Shown in pieces: positions 1-64,000 of a stretch of DNA of 64,000 nucleotides. How positions within the stretch are numbered: position 1 is the stretch's first letter; each line of letters starts with the position of its first letter. The DNA is from Ignisphaera sp. GTDB lineage: Archaea; Thermoproteota; Thermoprotei_A; Sulfolobales; Ignisphaeraceae. The stretch covers positions 1 to 64,000 of the forward strand of contig JAWBDT010000006.1 of NCBI GenBank assembly GCA_038821645.1, given 5' to 3'. The position numbers and the translations under genes are program-made. The notes beneath the pieces were generated by a model. It was not told the DNA's origin. It saw only the letters and a list, made by a program, of their open reading frames with translations, and ran no database searches.

Positions 1-256
1 AAGAACTTATAATACAATATAGCGAAGATACAGCTATATTCCCTGGTTCTTGCTATAACATTGTTAAACCATGATTTATATGAATATACTATAAATGAAG
101 AGAATACATTCATGAATTTCTTGATCAGTAGAGTAGATCTATACCTATATCTAGATGCTATATATGGTCATAGGTCTAGTGACTATTGTTCTTGATTACA
201 TTAATTGATTAATATTTAATCTATATTAGCTTCATAGACAGTATAGGTTAAGAGGT

Positions 257-1042
257 ATGCTTTGTAGGGAATATAATCTTCAATCAATACATGATCACAA
301 TACCTTATGTAGAATACTATGTTATCCGAGATGTGATTCCACTTGTTTTAACAGAAGGATCGAAGATATAGAGAGATCTGGTATAGATGCTGTATATAGT
401 TTTGGTAAAATAGCTATATCTAGAGGTGTATATATTGTTGGTAAAGGTCATTCATCTATTGTTGCTCTAGCTCATCATTCTCTATATGGTGTTGTAGCTC
501 TAAAGATTAGGAGAACAGACTCTAAGAGATTTTCTCTAGTGTGGGAAGCTGAGATGCTCAGTAAAGCTTCAGCAACAGGATTCGTACCTAAAGTCTATAT
601 GGCTACAGAAGATGTATTGGTGAGAGAATATATTGATGGACCGACATTAGCAGAGTTTTTTATGAATATAAAGAATAATCGAGAGATATTGTTAAAAGCT
701 ATAGAGAGTTTGCTGAAAGCATCATACCATATGGATAAGATAGGGATAGATCTTGTCGAAATATCTAGACCTTTTAACCAAGTTGTGTATCTTTGTGAAA
801 ACCCCTCAAAACCTTTCTTCATTGATCTTGAATCCGCTAAAATATCTCTACAACCTTCAAATGTGACGAAGGTACTTGGATTCATAATCAATGGCACTAT
901 CAATGGTACTAAGATTAGAGAAATCATAGGTATTGAGCCTGATAAAGTAGGTATACTGATGAATTTAGCTAAAAGCTATAAAGCTGATAGTATTTGGAAG
1001 AAGAATATTGTTGATGAATTAGTTAAGATCATTATAGGCTAG
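257..1042 (+). CDS. Atypical Ser/Thr protein kinase (RIO/Bud32-like archaeal family)
   Basis: Gly-loop GKGHSS, VALK lysine, REYIDG hinge and IDLE metal-binding motif. Confidence 0.8.
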   Translation: MLCREYNLQSIHDHNTLCRILCYPRCDSTCFNRRIEDIERSGIDAVYSFGKIAISRGVYIVGKGHSSIVALAHHSLYGVVALKIRRTDSKRFSLVWEAEMLSKASATGFVPKVYMATEDVLVREYIDGPTLAEFFMNIKNNREILLKAIESLLKASYHMDKIGIDLVEISRPFNQVVYLCENPSKPFFIDLESAKISLQPSNVTKVLGFIINGTINGTKIREIIGIEPDKVGILMNLAKSYKADSIWKKNIVDELVKIIIG

Positions 1043-1121
1043 ACTGATATAATAAAAATGTTTAAAAGCATTGAGAAGGTTATTATCATAAGTATAGCTC
1101 TTTAAAGTTAGTGAAGACTTT

Positions 1122-1994
1122 ATGGAGTACTACGTATATAGATATATCAATGGAGCAACTATATCTGTTTGGGATGTTGAAGAAATTATCTCAAGGATCA
1201 AGAAGGGTGAGACAAGATTTAAAGTAACTGTTGATCTTGGTCTTAGAGAAACTGATATAGAGTATAGAAACGGTGTGGTAGTGATTAGTGGCGATACTAT
1301 AGACATTAATGAACTTAATGCTGTACGTGAAGGTTTTCTATACAAGTTAATTGATGGTCGTCTCCATAGACTTGACATGTATAGTGATGGTAAGTACTAT
1401 AAGCTGAGGCCTGTGGCACGAAATAAAGCTCCAACTATAGAGATCAACGGTATACATATGCATAGAATACAGAGTATAGATCCGTGGACCGATAGTTTTA
1501 CAAAAATTAGGAGCATTTCTAGAAGGATAAAGAATGCTAGAGTTCTAGATATATGTACAGGTCTTGGCTATACAGCCATAGCTGAGGTCATGTTTGGTGC
1601 TAAATCTGTAGTTACAGTAGAACTTGATAGCAATGTTCTATATCTAGCATCGCTTAATCCCTGGTCTAGAAAACTGGAAGACCCTAAGATCTCTATAGTT
1701 TTAGGAGATGCTTTCAATGTGCTAGATGAATTAGGTGAAGAAGATTTCGATGTTGTTGTACATGATCCTCCAAGATTTGAAATAGCTGGAGAACTTTATA
1801 GCTATGAATTCTATAAGAAGGTATACAGGGTTCTTAAAAAGAATGGAGTATTTGTACACTACACGGGAAATCCAGCTAAACATAGTAATATCGATATAAT
1901 TAAGGGTATAAAGAATAGGTTAAGTAGAGCCGGATTTAGTGAAATTCATTGGATAGAAAGTATCAAAGGATTCAAGGCAATTAAAGTAACGTAG
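1122..1994 (+). CDS. Archaeal SAM-dependent methyltransferase
   Basis: Motif I LDICTGLGYTA and HDPPRF motif. Confidence 0.85.
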   Translation: MEYYVYRYINGATISVWDVEEIISRIKKGETRFKVTVDLGLRETDIEYRNGVVVISGDTIDINELNAVREGFLYKLIDGRLHRLDMYSDGKYYKLRPVARNKAPTIEINGIHMHRIQSIDPWTDSFTKIRSISRRIKNARVLDICTGLGYTAIAEVMFGAKSVVTVELDSNVLYLASLNPWSRKLEDPKISIVLGDAFNVLDELGEEDFDVVVHDPPRFEIAGELYSYEFYKKVYRVLKKNGVFVHYTGNPAKHSNIDIIKGIKNRLSRAGFSEIHWIESIKGFKAIKVT

Positions 1995-2120
1995 ACTGTT
2001 TCTCTATAAAAGTTTTCAAGATGTTTTAGCCACCATAGTTGTTTAGAAAATTTAAATAATTAACAAAAACAATAAAAGCTTATAGAAATTACTCAAAACA
2101 CTTTATGATCTATCTATTGT

Positions 2121-2489
2121 TTATATAGTTGGTTTAATAGGTATTGTGCATAAGAATACTGTTCTTCCTTTATAGATGTTTCTATAGCTATGAACTTTAT
2201 TGGGCGGTATGTATATAGCTGTAAAGGGTTTTAGATAATGTTCTTCATCTTCTACAGAAACCTTTAGCTCACCTTCGAGTACTAGAATCTCGTGTTCCCA
2301 TGGATGACTATGGGCCTCGATATATCCACCTTCATCCATTTCGAAAATCCTCATCGAGAACGTTGGCATTTCATCTACAGAAAATAGAACCTTTATCCAT
2401 GTATTTACACCATTCTCAACTCTTTGTTTAGGAACTTCATGCACGTTAACAATCTTAACACGATTCATATTTACAACCATTTTGATCAT
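2121..2489 (-). CDS. Cupin-domain protein
   Basis: HSHPWEHE and IPPNKVH cupin motifs. Confidence 0.85.
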   Translation of the reverse strand: MIKMVVNMNRVKIVNVHEVPKQRVENGVNTWIKVLFSVDEMPTFSMRIFEMDEGGYIEAHSHPWEHEILVLEGELKVSVEDEEHYLKPFTAIYIPPNKVHSYRNIYKGRTVFLCTIPIKPTI

Positions 2490-2571
2490 CTTCTGAATAT
2501 TTTAGCTAGATACACATATAAACTTCTGTCTAGCTATAAACTTTGAATCGTAACCTAAATAGGGTGAATTT

Positions 2572-3252
2572 ATGGCTACAGAAGACTGGAAAACATATGC
2601 CAAACCTATAGAGACTGAAATAAAGAAAGATATACGTGATGAAGTACATGAGTTCTTAACTAAGGTCTTTAACGTCTACATGGTTAAAATGCCTCCACAC
2701 ATGTTTAGACAGTTAGAGATTGTTAGAGACAAGCTTATTGTGTTAACATCTAGATTCAGTAATGAGTATTATGAAGATTTATGTGATACCTTCTCTAAGA
2801 TCTACAGATTAATAGTTCTGGATAAAGATGTGCCTGAAGATGTTAAAAAACTTGTTAAAGAACTTTCGGAAAAAACAAACAGCTTCTTTAGTTCTAAAGG
2901 TATGCATATTTGTGTAAAGGAGTTGAAATACTATAACCTAAAGATTAAAGTACTATTCAATTCATCACCACTCAAAGACGCAAATGTTATATTAGAAGCA
3001 GAAGGAAGGATTGTAGCATCAAGTAAAACAGATGATAATGGCATTTGTGTAGTAGAGGTTCCAGAAGGTAAGTATTCTGTCTACACCTATAAGTATGTTA
3101 AGGAAGGTGAATATGTATATGAAGAAAAGACCTTATTTATACCAACAGAATTAGAGGTAGTATTCAATGTAACTGAAACTAAGTCTGCTAGTGAAATAGC
3201 TAGAGAAAGAGGTGGTAGACCGCTTATAAGAGAGGTTACAGAATCCAAGTAG
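2572..3252 (+). CDS. Hypothetical protein with helical N-domain and C-terminal carboxypeptidase-regulatory-like beta sandwich
   Basis: PLKDANV...KTDDNG...VPEGKYSV pattern; GGTGA RBS; no signal peptide. Confidence 0.6.
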   Translation: MATEDWKTYAKPIETEIKKDIRDEVHEFLTKVFNVYMVKMPPHMFRQLEIVRDKLIVLTSRFSNEYYEDLCDTFSKIYRLIVLDKDVPEDVKKLVKELSEKTNSFFSSKGMHICVKELKYYNLKIKVLFNSSPLKDANVILEAEGRIVASSKTDDNGICVVEVPEGKYSVYTYKYVKEGEYVYEEKTLFIPTELEVVFNVTETKSASEIARERGGRPLIREVTESK

Positions 3253-3392
3253 TTTCCAGTTTTCTATATGTATTTCTTTAATTGCTTGAATCCTCAATAG
3301 ACATTATATTTATGGAAACATATTCTAAACTAGATTATCTGGAGACGGTATATTGATTGTTGTATGTATCTAAGGATAGAAACATCAATTGA

Positions 3393-4334
3393 TTATATAC
3401 TGTATTCACAAACTCTATATATCTTCTCTCTATAGCTATAGAATTCGATAACTATCTTGTTTTTTGATAAAAGAAGAGCTTCATCTAAAGCATTCCAGAG
3501 ATCTTCAATTGTCTTTATCTTGAAATTATCTATAGCTACTAATATATCTCCTACACTTATTCCACAGATAGATGAGAGTTTATTGTTGAATATACTGGAT
3601 ACTACAATTCCTTCAATTCTTTCTTTAGATCTAAGTCCATACTCAATAACCCTTATACCCAACTTAATATGGTTTACATATCCATATTTTTTGAGTATAT
3701 TGTAGCTATAGTGAATCCTTCTAGAGGGAACTATTAATGTGAATTCATGGGTATTGAATGCATTACCAACTATTATACCTACTGCTTTTCCATAGATATC
3801 TATTAAGGGACCTCCGCTCATCCCTGGTACTACTGGTGTACTAGCTGTTAATAGACCCTCGATATATTCATTACCTATAGATGCATTTATCTTGTGTCCA
3901 CTTATTATTCCTAAAGAGAAGAATGGTCTTAGAAGTCCAAGAGGCATACCACATGCTAGAACAATACTCCCTATAGGTGGTTCTTCTAGCTCTAGAGAAA
4001 TTGGATTCAAAGCTTTATCACTTTCTATGAACATTAAATCCCATCTATTATCGATACCCTTTACTCTACCTTCAGAAGATTCACCATTGGCATCGATAAC
4101 ACATATACTGTCCTTTGGCTCTATATGTGCTACAGAAACAACAGTACCTCTATCTATAGCGAAACCTGTAGCAAAATGTTCAAACTCATGCTCATCTCTA
4201 CATGAAGAGTTGCGAGGCACAGAAACTATATAGAGAGAATTCAGTGTTTTAGAAATTATAGACACAATCCATTTATTCAGTACCTGGGCTACATCACCCT
4301 TAAACAAGTCATTTACTGCATCTTTACTGTTCAT
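3393..4334 (-). CDS. HtrA/DegP-like trypsin-family serine protease with PDZ domain
   Basis: Triad VAH / WDL / PGMSGGP; C-terminal GISVGDILVAID PDZ motif. Confidence 0.85.
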   Translation of the reverse strand: MNSKDAVNDLFKGDVAQVLNKWIVSIISKTLNSLYIVSVPRNSSCRDEHEFEHFATGFAIDRGTVVSVAHIEPKDSICVIDANGESSEGRVKGIDNRWDLMFIESDKALNPISLELEEPPIGSIVLACGMPLGLLRPFFSLGIISGHKINASIGNEYIEGLLTASTPVVPGMSGGPLIDIYGKAVGIIVGNAFNTHEFTLIVPSRRIHYSYNILKKYGYVNHIKLGIRVIEYGLRSKERIEGIVVSSIFNNKLSSICGISVGDILVAIDNFKIKTIEDLWNALDEALLLSKNKIVIEFYSYREKIYRVCEYSI

Positions 4335-4439
4335 ATGATATCCCTTATCCTACATACAGTATTTGACGTAAAGGTTATTTTGAGTAAATCACCTTATCAA
4401 GTAGTAAAAAGAAGAAGATAGTTTTCATGGCGAAGCACG

Positions 4440-4721
4440 ATGATGTGTTTAAAAATATACATTAAAGGTGTTGTAAAAGGGGTAGGATATCTAGCTTACA
4501 TCTATATACAGGCCGAAAGACTTAGTATAAAAGGGTATGCTCGTTACTTTAGCGATGATATTGTAGAGGTTGTGGCTATAGGTAGTGAAGATACTGTAAG
4601 CAGATTTGTAGATAGATTGAGATTTCACGACACTATGGCCATAGTAAACAATATCGAGATTAACAAGTGTAGCGATATTGCATTAACTAATGTAGAGAGT
4701 TTTGAGATATACTTTAGCTAG
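4440..4721 (+). CDS. Acylphosphatase-fold protein, catalytic Arg and Asn replaced
   Basis: GVVKGVGYL...KGYARYF..D.VEV aligns with the consensus GxVQGVGFR...GxVRN. Confidence 0.75.
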   Translation: MMCLKIYIKGVVKGVGYLAYIYIQAERLSIKGYARYFSDDIVEVVAIGSEDTVSRFVDRLRFHDTMAIVNNIEINKCSDIALTNVESFEIYFS

Positions 4722-5101
4722 AGTTTTTCGAGAATAGATCTGATTATCGAATCATGTTCAGCATACTTCTTTAGCACTACATAAGCTTTATCAGAAGCAA
4801 TAAGTTTTCCATTTTCTTCTTTGACCAAGTTCATGAGCTTCAACATATTCACATCAAGTAGTATTTCTTTTGAAACACCTACTCCATACCTATTTCCATT
4901 TACTTGGTATCCTGTATCGATACCGTGTTTATGTAGATACGATAAATAGGATGCAACATCTTTAATTGTTAGACCATCTCTACTTTTAGCTATTATAGCT
5001 AAGATGATCATCTGGGGAGGGGTTTTGTGATACAAGGTCATCTCCAAGGTTGTACTAAGATGATAATACCATATAACTACTGAGACCAACATATAGTCCA
5101 T
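4718..5101 (-). CDS. Hypothetical winged-helix-like protein
   Basis: IILAII..RDGLTIKDV...LVKEENGKLIASDKA wHTH-like pattern; start may be near 5042. Confidence 0.5.
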   Translation of the reverse strand: MDYMLVSVVIWYYHLSTTLEMTLYHKTPPQMIILAIIAKSRDGLTIKDVASYLSYLHKHGIDTGYQVNGNRYGVGVSKEILLDVNMLKLMNLVKEENGKLIASDKAYVVLKKYAEHDSIIRSILEKL

Positions 5102-5130
5102 ATATTAATGGTCTCTATCTTTAAGTAAAT

Positions 5131-5319
5131 TTAGTAACATTTTGCTGAACTTTCAGGAAAAAGCTTCTTTACTATATCTCGGTTTCTATAGATATCAGCA
5201 ACAAATTTTATGGCATTACATACGTCTTCTGTACCTTTCTTGTTCTTCACTATAATATTAAGAAAGACTTTATAGCCAGGTGCAATTCTATCGAGTTTCT
5301 CTTCATCCATTATTCTCAA
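5131..5319 (-). CDS. Small hypothetical protein
   Basis: 62-aa ORF with normal composition, co-oriented with 4718..5101. Confidence 0.45.
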   Translation of the reverse strand: MRIMDEEKLDRIAPGYKVFLNIIVKNKKGTEDVCNAIKFVADIYRNRDIVKKLFPESSAKCY

Positions 5320-5573
5320 TGTAATCAGCCTTTTAAATTATTACCAGCATTAAGTATTATCTTTTGAGGTTTAGGCGACTAACAATCATATGTGAATAAT
5401 ACAATTTAGTTCGCAGTAGCCACTCAATCTCTATTTATACCTTTAGCAATTAATTAGAGTAAACATTGAATGTGAGATACATATTATGTAAACACAAGAC
5501 TTGTGAAAGCTTCAGAATCTGGAGTACACTAGTAAATTGTAGTTTCACAATATTGTTTCAGAGAATCTACTTC

Positions 5574-5987
5574 CTATTCTCTATATGCTATAACATCGAT
5601 TTCCACCTTTACACCCCGAGGTAATGCTGATACTTGTACCGTTGTTCTAGCTGGTGGCTTTTCATCAAAGTAGAGACTGTAGATAGTGTTAAAGTCCTGA
5701 AGATCATTTAAATCGGTTAAGTATACCGTAACCTTGACCACATCCTTAAGCGAATAATTGCATGCTTCAAGTATCGACTTTATATTTTCAAGAACTCTTC
5801 GTGTTTGATCCTTTATATCTCCTTCAATAATACGACCTGTGGAAGGCTCTATAGGTATTTGACCTGAAATAAATAGCCATGGTCCTATCTTTACTGCTTG
5901 TGAATAAGGTCCTATAGGTTTTGGTGCTTTATCTGTGTAGATAATCTCTTTAGCCATAGTCAGCACCTCGATAAGATTTCTACTCAT
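5574..5987 (-). CDS. ridA: RidA/YjgF family enamine deaminase
   Basis: GPYSQAV, SGQIP, PPART and VEID motifs; real start probably MAKEII near 5957. Confidence 0.92.
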
Positions 5988-6194
5988 CTCTAATACAATC
6001 CATAAGATATAAATGCCTATCTGTAGCCATTTTTATGTCATCATTGTGTATTTTCTGTTCATCAAAACTATGTATCATTATGTTGACGCTTTATTAGAAT
6101 AATGTTTAATAGGTTATAGTGATAGATGTATGATGCTATCGAGTCTTAAATATCTCTATAGCGGTTTCAAAAGCGTTGAGTTGAGGGAATATCA

Positions 6195-6875
6195 ATGCTA
6201 CCTATTGTAACAATTGAGGAACTGATGTATGATATTTTAAAAGCCATACCTTTGTTCATATACATAACATTTTTAGTATATTTCGTTACAAAACACCTCT
6301 ATAACTTTATGATTTCTAGAGGCTTAAAGCATAATGTTGCTGTATACTTTAATAGAAAGATCATACATATGATGAGTGGAGGTATTGTTGCGCTTCTTGT
6401 ACCGATACTATTTACTGAACCTTTTGTACCAATGTTTTTCGCATATCTATTAGCTATTGCTGTATATCTGCCACATAGATCGAGAAAGATAATGAGCTGG
6501 TTTCAAACCGAAGACAATATGTATGAAGTTAATTTCTGTATAGCTTGGGGATCATCGATATTCATCTTATGGATACTAACTAGAGATCCATGGATAGCTA
6601 TTCTACCTGCTTTAGCTATATCTTTTGGTGATGCTGTTACAGGTATAGTTAGAAACATATTCTTTGGATATAGAACAAAACATTGGTTAGGAAACATAGC
6701 TATGGCCATCGTTATGATGCCTATAGGCTATATATTCTCAGGATTGATAGGTTCTCTAGCTATGGGTATAGCATCAGTTGTTGAAAGAATAGAAATAAAT
6801 CCTGTAGACGACAACATCTTTATAACACTTACAGTAACAGCTATAATAGCTATAAACTATCTCTTTATGCCATAA
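6195..6875 (+). CDS. Dolichol/phytol kinase (CTP_transf_1-like) membrane protein
   Basis: RKIIH, SFGDAVTG, TKHW and DDN motifs; multiple TM helices. Confidence 0.8.
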   Translation: MLPIVTIEELMYDILKAIPLFIYITFLVYFVTKHLYNFMISRGLKHNVAVYFNRKIIHMMSGGIVALLVPILFTEPFVPMFFAYLLAIAVYLPHRSRKIMSWFQTEDNMYEVNFCIAWGSSIFILWILTRDPWIAILPALAISFGDAVTGIVRNIFFGYRTKHWLGNIAMAIVMMPIGYIFSGLIGSLAMGIASVVERIEINPVDDNIFITLTVTAIIAINYLFMP

Positions 6876-7131
6876 TCAATATATTTGTATTACACATTTG
6901 GATCAAATCATTGGACATATTTACTGAAGAACTGACACTCTGTATTACACAAAATTTTTACAACATCTGTAAAACCTAATGACTTGTAACTCATTAAGAA
7001 TATTACTAAGAGAAGCTTAGATGCTTGATACATTCATTATATCTATTGATATTATTATACCTTGTGGTCTATACTTAACCTATAATTAATCTATGAAACA
7101 CACAAATTCTTATTGTCTAGATGCTATATAT

Positions 7132-8655
7132 CTACCTTCGTCTAAAGTAGAGTAGTGACGAGAATACTGCAGCAACAATTATTAACACAACAACTATGTA
7201 GTTTCTATACTCTTGTGCAAAAGATTGTGGAGTATGTTCCCTAGCTTCTTGTGTTACTGTTGTTTGTTGCTGAGATACTTCTTCTACTCTAAGTATTTTT
7301 ATAGAACTTTCTGCTGAATGTAGTTCGTTTGTTTCTTTTACTACAGCCTTAAGCTTATATTCACCTGGTATCGTGGGTATGAATATTGTTTCAGTAAAAC
7401 CATTAACATCCGTTATAACATTAGTGTAGATTCTCCAGGTATCTTCTTTTGGAGATATGTATAGAATTGCTACAGATGTTTTCACTTTAGGTTCTATTGC
7501 TACTCTTATCTTTACCTGTCTACCTACCTCAACAACTTCTTTGTCTAACTCAAGTGATATAGATGGCTTCACTCTCTCTACAGATACAGCAACAATATTG
7601 CTTAAACTTTCTCTCAATAATTCGCTTTCTATATTCCTTACTCTAAATAGATAGGTACCAGATGTATTTGGTATCCATACATAGCTAAATCTTCCTTCAC
7701 TATCTGTTGTAATTTCTTCAACTCTGTTCCAGTCAATCCCATCGATACTGTTCTCTAGAATAAGCCTGAGTCCTTGAACTGGGGTGGCTGAACCATATAT
7801 CTTTACCGGTTTAAAAACATAGGTAACAGAAGTGTTCATCTGTAGAATTATTCTTGGTACACCTTTTACGTATATCTTTGTCGATGCTATCGAGTACCCC
7901 ACAAATCCTTCAGATGTTGTATAGTTTATAACCGCTGTAATTATGTATATACCCTGTTTATCTAGATATAGAGGAAACCGAGTTGATGTTGTATTAAATG
8001 GCAACATAATTCTATAGAATATCGATGTGTAGAGAGAGCTATTCACATACATCATGAGATACACATTATATAAAGGATTCGGAGAATCATTTGATGCCCT
8101 AACATCAATAATGTAGATAGTGTCATACTTATCTACAGATAGACTTAATCTTACAACAGATGGCAAAATATTGATAGGAATAGCTCTTACTGTAAAGTTC
8201 TCTGTAAAGAACTCTCTACCATTATAACTCTCTACATATCCACTAACATAGATATATAGATCAATTAGCGTCGAACTCTTACTATCTAAAAGATAGTGAG
8301 GATCTATCGTAGGTAAATTTAGTGTAACGCTCTTCTCTTCTCCTACTCGACTAAACATACCAACATATGTAGATACATCAATTTCTCCTGTAGAAACTCT
8401 CAAGCTATATATGGTTAGACTACCTTTCCCTACTTCACGAACTCTGAAAACAGCATCTATATCCACAACACTACCTGCTATCCATATCCATGGGAAAGAG
8501 ACATGAAATTCCAAGACCCAGTCATCTACAGTGATTATATATGATGCAGATCTTTTTTGATCTCTACTACTTTGCATAACTATACAAGCAATATTAGATA
8601 ACATTGATAGAAGTAAAAAGAAACTAACAATGTATGGGAACAGCTTCTTGTTCAT
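7132..8655 (-). CDS. Secreted Ig-like repeat surface protein with C-terminal membrane anchor
   Basis: Signal peptide; repeated TDSEGRF/TDVNGF...GxY Ig-like strands; Q/T linker; TM followed by RRR. Confidence 0.75.
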   Translation of the reverse strand: MNKKLFPYIVSFFLLLSMLSNIACIVMQSSRDQKRSASYIITVDDWVLEFHVSFPWIWIAGSVVDIDAVFRVREVGKGSLTIYSLRVSTGEIDVSTYVGMFSRVGEEKSVTLNLPTIDPHYLLDSKSSTLIDLYIYVSGYVESYNGREFFTENFTVRAIPINILPSVVRLSLSVDKYDTIYIIDVRASNDSPNPLYNVYLMMYVNSSLYTSIFYRIMLPFNTTSTRFPLYLDKQGIYIITAVINYTTSEGFVGYSIASTKIYVKGVPRIILQMNTSVTYVFKPVKIYGSATPVQGLRLILENSIDGIDWNRVEEITTDSEGRFSYVWIPNTSGTYLFRVRNIESELLRESLSNIVAVSVERVKPSISLELDKEVVEVGRQVKIRVAIEPKVKTSVAILYISPKEDTWRIYTNVITDVNGFTETIFIPTIPGEYKLKAVVKETNELHSAESSIKILRVEEVSQQQTTVTQEAREHTPQSFAQEYRNYIVVVLIIVAAVFSSLLYFRRR

Positions 8656-10928
8656 TTTATCAACCTCTTAAGATGTATTACCAATAAGATACCTATGCTA
8701 CTAGGTATTAGAATTATTAAAGTAATAACCACGATGTTCAAAATCGTGGAGTTGTCTATCGATTCTTGTAATTGACTAGATTCTATATGTTCCATGTAAT
8801 TGTTAGAAGTATGGGTATAAGTATGCAAGGTTATTGGAGATGGACCAGTAAGAGTATGTTTAGCTGTATCATTACTAGTGTTCTCCAAAGGACTCAACCC
8901 TTCTATACCGATATCTATAGAGATATTCTCGTTAGATAGACATCTGGTAATTAAGACTGTATAGCTTTTATCATCAACATATATCGATAAAGGAGATAGA
9001 CATGGTACTGAAACTGTTATAACACCTTTATCATCTGTATATAGTACTATTGAAAAGTTATAGAATGATGCATAAATAGTTATTGGTTTAAATTTTACTG
9101 GTACCCCATTCTCTGTAACCATAAGTGTAAGTAGTGATGTTGAAGATTTTTTATCTAGCTCTACCACAATTCTACTGTATATAGATACATCATCTAGAGG
9201 TACCTTATTGTCTTGATATCTATTGACATCAATGTATAGTGATAGTATAGTAGATCCCCATCCCAGATAGTGGATAGTGATTTTTTTCATATTTATATAG
9301 AGATGTATTGAAGTGTTAGCTAGTGGTGGTGGAACTGATGGATTTAGTACTATGTATTGTTTTGTATGTCTATACTCTATATCTACTCCATAAAATCCAT
9401 AGAGCATAACGTAATCAGAGTTTATTGATATTGATTCTTGTTTTAGAGAATATTCGAAGTATTTATTCAGAAACGTCATGGATTCCTCAATTCTATTGCA
9501 TCGTGCTAAAACAATAATGTATAGTTCTACCAATCCATTATAGTGTAATGCTGAAATATTCAGTTTCTCAATACTATCTATAAAACGATCGATATAGATA
9601 CACAAGTTATTGGATAATGATGTGAAAGCTAGAATGAGTAGCACATCTTCACTCATACTCTCTACGATACTAGAAGATTGTTTAAGCAATCTATGGATAC
9701 TATCTAGGTAGCTATCAATATTCTCGAAGTTTCTGCATAATGTATAGCTACAATATTCTTTCATCTTCTCTAATATGAGATATTTAAAACATATTTTGAC
9801 CCAATTTAGCGAATCTTCTTTATTCTCGATATATTTTATAGTATCGTTGTATATCTTCTCTAAATAATGCTCATTAACATATCTTTTTATGGCTGGTCCA
9901 TAGGCTTTATAGAGATTGGTTATGATATCCAGATATGAGTACTGTATTACTGGTTCATCAAGATCATATAAGCCGTAGCTAAAACCATTAAGAAGATATA
10001 TCAATCCATATCGAAAGTTGGAGAATTTGAATATATAGGATAATGAAATTAGATCAAGAGGATTTATATTAGTAGAAAAATCGATATAGCCTATATGTGA
10101 AAATCTATTGAGTTTCATGTAAATACTAAACATATAGAGTTTCTGTATAGATTTGTATTTAGTGTCTATTCTAGGTAAATCACTTAATATATTTGTAAAA
10201 TATTGTTTAGAAAATTCTATTAGATTATATACAGAACGTCGATCAATATACATTAATACTTTGTCAAAACCTATCAAGAGATTCATGCATCTAGAGATAC
10301 TTATGTTCATACTAATACTTTGTTCTGTGTATATGTAATCAACAAATGGTTTATCTAGGAGAACTAGATATAGTGTCTTGTTATTGATCTCTATACCGAA
10401 AGTTTTGCTATAGCTTGAGTCTATAGTAGAGATAGATAGATTTGATGATACATAGATATCTAGCGTTATTAGAGTTTGTCGAGTATTAGGAAGACACAAC
10501 ATTAGATAGAACGAGTTGTATCTGTATAGAGATGCTGTGTAGAGTGTGATCTGTATATCGTTTTCTTTACCTAGTTTGTGTCTCGATGAGACTCCATATC
10601 CATAGAAGACTATGCTTGAACTATTAGTGTGGCTCAAAAGGTTCCTTCCATCTATAGCTATCCTAAAGTGTATCTCTAGATATGAATCACCATTGTATAT
10701 GTTAAGAGACTTGGGCACACCTTTATAGATATACAACGTGGTTATAGTATTTGAGTATAAGGCTGAATATATATCTCTTAGAGGTATAATTGCTTCTAGA
10801 GATTCATCGAATTCTAGTGAAGGAACATCTATAGTCTGTCCATAGATATCAATATTATGCATACCACTAAATATAGATATATAGATTAGTATCGTTACTA
10901 GTAATGCGATTTTCTTCATCATAGACAC
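8652..10928 (-). CDS. Large secreted, membrane-anchored protein, possibly six-hairpin glycosidase-like
   Basis: Signal peptide, helical core, GH-like beta sandwich (LNPSVP...YLGWG), Ig-like domain, S/T linker and C-terminal TM. Confidence 0.6.
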   Translation of the reverse strand: MSMMKKIALLVTILIYISIFSGMHNIDIYGQTIDVPSLEFDESLEAIIPLRDIYSALYSNTITTLYIYKGVPKSLNIYNGDSYLEIHFRIAIDGRNLLSHTNSSSIVFYGYGVSSRHKLGKENDIQITLYTASLYRYNSFYLMLCLPNTRQTLITLDIYVSSNLSISTIDSSYSKTFGIEINNKTLYLVLLDKPFVDYIYTEQSISMNISISRCMNLLIGFDKVLMYIDRRSVYNLIEFSKQYFTNILSDLPRIDTKYKSIQKLYMFSIYMKLNRFSHIGYIDFSTNINPLDLISLSYIFKFSNFRYGLIYLLNGFSYGLYDLDEPVIQYSYLDIITNLYKAYGPAIKRYVNEHYLEKIYNDTIKYIENKEDSLNWVKICFKYLILEKMKEYCSYTLCRNFENIDSYLDSIHRLLKQSSSIVESMSEDVLLILAFTSLSNNLCIYIDRFIDSIEKLNISALHYNGLVELYIIVLARCNRIEESMTFLNKYFEYSLKQESISINSDYVMLYGFYGVDIEYRHTKQYIVLNPSVPPPLANTSIHLYINMKKITIHYLGWGSTILSLYIDVNRYQDNKVPLDDVSIYSRIVVELDKKSSTSLLTLMVTENGVPVKFKPITIYASFYNFSIVLYTDDKGVITVSVPCLSPLSIYVDDKSYTVLITRCLSNENISIDIGIEGLSPLENTSNDTAKHTLTGPSPITLHTYTHTSNNYMEHIESSQLQESIDNSTILNIVVITLIILIPSSIGILLVIHLKRLIK

Positions 10929-10996
10929 TACTTTTCAGATATTATCAACAAAATTATTATTTGAACGGAGTAAAGCGACTAGAGGTCGCAAAACTA

Positions 10997-11040
10997 AGCA
11001 ATACATAATTATCTCGTAGCAATACATAATTATCTCGTAG
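10997..11040. repeat. Perfect 21-bp tandem duplication
   Basis: AGCAATACATAATTATCTCGT at 10997-11017 and 11018-11038, then AG. Confidence 0.95.
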
Positions 11041-11066
11041 AGTGAGAGTATTGATAGAGTAAGATC

Positions 11067-11420
11067 ATGACTATAACTAGAAGAGCTCTAATGTTGACAA
11101 TATTATCTATATCTATTACCCTAGCTGTTGCTGGAGTATTGATGACTGTTGCACAACCCCCGTTAGAGATTATTGAAATCATATCTATGATTCTTGATAA
11201 TGTATTTATGTCCATTGCTATGCTTATCGTGTTTATCTTTGTTTTGATCCTAGGTATAGTGATGGTTTTCACCTCAGATAGCGAGTACGTTGTAGCATTA
11301 GGAGCGCTCTTATCATTTATTTCGATACTTATTATTGTTACAATTATCCCAAGGCTTACATATAAAGCTGAAGAGAGTATTAATCAGATTTTTGAAAATA
11401 TTTATGAGAAATTAACATAA
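11067..11420 (+). CDS. Small membrane protein with about 3 TM helices
   Basis: Three hydrophobic segments in a 117-aa ORF. Confidence 0.65.
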   Translation: MTITRRALMLTILSISITLAVAGVLMTVAQPPLEIIEIISMILDNVFMSIAMLIVFIFVLILGIVMVFTSDSEYVVALGALLSFISILIIVTIIPRLTYKAEESINQIFENIYEKLT

Positions 11421-11426
11421 AGTATT

Positions 11427-13046
11427 CTAGCCTGGACCCGCAATAGCCATTATATCCTCTATATTCAGTATAGCGAAAATCGATTGAGAGAACATTGACG
11501 ATATAAGCAATGTTGCTCCACTGAGTATTAGTAGAATTGATGTGTGGAGCCATGCTGATCCCACGAAACCTCCTCTAGCGAATTGCATAGCGAAAGCATT
11601 CAACGGTGTTATAATGAATATAAGGCCTATTTTCACAAACATGAGTATATCTAGAGGTAGTACAGTAACTGGCAGTATCTGGTAAGGGGTTCCAGCCATA
11701 GTTGAGATAAGTTCGTGAAGAATTATAACTAGTGTGAAGACGAATTCTGTTAGAGCTACCATAAGGACATGGAGCACATATATTGTTCCTTGAAAAGCTC
11801 TAGCTATCTGTTCTCTTTGTTTTCTTAAGTTAACGAGTCTCTGAGTCAAAATACTTATCATCTGCCCTACTTTAGCTGGATCTCCACCTGCTTCAACAGA
11901 ATCGTAGAATATGTCCATACCCTTTCTAACAGCCTCACTTCCTGTTTCACCAATAAAGTAGTACATAGCTACTCTTCTATCTACACCATTTCTAAGTCTC
12001 GCATAAAGTCTCTGAATAGGTTTTGTAAGTTCACCAAATTCTGTTCTAAGAATACTTCTGAGAGAAGCTACATAGTTTCTTAAGGATGTATAGGCTAATC
12101 CCAAGCTCCTTATGAATACTGTAAAGAAGTTTTCAATATTCTTAACTTTATTCTCTATTTTTCTGCCGATGAATCCAGGTAAGAGTAGACATAAGCCTGT
12201 GGTTATCAGTACATAGTATTCCTTTCTAAACACATAATATATGTAAGTACTTAAGACAATGCTAAGAGCTATAGATATCGTTAATATATATCTATAGATC
12301 TTTCTCTCCCTAAGATTTATAGGCATATTGTGCACAATGTCTTGCTTTGGTAAAGACTTTCTTATCAATAGTACCAACAGACCCAACATAGTTACGGAAG
12401 CTATAAACGATACCACAATTATTTGTATATCACCGAGAAAGAGCATAGAAAGAAGTATTAGGTTAACGTTAATGAATATAGATGAAGACATTGCAGCAGT
12501 ATATATACCTAGAAGAATCTTTATAGCCTCTAACACCCTAGTATAATCAGCTTCATAAGTTGCTGTTAGAGTATCTTGCTCCATTTGGAGAAATAGCTCT
12601 AGATCTTCACCAACATTTATAGCTTCAGAGAGTCTGAGTAAAAAGTCTTTGAATACCACATTGGTAACGTATTTAGCTTGATGTTTAACAGCATTAACGA
12701 ATCCGTAACCCCATCGCTTAGCTAGATTAGATATTCTAGTTAACGTATGGGTATAGTTTTTATATGTAGTTCCAGAAACATTGTATAGATTGAAAAGCTT
12801 TTCATGTGGAGGTCTACCTGTAGAAACACCATACATATGGGTAACAAGATAAAGCATATCTTCGTCAACTACTGTTGTTATACCTTTTCTCCTCAATACT
12901 ATAAGGATGTACCAGAGAATAACGGGTAGAGGCGATATAATTATCATACTGAAGTTGTATGGAAAAGGTAGAAGTATTCCTACAACAACAAGAGCTATGG
13001 TTATTAGTAATGGTCTAATTTTAGCTAGTAAAGACATACTGATCAC
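11427..13046 (-). CDS. arlJ: Archaellum assembly platform protein ArlJ (FlaJ)
   Basis: Polytopic T2SSF-type membrane protein directly after arlI. Confidence 0.9.
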   Translation of the reverse strand: MISMSLLAKIRPLLITIALVVVGILLPFPYNFSMIIISPLPVILWYILIVLRRKGITTVVDEDMLYLVTHMYGVSTGRPPHEKLFNLYNVSGTTYKNYTHTLTRISNLAKRWGYGFVNAVKHQAKYVTNVVFKDFLLRLSEAINVGEDLELFLQMEQDTLTATYEADYTRVLEAIKILLGIYTAAMSSSIFINVNLILLSMLFLGDIQIIVVSFIASVTMLGLLVLLIRKSLPKQDIVHNMPINLRERKIYRYILTISIALSIVLSTYIYYVFRKEYYVLITTGLCLLLPGFIGRKIENKVKNIENFFTVFIRSLGLAYTSLRNYVASLRSILRTEFGELTKPIQRLYARLRNGVDRRVAMYYFIGETGSEAVRKGMDIFYDSVEAGGDPAKVGQMISILTQRLVNLRKQREQIARAFQGTIYVLHVLMVALTEFVFTLVIILHELISTMAGTPYQILPVTVLPLDILMFVKIGLIFIITPLNAFAMQFARGGFVGSAWLHTSILLILSGATLLISSMFSQSIFAILNIEDIMAIAGPG

Positions 13047-13047
13047 A

Positions 13048-14727
13048 TTAGGTTAATGAACCTCTTTCAAGACGCTTCAAAGCTGTTTCTAATCCAATTT
13101 CATATGTCTTTATAATGGTGTTCCATACATCAAAATAATTGAATATTTTTTTCTTGACCATTAAGTCTAAGAATTGTGCCCGCATATTTAGTTCTTCGTA
13201 TATCTGCCTCATATTGATTCTAGAGATACCGCGCATTACCGCTATCTTGTTCTCCAAAAGATAACTTGCACCCTTGCCTCTAAATACAAAAACATCTCTA
13301 ACGGGATCCCATGTGAATACAGGTACATAGATTATCGAGTCTACCTCAGGATCGTAACCAATAATCTCATTAACACTAATAACTCTTCTAAGCATTATTC
13401 CGCCTCTCCATACAGCTGACTGTATCGTAACAAAGTTCAGATTATCCATAAAACTCTTGGGAATCTTAATCGGCTCACCTGTTAATCTTTGAACAACTCT
13501 TTCAACACTTGCTGCATGAAATGTTGATAGTACTGGATGACCCGTCTGCATAGCTTGAAAAGCTATAGCTGCTTCTACTCCTCTAATCTCGCCAACAATT
13601 ATGTAGTTGGGTCTCTGTCTTAAAGCGGCTCTAAGTAGATCAAACATTGTTACTGAAGATTCTTTAGAGCCTGTATCTCTAGTTAATTCTCTTACCCAGT
13701 TGAGATGAGGTAGCTGTACTTCTGCTGTATCCTCTATAGATACAACTTTGTATGTCGGTGGAATGAAAGCTGATATAGCATTGAGTAGTGTGGTTTTTCC
13801 TGAAGCTGTTTCACCACATATGAAGCCGCTCATATTATTGTTGAGAAGCATCCATAGATAGGCAGCAACCTTTGTATCTAGCGTGTTCCATGCTATTAAT
13901 TGAGTTATACTTATGGGTATCTTACTGAATTTCCTAATCGTGAAATTACTTCCATGAAGACTCACATCCCCTCCATAGACAATATTTATTCTTGAACCAT
14001 CTGGAAGAGTTGCATCAACTATTGGTCTTGCATGAGATACAGGTTTCCCTATTCTTTCAGCAAGTTTAATTACGAAAGAATCTAGTTCTTCAGTAGATTT
14101 GAACTCTATATTGGTTTCAAGAGGGCCAAAGATTTTGTGAAAAAGGTATATATAGCCCATACCTCTACAAGTTATATCTTCTATCCAGATATCCTTTATG
14201 AATGGTTCAAGAACACCTAGACCTATTTTATCTTTCGCAATATGGTACCTAAGGTATTCATAATCTGCTCTATAGACTTGAATAGTTTTTGCACCACTTT
14301 TTAGTGTATCGTAATTTACTGGTGTATCAACGATTCTTATAATGCTATCTAGTTTTGATAATATGAGTTTTTTCCTTTCTTCAATATCTTCAACATTATC
14401 TTTCTCGGTTATAACATCAGCAAGCCTTATCTCGATTAACTCTAGCAATCTTGGGTGAGGAGAAGGTGGCTCAATAACAACATATTTTCTGTATCCGCTG
14501 ATAGTTCCTTGAGGAGGCATATAGATATGTATAAAAATCCCTTCACCTATATGGTACATCAGATTAACATTTCGTAGCTTCTTTAAATCGTAACTAAGTT
14601 CAGAAACATCAAGAATATTGGGAAAACCTATACTCTTTTCAATATTTTTGATGTATCGTACAACATAAGGTGCTTTCTTTAAAGCGTCTTTAACTTTCTC
14701 ACTAATTGTTACTGTTTGTAGAGACAA
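13048..14727 (-). CDS. arlI: Archaellum motor ATPase ArlI (FlaI)
   Basis: Walker A GETASGKT; SIEDTAE; LRQRPNYIIVGEIRG; His box TGH...TFH. Confidence 0.93.
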   Translation of the reverse strand: MSLQTVTISEKVKDALKKAPYVVRYIKNIEKSIGFPNILDVSELSYDLKKLRNVNLMYHIGEGIFIHIYMPPQGTISGYRKYVVIEPPSPHPRLLELIEIRLADVITEKDNVEDIEERKKLILSKLDSIIRIVDTPVNYDTLKSGAKTIQVYRADYEYLRYHIAKDKIGLGVLEPFIKDIWIEDITCRGMGYIYLFHKIFGPLETNIEFKSTEELDSFVIKLAERIGKPVSHARPIVDATLPDGSRINIVYGGDVSLHGSNFTIRKFSKIPISITQLIAWNTLDTKVAAYLWMLLNNNMSGFICGETASGKTTLLNAISAFIPPTYKVVSIEDTAEVQLPHLNWVRELTRDTGSKESSVTMFDLLRAALRQRPNYIIVGEIRGVEAAIAFQAMQTGHPVLSTFHAASVERVVQRLTGEPIKIPKSFMDNLNFVTIQSAVWRGGIMLRRVISVNEIIGYDPEVDSIIYVPVFTWDPVRDVFVFRGKGASYLLENKIAVMRGISRINMRQIYEELNMRAQFLDLMVKKKIFNYFDVWNTIIKTYEIGLETALKRLERGSLT

Positions 14728-14742
14728 GACCTAATCACCATG

Positions 14743-15474
14743 TCATGCTTTTGCGAGAGATATCGGTATGATCTTGATACCGAAGGCGGGATCTACATCA
14801 AATGCTATCATACTGTCCACAGGTCCTAGAGCACCTCTAAGTTTCACAATTTCCATAACCTTGATGATCATTCCTCCTACGCTATAGGGCTTCAACCTTA
14901 TATAACCATCACATTCGCTTCTCAATCTAATCATTATATCATCTGTTAGTGCTTCTGGATGAACCACAAATACTATAACCTTTCCTCGTGAGGTAATGTT
15001 CTTAGCTCGAGATATGAAGTCTAGTACATCGTTTATAGAGGCATATACTGCTAGAACAGAGAAAGAGTCTATAACCATTAGGTCCCAGTAGTCTACCGTT
15101 CTGAGCATAAATTCTCCAACGATATCTAGAAGGTATTTAGCTACACGCTTAGCCCATTTAGCACCCTCTATATGGACAGGAAATATCTTTAGCTTACCTT
15201 TGAAGAAGAAACTTGTCATATCTATACTTAGTCTTTTTGTTTGAAGTAGAAAATCTTTAACAGTATTTTCTGTTGTGAGGTAATATACATTCATGTTGTT
15301 TTTTAGAGCTCCGTAGGTTATTTGCTGAGCTAAAACGCTTTTACCAGTGCCATGGTCACCTTCGATAAGTATAAGCGATGGTATTGGTATACCTCCTCCA
15401 AGTCTATTGTCCAGTTCTTCGTTACTTGTTGAAATTGCAAGAGCCTTGTTTTCTCTAACCATATCAATCACCAA
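14743..15474 (-). CDS. arlH: ArlH (FlaH) KaiC/RecA-like ATPase
   Basis: LGGGIP, GDHGTGKS and VIDS motifs; C-terminal FDVDPAFGIKI. Confidence 0.92.
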   Translation of the reverse strand: MVIDMVRENKALAISTSNEELDNRLGGGIPIPSLILIEGDHGTGKSVLAQQITYGALKNNMNVYYLTTENTVKDFLLQTKRLSIDMTSFFFKGKLKIFPVHIEGAKWAKRVAKYLLDIVGEFMLRTVDYWDLMVIDSFSVLAVYASINDVLDFISRAKNITSRGKVIVFVVHPEALTDDIMIRLRSECDGYIRLKPYSVGGMIIKVMEIVKLRGALGPVDSMIAFDVDPAFGIKIIPISLAKA

Positions 15475-16012
15475 CGATAGCTACGAACTCTGTTTTCTCT
15501 CCTCTAGATGTATAGACAACTAGAGAAACATATGCATCTAAAGGTAGAAGAGGATATACCGCTTTGATACATAAAGATTCGCCAGGTCTTAAAGTATAAC
15601 TATTAACTACATCATATCGAATATTCCCGACATATCTGCCACATATGCTCCAGTAACCTGTATACAAAGTATTGCCATATACCGCCAAGTATGATGCATG
15701 TAGATCATTCGCTATAACTGTAGCTATAATTTCTATCTTCCTCACATCCTCTAGCGCTATAGGACCATAGTTCGTTATGTTTATGTATATTGTACCATTT
15801 GTGTATGCTTTGGCACTTGTTATTCTTATCTCTATTTTATGCTGTTCTCTAGCTAAATCTCTATGTAGAGAGGATACCGTCATCAATACTGTATATACAC
15901 TAAATAATGTTAGAATTAGTATTGCAAACCCTACTACAGTAGCTGAAATTGCATCAATAACACCTTTAGTGAAGCTTCTAGCCTGAGTAAACATATTCAT
16001 CACCAATACCAT
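15464..16012 (-). CDS. arlF: ArlF (FlaF) stator protein
   Basis: N-terminal TM, INITNYG archaellin-like domain and LRPGE; position between arlG and arlH. Confidence 0.75.
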   Translation of the reverse strand: MVLVMNMFTQARSFTKGVIDAISATVVGFAILILTLFSVYTVLMTVSSLHRDLAREQHKIEIRITSAKAYTNGTIYINITNYGPIALEDVRKIEIIATVIANDLHASYLAVYGNTLYTGYWSICGRYVGNIRYDVVNSYTLRPGESLCIKAVYPLLPLDAYVSLVVYTSRGEKTEFVAIVGD

Positions 16013-16469
16013 TAGGTAGAACCACTTTTACATTAAATGGTACTCTGTACTGAGTCCCATTATAGAGTTTAACGATGAGTGTTTCTCCTTTACTCCAAAC
16101 ACCATCTACAACAACTTCTGTATAGTTCCAACAACCAATACTACAAGTTCTATTGTATCTATATAGATTCTGTGTATATCCATCATCTATATAGATGTCG
16201 ATTAAGTTGACATTATTTAGAGATATATCTCTATTACCTATATTCTTTATGTATAGAATTAAGTATCTACTACCATCGTTTCTACTTACGTTTAATGCAA
16301 CACTAACTATCTTTATCGATGTCTCTAATCGTTCTCTAGCATTCCTTAGAGAAAGTTTCACAACACTATCTATAGTGTTCATCTGCACCAAGAGTGTTGT
16401 TGCTATAGCTGATGCTATTATTATACCTGCTACGACTATTATAGAGATACTTATGGTTTCAGAAACCAT
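15978..16469 (-). CDS. arlG: ArlG (FlaG) stator protein
   Basis: MVSETIS start plus TM; YIKNIG, WSKGET and LPNG motifs. Confidence 0.85.
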   Translation of the reverse strand: MVSETISISIIVVAGIIIASAIATTLLVQMNTIDSVVKLSLRNARERLETSIKIVSVALNVSRNDGSRYLILYIKNIGNRDISLNNVNLIDIYIDDGYTQNLYRYNRTCSIGCWNYTEVVVDGVWSKGETLIVKLYNGTQYRVPFNVKVVLPNGIGDEYVYSG

Positions 16470-16477
16470 AGAACCAC

Positions 16478-17419
16478 CTACGTTAATGGACTACCTATTT
16501 TATCGTTATTCATAGCCATCTTGAGAATCTCTGCATCTGCTTCACTATCATTTATACCAAAGATTTTAGCTAATGTATATATGTACACTATCTGTTCATT
16601 GACCTTCACACCAATTTTTCTGGCATTGTATACAAAATCTATTATAGCTATGAGTATATTCTTCTCCTCTTCAGTAATTATACCTATATTGGCTATAAAC
16701 TTCGACAACTCCTCAATAACGTCTCTAGGAACTCTGTCAATCATATCATCTATCCATTTCATAAGCTTTATAATTCCGCCGAGACCCAGCCTCTTAACAC
16801 CTTTACTGAATTCTATACCTAGACTAGATACAGCTTCAGCTATATTCGTTACATCTGTATCCTTAGATACAGCTGTTGATCCCTTAGCTTGTTCACCAAC
16901 ATTTGTTGCTATACCATTTCCTCCTCGATAGAGTAGCTTCTCAAAAAGTGATAGAAATTCTTTTTTAATCTCTGATCTATCGCTCTTATTTTGAATAGTT
17001 GTGGATGATTTTAACACATTGAATGGATTCATGAATTCAGCAAGTGCTGCTCTTACATCTACTAAAGCATTTCTTACATCATCTAAGCTTTTTGCAAAAT
17101 TCTCTTGTACATTCTTTACCTCGTTTTCTATCATATCTATACGTTGGTTAATATTCCCTAACTTACTTTCTATAGTAGAAGATAATTGAGATACTATGCT
17201 TTCACTAAGTTTCTCTAAATTAATTGAAGGTATAGAAGATGAAGCTTTTTCTGTTTCTATCTCTACTGATTCTGGTGAGCTAAGCTCCTCTATCTCTTCA
17301 GACTTAACCTCTTCTTTAGAACTCTTTTTTTCCTTTATTTTAAGGATGGGATAAATAAACACTCTACATATAATGCATTCACAGACCCATTTTCCATTAA
17401 CTGAAGTACTTCTAGACAC
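16478..17419 (-). CDS. Archaellum accessory protein (ArlC-like coiled coil ending NPF plus ArlD/E-like C-domain), in the ArlX position
   Basis: Coiled coil ...AEFMNPF; KWIDDMIDRV...IGIITEEEK resembles the Arch_fla_DE pattern; may start at CTG 17458. Confidence 0.65.
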   Translation of the reverse strand: MSRSTSVNGKWVCECIICRVFIYPILKIKEKKSSKEEVKSEEIEELSSPESVEIETEKASSSIPSINLEKLSESIVSQLSSTIESKLGNINQRIDMIENEVKNVQENFAKSLDDVRNALVDVRAALAEFMNPFNVLKSSTTIQNKSDRSEIKKEFLSLFEKLLYRGGNGIATNVGEQAKGSTAVSKDTDVTNIAEAVSSLGIEFSKGVKRLGLGGIIKLMKWIDDMIDRVPRDVIEELSKFIANIGIITEEEKNILIAIIDFVYNARKIGVKVNEQIVYIYTLAKIFGINDSEADAEILKMAMNNDKIGSPLT

Positions 17420-17467
17420 CTTAGCATCATTCTCTTGATCTAGTAGTTCAATAGCCAGAGTCTCACC

Positions 17468-17719
17468 TCACTTTTTTATAATAGCTATAAGGGTTACAAA
17501 GATTATGTGGAATCCTATAAAGAACATAAAAAACGCTAATAAGATGAGTACAATAAACATGTAGAGATCTGGAAGAGATAAACTAAGAAAAGATAGGAAG
17601 CCTCCTACCAAAGTTAGTGTAAAACCTTCAATAAGTACTAAGATAAGTTGTAGAGTAGAATAGCTTTTGTTGCCGCTTTCTAATTCAGTTGGTATAGCCA
17701 TAGTGCTACCCATTGACAA
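17468..17719 (-). CDS. Small 2-TM membrane protein of the archaellum cluster
   Basis: 83 aa with two hydrophobic helices; same frame as 16478..17419. Confidence 0.6.
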   Translation of the reverse strand: MSMGSTMAIPTELESGNKSYSTLQLILVLIEGFTLTLVGGFLSFLSLSLPDLYMFIVLILLAFFMFFIGFHIIFVTLIAIIKK

Positions 17720-17744
17720 TATTTAGCTACTTTTTATGGAGATT

Positions 17745-18704
17745 CTAGACAGTAATGCTTGCTATTGTCAGTATTGTTGCTGAGATTATTATGCATATCC
17801 CTAAGACAAAGGGTGTAATACTTGGTAATGCAAGTGAAAGAAGTAGTGCTAAAGCAGTAACTATCATGACCATTAGTGTAGCTCTCTTTATGACAACCCT
17901 TGGATGTAGTGTTCCAAATAATGTTGAACCTATTTGTGTTAAGAGATTGTTTTTGAATTTGACGTAATATGGATGTCTATAGAATATCATTAATCCCTCT
18001 TTTGTTAACCTATACATATGATTATTGTTCAAAATCTTTATACCGATTTTGTTTAGCAAGGGATTCAAGATCTTCATGAGAGTCTCTATAAACTTTGATC
18101 TCTTCTTCTCTACTTTCTTAAATAAACGAAGAGGACATCTGTTTTCTGAATACATTTCTAGATATGTTTTTGCTCTATCAACACTAAGTTTCATTCCTTC
18201 AGCAATTGTCCTTAGAGATGCTTCCTGGTTTTTGCTTGTAGCTATAGTTATTACAGCATCTGCTATATGATGATACTTAACTAAATCTGATGCTATATCT
18301 AGAACCATAGCCTTTATCTGAGCCTTACTTACTCGTTCTCCTCTATAGTATTCAGTAAGCCCCAGCATTTTGGCAAGCCTTCCATAGAATTCCATACCTT
18401 TCTCCGATAATCTATACAAGTCATATCCATTCTTGTCATCTTTAACCACAAGACCTTTAACCACAAGCTTCCTCATAGCGTCTAGAACTGCTTTAGGTCT
18501 CTCATTAAGGATTCTCGCAATATCCTTGACTGTGTAACCATCATCATTTCTACCCAGTTCCATTACTATATTTAGCTGTAATCCACCACGAGCAAAGTCT
18601 ATTATAGCATCAAGTTCTCTCAACATGTTTATCCTTGTATTTAGTGTATTTTCTATATCTACTGTTTGCTGAATTGTGTAATATAGCTCATCATCTAAAC
18701 TCAT
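17745..18704 (-). CDS. arnR: ArnR-like membrane-anchored wHTH archaellum regulator
   Basis: N-terminal wHTH (KDIARILNERPKAVLDAMRKL), two C-terminal TM helices, location in the archaellum cluster. Confidence 0.7.
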   Translation of the reverse strand: MSLDDELYYTIQQTVDIENTLNTRINMLRELDAIIDFARGGLQLNIVMELGRNDDGYTVKDIARILNERPKAVLDAMRKLVVKGLVVKDDKNGYDLYRLSEKGMEFYGRLAKMLGLTEYYRGERVSKAQIKAMVLDIASDLVKYHHIADAVITIATSKNQEASLRTIAEGMKLSVDRAKTYLEMYSENRCPLRLFKKVEKKRSKFIETLMKILNPLLNKIGIKILNNNHMYRLTKEGLMIFYRHPYYVKFKNNLLTQIGSTLFGTLHPRVVIKRATLMVMIVTALALLLSLALPSITPFVLGICIIISATILTIASITV

Positions 18705-18994
18705 GATGAATCACCCTTTAAACTGTACACGAGTTCCAACATTGATGGAGATTCTATTCTAGAACTATGTATCTTATAACCATTCTCTTTAGCAAATTCA
18801 ACAATAGATCTATGTATATTCATTACCTCGTCTATGTAAATTAGGCCAAAAAACCTTATCCTAATCTCATATAGAGAGCTATTAATACATAGGGTTACAA
18901 CATCAATAGCTTCACTACCTCTAGTACGTTCCTTAATCTTCTCACTAGGATCTCTCGTAGATCTACATGTAGATTCCTGTAGTACTAGTTCCAC
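18701..18994 (-). CDS. Hypothetical protein, first gene of the archaellum cluster
   Basis: 97-aa ORF with GGTGG RBS; overlaps the arnR-like start by 4 bp. Confidence 0.6.
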   Translation of the reverse strand: MELVLQESTCRSTRDPSEKIKERTRGSEAIDVVTLCINSSLYEIRIRFFGLIYIDEVMNIHRSIVEFAKENGYKIHSSRIESPSMLELVYSLKGDSS

Positions 18995-19018
18995 ATTTCC
19001 ACCAATTATAGTATACAG

Positions 19019-19080
19019 GCAGTAGCAAGCAGTTCCTCAGCCCCCACAATGTGGATATATATAAGCTTTTCTGCTACTGC
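19019..19080 (-). promoter_or_regulatory. BRE/TATA promoter of the archaellum cluster bracketed by a 9-bp inverted repeat
   Basis: Minus-strand AGAAAAGCTTATATATA; GCAGTAGCA (19019-27) and TGCTACTGC (19072-80); CCAC-aat-GTGG at 19044-54. Confidence 0.55.
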
Positions 19081-19269
19081 TAGAAAAGAAAATCTTAGAC
19101 TGTGAAAGATTTTGCTCCACACAATTTTCGCAGTACTACCAGTAGGATTGCCAAAAACTTAACTATAACAACATAGAGATTCTAGCTAAGGTGCAATATA
19201 AGCAATATTTTGTTTATCATTTATAGCCAAGTTTGTAGAACAGTCAGAATGTGTTATGGTTACTGAAAC

Positions 19270-20217
19270 GTGATTGTGATGCCCCTTATAGATTTAGAGA
19301 AAATTCGAGAGGTGTCAAAAGTATTAACATCTGTAGATATAAAGCCTATGGATCTATACGACACTAGGTTCTATCCCAACAAAAATGAGCCTCTAGATAG
19401 AGTGTTTATGTATTTCATAGTTATGGTGGCTATGGACCATAGACTTAGTAGACCAGGTAAACAATATAGAGCTTTTATAGATGGTGAAGAGCTTCATGGA
19501 GCTGATCTCCTCTATAGACTAGGAATGAAGATGTATAACGAAAAACCTGAATTTTTTGATCCTAGAAATCTGATCAAGATAGAGCCTCGAGATATAGTGT
19601 CATGGCTAACTATAGGAAGTGCCACTCCTCCCGATCCAGATGTGAGAGCCCTACTTCTACAGGATCTAGGTCTAAAAATATTGAAGTTATTTGATGGAGA
19701 TCCTGTAAATCTGCTTATTGTTTCTGAAAATCGGTTAAGAAAAGAAGATGGTAATGGATTTCTAGAGATACTCAAGATATTCAAAGCATATCAGGATCCT
19801 GTCGAGAAGAAGGGAATGCTTTTAGCTAAATTCCTCAGTTATAGAGGTATCCTCAATATAATTGATGTGTATAATAAAAGAGTAGCTGTAGACAATCATT
19901 TGACACGAATAGCCATTAGATTAGGTATAGTAGATCTTGAGAAAAGTTACATCGAAAAGATACAGAACATGATACCCATCGAGAGAGAGGAAGATATAGT
20001 CATAAGGTATAGTGTGAGAGAAGCCTATAGATACTTGTCTGAATACTCTAATGTAGACCCATTTCATCTCGATGATATTCTATGGAATCTAGGTAGATCA
20101 ATATGCATTAAAGTTAAACCTTTATGCGAAATATGCTATTTCAAGAATGTATGTAGAGCCTATTTAGAGAATGTGTATCTAGATGAGCCGATGTATTTCA
20201 ACACATGGTATTATTGA
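19270..20217 (+). CDS. HhH-GPD/EndoIII-like glycosylase-fold protein with C-terminal 4Fe-4S motif
   Basis: VDNHLTRI motif and C-X6-C-X2-C-X5-C (CIKVKPLCEICYFKNVC). Confidence 0.7.
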   Translation: MIVMPLIDLEKIREVSKVLTSVDIKPMDLYDTRFYPNKNEPLDRVFMYFIVMVAMDHRLSRPGKQYRAFIDGEELHGADLLYRLGMKMYNEKPEFFDPRNLIKIEPRDIVSWLTIGSATPPDPDVRALLLQDLGLKILKLFDGDPVNLLIVSENRLRKEDGNGFLEILKIFKAYQDPVEKKGMLLAKFLSYRGILNIIDVYNKRVAVDNHLTRIAIRLGIVDLEKSYIEKIQNMIPIEREEDIVIRYSVREAYRYLSEYSNVDPFHLDDILWNLGRSICIKVKPLCEICYFKNVCRAYLENVYLDEPMYFNTWYY

Positions 20218-20220
20218 TTA

Positions 20221-20275
20221 GTTCAGACCAGAAACCGTACATCATTAACTCAGCATATCTAGCTTACATCATCTT
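20221..20275 (-). ncRNA. C/D-box sRNA candidate
   Basis: ATGATGT-AAGCTAGATATG-CTGA-GTTA-ATGATGT-ACGGTTTCTGGT-CTGA: boxes C, D', C', D with two 12-nt guides. Confidence 0.75.
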
Positions 20276-20333
20276 GCAGAATATCTACCATACAAAAAGA
20301 TAAATCTGTTTAACTCTTTAAACCTTTCTAGGG

Positions 20334-21137
20334 GTGTACATGAACATAGGGATTATCGGTGTAGGAAGACTTGGTACAGCTCTAGTAAAAGGAATGATCC
20401 GTGGGGGTATAGATCCAGCTAGTGTGAATGTGTATGATCTATCTAAAGAGGCTTTGGATGGTGTGAGAACCTTAGGTGTAAATATATGTAGTAGTGCTGT
20501 AGATGTATATATGCGTTCTACTGTAATTATTGTTGCTGTTAAACCACAAGATGTTATAAATGTTATTAAAACATTTCCTCAAATAATTGATGAAAACAAG
20601 ATCGTTGTATCTGTGGCTGCCTTTGTTCCCATTAAGGTTTTAGAGAAACATCTGAAACACGTGAATGTGTATAGAGCTATGCCTAATATAGCTGTGGAAG
20701 TCAATAAAGGTTTCATAGCTTTAGCTCCTAGCGATAGAATAAACGATACTGTCGAGAAACTATTTAAAATTGTTGGTGATACTGTATGGGTTAGCGAGGA
20801 ACTATTGGATCTACTTACAATAGTTTCTGCATCTACGCCTGCAATAGTTGTTGAACTTATTGATGCATTTATACTAGCTGCACTAAAGGCTGGTGTACCC
20901 TATGATATCGCTAAGAGAGCCATATTATCGGTTTTTCAAGGCATTGGGAAACTTTGTGAATATAGAGACCTTAGCTCAGTTAGAGATTCCGTTATAACTC
21001 CTAGAGGAACCACCATAAGTCTTGTGGAGAAGATGTATATATATGAAGCAAAGAGTAGGTTAATGAAGGCGCTTATAGATTCTATTGAAGAATATCTAGA
21101 TAGGTTAAAGAAGTATAGAGAGAATATCGAAAATTGA
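20334..21137 (+). CDS. proC: Pyrroline-5-carboxylate reductase
   Basis: GIIGVGRLG, AVKP, RAMPN and VITPRGTT motifs. Confidence 0.92.
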   Translation: MYMNIGIIGVGRLGTALVKGMIRGGIDPASVNVYDLSKEALDGVRTLGVNICSSAVDVYMRSTVIIVAVKPQDVINVIKTFPQIIDENKIVVSVAAFVPIKVLEKHLKHVNVYRAMPNIAVEVNKGFIALAPSDRINDTVEKLFKIVGDTVWVSEELLDLLTIVSASTPAIVVELIDAFILAALKAGVPYDIAKRAILSVFQGIGKLCEYRDLSSVRDSVITPRGTTISLVEKMYIYEAKSRLMKALIDSIEEYLDRLKKYRENIEN

Positions 21138-21173
21138 TTAACTTTAGGGTCTAGAGAGTATACACTAGTTAGT

Positions 21174-22598
21174 ATGGTGGTTAAACTGATGAGTGAGATA
21201 GGGTATGAATTAGCTGAAGAGATTCTTAATGAAGTTCTTGGTAGAAGTGTTCAAGAAGCTATTGTTAGAATCCATGAGAAGGTTACTGAAGGTGTTGTAT
21301 TTGATAATGGGAAGTTAAAGGTTTGTTCATTTTCTAGGGTTAGTGGTATAGGGATAGCTGTATATATGGGAGGTTCTATAGGTTATGGATATACAACGAA
21401 ATTCGATAGAGAAAGTATTCTGAAAGCTGTAGATGAGGCAGTATCTTTTGCTAGAAATCTGTATAGAGAATCGCTAGAAATTTGTGAATTAAAGAGCATG
21501 ATTGCTAGAAAAGATGTGTATAGAGTTTCATGTAGTGTAAATCCATTGGATGTAGATATAGAACAAAAAGTATCTCTTGTAGAGAAAATGAATAAAGAGT
21601 CTCTAAATATAGAGGGTATAGTTTCTGCTATAACGAGATACGGTTTTGAAAGAGATAGAAGGATTACTGTATCTAGTTTTGGTGCTAAAGTTGATGTAGA
21701 GGTAGTAGCTGTAGGTATTTCTCATACTGTTGTAGCTAGACATAATGATACAGTTGAAAGACTCTCTGATCAAAAAACATTCATAGGCGGATATGAGTAT
21801 ATAGAGAAATACGATTGGTATAACTTCATTACCGAGATAAATAATCTTGCAGTAAAATCTGTACAAGCTCCTGCAGTAACACCTGGTGTATATACTGTTG
21901 TTATAGATAGTGACCTCATAGGGCTTCTTCTGCATGAAGCATTTGGACACGCTTCTGAAGGAGATATAGTCTATGCCGATATGTCTGTACTTAAGGATAG
22001 GATAGGCAAGGTAGTAGCAAACGAGAATGTATCTATAGTAGATGAAGGCGTTGTTCCAGGAGGATACCCTATTCCATACGATGATGAGGGTTTTGCAAAA
22101 GAAAAAACATATATAGTAAAAAACGGTATTCTTATCAACTACCTCCATAACATTTCAACAGCTAGGAAGCTAGGCTATACAACTACAGGCAATGCTAGAG
22201 CTCAAGATGTGTCATACTATCCACTAGTTAGACAAACAAATCTATACATGCTTCCTGGCAATGCAGATATAGAGGAGCTCTTTGAAGGCATAAAACACGG
22301 GATATACTTAAAAGGGAGAAGTGCTGGAGGAGGACAGGTTAATCCTAGTGTAGGTACATTTACATTTGGTGTAGGACCTTCATATATAATCAAGAATGGT
22401 GAGGTATCTGAACTTGTTAGAAATGCTATAGTTAGTGGAAACATTCTGGATGTTCTTAAGGATGTCGAGATGGTTGGTAAAGATCTAAAAATAGAGACTT
22501 CAATATTTGGTGGATGTGGTAAAAATGGTCAATTAGTTCATGTAGGTTTTGGAGGTCCACATATAAGGGTTAAGAAGCTAGTGGTAGGAGCAAGATGA
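21174..22598 (+). CDS. tldD: TldD family metalloprotease
   Basis: HEAFGH zinc motif, DDEG, GNAR and GCGK-GQ. Confidence 0.92.
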   Translation: MVVKLMSEIGYELAEEILNEVLGRSVQEAIVRIHEKVTEGVVFDNGKLKVCSFSRVSGIGIAVYMGGSIGYGYTTKFDRESILKAVDEAVSFARNLYRESLEICELKSMIARKDVYRVSCSVNPLDVDIEQKVSLVEKMNKESLNIEGIVSAITRYGFERDRRITVSSFGAKVDVEVVAVGISHTVVARHNDTVERLSDQKTFIGGYEYIEKYDWYNFITEINNLAVKSVQAPAVTPGVYTVVIDSDLIGLLLHEAFGHASEGDIVYADMSVLKDRIGKVVANENVSIVDEGVVPGGYPIPYDDEGFAKEKTYIVKNGILINYLHNISTARKLGYTTTGNARAQDVSYYPLVRQTNLYMLPGNADIEELFEGIKHGIYLKGRSAGGGQVNPSVGTFTFGVGPSYIIKNGEVSELVRNAIVSGNILDVLKDVEMVGKDLKIETSIFGGCGKNGQLVHVGFGGPHIRVKKLVVGAR

Positions 22599-23944
22599 TC
22601 GATGTAGAGAGAATTATTGAGAAAGGTATAAGAAAAGCAGAAGAACTTGGAGCAACTGAAGTAGAGATATATGTTGTTGATGAATATTCTACAGCTCTTT
22701 CAACAACAATGAAGGGTTTTGAGGGCATCCGGAGAGGTAGCACTTTGACAGCTGATGTAAGGGTGGCTATAGGCAAAAAGGTTACAGTCCAAGGAGCTAT
22801 CATATCTACTGAAAATGATCTAGATAACTTGATCGAGAAAGCTATATCCATAGCAAAGATAGTGCCTGAAGATCCTCAATGGGTTTCTTTACCAAGAGAC
22901 TATGGATATACACATGTATGTGATATAGTTGATGAAAGAATTAGAGACATGGATGAAACCAGCTCAATAGAGCTATTGAGGAGAGCTATAGAGTTACCTA
23001 AAGAGATAGATGTGAGAGTATATACAACTTTAGCTGAGGTTGAATTATCGTATATACGTAAATGGATAGGTAATAGTTATGAGAAACCTTTATCTTATGA
23101 CAAAACATCGTTTTATTTCGCAATAGATGTGAAGGCTGTAGAAAACGGTTATGAGAGTTCTTACCATAGCTACTATCTAGCTCCAACATTAAGAGAATTC
23201 GATATGAATGAGCTTATAAAGAATGCTGTAGAAGTAGCAGTATTAACCATTAGGTCAAAACCTATAGATACTGGTAGCTATAATGTTATCTTTATGCCTC
23301 AAGTGCTGGCTTCAATTCTTAGGACACTTATAGCACCAGCCTTAAGAGCAGACCAGGTTCAAAAGAATAGATCACCACTAATCAAGAAGTTGTTTAGCCA
23401 AGTTCTATCAGAAGAGATAACTATTATAGATGATGGAGTTGCACCAAATATGATACGTTCTGCACCATTTGATGATGAAGGTGTGGCAATGAAGAGGAAG
23501 ACCGTTGTTGATAAAGGTGTGCTACTAACGTATCTATACGACACCTATACAGCTTACATAGATAACCAGGAATCTACAGGAAATGCTGTTAGACATGGAC
23601 TAGCATCACCACCTGTACCAGATATAACAAACATTATACTCCTCCCAGGTACCTCATCAATAGAAAACATCGTTAATGATCTCAAAGAAGCTATAGTTGT
23701 ATATGCTACAATAGGTGAATGGCTCTCTAATCCTGTAAACGGTAATCTAGGTGCAACAGTAGTGAATGCAGTGTATTTCAAAAATGGTACACCATTGCAT
23801 GGAGTTAAAGGTGTAACAATCTCTGGAAACATATATAACCTTCTCGATAGAGACCTTGTGGCGGTTTCAAGAGACATAGAGCTTGTTGGAAACATGCTGG
23901 TGCCTGCTATATGCTCTAAAAATGTAGCTATAGCCGGTAAGTAG
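22595..23944 (+). CDS. pmbA: TldE/PmbA family protein
   Basis: PFDDEG and STGNA; lacks HExxH; coupled to tldD by ATGA overlap. Confidence 0.88.
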   Translation: MIDVERIIEKGIRKAEELGATEVEIYVVDEYSTALSTTMKGFEGIRRGSTLTADVRVAIGKKVTVQGAIISTENDLDNLIEKAISIAKIVPEDPQWVSLPRDYGYTHVCDIVDERIRDMDETSSIELLRRAIELPKEIDVRVYTTLAEVELSYIRKWIGNSYEKPLSYDKTSFYFAIDVKAVENGYESSYHSYYLAPTLREFDMNELIKNAVEVAVLTIRSKPIDTGSYNVIFMPQVLASILRTLIAPALRADQVQKNRSPLIKKLFSQVLSEEITIIDDGVAPNMIRSAPFDDEGVAMKRKTVVDKGVLLTYLYDTYTAYIDNQESTGNAVRHGLASPPVPDITNIILLPGTSSIENIVNDLKEAIVVYATIGEWLSNPVNGNLGATVVNAVYFKNGTPLHGVKGVTISGNIYNLLDRDLVAVSRDIELVGNMLVPAICSKNVAIAGK

Positions 23945-23947
23945 CAA

Positions 23948-25018
23948 TTACGTTAGAACTTTTTGAAGAACATTCCTCTCTATAGCCATTCTCAACTCTC
24001 TTGAAATTCTTCTACCTGTACTCATAGGTTCATTCCAATAGAGATACGAGTAGGGGCTACCATCTATGTAGAGATTGGTGCCAGCCACTATTCTACCTGA
24101 GAATTCGAACACCTTTATATTCATATCTCTATCTATAATACTCTCGAGGCAGAAAGGTCCTACAATACCCGAAGGTACAGAACTTTTAGCAGCTTCAACA
24201 AATTTTATTCCATATTCAAGCACCTTTGGTAAGAGGCTTTCTCTAAGTACAAGAGGTATATTACCTACTACAGTAAACGTTGGCTCTAGATCTATATGTA
24301 TCGATATGTTTGGAGGTATCCTCTTGATACCATCTATATCTGATTCGTATCTTATATCAGCTCCTAGAATCTCAACACGATCTAGTATAGGGCTATAGAA
24401 GTAGTGGTAATAAGCTGTTACTCCAACAATGTATTCCTGGATTATAATCTCATCAAGATTCTTCACAATTCCTTTCTTCATGTACTCATTAATTTTTTCA
24501 ATTATTTTATCTTTAGACATGGCTATAAAGTATCCTTTACCACCTTTAGCACCTGGAAGCTTAACTATGACTGGTTTCGTTATTTCATCCTCTAGATTAA
24601 ATGTTTCTGGAATAGGTATACCTGCTTTCTTAAGTAAAGCCATTTTTTTGTGTTGATCAGCTTCAATTGAAAACAGATATCTAGAGCCGAATATAGGAAT
24701 AGGGATGTTTTCTGCACACTTTAAACCTACATACTCGACATAACTTCCATGAGGAATCAAAACACTATTCCTACTTCTGAGTTGAAGAACGACTTCATCA
24801 TTACAGAGATCTCTCCAACTCTCAACAACAATAATGTGGTCAATAAGATGCTTAAAGTTGTTGTAGAACCATAGTCTATCTTTAGTACATATTAAAACAG
24901 TCGAGAACTTCTCTAGCTTGGCTCCATGAAGAATCTGTAGAGATGAATGACTTGCTAAAGTAGCTACAGATATCTTTTCTGGATCGTATTCAGCGATGAC
25001 TCTATCTATATCCATCAT
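23948..25018 (-). CDS. purP: PurP-family ATP-grasp formate-phosphoribosylaminoimidazolecarboxamide ligase
   Basis: ASHSSLQI, PHGS, GGKGYF, GPFCLE and RIVAGTN motifs. Confidence 0.88.
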   Translation of the reverse strand: MMDIDRVIAEYDPEKISVATLASHSSLQILHGAKLEKFSTVLICTKDRLWFYNNFKHLIDHIIVVESWRDLCNDEVVLQLRSRNSVLIPHGSYVEYVGLKCAENIPIPIFGSRYLFSIEADQHKKMALLKKAGIPIPETFNLEDEITKPVIVKLPGAKGGKGYFIAMSKDKIIEKINEYMKKGIVKNLDEIIIQEYIVGVTAYYHYFYSPILDRVEILGADIRYESDIDGIKRIPPNISIHIDLEPTFTVVGNIPLVLRESLLPKVLEYGIKFVEAAKSSVPSGIVGPFCLESIIDRDMNIKVFEFSGRIVAGTNLYIDGSPYSYLYWNEPMSTGRRISRELRMAIERNVLQKVLT

Positions 25019-25024
25019 CGTTTT

Positions 25025-26380
25025 TCACAATGTACATACAGATTCTATAACAGACTTTGCGTAATTTAGTGTTCGTTCAATAAGCTCTCTATAGTTACCC
25101 AGATAGTTTCTATAATCAAGAATCTCTCTAAGCTCTTCTTGTGAGAAGTATTTAGCTATTTCTGTATCGTTGATTAGCTGATCTAGAAGAGATCCATTAG
25201 AAGAAATACTTCTTGTAATTTCCTGAAGTTTTTTATGGGCTATATGTCTAGGCATACCTTTTTCTACAAGTTTGATCATAACGGCTTCAGCCATTATAGC
25301 TCCTCTACTTAACTCTAGGTTCTTCTTCATAGCGTTTTCATCAACATATATAGTGTTGAGTAGCTTCTCCATATCAAGAAGCATCTGATCTACAACTAGA
25401 AACATATGTGGTATTAGAATTCTCTCACTACTACTATTTGTGAGATCTCTTTCGTGCATAAGAGGTATATTCTCTAGAGCGGTTAAGACAAGAGCTCTAG
25501 CTATCTTAGCTAATCCCGATATTCTTTCAGCTGTGATAGGATTTCTTTTATGCGGCATCGTACTACTTCCCACCCTCGTAACCGCTTCATATACCTCACC
25601 TATCTCTGGTCTCGAAAGTTCTCTTACCTCAAGAGCAAATCTATCCAATTGACTAGCTAGTATTGCTAGATTTGATATAATTTCAGCAAAACCATCTCTA
25701 GGAGCTACCTGTGTAGAAATTATGTGGGGCTCGAGACGTAGATACTCTAGGGTATACTTCTCGACCTCGAGTCCCTTTCCACTCCATGCAGCCATCGTTC
25801 CAACAGCTCCACTAATCTTGCCCTTAACAACTCTTTTACTAGATTCACATAACCTCTCGTAGCTTCTAGTGAATTCATATACATAGTTCGCCATCTTGAA
25901 TCCAAATGTCATCGGTATCGCATGCTGTCCATGTGTTCGTCCAACCATGACTGTATCTCTATACTTTTCAACTAGATCTATAACCATGTATATGATTTTC
26001 TTCAATCTATTCATAATAATGTTTAGAGCCTCCCTTAATATCAAGGCCCAAGAAGTATCCACAACATCGTATGATGTGGCTCCAAGATGTATATATCTAC
26101 CACATTCACCACATCTTTCACCCAATATATAAGCAAGAGATGCGACATCATGGCCTAGATCTTTTTCCCGTGAATACATTTCAGAAGCTTTCACATTCTC
26201 AGAACACTTTTCAATAACATCTACACATTCTCTAGGTACTAAACCAGCCTTAGATAGACCAACTATAAGAGCTTTTTCAACAAGTATATAGTATTTAACT
26301 ATTGATTCTGCTCTAAATAATTCCCTCATCTCTTCTGATCCATATCTCCACTCCAAGGTGCACATAAAGTCTAGAGACAT
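25025..26380 (-). CDS. purB: Adenylosuccinate lyase
   Basis: HLGATS, GRTHGQHA and GSSTMPHKRNP motifs. Confidence 0.95.
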   Translation of the reverse strand: MSLDFMCTLEWRYGSEEMRELFRAESIVKYYILVEKALIVGLSKAGLVPRECVDVIEKCSENVKASEMYSREKDLGHDVASLAYILGERCGECGRYIHLGATSYDVVDTSWALILREALNIIMNRLKKIIYMVIDLVEKYRDTVMVGRTHGQHAIPMTFGFKMANYVYEFTRSYERLCESSKRVVKGKISGAVGTMAAWSGKGLEVEKYTLEYLRLEPHIISTQVAPRDGFAEIISNLAILASQLDRFALEVRELSRPEIGEVYEAVTRVGSSTMPHKRNPITAERISGLAKIARALVLTALENIPLMHERDLTNSSSERILIPHMFLVVDQMLLDMEKLLNTIYVDENAMKKNLELSRGAIMAEAVMIKLVEKGMPRHIAHKKLQEITRSISSNGSLLDQLINDTEIAKYFSQEELREILDYRNYLGNYRELIERTLNYAKSVIESVCTL

Positions 26381-26392
26381 AGAATCCCCCTA

Positions 26393-27517
26393 TCATGTAA
26401 TTATTTCTTCAATACAATTCATATATATACAGTCCTTTATCTCCATAGCTATGCGTCTACCCATACTTATCGGCTTACCGAAATAGAGCTTACTATACTG
26501 ACTACCTATACCCATGTACACATTCGTACCACCACCTATCCTTAGAGCCACATCGAAAACAACTACATCCATATCAGGTGTAACAAAGAGTTGTAATGTG
26601 AATGGTCCTATTACACCAGGAGGCTCTATTCTTTCTACAGCTTCAACAAATCTATCGCCTATCATGAAGAGTTTCTCAAGCATACTTTCTCTAATTGTTG
26701 CCATCTCGTGACCTATCTCTATCATCTCTATATCTATGTACTCCTTCAGCTCAAGCTGAATTTCTGCCGGTAACTTGAGGAATCCATCAACATTGGTTTG
26801 AAGCCTTCTATCAATACTTATCAACTCTGTATCTCTTCTAGCAATACTTCTAAAGTAGTTAACATTGAAGTGTGCTCCTATAACAAGTTCCTCTATAGAG
26901 GCTTTATCGAGATCTTTTTCGTTAATGATACCATCAGCAACGAGTTTTCGGAACTTCTTCCAAAAATCATCTTTATCAACAGCTACAAAAAAGCCTCTCT
27001 CAACCCTCTTTTTGGCGTGAGGCATCTTAACCATGACTGGTCTATCTATTTCATTTGGTTCGTTAAAGGTTTTAGGTCTCCTTATACCAGCTACATCTAG
27101 TAGTCTGTAGTATGTTTTTTCACCTACTCTTTCCTCATATCTAAGGAGGTACCTATTCCCAAATATAGGGATATTGAACCGTTTTTCAATGTTTTCATAA
27201 CCTACATATACTGAGAAGCTTCTGTTGGGTACAAATATAGAGTTGTAGAGTCTGAGAGTAGATACAACATTTTCATTAACTATATCTGCAAACCTATCGA
27301 GAATTATAGGATGATCCACAATTCTTCTGAATCTAAGATAAGGTGTCTCTCTACCTTTCTGACAAATAGCTATAGTTCTGAAGCCCTCATCTTTAGCACC
27401 ATCAAATAGGTCAAGAGCTGAATGACTCGCTATCGTCGATATGCTTAGATGGTCTACATCTAGGCTGTAACCCTCTAACAGTTCCTTGGGATTAAACCTC
27501 TTATCCAAATATCTCAA
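26393..27517 (-). CDS. Second PurP-family paralogue
   Basis: ASHSALD, PNRSF, ERGFF, GPFTLQ and RIGGGT motifs. Confidence 0.85.
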
Positions 27518-27632
27518 CCGGATTAATCATAGTTAGTCTCAATATATAAGGCTTTTGAAAATACTGTACGTATTAAATAAAGATAGTAATAGAACAATAT
27601 ATACATGTTTATTTAAATCTAGGATTGTCTAC

Positions 27633-28571
27633 CTAGTCTATGGCTACCGATGTGATCCAATGCATGTATCTCTCGATCTTACCTAACGCCACTTCTCTAT
27701 AGAGGTCCATCAACTTTTTAGTAACTTCACCTACATTACCATTTCCTATAGTTCTACCATCTATCTCTATAATGGGTGTTATTTCTGCAGCCGTACCTGT
27801 GAAGAAAACTTCATCACTAGTGTATAGTTCTGCACGCCTAATTCTTCTCTCTTTAACCTTTATACCTAATACTTCTTTTGCTAGAGTAATAACAGTATCT
27901 CTGGTTATTCCCTCTAGAATACTGCTATAAACAGGAGGTGTTATTAATTCACCGTTCTTAACTATAAATATGTTTTCGCCAGAACCTTCAGCTACATAGC
28001 CTTCGCTATCAAGCAGTATAGCTTCATCATAACCATTTATATGGGCTTCTAAAGCCGTTAAATGGTAAAGCAGGTAAATACCTGTTGCTTTAGCTTCAAC
28101 AGGTATTGAATCTGGTGCTGGTTTTCTCCATGACGATATCATACACCTTATTCCATTAGGTTTAAGGTATTTACCAAATTCTACAGATATTATAGCTACA
28201 TCCACAGGATTCTGAGCTCTTAAACCAAAACTTCCTAATCCTCTAAAGGCTATAGGTCTTATGTATATATCGTTTCTAAACTTATTTGCTTTCACAAGCT
28301 CTATAGTTGCATCTATAAGCCTCTTCATAGGATACGGAATATCCATATAAATGATTTTTGCTGATCTATATAATCTCGCTATATGATCTTCTAACCTGAA
28401 TATCTTGATAAACCCGTTATAGTAATAACCCCTTATACCCTCGAAAACGCCAGTACCATAGTGAAGAGCGTGTGAAAACACATGGACTTTAGCTTCATCC
28501 CATTTAACTATAGATCCGTTGAGCCATACATAAGGAGGCCATTTAATAGGTATACCACTTTCTTTAGACAT
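27633..28571 (-). CDS. ilvE: Branched-chain amino acid aminotransferase
   Basis: LHYGTGVFEG, EGSGENIF, LEGITR and GTAAE motifs. Confidence 0.95.
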   Translation of the reverse strand: MSKESGIPIKWPPYVWLNGSIVKWDEAKVHVFSHALHYGTGVFEGIRGYYYNGFIKIFRLEDHIARLYRSAKIIYMDIPYPMKRLIDATIELVKANKFRNDIYIRPIAFRGLGSFGLRAQNPVDVAIISVEFGKYLKPNGIRCMISSWRKPAPDSIPVEAKATGIYLLYHLTALEAHINGYDEAILLDSEGYVAEGSGENIFIVKNGELITPPVYSSILEGITRDTVITLAKEVLGIKVKERRIRRAELYTSDEVFFTGTAAEITPIIEIDGRTIGNGNVGEVTKKLMDLYREVALGKIERYMHWITSVAID

Positions 28572-28943
28572 AAATTCAAGCCTCTTTGATTTAGCTATCT
28601 AGTAACTCCGGTTAAGGGTAGATATAATAAGTTTATATCAGTATAACTAGCTGATACATGTTTATACATATAAATTACACTAACAATTATATAATCGTTG
28701 GCTATTACAAGGATTACCAATAATCTATCCTAATTTGCTCATAGATATTTTGCTTATTAGCAAGTAGATATGAGAATAGATACAATTCAGTAGAGATTTC
28801 GCTACACATAAGTTAATTACCTGAATATTAATCAGATATACAATAGGATAGCGTAGTAGAAATAGATTCATTACGATTGAAGGATTTATAGTATAGCTTA
28901 AAGATAAAGAGATCGCTAATGGTTATATACCTAAACACGTAGA

Positions 28944-29891
28944 TTGTATGGAGAGGTAAGGCTTATGGATCTAGATGACTTGACTAATAAAGCTATCAAG
29001 TCATGCAGTAACTACGATGAGTATAGAGATATATTAGAGAAGTTTAAGAATCAACTAGAATTTGAATATAATATGATGGACAAGAAAATGGTTATTGTCT
29101 CAAACAGCATCAATAAAGCTATATTCTTTGGAGATATACATGGGGATCTATACACACTCTACTTATTGATTAAAGAAACAAGATTACTAGAGCTCTTAAG
29201 GAATGGATGGTATGTCATATTCCTTGGAGATTATATAGATCGAGGTGAAAACCAATTAGAGGTGCTTGCATTCATAGCTCTACTTAAGAATGAGTATCCC
29301 AGTAGAGTCATAACTTTGCGAGGAAACCATGAACCTATGCCTCATCTTGTTCCACACCCCCATGACTACATACATCATCTCGTGCATAGGTTTGGGAGAG
29401 CTAATGGACTAGAGCTCTATGAACTTAGTAAAGAATTATTCAACTATATGCCACTAGCTCTATACATATATGGAAAACTATTTGTCGTTCATGGTGGTCC
29501 TCCCATTAAGCGTGTACAGAAATTTGAGGATCCTCGTGAGATACTTTCTGTTGAGAACGATATAGAAGCTATAGAAGATATGTTGTGGAGTGATCCTATT
29601 GAGAACGATATAGAATACGTAGATAGTTATAGAGGAGCAGGTAAGTTATGGGGTATATCGATAACGAAACAAACATTAAGGAAACTCAACATAAAGCTCA
29701 TTGTGAGAGGACATGAACCTGTTAATGGGTATCGTTTTAGCCATAACGGTAAGGTGCTAACATTATTCAGTATGAAGGGCCACTATGGTAATAGTTATGC
29801 TTCATGCCTAAAGCTTCATCTAGATAATCTAGATGAAGATGATGATGAATCACTTGAAAATGTCATTAAAAACAACATCATCTCCGTATAA
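28944..29891 (+). CDS. PPP-family (PP1/PP2A-like) Ser/Thr protein phosphatase
   Basis: GDIHG, GDYIDRG, LRGNHE, HGG, WSDP and RGHE motifs. Confidence 0.92.
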   Translation: MYGEVRLMDLDDLTNKAIKSCSNYDEYRDILEKFKNQLEFEYNMMDKKMVIVSNSINKAIFFGDIHGDLYTLYLLIKETRLLELLRNGWYVIFLGDYIDRGENQLEVLAFIALLKNEYPSRVITLRGNHEPMPHLVPHPHDYIHHLVHRFGRANGLELYELSKELFNYMPLALYIYGKLFVVHGGPPIKRVQKFEDPREILSVENDIEAIEDMLWSDPIENDIEYVDSYRGAGKLWGISITKQTLRKLNIKLIVRGHEPVNGYRFSHNGKVLTLFSMKGHYGNSYASCLKLHLDNLDEDDDESLENVIKNNIISV

Positions 29892-30888
29892 CCACCATAT
29901 AATCATTTTCATCACCTAGATAAAGCCTATGATAAATTCTTCCATTGATAGTCTCTACAAGTTCTATTGTTCCATATGCTTCAACAATATCATCTTCAGT
30001 AGCAATCTCGCTGAATCGTCCTCTTAAGCTATACACCTCAGTAACATTATCTACTTTCACACCATAAGCATGTTCAACAATCTCTACTCTATATCTACAT
30101 GGTGTATATATGGAGTCCTTAGAGTCTACAATTCTGAGTTTAAGAAGAGCTTTACCTAACTTTTTGCATCTATAGGTGCTGTATTGAGGTTCTTCCCACG
30201 GATATTTAACTAACCTTATGAAGTACTCTCTATTCTTGAAAAATCCTTCAAGTAGCCTTCTAGATTCTTGATAAAGCATCTGATCGAAAGTTATAGGAGT
30301 CTCTATAGCTCTTCTTAAGTAAAGTTGTTTAAGAGTTTCTTTAGTGTATCTACGGTATCTATGGTCTCTATCTACAACTTCTTTAAGATAGCTATAGACT
30401 CTAAATCCATTATTCCTGCCATAGACAACAATGTCTATATCAGAATCAGCCTTATGTAGCTCTACAAGAACAGAGCCAGAAACACCGATGGCTTTAACTC
30501 CTGTAGAATCAATTATGTCTACCACCATATCCTTTACATCAGTTAATGTTGCATCTGATGTAGATAACTCTATGAGTTCTTCAGCTTTCTTCACAGGATT
30601 ATATACCTTGGCTATATCTGTAGTAGGTACCAAGACAATACTTCTACAGAAAAATTCATCATACTTAATATATTTGGTGTACATAGATGTAGCATAGTTG
30701 TATTCTTCATTTATACTCGGTATCTTTTTGTATCTTACACCACTTCTGTCAACTCTATCACCATTAGCATCAACAATATACTTAGGAAAAGAAACAACGT
30801 TACCTAATGGATGTGTAACTCCTTTTACGTAGAATATATCTCCTCCTCTGAGTTTAAAGAAGAATCCCTCAATAATACCTATGTCCAA
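29878..30888 (-). CDS. Archaeal Pol-beta-type nucleotidyltransferase domain protein
   Basis: GVSGS...SDIDIVVYG motif. Confidence 0.8.
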   Translation of the reverse strand: MDIGIIEGFFFKLRGGDIFYVKGVTHPLGNVVSFPKYIVDANGDRVDRSGVRYKKIPSINEEYNYATSMYTKYIKYDEFFCRSIVLVPTTDIAKVYNPVKKAEELIELSTSDATLTDVKDMVVDIIDSTGVKAIGVSGSVLVELHKADSDIDIVVYGRNNGFRVYSYLKEVVDRDHRYRRYTKETLKQLYLRRAIETPITFDQMLYQESRRLLEGFFKNREYFIRLVKYPWEEPQYSTYRCKKLGKALLKLRIVDSKDSIYTPCRYRVEIVEHAYGVKVDNVTEVYSLRGRFSEIATEDDIVEAYGTIELVETINGRIYHRLYLGDENDYMVVIRR

Positions 30889-30981
30889 CCTTTACCACTC
30901 TACAAATAAATGTATATTTTATTTGATTGTAATAAGCTTTAATATTAGTTCACATGACATGAAGTTTATTGGGATGCTAAA

Positions 30982-31860
30982 ATGTTTAGATACTCATTTG
31001 AGCAAAAGATATTTGAAATAAAGGGTTTAAAGATAGGGGGACAACCGGGGGAGAATCCACCTATACTAATAGGATCTATATTCTATCATAAACATAAAAT
31101 TGTTGAAGACGAGAAAAAGGGGATATTCAATAAATCAGAAGCTGAAGCTCTTATAAAGAAGGTAGAGGAGTTATCAGATAAAACCAAGATACCGTATATG
31201 TTCGACGTAGTTGGAAGTACTGCTGAAGCTATAGTTAAGTATATAGATTTTGTTGCAACTGTAACACAAGCCCCAATACTAGTTGATGCTTTAAGCGATA
31301 TAGCTGTAGCTACAGCTGCACTAAAACATGTTAAAGAAGTTGGTCTAACTGATAGAGCTATATATAACTCTTTAACGGCTAAATCAAAAGATGAAGAATA
31401 CAAAATTATTCAAGAAAATGGTATTGATAAAGCTGTACTACTGCTCTATACAGATAAAGTCCTAGATGTTGAAGCAAGGCTGAAGAGCCTTGAAATAATG
31501 CTTGAGAAAACCAAAATCTATGGTATTAGCAAACTTCTTGTAGATACTTTTGTCATAGATATACCTACTCTATCAATAGCTATGAAAACAGGCATAGAGG
31601 TTAAGAGAAGATATGGACTACCTTTTGGATGTGGTGCACATAATGCTATATCGGCGCAGAGAAAATCATTTAAAGAGAGATTCGGTAGTGAAGGAGTTAA
31701 GGTGTGTGAGCTTGCATCTAATCTTGCAACAATTGTTGTAGGAGCAGACTTCCTACTCTATGGACCTATCGAAGCAGCTCTCGATATCTTTCCATCAGTC
31801 TACACCATATATACTTCCTATAGATATCTAAAGCGAATGAATCAAACAATACAGATATAG
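30982..31860 (+). CDS. MtrH-like pterin methyltransferase, stand-alone
   Basis: IGGQPGENP..IGSIFY, YNSL, GCGAHN and GADFLLYGPIE signatures. Confidence 0.88.
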   Translation: MFRYSFEQKIFEIKGLKIGGQPGENPPILIGSIFYHKHKIVEDEKKGIFNKSEAEALIKKVEELSDKTKIPYMFDVVGSTAEAIVKYIDFVATVTQAPILVDALSDIAVATAALKHVKEVGLTDRAIYNSLTAKSKDEEYKIIQENGIDKAVLLLYTDKVLDVEARLKSLEIMLEKTKIYGISKLLVDTFVIDIPTLSIAMKTGIEVKRRYGLPFGCGAHNAISAQRKSFKERFGSEGVKVCELASNLATIVVGADFLLYGPIEAALDIFPSVYTIYTSYRYLKRMNQTIQI

Positions 31861-31915
31861 ACTGTTTTCCAATCTGCAGATCGTTCTCTCTAGCCAAATA
31901 AATGATTAATGGACT

Positions 31916-32839
31916 TTACATCAAGATATTTTGTTCCAATAAGTCTATGTATCTAAAGATTGAATCAACAATAAGCGTAACTATAGTTGATCTAGGTTTT
32001 AGCTCTTTTGATATCTTTAATGCACCAACAATATTTGCTCCCGAGGATATTCCACCCAAGATTCCTTCATCTCTAACTAACCTCAATGACATATCTAGTG
32101 CTTCGGAATAAGAAACTTCTATAACCCTGTCTATGATGCTTCTATCTAGTAGCGGTGCTATATCTTTGTGTAGAAGTCCCTCTATTCTATCTATACCGGG
32201 CCCTCCAGCAAGTTTTGATCCTTTTGGAGTAACTGCAACAACTACTACATTCCTATTTCTCTCTTTAAGATATCTACCAACACCTGTAATCGTTCCTCCT
32301 GTACCAACACCCATAACGAAACAATCTATAGATCCGTTCAACTGATTCCATATCTCAACAGCTGTAGTTTCATAGTGTGCTCTAATGTTTGCTGGATTTG
32401 CATACTGATTTAGAAAAACACCACCTCTTTCTTTAGCTATATCTTCAGCAAGCTTAAGATAATAGTTTGGAGATAATGGATCTTCATCACCAAAAACTAC
32501 TTCAGCGCCCATGAGCTTCAATAAACGTACCTTATTTACACTTGTAGCTTTAGGAACTACGATAATAGGGATTAGACCAAATCTTTTAGCTATAAAGGTT
32601 ACAGATATAGCTGTATTACCGCTAGAAGCTTCAACCACAATATCTCCTTCTTTGAGACCATACTTTTCTATAGCACTCTTAACCATATATAGAGCGATTC
32701 TATCTTTATGACTACCAGTAGGATTAAAGTATTCAAGTTTAACCAATAGTCTACAGTTGTTAAAGGGCCTAATTCTAGTGAGCTCAAGTATGGGTGTATT
32801 CCCTATAAATTTCGTTATATCGGTAACACTCATTGTCAC
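31916..32839 (-). CDS. cysK: Cysteine synthase/cystathionine beta-synthase family PLP enzyme
   Basis: NPTGSHKDR, SSGNT, GVGTGGT and GISSGA motifs. Confidence 0.88.
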   Translation of the reverse strand: MTMSVTDITKFIGNTPILELTRIRPFNNCRLLVKLEYFNPTGSHKDRIALYMVKSAIEKYGLKEGDIVVEASSGNTAISVTFIAKRFGLIPIIVVPKATSVNKVRLLKLMGAEVVFGDEDPLSPNYYLKLAEDIAKERGGVFLNQYANPANIRAHYETTAVEIWNQLNGSIDCFVMGVGTGGTITGVGRYLKERNRNVVVVAVTPKGSKLAGGPGIDRIEGLLHKDIAPLLDRSIIDRVIEVSYSEALDMSLRLVRDEGILGGISSGANIVGALKISKELKPRSTIVTLIVDSIFRYIDLLEQNILM

Positions 32840-33126
32840 AACCCTATGTCATGTATTTAGCCTATACCTTATAAAAAGCTAAACAAAATTAAGAATTTGA
32901 TCAAAGATCATCAATGTTAAGCAGATTGTACAGAATATTGATGTAGGTAAAAAATGATAATTTATGTTCAATTCCCTGGCTATACTTCTCAGCTAACTTA
33001 ATCCAAGTAGTGCTGGATCTATGCCTAAGCTTTGGGCAAGTGCTTTGTACTCATCAAGAGACATGACTACTACTTGGTGCCTCGCGCAACTGTTTCGGGT
33101 TTCTTATAGGTTTATATTGGGTGATT

Positions 33127-33285
33127 TTATTCTTCTGCTATGATTAGCACATATACTTCTTTTCCGTGGAGGTGCTTGATCTTTTCTTTGTCTTTCCCCA
33201 GTGGGTAGAGTACTGGTGCACCGTATCTGTACCTTATAACACTACACTTAACGAAGTAGAACTTATCAGCCAATCTATCACCCAT
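33127..33285 (-). CDS. Small 52-aa transposon-associated protein (AbrB/DUF2080-like), not in the ORF track
   Basis: MGDRLADKFYFVKCSVIRYRYGAPVLYPLGKDKEKIKHLHGKEVYVLIIAEE; GGTGA RBS before alternative TTG at 33273; TATA at 33307-33313. Confidence 0.6.
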   Translation of the reverse strand: MGDRLADKFYFVKCSVIRYRYGAPVLYPLGKDKEKIKHLHGKEVYVLIIAEE

Positions 33286-33350
33286 AAGTAAAACTGATAG
33301 AAAGCCTTATAAACCCTTATGTCTATGCTGAGTAGTGGTGGAGCTTCTCG

Positions 33351-34574
33351 ATGAGGGAGGAAGAGCTTGTTGAAACACTTAAGATGAAGGCTCTCCCCAA
33401 GGGTAGTGATGATCGTGATGCTCTGGTTGAGTTTCTGAAGCTCTATCGTGATGCTCTTCAACTAGTAGTAAACAGGTTGTGGAGTTTAAACAAGGTGTCT
33501 TCAATTAAAACTCTGCACAGAATGTTCTACAATGAGCTGAGAAAGCATGGTTTTAGAGCACACCACGTAAAGCAGATCTACGTCTACGCTAAAGCAGTTG
33601 CTAGAGCTAGTAAGCAGAACGGTGGTAGAAAACCGGTTCTAAGGAGATTGACAGCTAGGATAGACAAGTACGACTATAAGCTGGATCTAGAGAGTAGAAC
33701 GCTTATCCTAAAGATACATGAAAACAGAGAGGTTAAGCTAAGACTATTGACATCTAATGAAAGAGTAGAGAAGTTTAGGGGTTGGAGTAACTATGAGCTA
33801 GCTGTGAAGGTTGTTGAAGACGAGGTCTATGTAGCAGTATACTTTAGGAAAACAGTTGAACCAAGAGAAACTAGAACCGTTATGACTGTTGACGTGAACT
33901 TCGACAATATTACGCTAGCTGTGTTTACACCTAGTGGAGAGTTGTTGAAGCTGAAGCGATTCAAGACACTACTCAGAAAGATACTGACGCACAGGATATG
34001 GATCGAGAAGATTCAGAGAAAGTACTCAAAGTCATGGAGATTCATCAGAAGTGTTAGAAGAGTGATTAAAAGACATGGAGAGAGAATAAGGAGTATTGCT
34101 TGGGACTATGCTCACAAGATTGGAGACTCTATAGCGGAACTTGCTAGTAGGTATAGCTCTATCATAGTCTTAGAGAACTTGAATAAACTCAGGAGTAACG
34201 TGAATAGAGGTAGCAATTTCAACAAGAAGCTATCCCTGTGGTTCTATAGAAAGATGCAGTTCACTATAAGCTACGAGGCTTTAGAAAGAGGACTAGAGAC
34301 TAGATACGTCAACCCAGTAAAGACATCATCAACTTGTCCAAGATGTGGAAACAAACTCGAGAGCAACGGTAATAGAGTAATGCGATGCACTAGATGTGGA
34401 TTCATAGGAGATAGAGACGTGATTGCATGCATAAACTTATTTCTAAGGTACTCAAGATGTGGGGGTCTAGGGGTACCCCTAAACGCCCCCAAGCCCGATG
34501 AAAACCCGAGCGGAATGCGGGGGAACAGAGATGAGGCAATGAAATCAACCAATATAAACCTACATCAGAGCTGA
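33351..34574 (+). CDS. tnpB: TnpB RNA-guided nuclease
   Basis: RuvC D (VDVNF), E (LENL) and D (DRD); zinc finger CPRC/CTRC. Confidence 0.95.
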   Translation: MREEELVETLKMKALPKGSDDRDALVEFLKLYRDALQLVVNRLWSLNKVSSIKTLHRMFYNELRKHGFRAHHVKQIYVYAKAVARASKQNGGRKPVLRRLTARIDKYDYKLDLESRTLILKIHENREVKLRLLTSNERVEKFRGWSNYELAVKVVEDEVYVAVYFRKTVEPRETRTVMTVDVNFDNITLAVFTPSGELLKLKRFKTLLRKILTHRIWIEKIQRKYSKSWRFIRSVRRVIKRHGERIRSIAWDYAHKIGDSIAELASRYSSIIVLENLNKLRSNVNRGSNFNKKLSLWFYRKMQFTISYEALERGLETRYVNPVKTSSTCPRCGNKLESNGNRVMRCTRCGFIGDRDVIACINLFLRYSRCGGLGVPLNAPKPDENPSGMRGNRDEAMKSTNINLHQS

Positions 34575-34595
34575 ACCCCGCTATAGCTCAAATGG
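34455..34595 (+). ncRNA. Putative TnpB omega RNA (reRNA) overlapping the tnpB 3' end
   Basis: GC-rich hairpin GGGGGTC-TAGGGGTACCCCTA-AACGCCCCC at 34461-34490; position typical of TnpB omega RNAs; boundaries inferred. Confidence 0.6.
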
Positions 34596-35653
34596 TTCTA
34601 ATAGCTAGAGCTCTTCACTTTAATGCAAAACTCATAGCTTTTGATGAACCTACATCAGCTCTAGGACCTGTTGAAGTTGAAAAACTTCTGAACATCATGG
34701 TTAAACTGAAGAACGTAGGCATATCTATGATATTCGTTAGTCATAAAATAGAGGAGGTCATGAAAGTAGCAGATCGAATATATGTTATGAGAGATGGCCA
34801 TATAGTTGCAGAATTCACTAGAGATTCATTCAATTTGAATGAGATTATAAGAGCTATGATAGCTAGAGAAATAAAGGAATTCTTCCCAAAAGAAGAGATA
34901 AGTATAGGTCCTTCAATTCTAGAGGTTAAAAACTTGTCAGATAGCTATGGTTTCATAAAGAATGTGTCTTTTACTGTTCGAAAAGGAGAAATTTTAGGAA
35001 TTTATGGAATTGTTGGTTCTGGTAGAAGTGAAATGATATTGACGTTGCTGGGCTATAGGCCCAGAAGTGAAGGAGAGATTTATATAGATGGTAGAAGAGT
35101 AGAAATAAATAAGCCTTCTGATGCATTTATGTATTGTTTAGCATATCTCCCCGAAGACTGGAGGCTTTCTCTAGTGTACCTAATGTCGGTAAAAGATAAC
35201 ATAACTCTTCCAATAATAAATAAAATGAAACGTGTAGAGATTGGGTTAATATCGCCAATAAAGTTATCTGAAGAACTAGAGATAGCACATAACTATATCG
35301 AGAAACTGAAGATAACTCCGCGAGATCCCTTCAGAAGAGCAATGTTCTTGAGCGGTGGTAATAGACAAAAGGTTGCATTAGCTAAACTATTGGCATCAAA
35401 TGCAAAAGTATTGATACTTGATGAGCCAACACATGGTGTAGATGTAGGAACTAAAGTAGAGATTAGAAAACTCATTGTGGAATTGGCTAAAGAGGGAAAA
35501 GGAATAGTGTTAATATCATCAGAACTTCCAGAGATAACAAATATGTGTGATAGAGTTCTTGTAATGAAGAGAGGTACTATTGTAGCTCAATTCGAACGCA
35601 AAGAAGTTTCAGAAGATAAAATAGTTAAGGCAGCTGTATTGGAGAGTGCTTAG
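34577..35653 (+). pseudogene. 5'-truncated two-NBD sugar ABC transporter ATPase (RbsA/MglA-like)
   Basis: Begins inside NBD1 (PAIAQMVLIARAL...FDEPT) without the first Walker A; NBD2 LSGGNRQK/LDEPT intact. Confidence 0.8.
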
Positions 35654-35842
35654 TTTTCTACGTAGTACCATCGTATAAAGTTAGAAAGATTTCTAAAGGC
35701 TATGTCGTTGATTAGCAAATTAACTAACATATTCAATAAACAGAGCTCTATGACTATCGCCAAATCTCTGACAGCTTCAAATTTTCAACTCTATAATTTA
35801 GATTATCATTAAGATACATTAAGTAGATAGAATCTTTATGGT

Positions 35843-37186
35843 TTAACCATGGATATTGTGTCTATATAGTGTTTGTTTCTTCAGATTATTAATGAAGTTA
35901 CCTAGATTCTCAAATGTTTCTTTTGAGATTAGTGAGCTGTTTTCAAGAAGTATTGAGAGAACTTTTCTTAATGCTCTCTTCATATTTCTCTCCTTCAATA
36001 TCTTTGTAAGCTCTTCTACCGAGATATCTACATGTTCTTTGTGTTCGCTAAGTACTTTAACTATTTTCCAAGCAAAACTATGTGCATCATGTATATCAAT
36101 GCTACTAAGTATTGATGAAAATTCATCTATGTAATTCTTCATCTTAATCACAGCCTTAGCTGCATTATCGTCAATTATTTCTATAAGTTTATCTGTAATG
36201 TTTTCTGTTATAAGTAATGCTGCTGATTTCGCATCATATAGGTACTTTACATACATAGCTTCTGGATAAACCTCTGATTCTAGCTCAATCACCATGGGGT
36301 TTTCTGGATCTTCTGTAGCTATGTAGGCAAAATATGATCTTGTTTCAACTCTTTTTAAAACCTCTTCATAGAGCGTGTTTAGAGGTTTAGGCTCTATATA
36401 TTCTGGAGATCTATATGGTATAAGTCTAGATGTTTCACTCCATGTATAGAGCCTGCCGTTTGGATCTCTAGCCATCAGTATATAGAGCTTGTATCTTCTG
36501 TAGTCTTCTCCCAACGGATAGGGAGGTTTTGTTATTGCTGGCTCTGGACCTTCCAACACAAATGTAAAGGTCCATCCCCTGAATCTGTCTAGAGATTTAT
36601 AGACATTCTCTTCCTGAGCTATTCTATCAGCTACATATACATAGGGATTAGCTATAGAGTCTATAGACTCTATAACAAGTCTGCCTCTCTCAAAATACAT
36701 GTTATGAAGAACATACCGTGTAGCAAAGATCCATCTATTCATTACCGGATTGAAATAAGCTGTAACTTGCCATCCATCAACTCTCCTAGTTACTTCTACA
36801 GGTAGTCTATCGCAATACTCATCTTGAGGTACCCCAGGTGATTTAGCGTAACTTAAGGCTTTAGGAATTGGATAAGCAAGCACCTCTTTAGGTTCATTAT
36901 CGCTAAAGAGTATCACAGTACCATAGAGATGCAGAGTGAGTGGAAATACCTTAAACGGTGTCTTCTGATTCCATGAATATATGCATATAGAGTTACCATC
37001 AACCTTAGTGCATCTCTTCTCTACATATCTATTGAATAATTGTTCATACCTACTGAAAATAACATCGAGTTTCTTAGTTGGTTGACCTAAGATCCATCCA
37101 ATGAACCTAATCTCATCTTCAGAAGGCTCATATTTCTCATATTTAACTCTATAGATGAATTTCTCGACAATAAAAACCCTATTCAT
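35843..37186 (-). CDS. T4 RNA ligase 1-like nucleotidyltransferase-fold protein with degenerate active site
   Basis: AYPIPKALSY, RRVDG (motif I, K to R), WIFATR and TFTFVL. Confidence 0.6.
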   Translation of the reverse strand: MNRVFIVEKFIYRVKYEKYEPSEDEIRFIGWILGQPTKKLDVIFSRYEQLFNRYVEKRCTKVDGNSICIYSWNQKTPFKVFPLTLHLYGTVILFSDNEPKEVLAYPIPKALSYAKSPGVPQDEYCDRLPVEVTRRVDGWQVTAYFNPVMNRWIFATRYVLHNMYFERGRLVIESIDSIANPYVYVADRIAQEENVYKSLDRFRGWTFTFVLEGPEPAITKPPYPLGEDYRRYKLYILMARDPNGRLYTWSETSRLIPYRSPEYIEPKPLNTLYEEVLKRVETRSYFAYIATEDPENPMVIELESEVYPEAMYVKYLYDAKSAALLITENITDKLIEIIDDNAAKAVIKMKNYIDEFSSILSSIDIHDAHSFAWKIVKVLSEHKEHVDISVEELTKILKERNMKRALRKVLSILLENSSLISKETFENLGNFINNLKKQTLYRHNIHG

Positions 37187-37478
37187 AGAGACCCCATTTT
37201 AATTATGTTATTTTTAAACCGCTATATAGTTGTTAATGTGAATCCTTCAGAAAATCTCTAATTGATAAATAGAGCTGTTATCCACAAATAGAACTAGGAT
37301 ATTTAATTCCTATGTTTCTGAATAGATAGAAATTCGCTAAGTTAGAATAGAGAAGAGATGCCGTACTGAGGTATTTATGGTATAAGATTTAGATGAAATT
37401 ACAAACATATAATGTTTTTCAATCGAAAAATTTATATAATGATCAGAACGAATTTAGATTGTTCTGTAGAGAGCTGGG

Positions 37479-37823
37479 GTGGTGCTTATTGTTCTGAATA
37501 GATATAGGGTTAAAGAAGCTATAAAGAGGTGGATGATGTTAAGGACTCCTGGGCTCTATGAGTCTATAGAGCCAATATGTTTAAGAGACTATAAGAAGAG
37601 TTGTCTAGATCTGTTTCTAGATGAGCCGGATAAATTTAGAGAACTACTAGTAATGCAATTCAGAGATCAGAACTACATATACTTCTTAATCAGGTATACA
37701 ATAATTAGACCTCTTCTTAAGGAGTTAAGGAGAGAGGAGTTAGAGGAAGAACTTGCTACAGATTTTATTAACGATATTGATAAATTCAAGTCAATTTTTA
37801 GAGACGCTACAGCTGCTGCCTAA
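37479..37823 (+). CDS. Hypothetical helical protein
   Basis: 114-aa ORF with upstream TATA (TTTATATA) and GGGGTG RBS. Confidence 0.6.
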   Translation: MVLIVLNRYRVKEAIKRWMMLRTPGLYESIEPICLRDYKKSCLDLFLDEPDKFRELLVMQFRDQNYIYFLIRYTIIRPLLKELRREELEEELATDFINDIDKFKSIFRDATAAA

Positions 37824-37929
37824 ATACCGAAACAAGATAATAACACCATATCTAGGCTCTGCATCTGGATGACTCTCTATTATCACTAGCAAAATTTTTA
37901 TATCTTATGCGTTAAATTAAGTAAATCAG

Positions 37930-38220
37930 GTGTTTATCATGTCAAGAGATCAAATAATCGGATTAGGGCTTTTGGTAGCATCAATAGCTGTATCACTTCT
38001 AATAATATACTTATTGTTCTTTTCAGTAGAAGAGATTGCAATAATCACTATGAAGATAATAGTTACAGCTGCAGTAATTGTTTTAGCCGGTATTGTTGGA
38101 TGGATAGGATATACATTAGCAACAACACCACCACCTAAACCGATTGAAGAAATAGAGAAAGAGATAGAGGAAGAACTTAAGAAACTTGAGCAAGAAACCA
38201 AAAAAGAAGAACAGAAATAA
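37930..38220 (+). CDS. Conserved archaeal 2-TM membrane protein
   Basis: WIGYTLATTPPPKPIEEIEKE motif. Confidence 0.8.
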   Translation: MFIMSRDQIIGLGLLVASIAVSLLIIYLLFFSVEEIAIITMKIIVTAAVIVLAGIVGWIGYTLATTPPPKPIEEIEKEIEEELKKLEQETKKEEQK

Positions 38221-38458
38221 GCATTAGGAACCACTATGTGTCTATATTTAATATGATGATATGATGGCGGTGCCGCTAATTTTTAGTGTTAAACATTCAA
38301 ATAATTTAAAAGTAGTTTGAATATGATAAATTCCAACACTACATCACTTATGTTTATTTGGCATAACCTTGATGTTCTGAATAATCTAGATATACTATTG
38401 ATTTTGCTTATAATCTGATTAAGATCTTAATTACCATAGTCCTTTATCCTAATTTGAA

Positions 38459-38513
38459 GGCCGGGGACCTCCGCCTCACTCTCCTCCAAACGGAGGTGTT
38501 GGCGGAGTGAGTA
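38459..38513 (-). ncRNA. Orphan GC-rich structured RNA candidate
   Basis: GC island in AT-rich intergenic DNA with several 5-7 bp helices; BRE/TATA GAAAAACTTATAT about 30 nt upstream on the minus strand. Confidence 0.55.
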
Positions 38514-38665
38514 TATCTTTACTTTAGCTTTAGAGCAATATAAGTTTTTCTAAATAAAGTATTTTACTTATTAGTCCTTAGTCTTTTTCTTGTTTATTGC
38601 CTTATTTTCAATTAGTGTATGGTGTTCATAATGATGCTAACAAAATCTAGTACATCTATATAATG

Positions 38666-40333
38666 TTAGACATTGAGTAGAAGGTCTTGGAACATGAGTT
38701 TAATAGCTTCTTTTCTTTTTCTAGATTCGAATTCCTCAAATGTTCCCTTAACTATTATTTCATATAGTTTTGCATGTTTGTTTGGTGCAGGTCTTAAGAT
38801 TCTGCCTAATCTTTGAATGAACTGTCTTCTTGATGATGTGCCTGCTACAATTATGCCGATGTTTGCATCAGGTATATCTATACCTTCATCACCAACTGTT
38901 GTTAGAATCAGTACTCTTGATAATCCTTGTTTAAAGGCTTCTAATCTTCTTCTTCTTGTTGTTTCATCTAGTTCTCCAATTATGTAGTGTGTTTGAAGTT
39001 TTTCAGCAAGTTTCTTGGCTTGTTCTACGTATTGTGTAAACACTATTATTTTGCTTCCTTGCTCAAGTTCTCTAGATACTATTCTTTCAACAGCTTTAAT
39101 CTTTTCTTCAGCATTATGTACAAGCATCCTGAGTTCTGCTCTAATTTTTACAGCTTCTAGAGCTTCTGGTAATCCTCTTCTAGCTTCTTCAAGAATTTCT
39201 TCAAAAGTTTTTCCAGCTACTAATCTTCTATATCTCTCTACAAGCTCTTTGTATTTTTTCTTTTCTTCTGGTGTAAGATTTACTTTAATTGTTTCTATAG
39301 TGAATGGAGCTATATAACCTAGTTGTGCTAATTCTGCAAGAGACTTACTATAAACAATGCCACCCATTAAGGGAAAGAGCTCGTTGTGTTTTCCGTCCTC
39401 CCTTATGACTGTGGCTGAAAGACCCAATCTATATTTTGCAAACATGTTTTCAGCTATATACCTAAATTTGTCTGCAGGTAGATGATGTACTTCATCTACA
39501 ATCAAGAAAGAAAAATGAGGTGAAAGTGATTTTATGTATCTAAATGCTGATTGATACGTGGTAATGGTTACTGGAGCTATACGTTTTTCGGAGCTATAGA
39601 AAAACCCTATTAGTGATCTAGGTATATCTGTAAAACTAGCTATCTTTTCTCCCCATTGAAACATCTGCTCCTTGGTATAGGCTACCACAAGTGTCTTAAC
39701 ATTAAGTTCGGCTATAGCTGATACAGCAATAATGGTCTTACCTGTACCTGTAGGTAGTGCTATAATACCTCTATATCCGTTTTTGCGCCATGAATCTAGA
39801 GCCTCTGTCTGATAGTCTCGTAATTCGCCTTTGAAGGAGATCTTCAATGGTAGTTCAATTCTATCACTAATATTACTCTCATTAATAACAACAACACCAT
39901 TATCTTTCAGTATTTCGACAACATCAAAAAAATGCATAGGTTTGAGTAACTTGAAAACTTTTGTAGACCTATCATATACTATCCACCCCTTCTTTTTAAT
40001 ATCATTGATTTTCTCGCCAAGATAAGTACTTGGAATCAAAATTACTTCGTTGTTCTGCATCTTTACCACTACTTTAGGCATAAAATCTTCGACAATCTTC
40101 TTAACATCATCTATACATCCTGTCTCGAACCTAGCATCATAATCAATCAGTATATCTAGCACATCACTAGGCTCTACTTCACCTTCTCTAACTGCTCTAG
40201 AAAGCTTATTTATATCAATTTGAAATCTCGATTTTCCCTCCTCTCTACCTAGATACTTAGTGAATTTCGTAAGAAGTTTAAAATCGTCTTCATCTATCCA
40301 GTCACTAATATGAAACACTATTGTTTTATCCAT
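38666..40333 (-). CDS. xpb: XPB/Rad25 SF2 DNA helicase
   Basis: LRDYQ, PTGTGKT, DEVHH, LSAT and QRLGRILR motifs. Confidence 0.9.
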   Translation of the reverse strand: MDKTIVFHISDWIDEDDFKLLTKFTKYLGREEGKSRFQIDINKLSRAVREGEVEPSDVLDILIDYDARFETGCIDDVKKIVEDFMPKVVVKMQNNEVILIPSTYLGEKINDIKKKGWIVYDRSTKVFKLLKPMHFFDVVEILKDNGVVVINESNISDRIELPLKISFKGELRDYQTEALDSWRKNGYRGIIALPTGTGKTIIAVSAIAELNVKTLVVAYTKEQMFQWGEKIASFTDIPRSLIGFFYSSEKRIAPVTITTYQSAFRYIKSLSPHFSFLIVDEVHHLPADKFRYIAENMFAKYRLGLSATVIREDGKHNELFPLMGGIVYSKSLAELAQLGYIAPFTIETIKVNLTPEEKKKYKELVERYRRLVAGKTFEEILEEARRGLPEALEAVKIRAELRMLVHNAEEKIKAVERIVSRELEQGSKIIVFTQYVEQAKKLAEKLQTHYIIGELDETTRRRRLEAFKQGLSRVLILTTVGDEGIDIPDANIGIIVAGTSSRRQFIQRLGRILRPAPNKHAKLYEIIVKGTFEEFESRKRKEAIKLMFQDLLLNV

Positions 40334-40494
40334 AGCACTATACCCTAAAATCTAATATTCATTATCCATGACATCTATACTATTTATAGATACTATTTAT
40401 AGTTAGATACTAAATATTAAATAAATTATGTGGTGAACAGAAAATTATACCTATTGTAGCTATACATTGAGAGTCTCCTTAACTTCTTTTATAT

Positions 40495-40869
40495 CTAGAG
40501 CTGTAGATCAATAGTGTATCCAGTTATACGTGGCTCTATACGATATCCAAAGATCTCCTCAACAAATTTGGGTACAGTATTTTTGATAAAATACTTGATG
40601 TTGTTGTCTTTAATGGGCAGTAGAAATCCTACAGCTTCTTGAGAACCATATAGGTATCCATTGTATTTCAGTAGAATCTTCATTACGTACTCCATATTCA
40701 TGTTCTTAACTTTATCAGGATTGGGATGCACTATCAGTGCTACAGGTCTTAGTTTATTGAGAGCCATGATGTACTCAAAAGAGACTCCTGCATATTCCAC
40801 ATCTCGACCAAGATCTAGTGTAAAGTTTATGACGTTGTATCCCATGATCTGAAGCTCTTCTATACCCAT
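40495..40869 (-). CDS. Hypothetical protein; frame is open to 40935
   Basis: 124-aa ORF; GGTGG RBS precedes an in-frame ATA at 40932. Confidence 0.6.
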   Translation of the reverse strand: MGIEELQIMGYNVINFTLDLGRDVEYAGVSFEYIMALNKLRPVALIVHPNPDKVKNMNMEYVMKILLKYNGYLYGSQEAVGFLLPIKDNNIKYFIKNTVPKFVEEIFGYRIEPRITGYTIDLQL

Positions 40870-41020
40870 GAATATAATTGATCTATCTTCAACAAATTCT
40901 TCTAACTCTTCTACTAATTCATTTACATATATATTCTACCACCTGAATCTCTGTTTAATTACAATATCTAGATAATAAAAACCTTATAACCTAGCTAGAA
41001 ATTATGAGAGATACAAGGTT

Positions 41021-41317
41021 ATGGATATGAATAGCGATATCATTGAGTATTTAGAGAATCTTGTGCTGATAAAGTTTACAGAAGTCGAAAAGAACAGAAT
41101 TCGAAAAGAGATCGATAAGATAATCGATATGTTTAATACACTAAATACTGTGAAAAACTTAAACGATTGGGAACCTCTATACCATGTACATGATATATCA
41201 CTTCCTCTACGTGAAGATCATGAAACTGAGGAGAGCGATGAAGAACATGAAATATTGAAAGAAAACACTATACTTATCAACGACTATGTGAAGGCTCCTA
41301 GAACTGTTACTGAGTGA
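41021..41317 (+). CDS. gatC: Asp/Glu-tRNA amidotransferase subunit C
   Basis: LRED and YVKAPR motifs; precedes gatA and gatB. Confidence 0.85.
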   Translation: MDMNSDIIEYLENLVLIKFTEVEKNRIRKEIDKIIDMFNTLNTVKNLNDWEPLYHVHDISLPLREDHETEESDEEHEILKENTILINDYVKAPRTVTE

Positions 41318-41323
41318 TTCTAT

Positions 41324-42790
41324 TTGGATCTGGCACTATTACCTATGCACAAGCTTCTAAATCTGTTCTATTCGGACCCCAATCTTATAGTTGAATACAT
41401 ACACAGTATCTACAACAGAATCCACAGAGTTGAGGAGAAGGTAAAAGCATTTATAACCCTAAGACCTTTAGAAGAAACTATAGCTGAAGCTGAACATCTT
41501 ATAAAGAAATATGTTAATAATAAGAACAATCCCAAGTTGTTTGGAATAGCTGTTGCTGTAAAAGACAATATCTCTACAAAAGGTATTAGAACTACATGTG
41601 GATCTAGAATGCTTGAGAACTATATACCTCCCTATGATGCTACAGTAATAACTAGGCTAAAGAATGAAGGAGCAATAATAATAGGTAAAACAAACATGGA
41701 TGAATTTGCTATGGGATCTACCACAGAAACAAGCGCATTTTTTGTGACTAGAAACCCATGGGACTTATCTAGATCTCCTGGAGGATCTTCTGGAGGAAGT
41801 GCGGCAGCGTTAGCAGCTGGTGAAGCAACTGTTGCTCTAGGATCGGATACTGGTGGTTCTGTAAGGAATCCAGCTTCTTTCACAGCCACCTTTGGTTTAA
41901 AACCGACTTATGGTCTTGTGAGTAGATATGGTCTTATAGCTTATGGTAGTAGCCTGGATCAGATAGGTCCTATGGCTAGGAATACAGATGATCTAGCGAT
42001 GTTACTGAATGTTATAGCAGGTCATGATCCAAAAGATTCCACATCTCTACCTACTAAAGTTGGTGATATACGTGAAGAGATGTATGATCTATTTCATAGA
42101 GAGCCTAGATTGAAGATAGCGATAGCTAAGGACCTTTTTGAATATTCAGATGATGTTGTTAGAAATGAAACCTACAAAGCTGTAGACAAGCTCTGTAGTT
42201 ATCATGAATGTGAGGAAATAGAGATACCTTATGCTAAACAATGTGTAGCTGCTTACTACATAATATCTATGGCTGAAGCTAGTTCTAATTTAGCTAGATA
42301 TGATGGTGTTAGATATGGTTTAAGGATTGAGGTCGAGAACAAGAGCTGGATAGAGGTTTATCGTGAAGTAAGAACAAAGGGGTTTGGTTACGAAGTTAAA
42401 AAGAGGATAGCTCTAGGCGCTTACGTTCTGAGTATGGGGTATAGAGACATGTACTATCTGAAAGCCCTTAGGTTTCGTAGAATGCTTAAAGAAACATTTA
42501 ACAAGATATTCAGTAAGTATAATGCCATCCTAAGCCCTACCACACCTATCCTACCCCCAAGGATAGGAGAGTTTTTAGAAGATCCTATAAAAATGTACTA
42601 TGCTGATTTGAATACAGTTATAGCGAACTTGATAGGGGGACCCGCTTTAAGTCTTCCTGTAGGATTTTACAACAATCTTCCTATAGGTCTACAGATCATG
42701 ACTAACTACATGGATGAAGTTACAGCTCTCTATATATCTAAATCACTAGAAGAAACCCTCAAACTTAGAGATCTTATTGTTGATGTGTGA
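41324..42790 (+). CDS. gatA: Asp/Glu-tRNA amidotransferase subunit A
   Basis: KDN, GGSSGGS, GSDTGGS and SNLARYDG motifs. Confidence 0.96.
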
Positions 42791-42796
42791 TACGGT

Positions 42797-44239
42797 ATGT
42801 CTTCATTACCAGTAAAAATAGGTCTCGAAATACATGTGCAACTAACGTCGCTTAAGAGTAAGCTCTTTTGTTCAACACCTACCAGTTATAGAGGTAGTAA
42901 ACCCAATACTTATGTGTGTCCAGTATGTCTAGGTCTTCCAGGAACATTACCTACTGTAAATAAGAAGGCGATAGAATACGCTATAGCTGTAGCTCTAGCA
43001 CTTAACTGTGAAATTAGTAATAAACTCATTTTTGTAAGAAAACACTACTTCTATCCAGATCTACCTAAGAATTACCAGATAAGCCAGTATGACGGTATAG
43101 GGCTTACACCAATAGCTAGGAATGGTTATATAAAGATCTATAGTAATAATAAGTCAAAGATTGTGAGGATAAGAAGGATAAATATTGAGGAAGATCCAGG
43201 CAAAATATACTACATAGGTAGCATAGATACTAGTCCCTACAGTCTCGTGGATTACAATAGATCTGGTATTGCTCTACTAGAAATTGTTACTGAACCTGAT
43301 ATGGAGAGCCCCAAAGAGGCTAGAGAATTTCTTGAAAAACTTATCGCTATTCTCGAGTATCTAGGAGTTACAGATACCTCTTTCGAAGGAGCTTTTAGAG
43401 TTGATGCAAATATCTCTATAGCTGGTGGAAGCAGAGTTGAAGTAAAGAACATAGGTTCAATAAAAGAAGTTGAGAAAGCACTAACATATGAAGTAATAAG
43501 GCAGAAGAGGATAATAGAACAAGGTGGAGATATAAAGAGAGAAACAAGACATTGGGATAGCGCTAGAGGGGTTACAGTACCTTTAAGATCTAAAGAATTT
43601 GAAGAAGACTATAGATATTTTCCAGATCCAGATCTACCGCCTATGCATATAACCAAGAGCTTTATAGAGTCTATAGCTAAAAGTATGCCGGAGCTTCCAG
43701 ATGCAAGAATAGAGAGATTCATGAAGCAATACGAACTAGATGAATATAGAGCATCAATTCTAGTACTGTCAAAATGGCTTGCAGACTTCTTCGAAAGTTG
43801 TGCCAAGATGTATACAAACTACAAGAAACTTTCAGATCTACTTATAACAGACTTTTTACGATGGATAAAAGAGTACAATATAGATGTAAAATCATTGAAG
43901 GTAACGCCAACACATGTTGTTAAACTTCTTCAATATCTAGACCAAGGAATTATATCGATAAAAATGCTCAAAGAATTGCTACCCATGGTTATAAAAGAAG
44001 GGCTAGATATCGATACTGTAATTCGTGAAGGATATATAAAAATAGAAGATGAGACTATACTAGAGAGAATGATTATAGAGGTTATGGATGAGAATCCTAA
44101 AGCAGTAAAAGATGCTTTAGAGAATCCTAAAGCAGTAAATTACATTGTTGGTCTAGTGATGAAGAAAACTAAAGGACGTGCAGATCCAGTTAAAACTATA
44201 GAAATAGTGAAGAAGCTCTTGGATAGATATAGATCATAG
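42797..44239 (+). CDS. gatB: Asp/Glu-tRNA amidotransferase subunit B
   Basis: GLEIHVQL, YFYPDLPK and YRYFPDPDL motifs. Confidence 0.96.
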   Translation: MSSLPVKIGLEIHVQLTSLKSKLFCSTPTSYRGSKPNTYVCPVCLGLPGTLPTVNKKAIEYAIAVALALNCEISNKLIFVRKHYFYPDLPKNYQISQYDGIGLTPIARNGYIKIYSNNKSKIVRIRRINIEEDPGKIYYIGSIDTSPYSLVDYNRSGIALLEIVTEPDMESPKEAREFLEKLIAILEYLGVTDTSFEGAFRVDANISIAGGSRVEVKNIGSIKEVEKALTYEVIRQKRIIEQGGDIKRETRHWDSARGVTVPLRSKEFEEDYRYFPDPDLPPMHITKSFIESIAKSMPELPDARIERFMKQYELDEYRASILVLSKWLADFFESCAKMYTNYKKLSDLLITDFLRWIKEYNIDVKSLKVTPTHVVKLLQYLDQGIISIKMLKELLPMVIKEGLDIDTVIREGYIKIEDETILERMIIEVMDENPKAVKDALENPKAVNYIVGLVMKKTKGRADPVKTIEIVKKLLDRYRS

Positions 44240-44292
44240 CGTGGGTTTATCATCATGTGTCAGTACTTAAAACCTGCCATCATCTTCATGTA
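44233..44292 (-). ncRNA. C/D-box sRNA candidate antisense to the gatB end
   Basis: ATGATGG-CAGGTTTTAAGTA-CTGA-CAC-ATGATGA-TAAACCCACGCT-ATGA; TTATATA about 35 nt upstream. Confidence 0.6.
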
Positions 44293-44475
44293 GAGTCTAT
44301 ACTATGTAGTGCGTCTACGGTATATAAGTTTACCTCAAATTGAAGATCAGTACTGCCACAATTATACTAATGTCATCAGCTACTGTAAGAATCGGTATTC
44401 TGTGTACAGAAAATTGTATCCTATATAACATCACTATCTATAATTTGCTAGATCCATAAACATGTAACTACATTG

Positions 44476-44811
44476 TTAGGTTTTAGTCATCAGTAATCTA
44501 ATTTGTATCATTCTCGCTTTAGCCTTCTTAATAATTTCTTCAACCTCTTTTACTGCTTCTATTAACTCTCTATCCTTTATTTCTGATAAGCTAATTGACT
44601 TCTGACTTACACTCCTACAAACATTATTATCTAATACATAGTTTATTTCTGCAGCTATTCCTTTCCTCGATTCCAGGAATTCTATTAGTTTGTCACAGCT
44701 TTCAATAGGTATAATGTTTTCTATTCTAGCTCTTCCCCTCAATACTGTAGCTACAATACGACCTTCTACTTCATTAATGAGCAATATTCGTGTTTCTTTC
44801 TTTAGTTGCAT
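44476..44811 (-). CDS. Hypothetical protein downstream of rpo11
   Basis: 111-aa ORF overlapping rpoL. Confidence 0.65.
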   Translation of the reverse strand: MQLKKETRILLINEVEGRIVATVLRGRARIENIIPIESCDKLIEFLESRKGIAAEINYVLDNNVCRSVSQKSISLSEIKDRELIEAVKEVEEIIKKAKARMIQIRLLMTKT

Positions 44812-45109
44812 TCTTAAGAACCATATCTAGCATTTCTAAGAATTCATTTGCTATTGCTTTTGCTTCTGCTATAACCTCTTCTAGAATCTCCATAGGATTC
44901 TTTGTACCATCTGTCACTATAACTACTTCTGGGTAAGACACCATTGGATGCTCTATTATATATCCTGCAAATGTTACCCCAGGCTTCCTTAAGGCAAGCT
45001 TTGTTAACAGATTTGGTAATGTGTATTTATCCTGATCTTGTATAACTATCCTTATCTCTTTCTCTGTATACTTCTTCAATATGAAGTTTACAGCCATAAC
45101 ACTACACAC
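44774..45109 (-). CDS. rpoL: RNA polymerase subunit Rpo11 (L)
   Basis: YTLPNLL...GVTFAGYIIEHP. Confidence 0.88.
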   Translation of the reverse strand: MCSVMAVNFILKKYTEKEIRIVIQDQDKYTLPNLLTKLALRKPGVTFAGYIIEHPMVSYPEVVIVTDGTKNPMEILEEVIAEAKAIANEFLEMLDMVLKNATKERNTNIAH

Positions 45110-45151
45110 TACAATATTGCCTCAATATATTTTGATCTATAAATTCTTATG

Positions 45152-45778
45152 TTACACATCATTTTTGTTAAAAATATCATCAAGTTCTTCTAATGCTTGA
45201 AGCCAAGGTATTCTTAGTTCGTTTTTCTCATTTAGGTAACCAAGGCTCTGAAGAGCTTCAATGATTTCTACATGGCTAGTATTATATATAGCTACAGCAG
45301 CTATAAGCAACTTCTTTAGACTGCTCGAGTATGACATAGACTCAATTTTCTGTTGAACTTCAGCAACTTTTTTTGCTACAGTTATTACGGTATCTAGATC
45401 TGTATCAGCATATATTAGTGAACCATTTACTTCTGCATCAATATCGAATTCTTTCTTAAGTACGTAGGCAAGAACATCAAGAGGTATCATTCTCTTTGTG
45501 TATCTAACTATAATTTCTGAAGAAATACCTCTTCTAGGATCATGTTTAGGAGATCCATACATCGATAGAAAGTCTCTGATTTTTGTAATAGCTGATACAA
45601 CATTAGGCTCTAATCCTATCACCTTAATGATTAGTTTATTAGATCTCATCTCGATTTGTAGATCAGCTTCTAGAGATAACTCTTCATCTATTTTCTCAAG
45701 AATTTCAAGACATTGTGATACACTATTACAGCTGTAGGAGAAAGATCTTTCTATATAGCTACTATTAGGCTTTGGCAT
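45152..45778 (-). CDS. Conserved archaeal hypothetical protein (DUF2067-like)
   Basis: Position between csl4 and rpoL; IPLDVL motif. Confidence 0.6.
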   Translation of the reverse strand: MPKPNSSYIERSFSYSCNSVSQCLEILEKIDEELSLEADLQIEMRSNKLIIKVIGLEPNVVSAITKIRDFLSMYGSPKHDPRRGISSEIIVRYTKRMIPLDVLAYVLKKEFDIDAEVNGSLIYADTDLDTVITVAKKVAEVQQKIESMSYSSSLKKLLIAAVAIYNTSHVEIIEALQSLGYLNEKNELRIPWLQALEELDDIFNKNDV

Positions 45779-46340
45779 TCTTCTTACCTTTGACCTTCAT
45801 GTAGTCTAGAGATATTTTCCTAATCTCGGTATTACCACATACACCACATTTAAGTTTATCTCCATCCTTATAAAGCTCGTTACCACATCTAGAGCAGAAG
45901 GCCAGGATGACCCCTAGCCTTGGTTCTTTAGCAGCAACAAGTATAGGTATATAGCTGTTTAACACCTTGACCTTTACTAGATCTCCTAGCCTTACGTAGT
46001 TGTAAAGACTATCACCTTTAGCATCTGTTACTTGAGATATATGGAGTACTCCTGTAAAGCTATGTTTAAATGTTTTAGCTATATCGTAACCAATTATCTT
46101 AATAAAGGCCATATCGTCTCTCATAGTATCTACATACCCTATGACGGTTTCACCAGCCTTAGGTATTTTCAATTCTTTAACTGGTTTTATTTGCACCCGT
46201 CTGCTCGTATTATCGTAAATAGGTTCACCTACCGTAGACGCTCTAACGGTTCCATTCTCATCTACATACACACCTTTATGAGCCAAATACTCCTCTTCTT
46301 TACACAGAGATTCGCCTGGTAAAGCAATCCTTTTGCTCAT
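45765..46340 (-). CDS. csl4: Exosome RNA-binding subunit Csl4
   Basis: LPGE start, S1 domain, Zn ribbon CSRC/CGVC and EIRKIS. Confidence 0.92.
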   Translation of the reverse strand: MSKRIALPGESLCKEEEYLAHKGVYVDENGTVRASTVGEPIYDNTSRRVQIKPVKELKIPKAGETVIGYVDTMRDDMAFIKIIGYDIAKTFKHSFTGVLHISQVTDAKGDSLYNYVRLGDLVKVKVLNSYIPILVAAKEPRLGVILAFCSRCGNELYKDGDKLKCGVCGNTEIRKISLDYMKVKGKKNAKA

Positions 46341-46972
46341 ATATCTATTCCTCTATATCTCGATATAGCGTACACAGATACCCTAAACCTGTGGATGCGT
46401 TTTCTATGTTTCAAGTATATAGCTCCTATGGACATGAGCCTCACTAACATGTTCCTAATTGTGTATCCTTCGTTTTGCACAGTTCTGTAGATAAGTATAT
46501 GAGATTCGGGGTTATATTTATGTATAGTGTATACGGCTTTAGGCTTAAACTCTAGAGCTTTTTTAAGAAAGACTATGTCTAGACCTTTTCTATATACACC
46601 AAACGGGGGATTCATAATAACGGTATCTATGTTCCTAATATCGAGGAAATTCGCATCAGCATTAACGAAATGGATATTGTTAAAACCTTCATCCACAAGA
46701 AAAACCTTAGCTATATTTAATGCCTCAATATCTATATCAACACATATAACATCTTTAGCACCAAGAAGAAGTGCCCCATAACTAAGCATACCTGTACCAC
46801 AACCTAAATCAACAACAGATCTACCCTCTATATCTTCATACATATGAGCCATCCAGAGAAGTTCTGAAGCTACAGAACTATCACATAGATATTGTTCAAG
46901 AGTTATAGATGGTGATATGAAGTATGGTGCTCTACTGAGCAGAATCTCTAACTCTTTCCTGCTTCTCACCAT
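46337..46972 (-). CDS. METTL5-like RNA adenine methyltransferase
   Basis: LEQY, DLGCGTG and NPPFG motifs. Confidence 0.88.
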   Translation of the reverse strand: MVRSRKELEILLSRAPYFISPSITLEQYLCDSSVASELLWMAHMYEDIEGRSVVDLGCGTGMLSYGALLLGAKDVICVDIDIEALNIAKVFLVDEGFNNIHFVNADANFLDIRNIDTVIMNPPFGVYRKGLDIVFLKKALEFKPKAVYTIHKYNPESHILIYRTVQNEGYTIRNMLVRLMSIGAIYLKHRKRIHRFRVSVYAISRYRGIDI

Positions 46973-47976
46973 GGATATACATACCTATCCTTCACACCAT
47001 CGATAATCATTAAAGCTTCACCTGGAGTTATAACAGGTATATCTACATCATAAAAATCAAATGCTAAATAAGGACATGAAACAACAACTATAACATCATA
47101 ATCATTCCCTATGTTAGTGATAATATTTCTATCCAATTTTAATACTTTCGCTACATCTACATATAGACCTCTATTCCTCAACCTCTCCAATAGAGCATAA
47201 GCAAGATCTTCTCTAGATTGTCCATAGAAGCCTGTAACAATAAGCCACCTTCTACCTTCTGAAGCTTTTGCTATTTTCCAAAATCTGATCCTCATAATTC
47301 TATCCGCTTCTTTAACCGGCGACCACAATCTGTATGTATATGGATCTATACATACTACATCGATTATCGAATTTCTAGATCTTACTGTTAGGTATTGAGA
47401 AATACAGTTAAACATTCCTCCAGCAATAACTACAAGGATGGTGCAATCACTAACATCAATGGGTATACATCCTAGAGAAATGCCTTTGAATACAATATCA
47501 CAATCTTTATAATTTAGTTTTCTTACTAGGGATACATGTTGAGCTGTTGTTGTTATACAGATCTTTTTATTTTTGGAACATATATCCTTAATCATTTCCT
47601 CTATTTTCTCTAAATTGGTAGATATATATTCTACAGGAACAAATAATGTAGTGATAGAGGGTCTATATAAAGGGTATTCTGTGTGACCAAAGTGTATTAT
47701 AAGCTCTGCACCCACCTCTTTTGCTGCATATTCATCTACAAGACATGGACCATGACTAGGATTTAACGAAAGTATAATGTCTATCTCTCCAGCTAGATCT
47801 CTTATGCTTTTTGCTATATAGTTATAACATCTATAAAATCCTTCAGGAAGTTGAATGAGTATCCTTCGAACCTTCTTTTCTCTTAATACTTTCACTATCT
47901 TATCTATATCGAAATTAAAATCTTTACAAAAATCCATGATTTCTACTTCTTTAGGTACACTATATCTATGTGGCAT
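46966..47976 (-). CDS. dph2: Diphthamide synthesis enzyme Dph2
   Basis: QLPEG and HFGH; three Fe-S cysteines (GPC, LGC, SCP); likely start near 47937. Confidence 0.88.
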
Positions 47977-48452
47977 TTTACTGGAAGCTTTGATGAAGCT
48001 CTTCTTAAAGCTTCCTTAATATGTTCTGCATGTTGCTTAAGCCCATAGATCTCCATAATTACAGTCTCAGGTTCTACATAAGCAGCAGTACCAATAGGTT
48101 TACCAAACGCTCTCCTCATACCTTCTTGTAAACGGTCTGCTCCTGCAAAAGCCATCATTTTGTGTTCTCTAAGTACCTGGTGTGGATATGTTTTTATCAC
48201 AAGCATATAATTTGTGTCTCCAACATTTGTGCTTAGGTACTTGTGGGTCATAACTCTAGCTGCTTCTAGAGCATTATGCCTTATAAAGCCTCTCTCAAGT
48301 GATATAAGAATGCCTTTAACTTCTGCATCTATCTTAGTATTACCCATAACGAATTTCGTTATCTTAGGCATAGGGATTCCATGTATATACTCCTTTCTTG
48401 TGTATGGAGGTCTATCTTGATGTGTGTAACATCGGGCTGGCTTTAAGGGCAT
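47943..48452 (-). CDS. rpl10e: 50S ribosomal protein uL16 (L10e)
   Basis: PARCY and [16 protein letters not shown]. Confidence 0.96.
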
Positions 48453-49231
48453 ATCTTTACACCATTAAGTTCAGTACTGTTGTTGTTTTCTTCTAACTTA
48501 AGCTTTCTAACGATCCTCCTTATAAATGTTATTAAAAGTCCTGCTTCTTGATTTGATGTAATAGATTTTCTTACAAGTCTTTTGAAAGTTAATGCAAATA
48601 ACTGTCTATGTCTTTCATCTCTTGCCGTAGCATAAGCTAATTCATCTATGTATCGTTCTAAGATCTCTAACTGTCTTTCATCAACTTTATCAACATAGTT
48701 GAGAAGACTTGTTTTATTTAACGCTTTATATAATCTGTAGAGAACTATTCCAATGGCGTGACTAAGGTTTAGAACAGGATACTCAGGATTTGCAGCTATA
48801 TGAACAAGAAGATGACATTTCGATATCTCTTCTCTTGTGAGACCCACACTTTCTCTACCAAATACTATGGCTATACTTCTGTAGCTAGGGACTATGGATA
48901 TGAAGTCCTCTAATTCTATTGCTTTTCTGAGAATATCGCTAGAATCCGTATCAATAACAGCCGATGTACATGCAGCTAATCCAACATCTCTAAGAGCATC
49001 ATCTAGAGAGCTATATATCTTCATTTTACCACTATCAATGAATATAGCACCATTTGCAGCATACCTTCGAACCTCTTCTGACCAAGGATTGATTAATGGA
49101 TTCACTAGAGCAAGTTCATCTACATCAAAATTTCTGCATAGCCTAGCAATAAACCCTAGATTTGCTTCACCCTCTATACCAACAACAACAACCTTGACTA
49201 TTACTGATGACATTTTACCACCATACTGCAT
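48443..49231 (-). CDS. trmJ: SPOUT tRNA methyltransferase TrmJ family
   Basis: [15 protein letters not shown] and YPVLNLSHA motifs. Confidence 0.88.
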
Positions 49232-49899
49232 AGAGTTTCATAGAAAAAGCTTTGACATTGATGTAACTCAATATATCCACATATTTGTATATGTTCTAGT
49301 ATTTCTTCTAGATTCTGAAGAGATGAAAATAGGAATACTATTCGACATCTATCTCTACATATTCTTAGAGAATTGTTAAAGAATTTCCTCCATATTTCTG
49401 TACCATTCTTACCTCCATTCCATGCAATAGCTTCAGGAATATCATCACATACCGGGAGATAGGGAGGATTGAAATACACTATATCGATAGAATTGTTACG
49501 TATACAGGAAGCACTATCACATTGCACTACATCGATGTACATATCCATTCCATTGATTTTTGTAGAAAGCCATGAACTATAAACAGCATAGGGATCAATA
49601 TCTATTGCTATTACGTATTTCGTGGGATTGTTGTATATAGACATACATAAACGTATCGATATATATCCTGTTCCACTTCCAATTTCAAGGAGAACTAGAT
49701 TTCTACGCAATTCATTGTTGTTTAGAACTTCATAGAGTGTTGAAGCTAGAATATAACTATCATGCGAAGGTTTGTACACTCTCTCTGTAACCATTAACAC
49801 TACTTCGTCTATTCTTTCTTCTCTAAACATATTCTCTTCAATAAAGTAGCCAATATATCTATATCCTCTGGTGCAAGTTGAAATACCCTCTTCCTCCAT
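49201..49899 (-). CDS. HemK2/PrmC-like methyltransferase
   Basis: VYKPSHDS, EIGSGTG and FNPPY motifs; likely start near 49830. Confidence 0.85.
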   Translation of the reverse strand: MEEEGISTCTRGYRYIGYFIEENMFREERIDEVVLMVTERVYKPSHDSYILASTLYEVLNNNELRRNLVLLEIGSGTGYISIRLCMSIYNNPTKYVIAIDIDPYAVYSSWLSTKINGMDMYIDVVQCDSASCIRNNSIDIVYFNPPYLPVCDDIPEAIAWNGGKNGTEIWRKFFNNSLRICRDRCRIVFLFSSLQNLEEILEHIQICGYIELHQCQSFFYETLCSMVVKCHQ

Positions 49900-50669
49900 A
49901 TTTTCTCGCTCAATTCTGTGCTATCTATATCGTTCTTCAGACACCTTTTTAAAGATTTCAATAAATTCTTTCTTTTGAAACTAAACAAACACTTAACTAA
50001 AGGTTCTACATAACTATATTCTCTGTAGCTTCTTTTACGCTTCAGTAGAACTATAGCTGAAAAAACTTCTGGTGGTGGAACAAATAAGTTAGGTGGTAAT
50101 ATCTCTATCAATTCTACATCAAATAGGTATTGAGTAAATAGCGATATCTTGCCATAGTTTCTCGTGCCTGGTTGAGCTATCAATCTATCAGCAACATCTT
50201 TTTGAATAGTTACTAAAGCGTATCGTACATCGATTCTACCTATTATTGTTAATAGATCTGATGTTATATGATATGGAAGATTCCCAACAACCATATCTAT
50301 AGATCTCATCGACTGTAGAAGGAGTGTTGCATCACTAACAACTATATCTACATTAATGAACGACTCTTGTACCTTTCTCAATATAGGTACAAATCTTTTA
50401 TCAAGTTCTATTCCAATTATATAGAGAGATGATGCTCTCGCCAAAGATGCTGTTAAGGTCCCGAATCCTGAACCTATTTCTGTAACTACATTGTTTCGAG
50501 TATCATCTATACATTTGGTAACAGTATCAAAGATCTTTCTATATGATTTAGGATCTATAAGCATGACTTGACTAAGCTTTTTCTTAAGCTTAATATTGTA
50601 ATGTTTCAAGGTATACTTAATCCATTTAATTAACTCGTTTTTTGATAGACTTAAAGGATCTATTACCAT
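49809..50669 (-). CDS. ksgA: 16S rRNA dimethyladenosine transferase KsgA
   Basis: EIGSGFG, GNLPYHI and FVPPPEV motifs. Confidence 0.92.
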   Translation of the reverse strand: MVIDPLSLSKNELIKWIKYTLKHYNIKLKKKLSQVMLIDPKSYRKIFDTVTKCIDDTRNNVVTEIGSGFGTLTASLARASSLYIIGIELDKRFVPILRKVQESFINVDIVVSDATLLLQSMRSIDMVVGNLPYHITSDLLTIIGRIDVRYALVTIQKDVADRLIAQPGTRNYGKISLFTQYLFDVELIEILPPNLFVPPPEVFSAIVLLKRKRSYREYSYVEPLVKCLFSFKRKNLLKSLKRCLKNDIDSTELSEKIWRKRVFQLAPEDIDILATLLKRICLEKKE

Positions 50670-51379
50670 GGCTCAACATAGTCTACTCTTTCATATAGTA
50701 GCTGCAGATAGTTTAGAAAGACATAGTCAGGTGAGGGAGGAAAAGGTTCAACAAATAGATAGTATTTTTCACTACGTTGAATCTCTAGAACAATTCTTTC
50801 CACAATAATTTTTACAGGATCACCTATCTTTACCCGCTTCTTTAGGTCTTCAAAATTCTCAAAACTTTTCTTTTTTCTTTCCTCAAGAATTGTTGTAAGA
50901 GTCTTCTTTCCTATACCAGGTAGAAGCTCTAGACTATGTAACCTTATGTTTATGGCTTCCGCAATATTGAAGAATTCAACAAATATTTTCTCTTTTTCAA
51001 GAACTATATCTTGAACAACCTTGTTTAAATTCACACGAGCAACAGATGTAAGATCTTCGTATGCAAGTCTATCAAAAACTTTGATCTCGTATCCTCTAGG
51101 ATATAGAGATACAGGAATTCGCTCACCTATCACTAAGTTTCTACCTCTAGGTGGAACAATTTCAACTAATGTGAAATACTTTGAACCTATACCTTGAGCT
51201 ACTGGTATGGATCTATGAAAAGTATGTTTATCGTAAGGATTACCCATAGGCATATAGTCTAACACAATAGCATATTCATCAGCTATATCAGGTCTCTTAA
51301 ATCTCCCTTTGAACCTCATACTATATTCCCTTAGAAGAGATTCATGTACACAAAATTGTGAATAGAAGTTTAGCCACAA
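50663..51379 (-). CDS. DUF655 family nucleic-acid-binding protein
   Basis: VLDY and RLHSLELLPGIGKK HhH; position between rpoF and ksgA. Confidence 0.88.
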   Translation of the reverse strand: MWLNFYSQFCVHESLLREYSMRFKGRFKRPDIADEYAIVLDYMPMGNPYDKHTFHRSIPVAQGIGSKYFTLVEIVPPRGRNLVIGERIPVSLYPRGYEIKVFDRLAYEDLTSVARVNLNKVVQDIVLEKEKIFVEFFNIAEAINIRLHSLELLPGIGKKTLTTILEERKKKSFENFEDLKKRVKIGDPVKIIVERIVLEIQRSEKYYLFVEPFPPSPDYVFLNYLQLLYERVDYVEPW

Positions 51380-51729
51380 TATTCCTTAACAAGATCAAGA
51401 ATCTTGTTCAGTTCTGTTTCTTCAGGAGTTACTGTTTCGAAAGCTAAAAGCATTCTAAGCTCATCTAGAGTACTAGGGCATATATTGAGTATAAGTGCTA
51501 TAGTTATATCCTTAAGCTTCATGAGCTGAAGCTTTTCAATCAGTTCTTTAGCTTTCTCTGGATCACATTTAGACACAATCTGTAGGTACTCTAGTGCTGA
51601 TCTAGCAGGTTCTGCTACAACGTCTACTGCATGGAGTTTTGATAAATATTCTTCAAGAATCTTTTTAGCAATAGAATTCGGGATATCTCTGTAACCTAGT
51701 ATTCGATATGGCAAAGTACCACCAATCAA
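51370..51729 (-). CDS. rpoF: RNA polymerase subunit Rpo4 (F)
   Basis: ALEYL and ICPSTLDELR motifs; follows eL21. Confidence 0.85.
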   Translation of the reverse strand: MIGGTLPYRILGYRDIPNSIAKKILEEYLSKLHAVDVVAEPARSALEYLQIVSKCDPEKAKELIEKLQLMKLKDITIALILNICPSTLDELRMLLAFETVTPEETELNKILDLVKEYCG

Positions 51730-51742
51730 AGTAGGTTATACA

Positions 51743-52144
51743 TTACTTAATCTGAGATAGCAGTGATATCATTTGCTCTCTTTGTAGTTCTCTAATTCTC
51801 TCAAGCTCCTTAAGCTTAATTAGCGTCTCTTTGATTCTCTCATTTACATCAAAAGCCGGTTTCACATGTTCAGGCAACAGGAATAACCTTTTAGTCTTCC
51901 TACCAACCCTAAGCTCAACTTCAAGAGCTCTACCTCTAAAACCTACAACAGTACCGACCTTGCCTATGTATCTCCTATGCGGCATACCTCCATGGATAGC
52001 TGGATCAACATCTATATAGACTTTGTCACCAATTCTATATTCTATCAAGATCCTGCTGAGTGGAGGTACAGCACCTTTTTCTCTAACACTCTTCCTCATG
52101 ATCTTTCTAGTTCTGTGCCTTAATCCCTGTGGAGCTTTTACCAA
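51743..52144 (-). CDS. rpl21e: 50S ribosomal protein eL21 with C-terminal extension
   Basis: GLRHRTR, GMPHRRY and PEHVKP motifs. Confidence 0.93.
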   Translation of the reverse strand: MVKAPQGLRHRTRKIMRKSVREKGAVPPLSRILIEYRIGDKVYIDVDPAIHGGMPHRRYIGKVGTVVGFRGRALEVELRVGRKTKRLFLLPEHVKPAFDVNERIKETLIKLKELERIRELQREQMISLLSQIK

Positions 52145-52198
52145 GTTATTTCCCCTTACCAGTAGATACCGATCTAATGATGTAGTATAGGATAAAGC

Positions 52199-53494
52199 TT
52201 AAATGTACTCATGAACATAAAGAACATCAAGCATCACACATTCTGTTCTACAACCCAAAACTTCTGCAAAACTTGGGGTAGTTCTACCATTGTCTCCAGT
52301 TACAAGTTCTTTCACGTAGAGACTACCGTCACACTCAATTAATACTTCAAGAAGATGTGGAGCTAGAGATACTATCTTTACGCGATGAACTTTTCTTCTT
52401 CTAACAATATCTTTTCTACGTCTTAGAACCCTTGTGGGTGTTCTCTGCTCGATAAGTCTATCTTTAAAAAACGATTCAAGAATATGTGTGTTTTCTTCAG
52501 AAATAGGTATCTCTGTGTACACTATTGCTCTATAGATTTTCCTGGAAGATTTAACGCTATTCTTCATTCTCGATACGAATTCTCTGTTGACTCTCATCAT
52601 TAATTTGAATCTAAGCCAAGGTGTATAACTGTTTAGAATTTTCTCTACTTCCTCGATTGATATATCTTTATTGATGGTCTTAAACTCTATCACTATAGGT
52701 CTTCCACTACCAAGAGTTCTTACATCAACATCTTCACGACCCGCAATATGTATGGCATAATCGTCGGCTTTCAGCATGTTTTTTGCATAGATAACAGCAT
52801 CTTCAATAGATAAATCGTATTTCCTTCTCCCCTCCCTGTCTATCCACTTGTTTTGTGAAATCATTCTACCAAACTTCCAGTAACGACCATATATGAGTAA
52901 TGATGAGTAGTTTATCTCTACATTACCATTCTCTATATTGACTATAAATGTTGCTCCTGGATCCTCGAAATCTATTCTTGTTCCTACTAACGACCTTACC
53001 TTTTTGCCTATTTCTCTCTTCAGTTCTCTCTTGATGGGTTCCCAATACTTTAGATCGAATTCTTTAGCTATCTCGCTCTCTCTATCCGAAGGTACATCGA
53101 TTGAGGATATACCTACAATAAAGGAAGGAACTTTTAGTGACACAATGGCTGAGGCTATTTTCTCAGAGAAGGTATTTATCCACTCCTCGATTTTATTACC
53201 ACATATATAGCAATACCGTAGACCATGTTCATGATTATCTAGGTTCAGATTTTTTAACATGTCAACTTTCTGAGCATTTAGGATTATGTTTCTAGCAGTA
53301 TCTAGATCGATTTCATTCTCTTGTAATCTCCTATGTAGATCAAGTACTATGAGCAACTTTAGAGCTTTTCCTCTATCTAGGTTGGAGAGTTCTTTACCTA
53401 AGTAGCCGAAAAGTCTTCCTAAACATCTATCACATAGAGGATATTTTTTAAGAATCTCGATAGCTTTATCTAAAATATTCATATCATTATTCAA
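52199..53494 (-). CDS. pus10: tRNA pseudouridine 54/55 synthase Pus10
   Basis: CDRCLGR, GREDVDVR and YVKELV motifs. Confidence 0.93.
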   Translation of the reverse strand: MNNDMNILDKAIEILKKYPLCDRCLGRLFGYLGKELSNLDRGKALKLLIVLDLHRRLQENEIDLDTARNIILNAQKVDMLKNLNLDNHEHGLRYCYICGNKIEEWINTFSEKIASAIVSLKVPSFIVGISSIDVPSDRESEIAKEFDLKYWEPIKRELKREIGKKVRSLVGTRIDFEDPGATFIVNIENGNVEINYSSLLIYGRYWKFGRMISQNKWIDREGRRKYDLSIEDAVIYAKNMLKADDYAIHIAGREDVDVRTLGSGRPIVIEFKTINKDISIEEVEKILNSYTPWLRFKLMMRVNREFVSRMKNSVKSSRKIYRAIVYTEIPISEENTHILESFFKDRLIEQRTPTRVLRRRKDIVRRRKVHRVKIVSLAPHLLEVLIECDGSLYVKELVTGDNGRTTPSFAEVLGCRTECVMLDVLYVHEYI

Positions 53495-54861
53495 CCCGTA
53501 TTCTCAATACCCTCTATCTGGAGTTTCGATAAATCTATACCCATTTTCTTAAAAATTCCCGTTCTTCTTTTTATGTTCTTGATCATGGTATTTACCATCT
53601 CGTAGTACTTCAGCAACTCTTTAACATCTTCAACTGTTGTACCAGATCCTCTAGCTATACGAATAATTCTTGATTTATCTATTATCTTAGGGTTCTTGAG
53701 TTCTTCGTAAGTCATAGAATCCATTATTGCGAGCCACTTCTCCATCTTTTCTTCGCTTATCTTGAGCTGTTTATCATCTATGGGAAGCATTGAGAATCCT
53801 GGTATAAGTTGTAAAACTTTAGATAATGGACCTAGTTTTCTTATGGTCTTTATCTGTAGATAGACATCTACTAACGTTAGTTTCCCTAAAGCTATAGCTT
53901 TTGATACTCTTTGTTCGATCTCTTTATGCTCTTCAATAGATTTCAGCTTATCTATAAGTGTAGGTAGATCTCCTAAACCAAGAATTCTACCAACAAACCT
54001 CCTAGGCTCAAAAACCTCAAGCTCAGGTATCTTCTCTCCAGTTCCTACAAACTTTATGATTGCTTTAGTTGCTGCTACTGCAGATAGAGCTCCACCACCT
54101 TTTGCTGTACCATCTAGTTTCGTAACAATTATGGATCCTATTGGTGTAGCTTGATGAAAACGTAAAGCGAGATCGTATGCTTTTTGACCTATTGTTGCAT
54201 CAATTACTAGAGCTATTTCATCTGGGTTTATGGCTTTTGCTATTTCCTGCATCTCTTTCAAGAGATGTTCTTCTTCACCATATCCATGTCTACCTGCAGT
54301 ATCCACGATTATTATGTTGCTACCGCTTGACATACAGATATCTCTACACTTAACTACAATGTGTATAGGGTTGTTGCTTGTTTGATCTCCACAAAAAGGA
54401 ACATCGATTGTCTTACTTAGCTGTAGAAGCTGATCATAAGCAGCAGGTCTATATACATCAGCACATATTAGACATGGCTTGTATCCATATCTTTTATAAA
54501 AGTAGGCTAATTTAGCTGCTGTAGTGGTTTTGCCTGAGCCTTGAACTCCAACCATCATCAGTATATAGGGAGTCTTTACCGGAAAAACATTAGGTTTTGT
54601 GTCTCCTCCAAAAAGAGATGAAAGTTCATCGTAAACTATCTTGATGAACCATTCTTGCTTAGAAACATAGGCTGGAGGTGTTTCTCTTAATGCTCTCTCC
54701 TTTATCTTGTTGGTGAGCTCTATAACGAGTTTAACATTTACATCGGCTCTCAGTAATGTTTTCTGAAGCTCTTTAACAAAGTTTTCTACAGCTACATGGT
54801 AAGGTTCTCTACCCTTTAAAAAATTTATAACAAGATTCTTAATTGATTCTAGAAACGACAT
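53491..54861 (-). CDS. srp54: Signal recognition particle protein SRP54
   Basis: GVQGSGKTTT, DTAGR and TKLDG motifs; M domain. Confidence 0.96.
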   Translation of the reverse strand: MSFLESIKNLVINFLKGREPYHVAVENFVKELQKTLLRADVNVKLVIELTNKIKERALRETPPAYVSKQEWFIKIVYDELSSLFGGDTKPNVFPVKTPYILMMVGVQGSGKTTTAAKLAYFYKRYGYKPCLICADVYRPAAYDQLLQLSKTIDVPFCGDQTSNNPIHIVVKCRDICMSSGSNIIIVDTAGRHGYGEEEHLLKEMQEIAKAINPDEIALVIDATIGQKAYDLALRFHQATPIGSIIVTKLDGTAKGGGALSAVAATKAIIKFVGTGEKIPELEVFEPRRFVGRILGLGDLPTLIDKLKSIEEHKEIEQRVSKAIALGKLTLVDVYLQIKTIRKLGPLSKVLQLIPGFSMLPIDDKQLKISEEKMEKWLAIMDSMTYEELKNPKIIDKSRIIRIARGSGTTVEDVKELLKYYEMVNTMIKNIKRRTGIFKKMGIDLSKLQIEGIENTG

Positions 54862-54869
54862 AGAGAATG

Positions 54870-55265
54870 CTACCTAATTCTATATATAAACCTTCTACCA
54901 AGTACAGACCAGTATTCTACCTCTACACCTGGTCCTAACTTAGATCTTACTTCTTCATCTGTTGGTAGATCTACTTCAAAGGTTTCATAATTCTCTAGAT
55001 CCATTAACTGTACCTTATTGCCGAGCACAGCTATAACTTGACCGTATCTTTTATCGATTATGGGTATCTCAACTCTCTGGTCAGCAGGACCTACCAATGT
55101 TTTTCTAGAACCTGTGAACAAACCTATGGCCACTACATGCACTTTAGCACTACCATGTTTACCTGTTTTAGCTCTAGAGATCTCTACAACTCTACAGGGC
55201 TCACCATCTATAACTACGTAACTACCATTCTTAAGATCTCCTAGCTCACCATATTCTATAGACAT
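54870..55265 (-). CDS. eif5a: Translation factor aIF5A
   Basis: KTGKHGSAK hypusine site. Confidence 0.96.
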
Positions 55266-55413
55266 TCTATCACCTACTATACTCTGTTGAATAAAAGGGA
55301 ATAAAAATTGTAATTACATCTATTCTGAAAAACTAGTGCAATGTAAAACACTTAAAAGTTCTAGTCAACAAAAATAGACTAAACATATCATGTTTTGTTA
55401 ATGGTGTAGAACA

Positions 55414-55755
55414 ATGATGTTCTGTCCCAAATGTGGATCTATAATGAATCTAGATACAAAGAAACGTATATGGAGATGCAGTAAATGTGGTTACGAATTT
55501 GTACAAGGAGGTGCTAGTAAACAACATACATATTCGAGAGTAATAAAGCATGTCGAGAAGGAGAAAACAGTTGTTGTAGAAAATGAAAAATCTTCTGCAC
55601 CACCAACAGCTGTATTAATAAAGAATGAAGTTAGATGCCCTAAGTGTGAATATAACGAGGTCTATGCATGGCAGATCCAGACAAGAGCTGCTGATGAACC
55701 GCCAACAACTTTCTATAAATGTGCTAAATGTGGATACACTTGGAGAGAATACTGA
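55414..55755 (+). CDS. tfs: Transcription factor S (TFS)
   Basis: Two Zn ribbons; QTRAADEP with the DE pair. Confidence 0.93.
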   Translation: MMFCPKCGSIMNLDTKKRIWRCSKCGYEFVQGGASKQHTYSRVIKHVEKEKTVVVENEKSSAPPTAVLIKNEVRCPKCEYNEVYAWQIQTRAADEPPTTFYKCAKCGYTWREY

Positions 55756-55762
55756 GTTAATG

Positions 55763-56317
55763 CTAAACATATTCTTCATCTCTTAAGAGTATACCTAAGT
55801 CAAAAACATTTTTAACCACAAGTGCAAGAATCTTGCCTTCAGATAAGAGTTTACCTAAGTCAGAAGGATCTATCACTAGCTTACCTATACCTATAGCACT
55901 CATATCTTCGGAATCTAGTACAGCAACATACATATCTTTTTCAACAGGATAAAGAAATCTTTCAACAGATAAAGCTAGAAGATCTCTACCATATAGAAAA
56001 GCCTTAACACCATGCTGTTTAGCTACAACGCTACAGCCAATACTAAACCCCTTTTCTCTAACCATATTGAATAGATGTGTTGAAGGTATAAATACCGAAC
56101 TCTTCTCGATCCAGCCAATTATGATCCCTACAGCTACAACATTAATGTTGATTAGATCTATTGTAGACATGTTCTTTGGAATTAAGCAAACACGTTCTCT
56201 GTACCTATTTTTACTAAACAGCTTCACATCATAATCACACAAAATGGTATTGAGACACTCTTTACCAAAACATTTCTCAATATATCTAGAGACAATAGAG
56301 CTCAAAACAATCACCAA
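55763..56317 (-). CDS. NIP7-like PUA-domain ribosome biogenesis protein
   Basis: FLYGRD and DLGILLR motifs. Confidence 0.75.
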   Translation of the reverse strand: MVIVLSSIVSRYIEKCFGKECLNTILCDYDVKLFSKNRYRERVCLIPKNMSTIDLININVVAVGIIIGWIEKSSVFIPSTHLFNMVREKGFSIGCSVVAKQHGVKAFLYGRDLLALSVERFLYPVEKDMYVAVLDSEDMSAIGIGKLVIDPSDLGKLLSEGKILALVVKNVFDLGILLRDEEYV

Positions 56318-56340
56318 ATAACATTAACCAGACTTTGCTC

Positions 56341-56592
56341 TTAGCTCAGATCAGTTGAGTCATTGCTCACAAGAATTTTTCTTGCTATACCGTGAGATAG
56401 AGCTATTCTTCTACCGAGACCTGAATCCAGAGATATTACTACATGTCCTTGAAAAACACCAAGAATCTTTACAATAGCTCCTCTATATATACCCATACTA
56501 ATTAATCTACTCTTTAAATGCAGATCCACATTTACATCGATAACTTTTACACAAGAACCTGGTGTTACCTTATCTAGCGATACTATAACCAA
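56341..56592 (-). CDS. feoA: FeoA family protein
   Basis: RLISMGI...IALSHGIARKILV. Confidence 0.85.
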   Translation of the reverse strand: MVIVSLDKVTPGSCVKVIDVNVDLHLKSRLISMGIYRGAIVKILGVFQGHVVISLDSGLGRRIALSHGIARKILVSNDSTDLS

Positions 56593-56811
56593 GTTCTACA
56601 CCCTTTACCCAAGACACAGCCGCATCACATTTCCTCTAGCTATGACCATCTAAATACAAATTCGAAACTTGTTTTATAAGTTTAGATGTGTCTAAAATAT
56701 AGTAAAGTAATTGATTTTAAGTTACACGATAAGTAATGATGGTGTGTCGAGATCTAGATATATTCTTAGTATATGTAGTTAGAGACATGGATAGTATAGA
56801 TAGCTAGCTAA

Positions 56812-57312
56812 TTATCTAGTTGTCTGTACATGATATCCTATATACTCTTCCAATATCTTTAGAATCTCTTCTATATTCTTAGTATTTGAGATATGTTTTG
56901 CTAGTATATGAGCTCCAAGAACTTCTGAAAGCCATTTAGTTAAATAACCTCTCGTTATATGCTCTACAACAATTTCTGGTGAAACAAATCCATATCTTAC
57001 CGCTATATAGAGTTTCTCAACACTATCAATCACAAGGGGTAATGGCAATCCTTTCTCATCTGTAAACAGATAAGCTGCATCTCTACTAACGATTTTATGT
57101 CCAAGTTTCTCACCCTCAAGTACAAGTTTAGCTTTTTCTGAAATCACATACCTACCATTCTTTTCAACAATATATCCCATCCCAACTAACTCTTTAACAT
57201 ACTTACGTAATGTTGAAGAAGAAAGTCCACTTATATTCAATAGATCATTAAATGAGAATTCAGTACCAACATTACTTAAAAGTTTTAACAACCTTTTACT
57301 ACCTACACCCAT
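56812..57312 (-). CDS. wHTH transcriptional regulator with DUF5752-like C-domain
   Basis: GLSSSTLRKYVKELV HTH; C-domain EHITRGYLTKWLSEVLG. Confidence 0.65.
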   Translation of the reverse strand: MGVGSKRLLKLLSNVGTEFSFNDLLNISGLSSSTLRKYVKELVGMGYIVEKNGRYVISEKAKLVLEGEKLGHKIVSRDAAYLFTDEKGLPLPLVIDSVEKLYIAVRYGFVSPEIVVEHITRGYLTKWLSEVLGAHILAKHISNTKNIEEILKILEEYIGYHVQTTR

Positions 57313-57799
57313 CGTTACTCACTCTCTAGATATAACATAAAATGTATAAATATAAAATAAGTTTTGTAGTAGAACATTTTAACTAGTTATAACCCTTAAC
57401 TAGAAATACCACATAATGGATAATTGGATTGACTAAGTCTATCTATAGACTCAACAAATTCAAGAAAATTAATCTCAAAAACCCTTTACATACAACTTAA
57501 TCAAATACTCTATCCACCTTAATATATGAATTAGAATAGTGATACCTGATATATTTTCTAAGGCTACATAGATGATATCACTATGATAATTCATAACAAC
57601 AAGATTAGACTCTCGCTATATTACAATAATTAATATTCATGAACCGATATAGCTGCGGAATAATTGTTAGAGACGTCATTAATGAGTTTTATGAAAAATG
57701 AAAGAAGATATCATCTGTAGTGTTCTATTGAATATCAGCAACTAAAAGATAAATATAAATAATTGGCTTTGAGAATGAGGTTACTCTAGGGAAGATTAT

Positions 57800-58904
57800 G
57801 ATTAAGTAGTAGGTATTACTTTATATCATTAAGTATAGCTCTAATTGGTTTCATTATCAGGTTATTTATAGGGATAGAGGTATGCATGGAACAGATATCC
57901 TATTTCATGTAGAGAGTGTCAGAAGCCTCATTCTAACTGGTTCCCCTTACTGTCTAGCTAACTACAATTATCCACCGCTTTATGCATATTTACAGCTCAT
58001 TGACATACTTGCTATTGGTTGGAACACTTTGGGATACAAGATTATGAGGATATTATTTGATGTAGCTCTATCCATCCTCATATACGTTACTCTAAGAAGT
58101 CTAGGTATAGATGAAAGAGTATCTATTGTCATTCAATCTCTATGGTGTTTCAATCCCTTAGCTATAGTAACATCCTCTTGGTATGGACTATTCGATTCTA
58201 TACCAACACTATTTTTACTTCATCACTACTTATGATGATTAAACGAAGAAATATTATTTTCGGCTTTGGCATTATCTCTAGGTATTGCATCTAAATTCTT
58301 TCCTATAATATTCTTACCAATAAATTTATTCATTATATTCGTAAGAGAGAGAAAGATAGATAGTATAGGTAGATATTTCGTTCTAGTGTTACTGATAATA
58401 ATATCGATAGAGCTTGTGTCTGTATATAGATGTCTAGACGATGCAATTAAAGATCAATTCTTATTCCATATTAATAGAGAAGATAAGGGTTTATCTCTAA
58501 TTCCATGGTTTCCATATTCAAGTCTACTCTCCTTAGTGATTCCAATGATACTCTCTTTATTACTACTTCTATACACTAAATCTATTAGTTTAATTAATAT
58601 CTATGCAATAGCTACTATAGAATCTCTAGCATTAATTCTACTCAATCCATTTGTTTATCCACATTATATTATATGGAGCTTACCACTAATGCTAATCACC
58701 TTAACACTGATTGTTCATAGTATAACGAAAGTCTCTATACTAGGAGTAACACTTATAACGATTTTCTCTATAGTTGGTTTGGGATACTGGAGGTTCTATA
58801 AAGTACCTTCAATTGCTATAACATTAAGCTATATATACAATCTATGTTTATTAACAATATTCTTGAGTTTATTAAAACTTTACCCCAGATTAGTAAATCG
58901 TTAA
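57800..58904 (+). pseudogene. Frameshifted GT-C (PIG-M/GT87-like) membrane glycosyltransferase
   Basis: NYPPL, FNPL, GLFDSIP, SKFFP and PHYIIW motifs split by TGA-TGA at 58233-58238; first TM is in another frame. Confidence 0.7.
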
Positions 58905-58911
58905 AACTTCT

Positions 58912-59694
58912 TCATAGATCTAATCTACATAAATGTATATAGTCCTTGAGATCCTGCATACAGATAGGTTTAATCCATTCTAGTCTCCATATTTCTTCAA
59001 CAAACTTTAGATAGTCTTTACCTCCAATCATTCTGACACTATTGGTGTGCCAAAGAATTGTGGCTAGCTTGATCCCTTCATTTGATAATATCTTCAGTAT
59101 CTCTATAAGTTTTTCATAAGTGTTTAATGGGTTTATTTTCCAGTATGAGAACATGTATGTATCCATAATAGTTATAGGTAACTCAATAACATCTTTAAAT
59201 AGTATACATCCGCTATTCTTTTTTGAAACTCCATATCTATAGGGCATCAAACTGCTATCAAATTTTATACCTATAGTTTTAAGCATCGGTATCACGTTGG
59301 GGTTTATCCTTAGGTAATGGACTCTCATACTGACAACTGGTTCCACATACACTTTCTCTACCATCATCTTTTCGCTAGCTATAGAGTTCAGATCTTTGCC
59401 GTTGTTTGCATGTAGACCAACCTCCCATCCACCTCTTCTAAGTTCTGAAACTATATCGCTATACTCTTCAACTGTTGAACCATCGTCATATACTGGTCTA
59501 AAGAAGAAGGTGGACTTTACTCCTTGTCTCTGTTCATACTCCATTACGAGTGTTATGCCATCGTATATATTGTCTCGTAAAGTGAAGAATCTTAGTCTAT
59601 CGTTTAAGTCGAATCTGTTTAATCTATCTAGAACATGGTTTACAGAAGGGCCTTTCCGTCCCCAATCAACATCGTGTGTCAATACTAACAGCAT
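58912..59694 (-). CDS. Polysaccharide deacetylase (CE4-like)
   Basis: THDVD, STFFF, EVGLH, RVHYL, FDSS and LWH motifs. Confidence 0.85.
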   Translation of the reverse strand: MLLVLTHDVDWGRKGPSVNHVLDRLNRFDLNDRLRFFTLRDNIYDGITLVMEYEQRQGVKSTFFFRPVYDDGSTVEEYSDIVSELRRGGWEVGLHANNGKDLNSIASEKMMVEKVYVEPVVSMRVHYLRINPNVIPMLKTIGIKFDSSLMPYRYGVSKKNSGCILFKDVIELPITIMDTYMFSYWKINPLNTYEKLIEILKILSNEGIKLATILWHTNSVRMIGGKDYLKFVEEIWRLEWIKPICMQDLKDYIHLCRLDL

Positions 59695-59732
59695 ATATAG
59701 TACCTCCTAAAGTGGTTTGTGTCTGAGGTAAG

Positions 59733-61550
59733 TTGAGAGATTGCATAGTTTTAGCCTCTATAGCATCTAGAAAATCTGTAGCTATAGCTAAATCTATAAA
59801 GAGTTTACTAAAGCTTGCAATTGTTGGCGTGGCTCATACGTGTCATCCGCATATCTTCTCTAGGTACTTCGATAAAGTGTATATGGTTAGAGTTGATAGA
59901 AGCGATAACGAGTGGGTTTACTTGGTATTAGATATAGCTAAAAAATGCCGATGTAGAGCTGTTTTACCTATAGATTTTATAGATTTCTACATATTCTCGA
60001 AAAATAGAAGATATTTTGAGGATCTCGATATAATCCTCATCTCTCCTCCACATGAGAGTGTTGTTTTAGCATCTAATAGAGTTAAATGTAGAGAGATCTT
60101 AGGAGATATTGCTCTATATCCACGCCAAGTATTTATAGAGAAAGAAGATGATATCGAAAAAATCTATAGTCTAGAGCCACCTATAGTGGTTAAGGGTCTC
60201 GGTGATGCCTCTAACCCATCGTTTCATTTAGGTTATGAAACAGCAGTTAGAGAAGCTTTATCTAGATCTCCTGTTGTTGTTCAAGAATATATCGAAGGTA
60301 TTGCTAGAGGGTATTATGCGTTAGCGTTCAATGGAGTCCCAATAATCGAATTCACTCACCAGAGAGTTGTAGAGTATACACCTATTGGTGGAGCTAGTTT
60401 AGCAGCTCAGGGTATAGTGAAAGACCCTAGACTTATTGAATTGGGTAGAAAGATTGTGGATAGACTTAGGTGGAATGGGGTACTAATGGTCGAGACTAGG
60501 TATATTGATGAATTTGGTGACTATTATATAATTGAATTGAACCCTAAGTTCTGGGGAAGCATAGATCTCTCTGAATCGCTGGGGTATAGGTTTTCAGCAC
60601 TTTTAGTAGCTCTATATCTTTATGGTGTCGATCGTGCTTTAGAGTTAAAGGAAAGACTATATGCTAGAGATGGATCGTTTGTATGGCTTCTCGATGGTTT
60701 TAGATACCTACCGAAGATACCTAGAACATGGCTAAAGTTCATTAAGGTAAGTCTGTCGAATCCCATACGAAGTGATGTAGATTTAAGTGATGGACCTAGA
60801 GTTGTTATCCAGATCATAAAAGCTCTCCAGAAATTTGGGTCTGAGAAAAATAGATGGATACAGTATCTATCTAGTTCAAGAGAACAGCTAAACACTTGGT
60901 TCAACAGATTTCAAAAATTTTTACTAAGCTCTAAAAGGGTTGTGGTATCAGATTTCGATGCCACATTAGTTAAGCTACCTATTAATTGGATCAAGTTAAG
61001 AAGGTTATTGATTGAAAAAGGTTTTCTGCATAAGTGGGAGACTATTAATAGAGCTCTCACTAGATATTGGAATACAGATCTAGATCTATATCAAAAGCTT
61101 TCTGATGCAGTTAAACAATACGAGGTTAGAGCTGTAGATAGTGTAGAGTTGCTTGTAGAACCTAATCTACTAAATGAACTTAGAGAACACACAAAAATCT
61201 GTATAGCTACGAAACAGCCAACAGATGTAGTGACCATTATACTAGATAAAATAGGATTGAGTAACACTATAGATTATATTGTTGGTAGAGACAGTGGATT
61301 TGGACCTATAAAGAAGATCCTCTACAAAAAATGCATAGAACTTTGTAAAGGTGATGAAGCTATCGTTATCGATGATAATCTTGAATATCTTGTTGAAGCC
61401 TACAGATTAGGGTACATACCAATCCATGCTACATCAGATCTCTACTCAATAGCTAGAAGCTATCGAATCGGAATACCTGCTGAAGAAACGAACAAACTTA
61501 TATCCTTTATAATCTCAACAATAGAAAGAGCTAGCCATAAGAAGAATTAA
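59733..61550 (+). CDS. ATP-grasp ligase fused to a HAD-like phosphatase
   Basis: QEYIEG and IELNPKFWGS (ATP-grasp); DFDATL, ATK and IDDN (HAD). Confidence 0.8.
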   Translation: MRDCIVLASIASRKSVAIAKSIKSLLKLAIVGVAHTCHPHIFSRYFDKVYMVRVDRSDNEWVYLVLDIAKKCRCRAVLPIDFIDFYIFSKNRRYFEDLDIILISPPHESVVLASNRVKCREILGDIALYPRQVFIEKEDDIEKIYSLEPPIVVKGLGDASNPSFHLGYETAVREALSRSPVVVQEYIEGIARGYYALAFNGVPIIEFTHQRVVEYTPIGGASLAAQGIVKDPRLIELGRKIVDRLRWNGVLMVETRYIDEFGDYYIIELNPKFWGSIDLSESLGYRFSALLVALYLYGVDRALELKERLYARDGSFVWLLDGFRYLPKIPRTWLKFIKVSLSNPIRSDVDLSDGPRVVIQIIKALQKFGSEKNRWIQYLSSSREQLNTWFNRFQKFLLSSKRVVVSDFDATLVKLPINWIKLRRLLIEKGFLHKWETINRALTRYWNTDLDLYQKLSDAVKQYEVRAVDSVELLVEPNLLNELREHTKICIATKQPTDVVTIILDKIGLSNTIDYIVGRDSGFGPIKKILYKKCIELCKGDEAIVIDDNLEYLVEAYRLGYIPIHATSDLYSIARSYRIGIPAEETNKLISFIISTIERASHKKN

Positions 61551-61921
61551 CAATAGATAAACCAATACCAAACCTACAACAATTACCATCACCACTACCA
61601 CTAGACTTTATGTACAACATGTCTTGAACTTCACACAATTGTGAAAACCCAAGTAGACAAAAACATTCATAAACTAGAGAACTTCAAATTAAGTGAACAG
61701 AAAACATCATCATAAATACCAATATATTAGACTATTTCCAAATAACTTATACAATAAAATAAACCTAAATCATAGATTTTCACCTAGAAAATCCTTTGTA
61801 CCTGTTAATGTTATTAACTCATTGACACTAACAGATTATAGATATAGCTATATAATCAATAACCATTGCATATAATATACTTTTGGATACTATTTGAATG
61901 TGTGAATATCTAGTTGTTTAA

Positions 61922-61997
61922 TGCGGCGGCCGGGATTTGAACCCGGGATCTCCGGCTTGGGAGGCCGGCGTCCTAGACCAGGCTAGACGACCGCCGC
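61922..61997 (-). tRNA. tRNA-Gly(CCC), no intron, CCA not encoded
   Basis: GCGGCGG acceptor stem; anticodon arm CCGGC-CTCCCAA-GCCGG; GGTTCAAATCC T-arm. Confidence 0.96.
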
Positions 61998-62076
61998 CAT
62001 AGAGATAACTCATTTTGTCTGGCTTTTTAACGTTTTGTAGATGTATACTTGATGTATTTACTGTTTTATGTTCATG

Positions 62077-62946
62077 TTATTCTTGAACTTGATTGTAGAA
62101 GTTTTCATGTATTTTTTTCTGTATTGTGATGAGTAATTTTGTGTCTGGCATGATTACTCCTTGTCTTTTGTGGTGACTAGATCTATATAGTTTCAGTATC
62201 TTGTTTATTTTTTCTTTATCAATGCTTGTTATCTCTGGTATCTTGTTTTCTGGTATCCCTAGGTCTATGTATGCTGTAAGTACTAGGTCTATGTCTTCGT
62301 ATTTTATTCCTAGTTCTTCTTCTGCTAAATGGTTTGGCCAGAGTCTTGGTGCACTAGGTTTTCTGATTATTTTGTTTGGTATACCTAGATGTTGAGCAAA
62401 GCATCTCACTTGTGATTTGTAGAGTATTGTTAGTGGTGCTATATCTGCTGCACCATCACCATATTTCGTGAAGTATCCTATAAGGTATTCGCTTCTATCT
62501 CCTGTTCCTAGGACTAGGTGATTGAGTTTATTTGCGTAGTAGTAGAGGATGCACATTCTTAATCTAGCTCTCAGATTTCCTAGAGGAAGTCTATCAGTTG
62601 TATCGTTACTGTAGAGAGGTATCAATTCTTTAAATATTTGTACAGCTCTCGAGATATCTATTATGTGGTATTCTATACCAAACTTCTCTACAAGTTCTAT
62701 AGCGTCTTCCACATCATCTCTAGGAGTGGTATCAGTATCTGGTAGTATTAATGCAAACACTTTCTTTGGTCCTACACTTCTTACAGCAAGAGCTAATGCT
62801 GTAGCAGAATCTATGCCTCCGCTAACCCCAACTACATAACCACTTCCTCTAGACTCCTCTAGATAGTTCATCAAGAAACTTGATAGAGAGTATTCAACAG
62901 CACTGTAATCTATATCCACTACATGTTTTAATGTGAGTCGAGGCAT
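62077..62946 (-). CDS. nadE: NH3-dependent NAD+ synthetase
   Basis: SGGIDS, NLRARLR and GYFTKYGD motifs. Confidence 0.95.
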   Translation of the reverse strand: MPRLTLKHVVDIDYSAVEYSLSSFLMNYLEESRGSGYVVGVSGGIDSATALALAVRSVGPKKVFALILPDTDTTPRDDVEDAIELVEKFGIEYHIIDISRAVQIFKELIPLYSNDTTDRLPLGNLRARLRMCILYYYANKLNHLVLGTGDRSEYLIGYFTKYGDGAADIAPLTILYKSQVRCFAQHLGIPNKIIRKPSAPRLWPNHLAEEELGIKYEDIDLVLTAYIDLGIPENKIPEITSIDKEKINKILKLYRSSHHKRQGVIMPDTKLLITIQKKIHENFYNQVQE

Positions 62947-62972
62947 AAGCCATCTTATTTAGAGTATAGGTT

Positions 62973-64000
62973 CTAGACATTTATATAGCTGAATATCTCT
63001 ATAGGTGATGGATAAGACGTGATTTTCCTACTCTCCTCACGCTTAAGCTCTATATATGTCTCTATAAGTTCTGTAGAGAATGCTGGTTTAAGCCATTCAT
63101 TATCACACTCCAGTTCATCTAATGCTTCATCTAATGACCTTGGAAGCTCTTTTATTCCCAATGATCGTCTTCTTTCTCTACTCATTTTATACACATTCTC
63201 GTCTATAGGACTTCCTGGATCTATCTTCTTTTTAACACCATCAAGTCCTGCAAGAATTATTGCTGCAGAAGCTAGATATGGATTAGAGCTTGGATCTGGT
63301 GGCCTGTATTCTATCCTTATTGTACTATTATCAAAGTTATTGTACGCCGGTATTCTTATTGCAGCACTTCTGTTTGCTTTTCCCCATACAAGATACACAG
63401 GCGCTTCATAACCTGGTACCAACCTTTTATAGCTGTTTACCGTAGGACTTACTATAGCTGAAAGAGCTCTTCCATGCTCTATTAAGCCACCTATAAAGTA
63501 TCTAGCAAATTGACTTAAGCCAGCGTATTCATCATTTGGATCATAGAATAGATTGACATTATTTCTCCATATACTTACATGGATATGCATTCCAGAACCA
63601 TTATCACCATAGATAGGTTTAGGCATAAACGTGGCTATAAAGCCTCTTCTATGTGCTAGAGATTTGATAACAAATTTAGCTGTTTGAATAGCGTCACCCA
63701 GATATGTTACAGATCCTCCCCTAAAGTTTATCTCATGCTGGGATGCTGCAGCAACTTCGTGATGCAGAACTTCTACCTTTAACCCAAAGTAGTTATTTAA
63801 GGTATTACCTATCTCGATCTTTAGATCCTCAAATCTATCCCTAGGATAATGCGAATAGTAGCCATCTTTGGTGTGATTAAATGGTGGTTCAGAACTCCAG
63901 TAACCTTCGCTACTCCAGATCTCGTAGTACTGTCTCCATGTGTCTATTTTTACATGAATTTTATCGAATATGAAGAACTCTAGTTCTGCTGACACAAATG
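62973..64000 (-). CDS. glnA: Glutamine synthetase type I, 5' end outside the window
   Basis: ELEF, HHEVA, FMPKP...NGSGMH, NRSAAIRIP and EYRPPD motifs. Confidence 0.95.
   Translation of the reverse strand, partial: FVSAELEFFIFDKIHVKIDTWRQYYEIWSSEGYWSSEPPFNHTKDGYYSHYPRDRFEDLKIEIGNTLNNYFGLKVEVLHHEVAAASQHEINFRGGSVTYLGDAIQTAKFVIKSLAHRRGFIATFMPKPIYGDNGSGMHIHVSIWRNNVNLFYDPNDEYAGLSQFARYFIGGLIEHGRALSAIVSPTVNSYKRLVPGYEAPVYLVWGKANRSAAIRIPAYNNFDNSTIRIEYRPPDPSSNPYLASAAIILAGLDGVKKKIDPGSPIDENVYKMSRERRRSLGIKELPRSLDEALDELECDNEWLKPAFSTELIETYIELKREESRKITSYPSPIEIFSYINV

Follow-up and report, generated by a model that had tools for sequence, protein, structure and literature searches.

A mobile element of about 1.5 kb, which carries the gene for an RNA-guided nuclease and lacks a transposase gene, was delimited in the DNA of a hot-spring archaeon and is very probably a tnpA-less derivative of an IS607-family insertion sequence. 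The element spans positions 33082-34579 (1498 bp) of the window, the whole 64,000-nucleotide stretch of Ignisphaera sp. DNA that was analysed, and its ends were fixed by copies in this and other genomes together with one clean empty site (Table 1). Elements with the same left and right ends in related genomes encode an IS607-family serine transposase plus TnpB. Because the element in the window encodes no serine-recombinase TnpA of its own, it was filed as a non-autonomous derivative of the family and not as an autonomous member. A previous interpretation, made from the letters of the window and referred to here as the sequence-only reading, had named a non-autonomous IS607-like element from a probable thermophile; the shared ends and the IS607-like junctions bear out the first part, and the hot-spring origin agrees with the second. 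It missed that the 270-bp interval from the left end to tnpB contains a conserved 52-aa minus-strand gene, here called orfS. Precise ends, a predicted 5'-GCC TAM and a scaffold boundary are thus now available for a hot-spring archaeal TnpB, along with a whole clade of tnpA-less elements in which a conserved small gene lies beside tnpB.

Table 1. Features of the element and its immediate surroundings, in window coordinates
Feature	Position	Strand	Basis or content
Substrate-binding-protein gene, 3' remnant	32993..33075	-	alignment to the related genome G004
GGTGCC, left from the target within the ABC ATPase gene	33076..33081		empty site in G004
Left end (LE)	33082..33137	+	blocks AACTGTTT, GGGTTTC, AGGTTTAT and GGTGAT; abrupt onset of conservation
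Left repeat arm, subterminal	33107..33127	+	21-mer match, copies, shuffles
orfS, conserved, 52 aa, no family assignment; divergent to tnpB	33127..33285	-	codon pattern, conservation
Intergenic region orfS/tnpB, TTATAAA at 33307-33313	33286..33350		copy comparison, miniature derivatives
tnpB, 407-aa RNA-guided endonuclease gene, intact	33351..34574	+	NF040570, PF07282
Guide-RNA (omega RNA) scaffold template, overlapping the tnpB 3' end	34450..34579	+	miniature derivatives, covariation
Right repeat arm, within the scaffold and the tnpB 3' end	34542..34562	+	21-mer match, copies, shuffles
Right-end tip GAACCCC	34573..34579	+	51/59 distinct right ends stop there, followed by unrelated flanks
Flanking target, putative guide (GCTATAGCTCAAATGGTTCT) if read through	34580..34599	+	position directly 3' of the scaffold
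Sugar-type ABC transporter ATPase gene, 3' two-thirds, split by the insertion	34580..35653	+	PF00005 match

Ends shared with elements encoding IS607-family transposases

At five loci of related genomes (L096, L099, L087/L101, L090/L102 and L139), a sequence resembling the LE preceded an IS607-family tnpA gene by about 70 nt, with 75-85% identity over 38-53 nt. Two of these TnpAs scored 213-229 bits against the 'IS607 family transposase' model NF033518, for which the cut-off is 110. The right ends of the tnpA-carrying elements at L101 and L102 had the same layout as the element in the window, ATCAA..AATATAAA..CC..GAACCCC, and stopped at ...ATCAATTAATATAAAGCCCTATGAAACCCGAACCCC and ...CTATGAAACCCAAACCCC. 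IS607-type tnpA was the only transposase gene seen beside these ends in the loci examined, and the LE is presumed to be the binding region for a serine TnpA. The autonomous elements with these ends differ from the one described here in their TnpBs, which are merely 25-28% identical to its TnpB, so the link to IS607 is carried by about 40-55 nt at each end.

The element itself gave no Resolvase and no Y1 match, and a tblastn search of 33061-33420 with three TnpAs recovered no remnant (best E 0.37), in agreement with the absence of tnpA noted in the sequence-only reading. No intact tnpA was present in front of relatives of this TnpB at any of 49 loci; two had N-terminal tnpA remnants only, and at one the tnpA belonged to a neighbouring element. 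We infer that the element is mobilised in trans. This genome contained a single serine transposase gene (G000:C5:17207-17860), whose product is 37% identical to the TnpAs beside these ends. The ends of its own element could not be defined, as close relatives were lacking among the compared loci and the G004 site was too diverged for junctions, and for these reasons no present-day mobilising enzyme was identified in this genome. Among relatives, at least five genomes with at least six element matches each (G003, G004, G011, G014 and G016) had no Resolvase match. Overall, Resolvase matches occurred in 18 of the 27 related genomes with the element and in 14 of the 34 without it, a co-occurrence that is only a weak hint because the genomes are kin.

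Insertion site and target motif

The ends of the element recur both in this genome, which had three full copies (100, 90 and 78% identity), and in its relatives, 27 of 61 of which had matches. Full-length matches in relatives covered query positions 9-10 to 1510, corresponding to 33078/9-34579 in the window. Among copies, similarity set in at 33079-33082 and stopped exactly at 34579, and in a comparison of 46 distinct left ends conservation began sharply at the left end.

A clean empty site was found in G004, whose flanks of the insertion site are 96-99.6% identical to the window. The empty site reads ...ATAGGTGCC|GCTATAGC, and the corresponding region of the window reads GGTGCC, then the element, then GCTATAGC. 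Written out around the junctions, GGTG-CC-GCTATAG (empty) became GGTG-CC-(T...AACC-CC)-GCTATAG (filled), with no target duplication, and the alignment to the empty site picked up again at 34578. Since the element is absent from a relative with such similar flanks, its insertion must be recent. The ABC transporter ATPase gene that it split is whole and intact in G004. The junction 33075/33076, adjoining the left end, marks a 2.65-kb deletion: 2655 bases of G004 are absent from the window, in which 31500-33075 corresponds to G004rc 101-1677 and 34578-36246 to G004rc 4333-6001.

At 33 of 34 distinct junctions GCC was found 5' of the left end (29 in register and 4 shifted by 1-2 nt), and ACC was found at the other. 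Anchored base counts before the left end were G 36/46, C 44/46 and C 40/46. In the window this conserved target-adjacent motif is the GCC at 33079-33081, which is predicted to be a C-rich TAM (5'-GCC). The dinucleotide CC was common to the left junction, the right tip and the empty target, and we propose that CC at 33080-33081 and CC at 34578-34579 are the crossover dinucleotides. These junctions resemble those of the IS607 family, for which PMC6188088 reports that GG/CC occurs as a dinucleotide at each tip as well as in the target and that insertion duplicates nothing; the conserved G ahead of CC makes the motif narrower than the GG alone that is reported to be required for IS607. In the system described in 10.1101/2023.11.20.567912 the TAM is the target of TnpA, and the core dinucleotide forms the end of the scaffold. 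As in the IS607 family so described, the tnpB of the element is combined with a right-end guide-RNA scaffold that ends in the core dinucleotide, but the element has CC on the tnpB strand and a GCC motif, whereas the CboIStron of the same report has a G-rich TGGG.

TnpB and the guide-RNA scaffold

TnpB matched NF040570 with 104.8 bits (cut-off 100) and PF07282 with an E value of 8e-17. The RuvC residues D181, E275 and D356, which the sequence-only reading had described as an intact D-E-D triad, were invariant in 22 aligned TnpBs, some just 30% identical, as were the zinc-finger cysteines C329, C332, C346 and C349.

The structured core of the scaffold lies at 34460-34522. In an alignment of 52 scaffold sequences, 17 pairs were paired in 96.4% of cases and nine showed compensatory change; none of 500 shuffles reached the observed score. 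The scaffold block also persists in miniature derivatives without coding sequence. By analogy with published TnpB systems (10.1101/2023.11.20.567912), the flank at 34580-34599 would act as the guide. When 33000-34700 was searched against Rfam at E ≤ 1, the only hit was a chance microRNA match (E 0.21); neither a RAGATH-type nor any other family was recovered.

orfS and the miniature derivatives

Of 28 distinct left-end regions, 25 contained the small gene orfS, which encodes 47-52 aa across the clade; in the window its stop codon (33127-33129) adjoins the left repeat arm on the inner side. In pairwise comparisons of copies, codon positions 1, 2 and 3 differed 2172, 1686 and 4528 times, and 23 copies contained no in-frame stops, compared to 35-120 for the other five frames. 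The gene accompanies this TnpB clade: among 30 loci that gave an orfS match, 24 had a divergent tnpB and none had tnpA, and the orfS-tnpB pair was retained across TnpBs down to 28-38% identity. Although 229 protein clusters matched orfS, all of the named ones were 'hypothetical'. No match was found in NCBIfam; in Pfam, member 1 had none at E ≤ 10 and only one of 24 members had any (E 0.31). The best hit of a sequence profile against the PDB was an unrelated exotoxin (E 0.1), Foldseek against the PDB gave nothing at E ≤ 0.001, a VIA wide search reached a best Z of 3.0, and the ESM Atlas held only 47-48-aa clusters without names. A likeness to the AbrB/SpoVT swapped hairpin is our assumption, supported by no tool.

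In the intergenic region, TTATAA was retained in the 78%-identical copy despite diverged surroundings, and TTATAAA is likely an archaeal TATA box serving both orfS and tnpB. Our guess is that orfS serves as an accessory of this clade, encoding a small regulator that binds nucleic acid and acts on the common promoter or on TnpB.

The sequence-only reading had suggested a search for MITEs, and numerous miniature derivatives of 250-285 bp, with both ends, the TATA box and the guide-RNA scaffold retained, were found in relatives. Like MITEs of TnpB-bearing insertion sequences, they are internally deleted and keep both ends, but they differ in also keeping a TATA-like box at the matching place, the start of tnpB and the complete guide-RNA scaffold of 130-165 nt, together with a new hairpin. 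Judged by this content, each miniature derivative, having a TATA box of its own, resembles a free-standing guide-RNA gene. We take them to be comparable to PATEs.

The persistence of the orfS-tnpB pair could also mean that the element is in practice no longer a transposon, and that a resident pair (for example toxin-antitoxin-like or regulatory) with relic ends spreads only by DNA exchange and TnpB-driven homing. Retention of the pair down to 28-38% TnpB identity and the lack of a tnpA beside it agree with this, as do the age of the three copies in this genome (78-90% identity), the absence of a cognate TnpA from it, and the precedent of TnpB and a small DNA-binding protein as a proposed toxin-antitoxin in the account of PMC10691335. 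We nevertheless regard it as improbable, since the ends are conserved as sharply as the genes, the insertion in the window is recent, and the RuvC is canonical, unlike that of the published pair. Furthermore, the many miniature derivatives with only ends, promoter and scaffold, and a metagenome depth at both ends about 5-60 times that of the flanks, point to end-dependent mobility.

The published pair is the RHH/MazE-TnpB pair of Altae-Tran et al. 2023, which resembles the arrangement described here in that a very small gene is constant beside TnpB in Thermoproteota and other archaea (PMC10691335). As that report presents it, the pair is non-mobile, its small gene is of the AbrB/MazE or RHH families and lies upstream of tnpB on the same strand, and the RuvC-III Asp is replaced. 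In contrast, the two genes here are divergent and lie within a multi-copy mobile element with defined ends, D356 is invariant, and orfS matches no family. The RHH/MazE-TnpB module was rejected as an identification on these points.

Returning to a mobile, IS607-derived element, a more far-reaching role for orfS is conceivable, though we hold it rather unlikely. The gene would be an undescribed TnpB partner that replaces tnpA beside one deep archaeal TnpB clade and might regulate or help the module of nuclease or guide RNA, for instance by promoter repression, antitoxin-like gating of TnpB or marking of the left end. This IS607 branch would then persist and spread mainly by homing directed by guide RNA, in which miniature elements acting as stand-alone guide-RNA genes would draw on TnpB in trans, and not by means of a transposase. 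If the orfS protein does act on TnpB or on the ends, it would be a third player in the scheme of transposase, nuclease and guide RNA.

Structure of the ends and alternative classifications

Neither end formed a hairpin on either strand, four folds being no different from shuffles (z -0.17 to 0.28), and the left and right ends had sequence in common in inverted, not direct, orientation. Both observations, together with the serine-recombinase genes between the same ends in relatives, argue against an IS200/IS605 (IS1341-type) tnpB-only element, which would be moved as single-stranded DNA by a Y1 (HUH) TnpA, with GCC as the left cleavage motif and the repeat incidental. A short conserved GCC just 5' of the left end and the lack of a target duplication would fit such an element as well, and the scores of TnpB against the NCBIfam IS200-type and IS607-type models (40.2 and 34.9 bits) are both far under their cut-offs, so that the protein cannot decide between the two types. 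However, the genome, at 97.8% completeness, contained no match to the Y1 transposase family (PF01797), which a control search detected in 6 of 14 well-known genomes, and we consider this classification highly improbable. The solo tnpB (IS1341-type) IS200/IS605 elements of Sulfolobus islandicus are similar to the element in the window in that a single tnpB lies between two ends and several copies occur in a thermophilic member of the Thermoproteota. Their characterised archaeal TnpB, SisTnpB1, is described as active at 37-85 C (10.1101/2023.03.06.531077). They differ in having hairpin ends and AT-rich TAMs (TTTAA for SisTnpB1), where this element has inverted subterminal repeats and GCC.

The near-perfect 21-bp inverted repeat that drew attention to this region is real. 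Its left arm, TAGGTTTATATTGGGTGATTT at 33107-33127, recurs as the reverse complement with one mismatch (20/21) at 34542-34562. These were the only two matches to the 21-mer in the window at up to three mismatches, with 0.01 expected by chance, and none of 100 shuffles gave two or more. An ungapped extension lengthens the repeat to 38 nt with 79% matching (33094-33131 and 34538-34575). It was retained in all three full copies of this genome, and to this extent the expectation that other copies would share the 21-mer held. The description of the element as bounded by the repeats did not hold. Given ends at 33082 and 34579, the arms are subterminal, lying 25 nt (left) and 17 nt (right) inside them; the sequence-only reading had proposed to define the ends from empty sites, and copies together with one clean empty site yielded these positions. 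It had also considered ends inside the repeats, whereas they proved to be outside.

That a DDE-type or other transposase uses the 21-bp repeats as terminal inverted repeats, as in the new TIR-type element also put forward in the sequence-only reading, is scarcely credible: the length of the repeat, far above chance, and its retention in every copy would fit, but conservation runs past the arms to sharp, unequal boundaries, the clean empty site has no target duplication, and only IS607-type tnpA stands beside these ends in the loci examined. A classical TIR (DDE-type) insertion sequence was rejected on the same grounds, because the repeats do not reach the tips and there is no target duplication of fixed length. 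According to PMC6188088, the inverted repeats of IS607 ends are imperfect and subterminal, with a different distance to the tip at each end, and the ends contain short repeated motifs; the element shares this organisation with IS607, IS1535, ISC1926 and CboIStron. Since IS607-family ends are built with subterminal inverted repeats, no new transposon class is needed. The inverted repeats are an ordinary feature of such ends; they are the presumed internal transposase-binding repeats of the IS607 family and not a new kind of transposon end. The GGGTTTC and AGGTTTA motifs within them were read by eye. The element differs from the rest of the family in that tnpA is missing and the divergent small gene orfS is found in its place.

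Proposed mechanism

In the mechanism that we propose for an IS607 derivative, a serine TnpA supplied in trans would bind the short repeated motifs that compose the 21-bp repeat, which occur in two copies in the left end and in opposite orientation in the right. TnpA would then pair the ends and excise the element as a double-stranded circle through exchange at the CC/GG dinucleotide, and the circle would be inserted by TnpA at a (G)CC target. TnpB, with the scaffold and a guide of about 16-20 nt derived from the flank, may cut empty donor sites flanked by GCC, after which homologous recombination would restore the element. The right repeat arm could have a double role, as a protein-binding site in DNA and as part of the guide-RNA scaffold.

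Additional observations

In one RNA-library run, contigs covered parts of the element; such contigs reveal neither transcription, strand nor ends. A sigma-70 promoter scan gave 2 sites against 2.9 expected, a model that is uninformative for an archaeon. The sites of the other copies were also compared to G004. For the C10 copy a second empty site is not a clean match: it reads CAC|GTT|TAC, compared to CAC-ACC, the element and TAC when filled, with diverged flanks (91-93% identical). A genus search found no further orthologous empty site for this copy, whose left flank belongs to a multi-copy gene family. The site of the C5 copy is occupied in G004 by 2.6 kb of different DNA, in which a right-end fragment lies in inverted orientation.

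Boundaries and target site of the element

The sequence-only reading took the element to be bounded by 21-bp inverted repeats. The repeat itself is real: with up to 3 mismatches the 21-mer matched the window at the two arms alone, against a chance expectation of 0.01, and two or more matches were found in 0 of 100 shuffles. Ungapped, the inverted repeat extended to 38 nt at 79%. The arms do not mark the ends, however. The 1.57-Mb source genome (35% G+C; window on contig C6) contained fragments and full copies on contigs C6 (100%), C5 (90%, tnpB interrupted by two stops) and C10 (78%, tnpB intact). When the copies were aligned with their flanks, similarity began at GCCT (33079-33082) and stopped exactly after GAGCTGAACCCC (34579). 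Element matches were present in 27 of 61 related genomes, and full-length matches ran from position 9-10 to 1510 of the query (33070-34590), giving the same boundaries. Named relatives with the element bear titles such as Ignisphaera, Desulfurococcaceae, Sulfolobales and similar MAGs. Across 34 distinct left junctions, GCC directly preceded the element in 33, with 29 of these in register and 4 offset by 1-2 nt; the remaining junction had ACC. When 46 left ends were anchored by their conserved core, this triplet read G in 36, C in 44 and C in 40, and the position before it had no information content. On the right, 51 of 59 distinct ends stopped at GAACCCC, followed by unrelated sequence. From these boundaries and junctions, the left arm lies 25 nt and the right arm 17 nt in from the respective end, and on sequence comparison the inverted repeat is the normal subterminal repeat of the IS607 family.

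Features of the element (window positions)
Feature	Position	Strand	Description
Left repeat arm (21-mer)	33107-33127		sequence match
Right repeat arm	34542-34562		reverse complement of left arm, one mismatch
orfS	33127-33285	-	52-aa ORF between left end and tnpB
TTATAAA	33307-33313		~25 nt from orfS start, ~40 nt from tnpB start
tnpB	33351-34574	+	407-aa ORF between repeat arms
Guide-RNA end	34450-34579		last ~130 nt; structured core 34460-34522

Comparison with an empty site, one of the checks proposed in that reading, defined the ends. In G004, a genome of the same genus, the flanks were 96-99.6% identical and the insertion was absent; the site (...AAAGATATAGGTGCC/GCTATAGCTCAAATGG) lay within an ABC-transporter ATPase gene that is intact there. 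The window junctions were ACTACTT/GGTGCC/TCGCGCAACTG on the left and ...GAGCTGAACCCC/GCTATAGCTCAAATGG on the right. This indicates that GCC is target DNA, that the element starts at T 33082, and that there was no target duplication. CC is present at the left junction, the right tip and the empty site alike, and G004 aligns again from 34578 onward.

The C10 copy (L003 1497-1499 and 2988) had the sole left junction with ACC in place of GCC. At this second empty site, where flank identity was only 91-93%, G004 read CAC/GTT/TAC versus CAC-ACC-(element)-TAC; opposite ACC was GTT (G004:C3:128951-128953, L159), three differences in three bases, which may reflect either an off-target insertion or a later change. 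At the site of the C5 copy, G004 had 2.6 kb of other DNA instead (G004:C3:163262-165877, L155/L156), opening with a right-end fragment in reverse orientation, a possible sign of inversion or of replacement among element copies.

Relative to G004, the window carries a 2655-bp deletion directly left of GGTGCC (compared with L071, G004:C2:67000-73000; junction 33075/33076). It takes away a permease gene, the bulk of a substrate-binding-protein gene and ~180 codons at the start of the ATPase gene; only these six target bases survive left of the element. No microhomology was visible at the junction. Sequencing runs containing the window stretch were labelled hot springs metagenome; some contigs in these runs ended at 33075 and one RNA-library contig continued with undeleted sequence, indicating that both alleles exist. 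The neighboring genes on the minus strand encode a PLP-dependent enzyme (31916-32839; PF00291, E 1e-75) and a 447-aa ORF without a Pfam match (35843-37186).

TnpB and the guide-RNA scaffold

The tnpB product matched PF07282, the TnpB zinc-ribbon domain (E 8e-17), and the NCBIfam RNA-guided TnpB model (104.8 bits, cut-off 100). D181, E275, D356 and four cysteines were invariant across 22 aligned TnpBs, a few of them at just 30% identity, in agreement with the earlier description of an intact RuvC D-E-D.

The guide-RNA end recurred in relatives far more often than the remainder of the element. Across 52 distinct right ends, the 17 predicted pairs of the scaffold were 96.4% paired, with two-sided changes in 9; this covariation was reached by 0 of 500 shuffles, and pairing fell to 32-57% once the partners were displaced by 1-3 columns. 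The scaffold did not match any Rfam family. Its unpaired 3' part contains the right repeat arm, and we infer from this that the arm would have two roles, protein site at the DNA level and scaffold at the RNA level.

Assignment to the IS607 family

The element was previously suggested to be either a non-autonomous IS607-like or a new TIR-type element. IS200/IS605 hairpin ends were excluded, as folding of the two ends, on both strands, was no better than that of shuffled sequence, and the genome had no match to a Y1 transposase. A TIR-type element is contradicted by the internal position of the repeats, while the IS607-like alternative is favored by ends shared with tnpA-bearing elements. The first 38-53 nt of the left end had a counterpart at 75-85% identity, with tnpA starting ~70 nt downstream, in 4 of 30 fetched serine-recombinase loci of relatives (L096, L099, L087 and L090) and in a fifth tnpA locus, L139; GCC preceded this counterpart in all five. 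Of these, only L102 (the same locus as L090) was scored against the IS607 family transposase model NF033518, giving 228.6 bits (cut-off 110); the TnpA of L101 (L087) was 78% identical to it. The right ends of L101 and L102 shared the studied layout, ATCAA..AATATAAA..CC.. followed by ..GAACCCC or ..AAACCCC and then flank.

The reported absence of tnpA holds within the element, and no intact tnpA stood in front of relatives of this TnpB at 49 loci. The genome contained one serine recombinase, a 217-aa TnpA (213.3 bits on NF033518) overlapping a 436-aa TnpB 28-31% identical to the studied one (C5:17207-19127; L008 1321-3241); a cognate TnpA was not found in this genome. From its sequence, we read the element as an IS607-family derivative that lacks tnpA, retains an intact TnpB and guide-RNA module, and is likely mobilised in trans. 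The C5 locus is the only autonomous-looking IS607-type element in the genome and lies ~4 kb from the C5 copy.

Two decayed relatives (L138 330-1260, L133 2260-2450) had tnpA reduced to the N-terminal DNA-binding part of the serine TnpA, in L133 an open 57-aa HTH-only ORF, followed by TnpBs 52% and 40% identical to the studied one, respectively. These remnants show stepwise tnpA loss within this TnpB clade.

Comparison with published IS607 systems

The ends of the IS607 family were described in just the terms that apply here: imperfect subterminal inverted repeats set at unequal distances from the two tips, short motifs that recur, GG both at the tips and at the empty target, and no target duplication (Chen et al. 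2018, PMC6188088). In IStrons, excision by the serine TnpA yields a double-stranded circle, the TAM of TnpB is identical to the TnpA target, TGGG, and the scaffold terminates in the core dinucleotide (10.1101/2023.11.20.567912). In the studied element, by contrast, the dinucleotide is CC on the tnpB strand, which predicts a 5'-GCC TAM and a scaffold ending in ...ACCCC. What goes beyond the known picture is the conserved small gene orfS, this C-rich predicted TAM, and guide-RNA miniatures bearing a promoter. No published description of orfS or of the miniatures was found in the titles and text passages searched, including those of 10.1101/2023.03.06.531077 and PMC13343696.

Miniature derivatives

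Many of the 130-bp right-end matches in relatives proved to be miniature elements of 250-285 bp, made up of the left end, a TATA-like box, the opening bases of tnpB (ATGAGGG...), a GAGAGCC...GGCTCTC hairpin, the guide-RNA scaffold and the right end. Of 11 inspected, nine had GCC and the left-end core, one the core without GCC, and one a truncated core. The source genome had a truncated miniature of this type (C8:22-168) and three ~300-bp elements with ends of the autonomous L101/L102 type (C8:166-468, within L007; C8:16488-16775; C5:63030-63320). In this second family the left end resembles the studied one and the right end, ...CATGAAACCCAAAC(T/A)CC, that of L101/L102; C8:166-468 adjoins the truncated miniature exactly after a GCC. 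A search with the window's TnpB did not find an L101/L102-type TnpB in the genome. Both element ends reached a contig depth ~5-60x that of the flanks in three DNA runs from hot springs, and contigs broke at 33075 and 34578-34579.

A conserved small gene

The sequence-only reading overlooked orfS. Among the distinct left-end regions of tnpB-only copies, 25 of 28 had this gene, some from copies with just 66-68% DNA identity. Pairwise differences at codon positions 1/2/3 numbered 2172/1686/4528, and 23 copies contained no in-frame stops, compared with 35-120 in the other five frames. An orfS profile matched 229 protein clusters, all named ones "hypothetical" and none with a Pfam domain, from records named Desulfurococcaceae, Sulfolobales, Ignisphaera, Nezhaarchaeales, Thermofilaceae and Verstraetearchaeota; matches occurred in 20 of 401 sampled genomes of the phylum. 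A divergent tnpB adjoined orfS in 24 of 30 fetched loci (TnpB 28-100% identical to the studied TnpB or the C10 copy, whichever was better), and tnpA in none of the 30. The AlphaFold model was strand-strand-helix-strand (pLDDT 80), and no sequence or fold search assigned orfS to a family. TTATAAA is the conserved piece of the orfS-tnpB intergenic region in the copy alignment and is presumably a TATA box common to both genes.

The nearest published parallel is the RHH/MazE-TnpB pair of archaea, for which a toxin-antitoxin role was proposed (PMC10691335). That pair is non-mobile and co-oriented with a rearranged RuvC-III, whereas orfS and tnpB are divergent and within a mobile element, with D356 invariant. 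Distant orfS-tnpB elements in G015 (L201 1470-2975 and, in reverse, L187) encode TnpBs 33-35% identical to that of the C10 copy. Their 30-nt inverted repeat is terminal at the left end and ~28 nt inside the right end, which again stops at CCGAACCC(C).

Follow-up and report, generated by a model that had tools for sequence, protein, structure and literature searches.

The window (the whole stretch of 64,000 nt analysed here, from Ignisphaera sp.) carries a mobile element of ∼1501 bp (33079..34579, plus strand), whose extent was taken from the alignment of its copies and from contig break points. From left to right the element consists of a left end, a small gene, a divergent promoter region, tnpB, an omega-RNA region and a right end. 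The small gene (33127..33285, minus strand) has 52 codons, with ATG at 33285-33283 and the stop codon TAA at 33129-33127; the start of the element at 33079 is 48 nt outward of this stop. The tnpB gene (33351..34574, plus strand) encodes an RNA-guided endonuclease of 407 aa that matches NCBIfam NF040570 (104.8 bits, cut-off 100) and Pfam PF07282 (E 8e-17). Residues D181, E275 and D356 (G-D-R-D) are invariant in an alignment of 47 sequences, as are the zinc-ribbon cysteines C329, C332, C346 and C349.

Close to its termini the element has an imperfect inverted repeat of 38 nt. The left arm (33094..33131) is 79% complementary to the right arm (34538..34575), which overlaps the last tnpB codons and the tnpB stop codon; judging from general knowledge of TnpB elements, the right arm is presumably located within the scaffold of the guide (omega) RNA, in its 3′ part. 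An earlier interpretation of this locus made from the sequence alone (hereafter the sequence-only reading) had reported a minus-strand ORF, 33285-33127, ending exactly at the left inverted repeat. The ORF is indeed present, and its stop codon overlaps the inner end of the left arm.

A whole-assembly DNA search found three full copies of the element in the same genome, one in the window (contig C6), one at C5:22857-24358 (90% nucleotide identity) and one on contig C10 (78%), as well as element fragments on contigs C20 and C8. At the start of contig C8 (C8:22-212) an element remnant has been scrambled, with an inverted right-end fragment separated by 16 nt from a 47-nt left-end fragment of opposite sense. 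Among related loci, 29 left and 24 right ends have sharp borders, with flanks that all differ. Many hot-spring metagenome contigs diverge precisely at 33079 and 34579, and their depth is far higher inside the element than outside.

Shorter derivatives were observed as well. MITE-like joints in metagenome contigs (33107->34449/34470) connect ∼30 nt from the start of the left end with the final ∼110-130 nt of the element and contain neither gene. Derivatives with internal deletions (e.g. loci L021, L031 and L109) have kept both ends together with the small gene and the promoter and have lost nearly all of tnpB; L041 is also among the loci with miniature derivatives. In the window, the element interrupts a gene for a two-domain ABC-transporter ATPase (34580-35653, plus strand) within the first domain; past 34579 the frame of this gene picks up again at once. 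The 5′ third of this gene was found neither in the left flank (32840-33078) nor beside any other copy of the element in the assembly; therefore, either a deletion or rearrangement came after the insertion, or the truncation of the gene predates it.

In distant subgroups, an equivalent inverted repeat with another sequence is present at the same position. Comparison with 200 shuffles per locus in nine such loci placed the repeat above all shuffles in four loci and level with the best shuffle in two, while in three loci it failed. The terminal 57-60 nt of the element folded into hairpins no better than those of shuffled sequences on either strand (z from −0.15 to +0.97, a weak test made with 37 °C parameters); thus hairpins of the Y1-transposase type were not seen there. 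No conserved bases were visible by eye outside the left end among 29 copies, and a target-adjacent motif (TAM) could be concealed in the first conserved bases, GCCT. The RNA fold of the 3′ end of tnpB was uninformative (z = −0.32). A search of Rfam revealed no omega-RNA family, its sole match being a chance one to a miRNA (E 0.23). No terminator-like T-run follows the stop codon of the small gene, and a scan for sigma-70 promoters and terminators, a model not applicable to archaea, produced nothing above shuffles.

TnpB-only elements of the IS1341-like type have no terminal inverted repeats, carry subterminal hairpins at both ends and insert beside a conserved short target, the TAM. The element described here has the TnpB of this type, its RuvC triad and zinc ribbon being intact; the combination of absent terminal inverted repeats, subterminal hairpins and conserved target was not found in it.

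The divergent intergenic region (33286..33350) is 65 nt long and contains the box TTATAAA at 33307-33313. There are 21 nt between the box and the ATG of the small ORF, and 37 nt between the box and the tnpB ATG (33351); the sequence-only reading gave the same box, and its distances of 22 and 38 nt are the same ones counted as steps. Inspection by eye of 26 related intergenic regions revealed in most of them a purine-rich stretch followed by a box of the (A/C)TTATAA(A/G) type, and in most of them GGTGA ahead of the tnpB start. The purine-rich stretch and the box can be read as BRE and TATA elements of a putative promoter facing tnpB. Conservation across the 26 regions agrees with the earlier claim that the small gene lies at a divergent, putative promoter region. 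No operator-like repeat common to all subgroups was seen by eye in the intergenic region.

The start codon of the small gene is ambiguous at the sequence level: either ATG 33285 or TTG 33273, the latter preceded by GGTGAT and leading to a product of 48 aa, may be used. An in-frame start codon is situated 2-9 nt after GGTG[AG], a plausible ribosome-binding motif, in 96 of 110 loci (63 ATG, 21 GTG and 12 TTG); the products from these starts have 47 aa (75 loci), 48 aa (16 loci) or 49 aa (5 loci). The sister copy on C5 has TTA at the codon matching TTG 33273, which makes the 52-aa ATG start also plausible. Between this ATG and the middle of the TATA-like box there are ∼25 nt, a distance that a leaderless mRNA would fit.

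Several comparisons demonstrate that the ORF at 33285-33127 is a real protein-coding gene under purifying selection. None of the three copies in its own genome has a disrupted frame. The C5 copy encodes an identical small protein, while its TnpB is 84% identical to that of the window, a weak comparison since the DNA of the small-gene stretch hardly differs between the two copies; the C10 copy has several differences in the 3′ half of the small gene, and the last 28 residues are unchanged. Start codon, stop codon and full C-terminus are present in 31 of 36 genome copies (three from the own genome and 33 from genome contigs). The other five have an early stop (L038 and L040), are cut by a contig end (L037) or have no start that we could find (L039 and L041). 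Among metagenome loci the frame is open in 79 of 80, and nearly all of the products end in ...I-I-A-E-E.

The substitution pattern is that of a coding sequence. For 30 distinct 42-codon cores, drawn from 32 copies with full C-terminus, pN/pS was 0.21 (pS 0.50, pN 0.10), the entropy sums at codon positions 1, 2 and 3 were 11.3, 11.4 and 33.5, and each of the five other frames had stop codons in 29-30 of the 30 cores. A larger set, of 86 distinct cores of 27 codons taken from both genome and metagenome loci, had pN/pS of 0.28. Taking both core sets, synonymous divergence was 0.50-0.53 versus 0.10-0.15 for non-synonymous divergence, and the entropy at codon position 3 was 2-3 times that at positions 1 and 2. 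The open frames and the pN/pS values of 0.21-0.28 go far beyond what chance would produce; the ORF picked out by the sequence-only reading is conserved in related elements. In the only RNA library with related contigs, these contigs, which are no measure of transcription, had low depth over 33088-33207 and no cover of 33226-33367.

The neighbourhood of the small gene was compiled in two collections. Genome contigs of 185,579 species yielded 33 small-gene loci, carried by about a dozen Thermoproteota MAGs and by MAGs labelled Bathyarchaeia and Nezhaarchaeota. Every genome locus with enough upstream DNA, except L038 and L039, had a divergent tnpB or a remnant of it. Metagenome contigs contained 282 relatives, of which 80 were kept for counts: 54 loci with full divergent tnpB, nine with tnpB cut by the contig end, seven with remnants only, four with no tnpB despite at least 1300 nt of flank and six with no flank. 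The family profile matched 20 of 401 genomes of the phylum, in 14 of 161 genera.

A third subgroup, with Y-P-P replacing Y-P-L, was seen among 18 weaker-scoring genome loci. A divergent tnpB, recognised with a TnpB profile built in this analysis and only distantly related to that of the window, is present in 16 of the 18. Among the weaker loci, L180 has a tnpA-tnpB pair of another type, and L174 and L175 have none.

In the reverse direction, the small gene is located beside 11 of 11 full-length TnpBs of the clade (defined by model start ≤13 and E ≤1e-60) in five other genomes; complete genomes of the genus (G203) have three copies. Weaker or partial TnpB matches in these five genomes, which probably belong to other clades, have no small gene alongside. 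Protein identities to the small protein and to the TnpB of the window are correlated (r = 0.92 for 60 loci, which are related and not independent). The co-occurrence with tnpB that the sequence-only reading proposed to check is seen from either gene. The small gene and tnpB are a fixed two-gene module in one clade of Thermoproteota TnpB elements; the elements with this module have near-terminal inverted repeats and are usually without tnpA, and the small gene is kept intact almost wherever this element of hot-spring archaea occurs.

The gene for Y1 transposase, tnpA (PF01797), was found neither in the own assembly, which is 97.8% complete, nor anywhere else in the seven genomes of the genus, the own genome counted among them; PF01797 is present in five of 61 genomes of the order. 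Assemblies and MAGs often lose repeats and plasmids, so that a tnpA acting in trans may merely be unassembled. Y1 tnpA was detected in two of 113 related loci (L102 and L103, probably the same sequence), there in a separate neighbouring element.

According to the sequence-only reading, the small gene occupies the place of tnpA. This became doubtful in view of a distant homologue in one genome (G221, C1:705583-706400; L080/L180), which has 106 aa and is encoded 90 nt from, and divergent to, a Y1 tnpA that is followed by a tnpB. The tnpB of this pair (446 aa) is of another TnpB type than that of the window. The first ∼50 residues of the homologue make up the family domain and the rest is a helical tail. 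Given this arrangement, the small gene may add to tnpA and not replace it. An ORF of 167 aa, of no known family, begins 4 nt after the stop codon of the homologue.

The small protein of the window is basic (pI 9.1, net charge +3), and pI is between 8.0 and 10.0 in 37 of 38 family members; the C-terminal end is acidic and invariant, mostly ...AEE. Neither the protein of the window nor any of the 38 members had a match in Pfam or NCBIfam at E ≤10. A HMMER profile search against 1.84 billion representatives matched 23 clusters, all of 29-75 aa and with no fused long form among them. The family's own unnamed clusters were the only ones present in the ESM Atlas, and no relatives were detected in phage collections, plasmid collections or IMG/VR contigs. 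In the PDB, the best match of a sequence profile search (a staphylococcal superantigen-like protein, E 0.095) was judged to be due to chance. By these sequence searches the small protein founds a new family without detectable relatives.

AlphaFold2, run with 18 sequences, predicted a strand (8-18), a second strand (24-28), a helix (33-39) and a third strand (42-50), with mean pLDDT of 76.7 and pTM of 0.49; the five models span 51-77. The fold is thus predicted with moderate confidence to be small and beta-rich. Foldseek searches with the monomer model gave no match at E ≤0.001 (best E 1.2 in the PDB and 0.34 in BFVD), and the highest Z in an exhaustive VIA-align comparison with 48,161 chains was 3.5, with no AbrB-type chain at Z ≥2. 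The absence of a fold match here indicates neither novelty nor difference of the fold; a search with a monomer is uninformative for an interdigitated dimer.

The sequence-only reading saw in the C-terminus a resemblance to proteins of the AbrB and DUF2080 type. DUF2080 (PF09853) proteins, named 'putative transposon-encoded protein' or 'DUF2080 family transposase-associated protein', are similarly archaeal, ∼50 aa in length and encoded next to transposase genes. Both families have a C-terminal strand of the G-K/R-x-x-Y-V-I-I-like kind and a similar strand order, with an 8-residue gap. Yet PF09853 (gathering score 21.5 bits) matched none of the 38 members at E ≤10 and nothing in the own genome at E ≤1; as a positive control, it scored over the cut-off in two of 201 genomes of the phylum (three of 201 at E ≤0.01). 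The hhalign probability against DUF2080 was 5.2% over 17-37 columns, the profile being shallow (eight sequences, five of them near-identical). The DUF2080 partner found here is an IS66-family DDE transposase, not tnpB. The true DUF2080 genes of Thermoproteota (L042, L045 and L043, in genomes G169 and G023) were observed in three settings, upstream of the IS66-family transposase, divergent from a 358-aa ORF without significant Pfam match, and after a 233-aa ORF of no known family.

Proteins of the AbrB/MazE/SpoVT family (PF04014) have, by eye, a size, an order of elements (strand-strand-helix-strand) and a basic loop between the first two strands that are similar to those of the predicted model; the fourth strand, however, is absent in the model. 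hhalign against 28 AbrB/MazE domains from 28 loci of the same order gave 4-6%, versus 0.5% for the reversed family, and neither a PF04014 match nor profile homology was found. The positive control of DUF2080 against AbrB reached only 3.5%, showing that the profile-profile test has low power; a common fold is therefore compatible with the data, while family membership is unsupported. Together, the absence of Pfam and NCBIfam matches in the 38 members, the low hhalign values and the lack of a fold match leave the proposed AbrB/DUF2080 kinship unsupported. The likeness is confined to a short C-terminal stretch, G-K-x-V-Y-V-I-I, and to the similar order of elements.

Among published systems, the archaeal pairs of RHH/MazE and TnpB (Altae-Tran et al. 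2023, PNAS, PMC10691335) come closest, to judge from the part of the paper drawn on here; the present clade may be listed in the supplementary tables of that work. In these pairs too a small gene is tightly linked to archaeal tnpB, crenarchaeal lineages included, with a patchy distribution, and restraint of the nuclease or regulation of transcription was proposed as its role. In that part of the paper, however, the partners have a recognisable RHH or AbrB/MazE fold, while the small protein described here matches neither. Their tnpB is downstream of the small gene in the same direction, whereas the two genes are divergent here. TnpB of the RHH/MazE clade (branch RIIIr-4) has His in place of the RuvC-III Asp, whereas D181, E275 and D356 are invariant here. 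The published pairs are described as non-mobile, in contrast to multicopy elements with sharp ends at many insertion sites. The features that mark an RHH/MazE-TnpB pair (His-replaced RuvC-III, lack of mobility, co-directional small gene) are thus not those of the present module.

A second group for comparison is that of the orphan orfB elements of Sulfolobales and their MITE-like derivatives (You et al. 2011, PMC3119797), again as given in the part of the paper used here. These are likewise multicopy, tnpB-only elements of Crenarchaeota without tnpA, and their short derivatives retain the 3′ end of orfB, comparable to the 33107->34449/34470 joints. The orphan orfB elements are described as having one gene and no inverted terminal repeats and as inserting after TTAC; in contrast, the element described here has a second conserved gene and the 38-nt near-terminal inverted repeat, and no left-end flank is conserved in its 29 copies as seen by eye.

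In the full-text, mostly non-subscription literature that was searched, a small gene divergent to tnpB within TnpB-only elements is not described, which is in line with the suggestion of the sequence-only reading that this two-gene TnpB module is possibly undescribed. TnpB elements with a small associated protein are known as such; what appears to be new, from sequence comparison, is this protein family and the divergent pairing.

Cas12 descends from TnpB, which is itself a compact nuclease for genome editing, and TnpB elements are treated as units of one gene (tnpB only) or of two genes (tnpA and tnpB). The transposons described here, supposedly of one gene, really carry two. A second gene that is conserved, under selection and strictly linked points to an unrecognised component acting on TnpB elements across an archaeal clade; it might regulate them, inhibit them or bind their ends. 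In each case such a component would be of use, with thermostable TnpB editors gaining a natural brake or helper, and it may give a clue to the persistence and spread of elements without tnpA. It also shows a systematic neglect of the small genes that insertion sequences carry: neither Pfam nor NCBIfam has a model for the family, and public MAG records name close homologues only 'hypothetical protein'.

As to function, the sequence-only reading proposed a regulator or accessory cargo. The part of this proposal that stands is that the small gene is a genuine second gene conserved together with tnpB; the term 'cargo' is doubtful, as the gene behaves as a core part of the element. We tentatively prefer, at somewhat below even chance, the reading that the small protein is a nucleic-acid-binding regulator of the divergent promoter, of the terminal repeats or of both. 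A small, probably oligomeric, nucleic-acid-binding protein would be made from the divergent promoter and would bind element DNA, either at the shared promoter region or at the repeat present at both ends. Binding would set the expression level of tnpB and omega-RNA and, through it, the activity of the element and its cost to the host. We favour this reading because of the location at the divergent promoter, the stop codon abutting a repeat of both ends that co-varies between subgroups, the basic charge, the small, predicted beta-rich fold and the published precedent of small DNA-binding proteins paired with archaeal TnpB; basic charge and position are generic and weak arguments. Counting against it, the searches above recognised no DNA-binding fold or family, the predicted model is of moderate confidence, and the intergenic region showed no operator-like repeat common to the subgroups. 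The deletion derivatives L021, L031 and L109, in which the small gene, the promoter and both ends outlast tnpB, are a further hint of regulation.

The same derivatives, with an intact small gene and no tnpB, argue against a direct partner of TnpB, and so do the four metagenome loci (of 80) without tnpB within at least 1300 nt. Such a partner, either an inhibitor (an antitoxin-like brake) or a factor of assembly or loading, would bind the nuclease or the ribonucleoprotein and not DNA. Very tight linkage to tnpB and co-divergence with it speak for this possibility, and a hypothesis based on co-folding has been published for RHH-TnpB in one archaeal TnpB clade (PMC10691335, as far as the part used here goes). 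The small size of the protein, its strong conservation and its acidic, invariant C-terminus would also fit a protein-protein contact or a nucleic-acid mimic. The genes are divergent, however, and not in an operon as is usual for toxin-antitoxin pairs; we regard a TnpB partner as the main rival explanation, though a rather doubtful one.

The third possibility, which we consider unlikely, is that the small protein is an accessory of transposition; it would recognise the repeat of both ends, whether in DNA or in some single-stranded intermediate, and would aid synapsis, excision or integration or recruit a transposase acting in trans. This would explain the mobility of an element without tnpA: Y1 tnpA is absent in the own genome and in the seven genomes of the genus, yet the flanks of the element are many and different, and hairpins of the Y1 type were not seen in the terminal 57-60 nt. 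The repeat abuts the stop codon of the gene and recurs with other sequence in distant subgroups, although in three of the nine distant loci it is no better than shuffles. Against this possibility, the 47-aa protein has no catalytic motif, and a tnpA acting in trans may be unassembled; the genome also has an apparent IS607-type element at C5:17177-19124. At this latter site an unrelated TnpB (28% identical to that of the window) is encoded after a 227-aa ORF in the same direction, which by eye has a MerR-like helix-turn-helix and the look of an IS607-type serine recombinase; no small divergent gene was seen there.

Since the left repeat arm is inverted, a transcript of the small gene that read out through the left end would contain almost the same sequence as the final 25-38 nt of the presumed omega-RNA scaffold and would then run on into the left flank. 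It is conceivable, though we would give it a rather low chance, that these are not 'orphan' TnpB elements and make up a distinct, self-contained type of two-gene transposon: the 47-aa protein would read the co-varying end repeats, its read-out transcript would include a copy of the last 25-38 nt of omega-RNA, and together with TnpB it would drive TnpA-independent mobility or homing or else supply a second guide, directed to the left flank. If this were true, the small proteins would form a new accessory class among RNA-guided nuclease systems, and TnpB editors might gain a natural on/off switch.

That the small gene is instead a degenerate tnpA relic (N-terminal strand with the K-Y-R-R motif), open by chance or by constraint on left-end DNA, is highly improbable and was largely rejected: the gene does lie on the element side where IS605-type tnpA lies and has a short likeness (...IKYRR... 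vs ...PKYRR...) to Y1 transposases of the same order, but hhalign gave 2% against five Y1 transposases, the substitution pattern is that of selection on protein and not on DNA, and the distant homologue in L080/L180 coexists with intact tnpA.

In locus L103 (4102-5126 in element orientation) a complete IS605-type unit is located 160 nt past the right end of the small-gene/tnpB element. It consists of Y1 tnpA and a tnpB of a second type, resembling that of G221, and hints that two types of elements insert side by side or share a transposase.
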